A stretch of DNA of 7,716 nt, from contig CALBUD010000057.1 of NCBI GenBank assembly GCA_937968065.1, positions 1-7,716 of the forward strand, read 5' to 3'. A program made the position numbers and the translations under genes. The first letter of the stretch is position 1. Each line of letters opens with the position of its first letter. Shown in pieces: positions 1 to 7,716 of this stretch. Under the pieces are notes generated by a model that saw nothing but the letters and a program-made list of their open reading frames with translations, was not told the origin of the DNA and ran no database searches. The stretch is from Candidatus Iainarchaeum sp. GTDB lineage: Archaea; Iainarchaeota; Iainarchaeia; Iainarchaeales; CSSED10-239.

Positions 1-130
1 TTAATTTATTTTTTATTTTATTTTTATTTATCTTTTATTTTTTAAAAAAATAACTATTAAAGAAATATATAATATACAAAAGAAATATAAAAACTTTGTT
101 AAAACAAATAGTTTTAAAGAACTGTTTAAA

Positions 131-160
131 CATATATATTTAGTAAAAGATATATTTTAA
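131..160 (+). promoter_or_regulatory. Candidate archaeal TATA-box region upstream of the fusion gene
   Basis: ATATATATTTAG (132-143) and GATATATTTTA (149-159) lie 15-40 nt upstream of the ATG at 173. No Shine-Dalgarno-like GGAGG is present, which fits a short-leader or leaderless mRNA. In DNA this AT-rich, TATA-like strings are common, so the exact box is not resolvable by eye. Confidence 0.25.
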
Positions 161-172
161 AAAAAAGAAAAA

Positions 173-2278
173 ATGTGCTCAATAACTGGACTTGTTAATG
201 TTTTTGAAAGTAAACAAAAAATAATTAAATCATTAGAAATTCTTAAAAATAGAGGAAATGATAATTATGGTGTTTTTTCTAATGGTAATATAATTAATCA
301 TACAAACATTCAAGATTTTAGAAAAGAAAAAATAGAAGATGGAGTTGTTTTAGGACACACACTTTTTTCAGTTGTTGGAAAAGTTCTTCAACCTATAAAA
401 GAAAAAGAAAGTGTTTTAGTTTCAAATTGTGAGATATATAATTATAAAGAACTTTCTAAAAAATATAAGATAACTTCAAAAAACGATTCTGATTTTATAC
501 TTAAAGCTATTGAAAAAAAAGGGCTTTCTGTAATTGATGAGTTTTCAGGTCCTTTTGCTATAGCTTATCTTAAAAAAAATATACTTTATCTAAGAAGAGA
601 TGTTTTAGGAATCAAACCTTTATGGTATACTTTTACAAAAGAAAGTTTTGCATTTTCTTCTGAAAAAAAAGTTTTAAAAGAAATTGGTTTTGAAAATGTT
701 TTTTTTCTAGAACCTAGAAAAGAACTTTTTTATGATATCTTAAAAAAGAAAATAAAAATAAAAGAGGTTTCTTTCTATAAAATAAAACCAAAAAAGACAT
801 CCGTCCAAGAAATATATCAAAAACTTGAAGATGCTGTTTTAAAAAGAATTCCTAAAAACCAAAAAATCGCTCTTCTTTATAGCTCAGGAATTGATTCGTT
901 AATCTTAGCAAAAATATTTAAAAATAACAACATACCTTTTAAAGCATATTTTGCATATTCAAGAGAAGAAAAAAAACCAAAAGATCTTATAAATATTCAA
1001 GAAACTGAAAAAAATTCTCTTGATTGGATAATGGTTAAAAAAATACCTGTTTCAAAAAAAGAAATTAAAAAAACTTTACCTTTACTTGTAAATTTAATAG
1101 AATCTTCAAACCCTGTAAAGATAGGTGTTTCCTTGCCTATTTATTTTGCATCTAAAAAAGCAAGAGAAGAAGGATGTAGAGTGGTTTTTTCAGGTCTTGG
1201 AGCAGATGAATTGTTTGCAGGATATCATAGATTTAAAGAATCTACAAATATTTTAAAAGATAGTATAAATCTTTTATATCAAATGCATGAAAATGATCTT
1301 TATAGAGATGATATTATTTGTATGAACAACAACATAGAACTTAGACTTCCATATCTTGATAAAGATTTAATAGAAGAATCATTTAATCTTAAAGATTCTG
1401 AAAAAATAAATAAAAAAGAAAATAAGATAGTTTTAAGAAAAATTGGAAAAAAGATAGGACTTTTAAAAAAAGATTATAAAAGAGAAAAAACTGCTGCACA
1501 GTATGGAAGTGGTTTTGATAAAAGTTTAGAAAGACTTGCAAAAGAAAATGGTTTTAAAAATAAATCAGAATATCTTAAAAGCTTTTCAAAAAATGAAAAT
1601 CTTAAATTAGGATGTTTATTCTCTGGAGGTAAAGATTCAAATCTTTCTTTAGAAATTATGAAATCACAAAATTATAAAATATCTTGTCTGTTAACAATGA
1701 TTCCTGAAAATTCAGATTCTTATATGTTTCAAAAAACTAATTTAAAGATACTAACGCTTCAATCAAACTCTTTAGAAATACCTTTAGTTATTCAGAAAAC
1801 AAAAGGAGAAAAAGAAGAAGAACTAAAAGATTTAAAAAAACTTATTAAAAAAGCAAAAGAAAAATATAATCTACAAGGAATTGTAACAGGTGCTATAAAA
1901 AGTAATTATCAAAGAGAAAGAATACAAGAGATATGTAACTCTTTAGGCCTTAGAACGTTTTCTCCTCTTTGGAACAGAACACAAGAAAGTATACTTCAAG
2001 ATATCTTGGACAAAGGCTTTGAAACCATAATTGTTAAGATTGCAGGAAAAGGCCTTGATTCTTCTTGGCTTGGAAAGAAAATAGACATAGAGACTTTTAA
2101 AAGATTAAAAGAGATAAACAAAAAACACGGATTTAACATTGCTGGAGAGGGTGGAGAGTATGAAACAATTGTTTTGAACGCTCCTTCTTTTAAGAAAAAA
2201 ATAAAAATTTTAAAATCTAAAAAAAATATAGAAAATGAAATGACTGGTTATTTAGATATTTTAAAAATAGAAAATTAA
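173..2278 (+). CDS. Tri-domain fusion protein: class-II (Ntn) glutamine amidotransferase + asparagine-synthetase-B-type PP-loop synthetase + diphthine--ammonia ligase (Dph6/MJ0570-type ATP_bind_4 domain)
   Basis: Uninterrupted 701-aa ORF. N-terminal module: MCSITG (Cys2 nucleophile; E. coli AsnB starts MCSIFG), SNCEIYNYKEL (cf. NGEIYN), NDSDFIL, GPFAIAY, RRDVLGIKPLWY (cf. RD.LGI.PLY). Middle module: LLYSSGIDS (PP-loop, cf. SGGLDS), VVFSGLGADELFAGY (cf. LSGEGSDEVFGGY), YRDD..NNNIELRLPYLD, KIVLRK. C-terminal module: LGCLFSGGKDS (PP-loop), LLTMIPENSDSYMFQ, GIVTGAIKSNYQRERIQEICNSLGL.TFSPLW, AGEGGEYETIVLNAP. The C-terminal strings are the hallmarks of archaeal diphthine-ammonia ligase / MJ0570-family proteins. 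Confidence 0.85.
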   Translation: MCSITGLVNVFESKQKIIKSLEILKNRGNDNYGVFSNGNIINHTNIQDFRKEKIEDGVVLGHTLFSVVGKVLQPIKEKESVLVSNCEIYNYKELSKKYKITSKNDSDFILKAIEKKGLSVIDEFSGPFAIAYLKKNILYLRRDVLGIKPLWYTFTKESFAFSSEKKVLKEIGFENVFFLEPRKELFYDILKKKIKIKEVSFYKIKPKKTSVQEIYQKLEDAVLKRIPKNQKIALLYSSGIDSLILAKIFKNNNIPFKAYFAYSREEKKPKDLINIQETEKNSLDWIMVKKIPVSKKEIKKTLPLLVNLIESSNPVKIGVSLPIYFASKKAREEGCRVVFSGLGADELFAGYHRFKESTNILKDSINLLYQMHENDLYRDDIICMNNNIELRLPYLDKDLIEESFNLKDSEKINKKENKIVLRKIGKKIGLLKKDYKREKTAAQYGSGFDKSLERLAKENGFKNKSEYLKSFSKNENLKLGCLFSGGKDSNLSLEIMKSQNYKISCLLTMIPENSDSYMFQKTNLKILTLQSNSLEIPLVIQKTKGEKEEELKDLKKLIKKAKEKYNLQGIVTGAIKSNYQRERIQEICNSLGLRTFSPLWNRTQESILQDILDKGFETIIVKIAGKGLDSSWLGKKIDIETFKRLKEINKKHGFNIAGEGGEYETIVLNAPSFKKKIKILKSKKNIENEMTGYLDILKIEN
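176..742 (+). other. Domain: AsnB-type N-terminal nucleophile (class II) glutaminase, residues ~2-190
   Basis: Cys immediately follows the initiator Met. NCEIYN and DSD motifs retain the Asn/Glu/Asp positions that bind glutamine in E. coli AsnB, and RD.LGIKPL is present. The usual H-x-R-L motif reads HTLF (see findings). Confidence 0.75.
785..1582 (+). other. Domain: asparagine-synthetase-type PP-loop ATP pyrophosphatase, residues ~205-470
   Basis: SSGIDS at 881-898, SGLGADELFAGY, RDD....ELRLPYLD and KIVLRK occur in the same order and approximate spacing as in AsnB-family synthetase domains. Confidence 0.75.
1601..2275 (+). other. Domain: diphthine--ammonia ligase (Dph6 / ATP_bind_4 / MJ0570 family), residues 477-701
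   Basis: SGGKDS at 1622-1639, then DSYMF, TGAI.S.YQ..RI..IC..LGL...SPLW and GEGGEYET..L.AP. The ~225-aa length matches stand-alone archaeal Dph6. LKLGCLFSGGKDS aligns to the typical N-terminus MK...L.SGGKDS, but a Leu codon (CTT) occupies the place of the start codon. Confidence 0.8.
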
Positions 2279-2299
2279 ATTTTGATCTAAACAAATAAT

Positions 2300-2866
2300 C
2301 TACTTAAAATCAATATCGTCTATCTTTTCTTCTTCTTTAACTTCTTTATACCCTTCAAGAAGAGAATCTCTTTTAATTGATTTTAAAACTGTTGAGTGTT
2401 TTGCACCTGAAAGAATCTTTTCAATAGCCTCTCTTGCACTTTTAATTCTTTCTTCATCTCCAATAACAGAAACTGTTTTACCATAAACAGAAATTATACA
2501 ATTATATTTTTTTTCAATAATTTGTTTTATTCTTCCTTCTCTTCCTATAACTCTTCCTTTTACTTGTGTATGTCTATGTTTTGAATGTTTTACATAATCG
2601 TCTATTGGTATTATCTCTAAAGAAAAATTATCTTTTAAAAGCTTATAAGCATTTTCAGGAGAAAAACCTCTTGCAATTGCAGAAACGATGTTTTTTGCAA
2701 CATGCACTTCAAAAAAAGATTTATCTGAAGAGATTGTAACTTCACTTAAAGTAGAATCAATTTCTATCTTTGTTTTTGTTTTTCTTTGAATCTCTCTTTT
2801 TACAGTTCCGTTAGGACCAATAACAACAGGAAGTCTGTTATAACCCACTCTAACTATCTCTTCCAT
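2300..2866 (-). CDS. Two-KH-domain RNA-binding protein, archaeal Dim2/Pno1-like (COG1094-type) small-subunit ribosome biogenesis factor
   Basis: KH1: VVIGPNGTVKREIQRKTKTKIEID (GxxG). Linker: AKNIVSAIARGFSPENAYKLL. KH2: KGRVIGREGRIKQIIEKKYNCIISVYGKTVSVIG, then AREAIEKILSGAKHSTV. This pattern matches aDim2p-family proteins. The start overlaps the rio1 stop by 17 nt, the arrangement expected for the conserved aIF1A-Rio1-KH string. Confidence 0.8.
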   Translation of the reverse strand: MEEIVRVGYNRLPVVIGPNGTVKREIQRKTKTKIEIDSTLSEVTISSDKSFFEVHVAKNIVSAIARGFSPENAYKLLKDNFSLEIIPIDDYVKHSKHRHTQVKGRVIGREGRIKQIIEKKYNCIISVYGKTVSVIGDEERIKSAREAIEKILSGAKHSTVLKSIKRDSLLEGYKEVKEEEKIDDIDFK

Positions 2867-3587
2867 ATATCTCTTCCTTTCTTTTTTTAAGATCTTCTAA
2901 AAAAGAATCATAAGTGGTATTTTTTTTAGGAAACTTTTTATTTAAAAAATCAGTAATATTAATAATATCTCTTTTTAAAAAATCTTTTGATTTTGAATGA
3001 CTGTAAACAACCGCTTGCCCCATATCAAAAACAGTTATCTCTTCTGTTTCAGGATTGATTAATATATTGTATGCTGAAAAATCAGCATGAACTAACTTTG
3101 CACCATAAAGCATCTTTGCATAATTATCTATTATTTGAGGATATACTTTTTCAAAAGAAAATTTATGTTCTGAAAGTTTAGGAAAAGGAATTCCATTTTT
3201 ATCTCCAATAAAAGACATAACAATAATATTTTTTTCTTTTGCAATAACTATTGGAACTTTAACACCTACCTTTAAACAAAGAGAAAGATTTCTATATTCT
3301 TTTGAAGCCCAGATTAAAAATAATTCTCTTTTTTCTTTTGATATTTTTTTAAATCTATAATCTCCTTTGATATATTTATCCATGTTTTTAAAATTAGAAG
3401 TTTCTATCTTATATATCTTTAAAGCTAAAGGAGTATCTTTTAAAAAACCTAAAAAAGTAATTGCTTCTTTACCACTTGAGATTGGTGAGTTGATGGTGTC
3501 TATAATATTGTTTTTTGATAACTTAAAAATAGCTTCATGTGTTCTGTTATCAAAAACATAACCTTCAACTTTTCTTTTTTCAATCAT
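2850..3587 (-). CDS. rio1: RIO-type serine/threonine protein kinase, Rio1 class (no N-terminal wHTH)
   Basis: ISSGKEA (cf. Rio1 STGKEA nucleotide loop), ALKIYK (catalytic Lys), WASKEYRNL, catalytic loop LVHADFSAYNILI (cf. LVHGDLSEYN), and metal-binding VFDMGQAV (cf. IDxxQ). At 245 aa with no winged-helix extension, it is Rio1 rather than Rio2. Confidence 0.85.
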   Translation of the reverse strand: MIEKRKVEGYVFDNRTHEAIFKLSKNNIIDTINSPISSGKEAITFLGFLKDTPLALKIYKIETSNFKNMDKYIKGDYRFKKISKEKRELFLIWASKEYRNLSLCLKVGVKVPIVIAKEKNIIVMSFIGDKNGIPFPKLSEHKFSFEKVYPQIIDNYAKMLYGAKLVHADFSAYNILINPETEEITVFDMGQAVVYSHSKSKDFLKRDIINITDFLNKKFPKKNTTYDSFLEDLKKRKEEIYGRDS

Positions 3588-3619
3588 TTATAATCTTTTT
3601 TTTTAAGAAAAAATAGTAA

Positions 3620-3976
3620 TTATTTTCTTTTTTGATAGTTGCTTTGAGAAGTACTTTGAGCGTGTTTATACATTTCTTTTAAAGCTCCTCTTCTCTCAAG
3701 AGCAGAAGTTTGAAAACCTAAGTATCTCCAAATAACATCTCCTTTTGTTGGTTGAAAATCCCAAAGTTTAACAATAACAAGATCTCCTTGTTTTATCCAG
3801 ATATGTTTAAACATTTTTCCTGGAATTCTACAAATTCTTTCTTTTCCATCTTCACACATTATAGAGATGTTATTAACACCCATAAGTTGAGTTACAACTC
3901 CAAACATTTCTAAATCTTTTTGATTTGGAAGTCTTAATCTCTTATTTATTTGTTCATCATTATTTTCTGTTTCCAA
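3620..3976 (-). CDS. eif1a: Translation initiation factor aIF1A (S1-like OB fold)
   Basis: RLRLPNQKDLEMFGVVTQLMGVNNISIMCEDGKERICRIPGKMFKHIWIKQGDLVIVKLWDFQPTKGDVIWRY matches the a/eIF1A core (R.P...E.FG.V...LG......C.DG..R...IPGKM.K..WI..GD.V.V..WDFQ..K.D...RY). The 118-aa size is appropriate. Confidence 0.9.
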   Translation of the reverse strand: METENNDEQINKRLRLPNQKDLEMFGVVTQLMGVNNISIMCEDGKERICRIPGKMFKHIWIKQGDLVIVKLWDFQPTKGDVIWRYLGFQTSALERRGALKEMYKHAQSTSQSNYQKRK

Positions 3977-3987
3977 AATTTAATCAA

Positions 3988-3991
3988 CTCC
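3988..3991 (-). promoter_or_regulatory. Possible Shine-Dalgarno element for aIF1A
   Basis: The minus strand reads AAAGGAGTTGATTAAATT-ATG. GGAG sits about 11 nt before the start codon, immediately after the stop of the DUF424-like gene. Spacing is slightly long, and other genes in the string lack a comparable motif. Confidence 0.3.
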
Positions 3992-3994
3992 TTT

Positions 3995-4285
3995 TTATAT
4001 TTTATAGATTTGTACATGAGGCACATCTTCTATATAGATAATTATATCTTCTTTAATTATTTTTTTATTAAGAAGTAAAGCACAGATTTTTTTTCCAAAA
4101 ATATTTGCAGAATCACAATCATTAAGATGTTTTATAATCTCTTCAATAGCTATCTCTGAAGTTCCATAAAAATCTTTAGAAAAATGAATTTCAAAATCTT
4201 TAGTGATTATTGTTTTTCCAAGAAGTTCTTTATCACAAGACGCAAATATTTTCATTCCTGAAATATTATGTACTTTACCAATCAT
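3995..4285 (-). CDS. Uncharacterised conserved archaeal protein, DUF424 / COG2412-like
   Basis: The 96-aa ORF carries the pattern KVH...G....ASCDKELLGK.......I..S..FYG.......E....L......NI.G...........I.......I..VPH.QIY. From memory this matches the DUF424 family (KVH..G..V.AVCDEELLGK..., FYGG, VPHAQI). The family assignment is from recall only. Confidence 0.6.
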   Translation of the reverse strand: MIGKVHNISGMKIFASCDKELLGKTIITKDFEIHFSKDFYGTSEIAIEEIIKHLNDCDSANIFGKKICALLLNKKIIKEDIIIYIEDVPHVQIYKI

Positions 4286-4298
4286 ATTTATTCTTAAA

Positions 4299-4736
4299 TT
4301 ATAGTTTAGCTAGTGGTGTAATTGCACCACATGCTGAACATTTTAAAACCTTTACATTATTTTGAGTAACTATCTCTGTATCTGGTTTTTTACAAGCTGA
4401 ACAAAGCACAAATAGTTTTATGTATTTTTCTAAAATTTGATTTACTTTTTGATTATTAAAAATACCACTTAATATCAAAGTATTGTTTTGAATAGTTGAG
4501 GAAGTTGATATTTCTTTCATAACAAACTTATAAAGTTGAGATTCTTCTCTTTTTAAATCTTTTGCATTTTTTGAAAAGTTTTTCCAGATAGTTTGTTTTC
4601 CTTGAACAATTGACTCAGCTGTAGGAAGTTCAAATCTTGTGTTTTCTAAAGTTTTTGCTGGAAGAGACATGTAAAGCCTATCAAGTAACTTATTATAATC
4701 TAATGGATTTTCATCTATTGTTTTTTCTTTAACCAT
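4299..4736 (-). CDS. eif2b: Translation initiation factor aIF2 beta subunit
   Basis: The N-terminal YNKLLDRLYMSLP....RFELP..........T...NF matches the a/eIF2-beta helical/central domain. The C-terminal C4 zinc ribbon is CSACKKPDTEIV......LKCSACGA. The 145-aa size is typical. Confidence 0.85.
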   Translation of the reverse strand: MVKEKTIDENPLDYNKLLDRLYMSLPAKTLENTRFELPTAESIVQGKQTIWKNFSKNAKDLKREESQLYKFVMKEISTSSTIQNNTLILSGIFNNQKVNQILEKYIKLFVLCSACKKPDTEIVTQNNVKVLKCSACGAITPLAKL

Positions 4737-4747
4737 AATATAATATA

Positions 4748-4785
4748 TAGTTAGAAGTGTTTATAAATATTAGTTAGTGTTTATA
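4748..4785. repeat. Tandem imperfect direct repeat TAGTTAG(AAG)TGTTTATA x2
   Basis: 4748-4765 is TAGTTAGAAGTGTTTATA and 4771-4785 is TAGTTAGTGTTTATA. They are identical apart from a 3-nt insertion. Each copy carries a TATA-like TTTATA. Confidence 0.8.
4757..4770 (-). promoter_or_regulatory. TATA box for the aIF2-beta operon (leaderless or near-leaderless mRNA)
   Basis: The palindromic TTTATAAA at 4760-4767 is centred about 27 nt upstream of the A of the aIF2-beta ATG (4736). That is the canonical archaeal TATA-to-TSS distance if transcription starts at or near the start codon. No SD-like motif lies in between. Confidence 0.5.
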
Positions 4786-4805
4786 TTTTTTTAAAAAAAT
4801 AACAT
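4786..4805 (-). terminator. Oligo-T termination signal after the presenilin-like gene
   Basis: On the minus strand the stop codon (4806-4808) is followed by ATGTTA-TTTTTTT (T7 = plus-strand A7 at 4793-4799). Archaeal RNA polymerase terminates at oligo-T tracts. Confidence 0.4.
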
Positions 4806-5762
4806 TTATATTAAAAAAGTAATTGTTAAAACAATTACAATCACCATAAACAAAGCTTGCAAAGGAAGAGCAGGCATTGCTTTTAAGTTTCTTACCTTTA
4901 AGATATAAAATGTTAAAAACAAACCAATTAAGGAAGAGATCCATAATAAAATAAGAACTAAGATAATTATGTTTAAAGGTAAAAGATTAAGTAGATAGAA
5001 ATAAAGAGAAGAAGAAACAACTAAAGGAATAACAATATCTCCTGCTCCTAATTGATAAACTCTTTCTTTTGAAGGAATATAAAAGATTAAAGCCATTTTT
5101 GTTTTTGAAAAAGTTTTTGCTAAATCAATCATGTGTTTTGTATAAAAAACAGCAATAATATCATATATTGATAAAAGAATGATAAACACAATTACAGGAA
5201 TAATTCCTAAAGAAAGACCAATAATTGCACCAGCTCCAGCAATTGCAATTCCTAAAAAAATATTATTATACCACATTATGGTTTTTTTATATTCTGGGGC
5301 ATTTTTTTCTAAAAGATATTTTGTAAATAAAAGAAGAACTGCAAGGTATAAACCAATAACATATAATAAAAACACATCAAAAACTATAACCATTCCAAAA
5401 AATAAAGCAATATATTCAAAAAACTTTAGATATCCTGTTCTTTTTGAAAATCTTTTTATTAAAAGAATTATTCCTGTTATTAAAAGTATTTGACCAATAA
5501 TAAATAAAGCATTAACTATATCATTAGGATCATCAGTTATTAAAGTAATTCTTAAATCTTCAAAAGAAGAATAGTAAGAGAATGTTAAAAAACCAATAAC
5601 TTGAATAATTATAAAAATTATTAAAAAGAAAATTATGAATTTTGAAGAAAGTTTTTTTCCTTCAATTTTAGAAGAATCTTTTTTATAAGTTTCTTTTTTA
5701 GAAAGTTTTTCTTTCTTTATAACTTTTTTTTTCTTTAAAGGTTTTTTTAGATCTTTTTTCAT
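4806..5762 (-). CDS. Presenilin / signal-peptide-peptidase family (A22) intramembrane aspartyl protease homologue, about 9 TM segments
   Basis: All three family signatures occur in order, each within a hydrophobic segment: YD (LLSIYDIIAVFY, Asp201, codon 5160-5162), GxGD (LGAGDIVIPL, Asp242, codon 5037-5039) and PAL (MPALPLQ, residues 297-299). About nine hydrophobic stretches follow a Lys-rich ~41-aa N-terminus. Confidence 0.75.
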   Translation of the reverse strand: MKKDLKKPLKKKKVIKKEKLSKKETYKKDSSKIEGKKLSSKFIIFFLIIFIIIQVIGFLTFSYYSSFEDLRITLITDDPNDIVNALFIIGQILLITGIILLIKRFSKRTGYLKFFEYIALFFGMVIVFDVFLLYVIGLYLAVLLLFTKYLLEKNAPEYKKTIMWYNNIFLGIAIAGAGAIIGLSLGIIPVIVFIILLSIYDIIAVFYTKHMIDLAKTFSKTKMALIFYIPSKERVYQLGAGDIVIPLVVSSSLYFYLLNLLPLNIIILVLILLWISSLIGLFLTFYILKVRNLKAMPALPLQALFMVIVIVLTITFLI

Positions 5763-5788
5763 AATTATTACTTTTTTTAATAAAAAAA

Positions 5789-6316
5789 CTATTTTCTTTT
5801 AACAAACTTTAAAACAGTTCTTGGTTTCTCTTTTCCATCTTTTGAAAGATAAGGTTTATTTTTAAGAGGATCTTTTTCAAGAACATATCTTCCTTTAGAA
5901 GTTTTTTGTTTTCTGTTTGCAATAAATTCATTTATGCTATACATTCTGTTATTTACAACAGGTCTTCCTGAAAAAAGAGTAACCCTTTTTTTTGCTCTAA
6001 GATATGCAACCACTCTTAATTTTAGTTTCTTTCCATATCCTTTATCTCTGTATTCTTTTAAAATATATTGATTTTCAGAAAAATATTTATTATCATACCT
6101 TAAACCTTGATTAAAACCTATTGGTTTTCCATCTTTTAATATTAAAAAAAACTCAATGTTTTGTTTGTTTGAAAAAAGATAAGTGGTTAATCTACTTATA
6201 TAGTTTTTTTCAACAACTTCATTTTCATATTTAATCTTATGAATTTCTTTTAAAAACTCTTTATTTTCTAAAAGATCTGAGAGATTATTAATATCATAAT
6301 GTTTATAAGAAATCAT
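5789..6316 (-). CDS. Divergent GNAT-family N-acetyltransferase-like protein with a basic C-terminal tail
   Basis: ILKDGKPIGF (beta4-like) is followed by YILKEYRDKGYGKKLKLRVVAYLRAKK, which contains the GNAT motif-A signature R/Q-x-x-G-x-G/A (RDKGYG, 6032-6049). NNRMYSINEF resembles the N..A...Y...GF segment. Residues ~135-175 are Lys/Arg-rich. The assignment rests on one short motif plus a secondary-structure-like pattern only. Confidence 0.45.
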   Translation of the reverse strand: MISYKHYDINNLSDLLENKEFLKEIHKIKYENEVVEKNYISRLTTYLFSNKQNIEFFLILKDGKPIGFNQGLRYDNKYFSENQYILKEYRDKGYGKKLKLRVVAYLRAKKRVTLFSGRPVVNNRMYSINEFIANRKQKTSKGRYVLEKDPLKNKPYLSKDGKEKPRTVLKFVKRK

Positions 6317-6354
6317 AATTAATCTTTGTAATATTTAATAAATAAAAGAAGAGT

Positions 6355-6376
6355 AAAAGGTTTTTTAAAACCTTTT
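6355..6376 (-). terminator. Perfect 10-bp inverted repeat (hairpin) immediately after the MCM stop codon
   Basis: AAAAGGTTTT (6355-6364) and AAAACCTTTT (6367-6376) are exact reverse complements separated by 2 nt. The element abuts the MCM stop (6378-6380), and on the minus strand T-rich sequence follows it (CTTCTTTTATTTATT). Confidence 0.4.
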
Positions 6377-6377
6377 T

Positions 6378-7716
6378 TTAAAAAGATTCAGGGTCAGTTG
6401 CTTTTAAAAGACCAGACCTAGGTTCATAAACATCACCTAATTGTTTAAGTTTTTTAATAGCATCCATAACTTTTTCTTTTTGATGTCCGTCTTTTTCAAC
6501 AATATCTAAAAGCTCTTTAACAGTTATTGGTTCTGTAACTGAAAGTTCTTTTATAAGTTTTAAAATAACTTTTATAAAATTTCTCTCACTTTGAGATTGA
6601 CCTGTCTGAAGAATATCAATATCAATCTTTCCTGTCTCTTTATCCATTGCAACTTGCTCTAAAGAAGTTTTAAAAACTCTAATTGCTCTCTCTGCATCTC
6701 CTTCATCAATTGTTGTTTTTAATTTTATTTTTGCACTTGCTTCAGAAAGTCTTATTAGACCTTCAAGCTGTCTTGGAGTTGCTGTAAAGCTTCTTGATTT
6801 ACGACCCATATCTCTTAACTCAACATAAAATTTTAAAATTAAATCAGAAGCATTTTCTGTTAAAACAGGTCTTAGGTTTTGTCTTGAATAAGCAACATAT
6901 TTTTTAAAAATATTTGGGTCAATAACAGGTAATATTTGTTTTTCAATCTCATCAAACTCTTCTTTTGTTATTGATTTATCTCTTCCTGAAAGTTTTTCTG
7001 CAAAAGCTTGTGTTTTTAAAACATGCTTTGCAATATCAGAATCTAGTTTTTTATCTAAAAGATCTGGAATTACAAAATATAAATCAAATCTTGATAATAA
7101 AGAAAAAGGAAGATCTATTTGTTCTAAAGGAGGTTTATAAGGATCAAATCTATTATATTTTGGATTTGCTGCTGCTAAAACAGAAGTATCAGCTCTAAAT
7201 TTACTGTAAAGACCAGCTTTTGAAACAGAAACTGTTGATTGTGCCATTGCTTCGTGAAGAGAAGATCTATCATCTGTTGATATTTTATCAAACTCATCAA
7301 TCATTGCAATACCACCACTTGCTAAAATAATAGCACCAGCTTTTAATGTCCAACCACCCTCTCCATATTCATCTTTAACAGCTGAAACTGTAAGACCTGC
7401 ACCAGAAACTGTTTTTCCTGCAACATATATACTTTTTGGAGCTAAGATGTTTGCATATTCTAAAAGTTTAGATTTTCCTGTAGAAGGATCACCAACTAAA
7501 AGAACATGTATGTTTCCTCTAAATTTTTGTTTTGCTATTTCTTTTTTAACACCACCAAACATTTGTAAAGTAATTGCTTCTTTTACAACTTCGTGTCCAA
7601 AAATGTTTGGAGCTACAGATTTTGATAAAAGTTCATAAATATTTTCTTTTTTTGAAAGATTTTTAATTTCTTGTTCTTCTTCAAAAGATATTTTTAATTC
7701 TTCATACTCTTGATCT
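6378..7716 (-). CDS. mcm: MCM replicative helicase, AAA+ and C-terminal winged-helix portion (5' end lies beyond the window)
   Basis: Walker A GDPSTGKS, Walker B AMIDEFDK, sensor-1 AAANP, arginine finger SRFDL, sensor-2 TPRQLEGLIRLSEA. The frame stays open from the Met at 7562 to the window edge and encodes DQEYEELKISFEEEQEIKNLSKKENIYELLSKSVAPNIFGHEVVKEAITLQMFGG. This is the conserved MCM segment (cf. IAPSIYGHE.IK.A..L.LFGG) preceding the Walker A, so the Met at 7562 is internal. Confidence 0.95.
   Translation of the reverse strand, partial: DQEYEELKISFEEEQEIKNLSKKENIYELLSKSVAPNIFGHEVVKEAITLQMFGGVKKEIAKQKFRGNIHVLLVGDPSTGKSKLLEYANILAPKSIYVAGKTVSGAGLTVSAVKDEYGEGGWTLKAGAIILASGGIAMIDEFDKISTDDRSSLHEAMAQSTVSVSKAGLYSKFRADTSVLAAANPKYNRFDPYKPPLEQIDLPFSLLSRFDLYFVIPDLLDKKLDSDIAKHVLKTQAFAEKLSGRDKSITKEEFDEIEKQILPVIDPNIFKKYVAYSRQNLRPVLTENASDLILKFYVELRDMGRKSRSFTATPRQLEGLIRLSEASAKIKLKTTIDEGDAERAIRVFKTSLEQVAMDKETGKIDIDILQTGQSQSERNFIKVILKLIKELSVTEPITVKELLDIVEKDGHQKEKVMDAIKKLKQLGDVYEPRSGLLKATDPESF

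Follow-up and report, generated by a model that had tools for sequence, protein, structure and literature searches.

A widespread archaeal gene that joins an AsnB-like amidotransferase to the diphthamide enzyme Dph6

A three-module gene in one reading frame

The stretch of DNA analyzed here (the window) comprises 7,716 nucleotides of the low-GC contig CALBUD010000057.1 from Candidatus Iainarchaeum sp., a DPANN archaeon. Near its beginning lies a gene for a single protein of three modules: a class II glutaminase-like (GAT) domain, an AsnB-type PP-loop domain, and Dph6, the diphthine–ammonia ligase (Table 1). A 100% identical protein (P0001) is already present in public databases. The motifs of the three modules follow one another along the chain at residues 237 to 242 (SSGIDS), 340 to 351 (SGLGADELFAGY), 484 to 489 (SGGKDS), and 658 to 665 (GEGGEYET). 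The open reading frame (ORF), the Pfam matches, and the predicted structure all bear out the three modules that the initial annotation had recognized from the letters, and the Pfam search returns GATase, Asn_synthase, and Diphthami_syn_2 in the order that had been expected.

Table 1. Features of the three-module gene, with positions in the window
Feature	Position	Strand	Basis
Complete 701-aa three-module gene	173..2278	+	ORF list; start MCSITG; stop codon 2276-2278
Module 1, class II (Ntn) glutamine-amidotransferase-like domain, residues 1-205	173..787	+	Pfam, conservation, AsnB fold match
Leu64 codon, at the position of E. coli AsnB Arg49 / human ASNS Arg48	362..364	+	Alignment to 1ct9 (E. 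coli AsnB)
Module 2, AsnB-type PP-loop (adenylating) domain, residues 206-475	788..1597	+	Pfam Asn_synthase, residue analysis
First PP-loop, S237-S-G-I-D-S242	881..898	+	S237, G239, D241, and S242 invariant in 119 homologues and all architecture variants
S340-G-L-G-A-D-E346 (E. coli SGEGSDE), Leu342 for catalytic Glu348	1190..1210	+	Leu in 119/119 homologues
Junction, residues 470-483 (SFSKNENLKLGCLF)	1580..1621	+	Short, well predicted, without internal start codon
Module 3, archaeal Dph6 (diphthine–ammonia ligase), residues 476-701	1598..2275	+	Pfam, TIGR03679, matches to PF0828 and PH1257
Second PP-loop, S484-G-G-K-D-S489	1622..1639	+	S, G, K, D, and S invariant in 119 homologues
Dph6 signature, E659-G-G-E-Y-E-T665 (PF0828 E183, E186, E188)	2147..2167	+	E659, E662, and E664 invariant

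The junction between the AsnB-like part and Dph6 offers no place to start a separate protein. A scan of residues 430 to 495 for an in-frame ATG, GTG, or TTG found none, and the first in-frame start after the junction is M496, which lies 3' of the second PP-loop, as had been claimed at the outset. Two of the junction residues, N476 and L479, are nearly invariant in the homologue alignment, and the junction is predicted with a pLDDT of 89 to 93. The predicted structure of the whole chain is confident as well (pLDDT 92.3, pTM 0.88), and the pTM suggests a fixed arrangement of the domains.

The junction contains a run of six A's at position 1588, and the source is a short metagenomic contig, so one could ask whether an assembly or sequencing indel has merged two genes. 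There is next to no chance of this, since the junction is read in a single frame in at least 119 independent full-length homologues, which come from many projects, and at 60 GTDB loci, including one in the isolate genome of Methanolobus bombayensis DSM 7082. An indel at the A run is thus excluded by the conserved three-module homologues.

The Dph6 module

Diphthamide, which diphtheria toxin attacks, is a universal modification of EF-2 in archaea and eukaryotes. Its formation is completed by Dph6, which works with free ammonium in vitro. The reaction that Dph6 catalyzes is the ATP-dependent amidation of diphthine (PMC3541065). Pfam Diphthami_syn_2 (PF01902) covers residues 480 to 699 of the fusion (E = 7e-61, 206 bits), and the TIGR03679 equivalog is passed with 261.2 bits against a cut-off of 197.3. 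The paralogous PAB0415 and TTX_0299 families were considered and rejected, with scores of 60.5 bits for NF052346 and 47.9 bits for NF052347 against a cut-off of 250 each. A Foldseek comparison with 2d13 and 3rk1 confirms the fold (TM 0.92 to 0.95, rmsd 1.1 to 1.5 Å, model pLDDT 92). The residues of PF0828 named as Dph6-specific by de Crécy-Lagard et al. in 2012 (S44, Y45, E78, Y103, Q104, E183, E186, and E188; PMC3541065) are all present and vary little or not at all among the 119 homologues. With TIGR03679 above its cut-off, the PP-loop intact, and every EF-2-facing signature residue kept, the C-terminal module is a genuine Dph6, as first proposed, and it is very probable that the module itself is a functional diphthine–ammonia ligase. 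Two carriers of the fusion, Methanohalophilus mahii and Methanosalsum zhilinae, have one DUF71 homologue listed each (PMC3541065 Table S1), and dph1/2, dph5, and dph6 are retained in DPANN archaea (PMC6143161).

The likeness to stand-alone Dph6 (PF0828, PDB 3rjz/3rk1; PH1257, PDB 2d13) spans the C-terminal 225 residues (E = 1e-49) and includes an identical PP-loop and EGGExE motif, but here 475 AsnB-like residues lie upstream and Dph6 lacks a separate start codon. Eukaryotic Dph6, such as yeast YLR143W, likewise carries a fused domain for which ammonia production has been proposed (PMC3541065). However, the accessory domain of the yeast protein is RidA/YjgF-like, is C-terminal and therefore on the opposite side of Dph6, and comes without a second PP-loop.

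The AsnB-like half

The glutaminase-like module is matched by Pfam GATase_7/GATase_6 at residues 48 to 169. Its Cys nucleophile directly follows Met1 (Cys2 in 118 of the 119 homologues), and the oxyanion-hole and amino-binding residues N85, E87, and D105 are found in about 119 of 119; this near-invariance speaks for an active glutaminase. Cys86 replaces Gly75 of the oxyanion-hole Asn-Gly, which is a backbone contact. The Arg that binds the carboxylate of glutamine is not there: Leu64 stands at its position in all 119 homologues, in most of them followed by His. In human ASNS, the Arg at this position (Arg48) has a role in glutamine recognition (PMC6748925). As the alignment places it, the change from Arg49 to Leu removes the canonical contact with the alpha-carboxylate of glutamine. 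The AsnB-like half appears to have an unusual glutamine site, and glutamine as the donor is not assured.

Some automatic annotations make the fusion an ordinary glutamine-dependent asparagine synthetase attached to Dph6, that is, a bifunctional AsnB/Dph6. The best family matches are indeed asparagine synthases (Pfam Asn_synthase from residue 214, E = 3e-33; TIGR01536, 240.5 bits); the structure predicted for the N-terminal part aligns with that of E. coli AsnB (1ct9, E = 1.6e-22, TM 0.78), and the two-domain fold matches 1ct9 and human ASNS (6gq3) with TM 0.72 to 0.78. The N-terminal Cys (Cys1), N74, E76, D98, the PP-loop, D351/E352, Y357, D384, R387, K429, and K449 are kept. However, both NCBIfam asparagine-synthase equivalog cut-offs are missed (240.5 bits against 267.1 for TIGR01536; 186.3 bits against 499 for NF006949), and the catalytic Glu348 is absent, with no Glu at this position in any of 148 representative relatives. 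This Glu, E364 in the human enzyme, is conserved in the known asparagine synthetases, and the human E364A and E364Q variants are inactive, even with NH4Cl (PMC6748925). In addition, Gly or Leu takes the place of E. coli K376, the TTIR aspartate-site motif is altered, and Dph6 stands where E. coli AsnB has its last 70 or so residues. Because Glu348 is Leu and both Lys376 and the TTIR motif are lost, the AsnB-like half, judged by its residues, is unable to make asparagine by the canonical route, and an ordinary asparagine synthetase is a most unlikely explanation. The AsnB-type label of the initial annotation was right for the fold, the Cys, and the PP-loop, but the N-terminal part is not a canonical AsnB, given the missed cut-offs and the Leu at both 348 and 49. 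With these non-canonical residues, the channeling of ammonia to an adenylate that is typical of AsnB is not simply transferable to the fusion.

The nucleotide site is intact. The ATP/PPi-binding residues (SxGxDS, S340, G341, E346, K418, and K439) are invariant, even in variants without the glutaminase, and the PPi/ATP set of E. coli AsnB (S346, G347, D351, E352, K429, and K449) is invariant or conservatively changed (351, D to E) in all variants. The acidic pocket residues D/E345, E346, and D375 are retained, and the substituted pocket residues L342, V319, K316, and L64 are themselves invariant. The invariant ATP/PPi site points to a catalysis of the domain's own rather than a passive conduit, and the invariant substitutions in the pocket suggest a new specific substrate rather than decay.

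Distribution and variants

The same three modules are found in the 119 full-length homologues (43% to 72% identity), and at least 519 relatives occur in GTDB genomes from DPANN lineages, Methanosarcinales, ANME-1, and others. Relatives from the Methanosarcinales, for example from Methanolobus, are 41% to 43% identical over residues 1 to 679. All three modules are present in 60 of the 74 fused genes recovered from GTDB genomes, and the order GAT, PP-loop, Dph6 is constant over at least 60 GTDB loci and 119 database clusters (DPANN, Methanosarcinales, ANME-1). The fused gene is real and widely conserved in archaea. The earlier statement that archaeal Dph6 normally stands alone holds for most cultured archaea, but the fused form is common in DPANN and present in part of the Methanosarcinales.

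At 8 of 78 loci, the PP-loop domain and Dph6 occur without any GAT segment; the glutaminase was lost several times independently, and the pair of PP-loop domain and Dph6 was retained. This means that the constant partner of Dph6 is the AsnB-like PP-loop domain, whose own ATP site is complete. A glutaminase joined to Dph6 without the PP-loop domain was not seen among the recovered architectures. At two loci (L063 and L079) the fusion is split, and the genes are adjacent and in the same order as in the fusion.

The AsnB-like half also exists by itself. About half of the best 150 representative clusters are stand-alone GAT and PP-loop proteins, although some of these are truncated by the contig. 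For example, a genuine stand-alone copy lies in a complete Woesearchaeota genome (L071) with no dph6 nearby, and another lies on a 138-kb contig (L080) with no dph6 adjoining. The archaeal stand-alone proteins annotated as "asparagine synthase-related / DUF7411 family" fall within the same AsnB-like clade, and Glu is absent from position 348 in all of them. The DPANN copies have the L64/H65/C86/L342/G367/D375 signature in common with the fusion, but these stand-alone proteins lack a Dph6 domain and, in the cases examined, a dph6 nearby. A sister clade, stand-alone in methanogens and Thermococcus (Methanothermobacter, Methanobrevibacter, Thermococcus), is set apart at E. coli positions 348 (Gln), 376 (Asp), and 384 (Asn). 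A search of the literature found no paper that gives a function for the DUF7411-type stand-alone proteins.

Both the architecture and the idea of nitrogen from glutamine, offered initially as possibly new, are already known. The AsnB-DUF71 fusion was published together with the proposal of glutamine-derived NH3 for Dph6 by de Crécy-Lagard et al. (2012, Biol Direct 7:32; PMC3541065, section 11), in M. mahii, M. zhilinae, and the nanohaloarchaeon "Ca. Nanosalinarum sp. J07AB56," and databases already label relatives "diphthine--ammonia ligase." Those fusions have the identical three modules in the identical order in one polypeptide, and the lineage alone differs, here that of a low-GC DPANN contig. 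The 2012 paper speaks of "a few Archaea" and contains no residue-level analysis, loss of Arg49 and Glu348, or glutaminase-less variants. These are added here, together with the stand-alone subfamily, the Dph6 equivalog pass, and the rarity of the gene context described below.

What the AsnB-like half may do

The preferred reading is a single-chain, three-module diphthamide synthetase in which the AsnB-like pair feeds nitrogen to Dph6, and we give this whole statement, including the coupling, a probability of roughly 40%. The GAT and PP-loop modules form a re-tooled amidotransferase of the AsnB superfamily and would be a dedicated partner of Dph6, with the delivery of nitrogen as their main job. 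Cys2 would hydrolyze an amide donor, probably glutamine, bound in an unusual manner (Arg49 being Leu), and the ammonia would cross the PP-loop domain by an intramolecular tunnel of the AsnB type and so reach the site of Dph6, which is rigidly attached. There, Dph6 would use ATP to amidate the carboxylate of diphthine on aEF2. Nucleotide at the AsnB-like PP-loop site would gate the glutaminase as well as the tunnel, and in the glutaminase-less variants the core of PP-loop domain and Dph6 would use free ammonia.

A functional link between the AsnB-like part and Dph6 is suggested by the recurrent fusion in one order, the short conserved linker, and the adjacent split forms, and the absence of a GAT–Dph6 combination lacking the PP-loop domain fits a tunnel through that domain. 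To this extent the fusion serves as the Rosetta-stone link that it was first taken for, but the glutaminase is dispensable, and its repeated loss means that glutamine-derived nitrogen is not essential to the partnership. The change of Arg49 to Leu counts against a coupling fed by glutamine, and the stand-alone copies that do not adjoin dph6 count against a dedicated role in nitrogen delivery. To our knowledge, the tunnel in every AsnB-family structure ends at the enzyme's own PP-loop site and not beyond. The papers searched contain no biochemical data on the fusion. The translation-related surroundings, once cited as support, are weakened as such, being shared with only 2 of the 78 related loci; dph2, dph5, or EF-2 was not found near the fusion at any related locus examined.

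Another reading, doubtful but to be taken seriously, is that two separate amidation enzymes share one chain. Dph6 would take any available ammonia, and the GAT and PP-loop modules would be an independent glutamine- or ammonia-dependent amidotransferase acting on another, non-aspartate carboxylate. The fusion would then reflect co-regulation or a common macromolecular target, such as the translation apparatus, with no ammonia handed over. The ATP/PPi residues that stay invariant even without the glutaminase are in keeping with this, as are the invariant replaced pocket residues, which resemble neo-functionalization, the stand-alone proteins among the best 150 clusters, the copies at L071 and L080, and the stand-alone sister clade. 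The possibility was raised in 2012 by the reviewer Aravind, and the question of which PP-loop domain uses the ammonia was put in the review of that paper (PMC3541065). However, gene neighborhoods yield no candidate substrate, no fusion of Dph6 to just the glutaminase is seen, and co-regulation does not usually bring about a fusion that recurs in distant archaea with its order fixed and its junction rigid.

In a third reading, which we regard as quite improbable, the AsnB-like PP-loop domain would share its target with Dph6 and act on that EF-2 side chain, either in a second ATP-dependent step (e.g., carboxamide to amidine or nitrile) or by binding the diphthine betaine. Fused enzymes in most cases catalyze successive steps of one pathway, and AsnB-like and PP-loop enzymes do form amidines and nitriles (PseA/WbpG-type, QueC). 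The pocket, which in AsnB holds the alpha-ammonium of aspartate, keeps its acidic residues here but has Leu for E348 and Gly or Leu for K376, and it could suit a trimethylammonium group with no second carboxylate. The core of PP-loop domain and Dph6 persists without the glutaminase. However, the pocket argument is one of sequence only, stand-alone copies exist, as at L071 and L080, and we know of no chemical evidence for an archaeal EF-2 modification beyond diphthamide. It would be a long shot that the PP-loop domain is no conduit at all and forms a second catalytic center on the side chain, its former aspartate pocket perhaps re-tooled to hold the trimethylammonium end of diphthine or diphthamide, for a further ATP-dependent, ammonia-consuming step (e.g., carboxamide to amidine); if this were true, these archaea would carry an EF-2 modification beyond diphthamide. 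In a weaker version, the whole Leu348-type "asparagine synthase-related" archaeal clade, fused or stand-alone, may be a dedicated and hitherto unrecognized component of EF-2 modification.

Implications

Overall, the observation of the fusion is confirmed, and its interpretation as a glutamine-dependent diphthamide synthetase is partly supported. No other genomic hint than the fusion suggests that glutamine can feed diphthamide amidation. With the residue data, the repeated losses of the glutaminase, and the stand-alone copies, the question of what the second PP-loop does becomes one of specific mutants and assays. The label "asparagine synthase (glutamine-hydrolysing)" on the fusions and their stand-alone relatives is probably wrong, and such labels could credit metabolic reconstructions of DPANN archaea with an asparagine biosynthesis that is absent.

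The fusion family

The protein encoded in the window is a member of a fusion family that is already known. De Crécy-Lagard et al. 2012 (Biol Direct 7:32, PMC3541065) described exactly the same architecture, in which a COG0367/AsnB domain (GAT-II plus an Asn_synthase PP-loop) lies N-terminal to DUF71, in Methanohalophilus mahii, Methanosalsum zhilinae and the DPANN archaeon 'Ca. Nanosalinarum sp. J07AB56'. From this they inferred that the NH3 for DUF71 could come from glutamine hydrolysis. The initial annotation, which called the fusion and read it as a Rosetta-stone link between glutamine and diphthamide, is therefore correct as far as it goes, but neither point is new and the architecture will be no surprise to a specialist. 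Two questions were put by L. Aravind as a reviewer of that paper: to which PP-loop domain does the NH3 go, and what chemistry does the Asn-synthetase-like domain carry out? The literature searched yielded no later paper that tests glutamine-dependent Dph6 biochemically or takes up Aravind's questions, and none on what the AsnB-like paralogues of archaea do; a 2024 survey of archaeal fusions and fissions does not mention the AsnB-Dph6 fusion.

The gene is one long ORF, with the named motifs in place. A Pfam search gave the predicted domain order of GATase_7/GATase_6 (residues 48-169), Asn_synthase (from 214) and Diphthami_syn_2 (480-699, E = 7e-61). The junction had been said to lack a start codon, and indeed there is no in-frame ATG, GTG or TTG over residues 430-495, the first being M496, past the second PP-loop. 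An AlphaFold2 model of the 701-aa protein, built on an alignment of 119 homologues, is confident throughout (pLDDT 92.3, pTM 0.88), with pLDDT values of 89-93 across the junction. The model suggests that the junction between the PP-loop domain and Dph6 may be rigid, and this stretch is conserved in the fusion family. Residues 1-475 align structurally with E. coli AsnB and human ASNS (TM 0.72-0.78) and the C-terminal 225 residues with the archaeal Dph6 structures PF0828 and PH1257 (TM 0.92-0.95); comparison of the model with solved structures found none with all three modules.

Of course, an A6 run inside the junction could mean that two genes were merged at an assembly or sequencing indel, in which case orthologues should show a stop or frameshift. 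Instead, among 5.8 billion proteins searched there is an identical one, and more than 119 full-length relatives of ~680-735 aa, at 43-72% identity, carry the same domains; several of these go by "diphthine--ammonia ligase" at NCBI or JGI. In GTDB, scanned with one genome per species, there are at least 519 relatives. The best 78 loci were analyzed, and of the 74 fused genes in them, 60 have all three modules. Because the fusion recurs in these homologues and loci, the A6 run is irrelevant and an artefact is virtually discounted.

Among these best 78 of at least 519 loci, the fused gene is found in MAGs of Woesearchaeota/Nanoarchaeota, Iainarchaeota (Diapherotrites), Micrarchaeota and Altiarchaeota; in Methanolobus (including the isolate M. 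bombayensis DSM 7082), Methanomethylovorans, Methanococcoides and ANME-3; and in ANME-1/Methanophagales, Syntrophoarchaeum and some halobacterial MAGs. The closest to the window fusion (67% protein identity) is L002, a locus of an uncultured archaeon MAG. The G+C content of the window is extremely low (18-32% in 500-nt windows), as is typical of DPANN (Woese-, Pace-, Nanoarchaeota-like) genomes. The 1005-aa database protein P0137 joins an SMC_N/AAA_23 N-terminal region to GAT (first ~20 residues missing), PP-loop and Dph6, and is probably a gene-call or assembly chimera.

The Dph6 module

The C-terminal module scores 261 bits against a cut-off of 197 for the NCBIfam archaeal Dph6 equivalog, and against the paralogous PAB0415 and TTX_0299 families it falls far short of the cut-offs. 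The eight PF0828 residues singled out for Dph6 in PMC3541065 (S44, Y45, E78, Y103, Q104, E183, E186 and E188) are present, together with the SGGKDS loop, and are essentially invariant across the 119 homologues. The claim that this is a full Dph6 module is thereby borne out, and by homology it very probably functions as Dph6. Genes of the dph set are missing from Korarchaeia, Geoarchaea and most Asgard lineages. M. mahii and M. zhilinae each have one DUF71 homologue in Table S1 of PMC3541065; their only Dph6 is then presumably the fused copy. In DPANN genomes, dph1/2 (often split), dph5 and dph6 are kept (Narrowe et al. 2018, PMC6143161). Precomputed Pfam lists contain a PF28410.1 match in all fused proteins, which is missing from the Dph6-less database proteins P0036 and P0135. 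This entry is newer than the Pfam copy used for the domain calls and presumably covers part of the Dph6 region.

The AsnB-like half

The N-terminal half had been described as an AsnB-type glutaminase/synthetase. This holds for its Cys nucleophile and AsnB-type PP-loop, but the half scores under both asparagine-synthase equivalog cut-offs (240.5 vs 267.1 and 186 vs 499). The 119 homologues were aligned with E. coli AsnB translated from NC_000913, whose numbering is used here. The glutaminase domain keeps Cys1 (118/119), Arg30, Asn74, Glu76 and Asp98, and the PP-loop domain keeps SxGxDS, Ser346, Gly347, Asp351 (D/E), Glu352, Tyr357, Asp384, Arg387, Lys429 and Lys449. Replaced are Arg49 (Leu in 119/119, the next residue being mostly His), Glu348 (Leu in 119/119), Lys376 (Gly or Leu) and the TTIR motif. 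Glu at position 348 occurs in none of 148 classified relatives, which carry Leu, another hydrophobic residue or Gln.

In human ASNS, glutamine is recognized by a network of Arg48, Asn74, Gly75, Glu76 and Asp96, and Glu364 (E. coli Glu348) is a conserved residue of known asparagine synthetases; the E364A and E364Q enzymes are inactive, even with ammonium (PMC6748925). Since the Cys and the ATP-site residues are kept and Glu348 and others replaced, the fused module is predicted to retain the nucleophile and ATP chemistry, without aspartate or asparagine chemistry. Its glutamine site would lack the canonical carboxylate anchor (Arg49 to Leu). To judge from the alignment, the pocket looks re-specified rather than decayed, because the replacing residues are themselves invariant. 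The N-terminal modules appear to work like asparagine synthetase B, yet they are not members of that family, since two features that define AsnB were looked for and found absent. That this half is a true asparagine synthetase is most unlikely, the canonical enzyme being ruled out by the scores, the Glu348 replacement and the inactive human variants.

Variants of the architecture

Residues 1-475 were searched exhaustively with HMMER against 1.84 billion cluster representatives, giving 363 matches at E<=1e-30, and the best 150 were sorted by architecture with module HMMs. GAT+PP-loop+Dph6 accounts for ~50 of these clusters, GAT+PP-loop only for ~90 (some contig-truncated, e.g., database protein P0121), PP-loop+Dph6 without GAT for ~5-7, and PP-loop only for ~4-6. 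Dph6 with a glutaminase and no PP-loop domain was seen neither in these 150 of 363 clusters nor in the best 78 of at least 519 GTDB loci. Those 78 include eight genes for PP-loop+Dph6 without glutaminase (loci L053, L059, L064, L066, L067, L068, L070 and L075), and no GAT-like segment lies in any frame of these eight. The proteins are ~480-520 aa long (e.g., L067:7914-9416). Most GAT-less genes have full-length proteins as nearest relatives, so the losses of the glutaminase were several and independent. At L047 (7806-9641), syntenic with the window and its second-closest relative among the 78, a GAT remnant of ~50 residues has no Cys. The core pairing is that of the PP-loop domain with Dph6.

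Split forms also exist. At L063 (1489-3054) and L079 (7755-9957), two ORFs, adjacent or overlapping, encode the AsnB-like half and the Dph6 half, with the order unchanged. In L079, from the Methanococcoides sp. FTZ1 chromosome, the halves are in different frames and the N-terminus, MGRIAG, is without the Cys nucleophile; fission, a pseudogene or a sequencing error could each explain this.

Genuine stand-alone AsnB-like copies with the same signature are found at L071 (490 aa, on a complete Woesearchaeota chromosome) and L080 (on a 138-kb contig). No dph6 adjoins the stand-alone genes at L071, at L080/L081, in Methanothermobacter or on a Thermococcus-like contig. Methanothermobacter, Methanobrevibacter, Thermococcus and Hydrothermarchaeota carry a stand-alone sister clade, in which E. 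coli positions 348, 376 and 384 are Gln, Asp and Asn; the sources label it "asparagine synthase-related" or "DUF7411 family". In Methanothermobacter wolfeii (L082/L083), a 71-aa gene (8664-8880) lies 245 bp downstream of the AsnB-like gene (7001-8419); its weak GatC Pfam match raises the possibility of a connection with tRNA-dependent asparagine formation.

Gene context

Features of the window
Feature	Coordinates	Strand	Remarks
Three-module fusion ORF	173..2278	+	701 aa, start MCSITG
KH protein, Dim2/KRR1-like	2300-2866	-	two KH domains
RIO1 kinase	2850-3587	-	overlaps KH gene by 17 nt
aIF1A	3620-3976	-	TTG start in ORF list
DUF424	3995-4285	-	
aIF2beta	4299-4736	-	
Presenilin/signal-peptide-peptidase homologue	4806-5762	-	
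GNAT acetyltransferase	5789-6316	-	
MCM, C-terminal part	6378-7562 as listed	-	P-loop match from profile position 40; gene probably extends on towards window end

The surroundings had been noted as translation-related. The aIF2beta-DUF424-aIF1A-RIO1-KH block (2300-4736) is real, a conserved archaeal translation/ribosome-biogenesis set, but it is encoded on the other strand and converges on the fusion gene, and among the best 78 of at least 519 loci only L002 and L047 have it beside the fusion. All-versus-all clustering of 1107 neighbouring ORFs from these 78 loci found no dph2, dph5 or EF-2 near the fusion, so the context argument carries little weight.

Most often, the neighbouring genes encode a DRG GTPase, an MscS-like protein, a cytidylyltransferase, prefoldin, UPF0147 and peptidases. 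Only the DRG/Obg-type GTPase (365 aa; MMR_HSR1, MMR_HSR1_Xtn and TGS) is recurrent: of the 62 loci with enough upstream sequence, 16 have it upstream in the same orientation, 29 bp to 3.9 kb away (L012, 6841-7938; L014, 6845-7945; L074, L051, L023 and 11 others). At L017:40-3153, a single 1037-aa ORF comprises GTPase, GAT, PP-loop and Dph6, and is either a real fusion or a read-through error; with the GTPase at the N-terminus, the Cys is not N-terminal unless the protein is processed.

A possible nitrogen-delivery partner for Dph6

All three modules of the fusion are intact: Dph6 has its full set of signature residues, and the AsnB-like pair keeps the nucleophile and the ATP-site residues but not those of asparagine synthetases. 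The reading preferred here, with a probability of roughly 0.4, is that the pair is a dedicated nitrogen-delivery partner of Dph6, including hand-over, gating and the use of free ammonia. Cys2 would free ammonia from glutamine or a related amide, and the ammonia would pass along an AsnB-type tunnel to the Dph6 site, which would adenylate and amidate diphthine on aEF2. The first ATP site may gate this delivery, and the glutaminase-less lineages could use free ammonia.

The main rival, possible if somewhat doubtful, is that the pair is a self-contained amidotransferase for a non-aspartate carboxylate and that Dph6 merely shares its chain. The ATP-site residues, invariant even where the glutaminase is absent, point this way, as do the invariant new pocket residues and the many stand-alone AsnB-like copies. 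It is very unlikely that the AsnB-like PP-loop domain acts on the EF-2 side chain that Dph6 amidates, in a further ATP-dependent step. The residue-level results, with the variants that lack a glutaminase, make the question raised in 2012 more precise, and cultured methanogens allow it to be tested directly.
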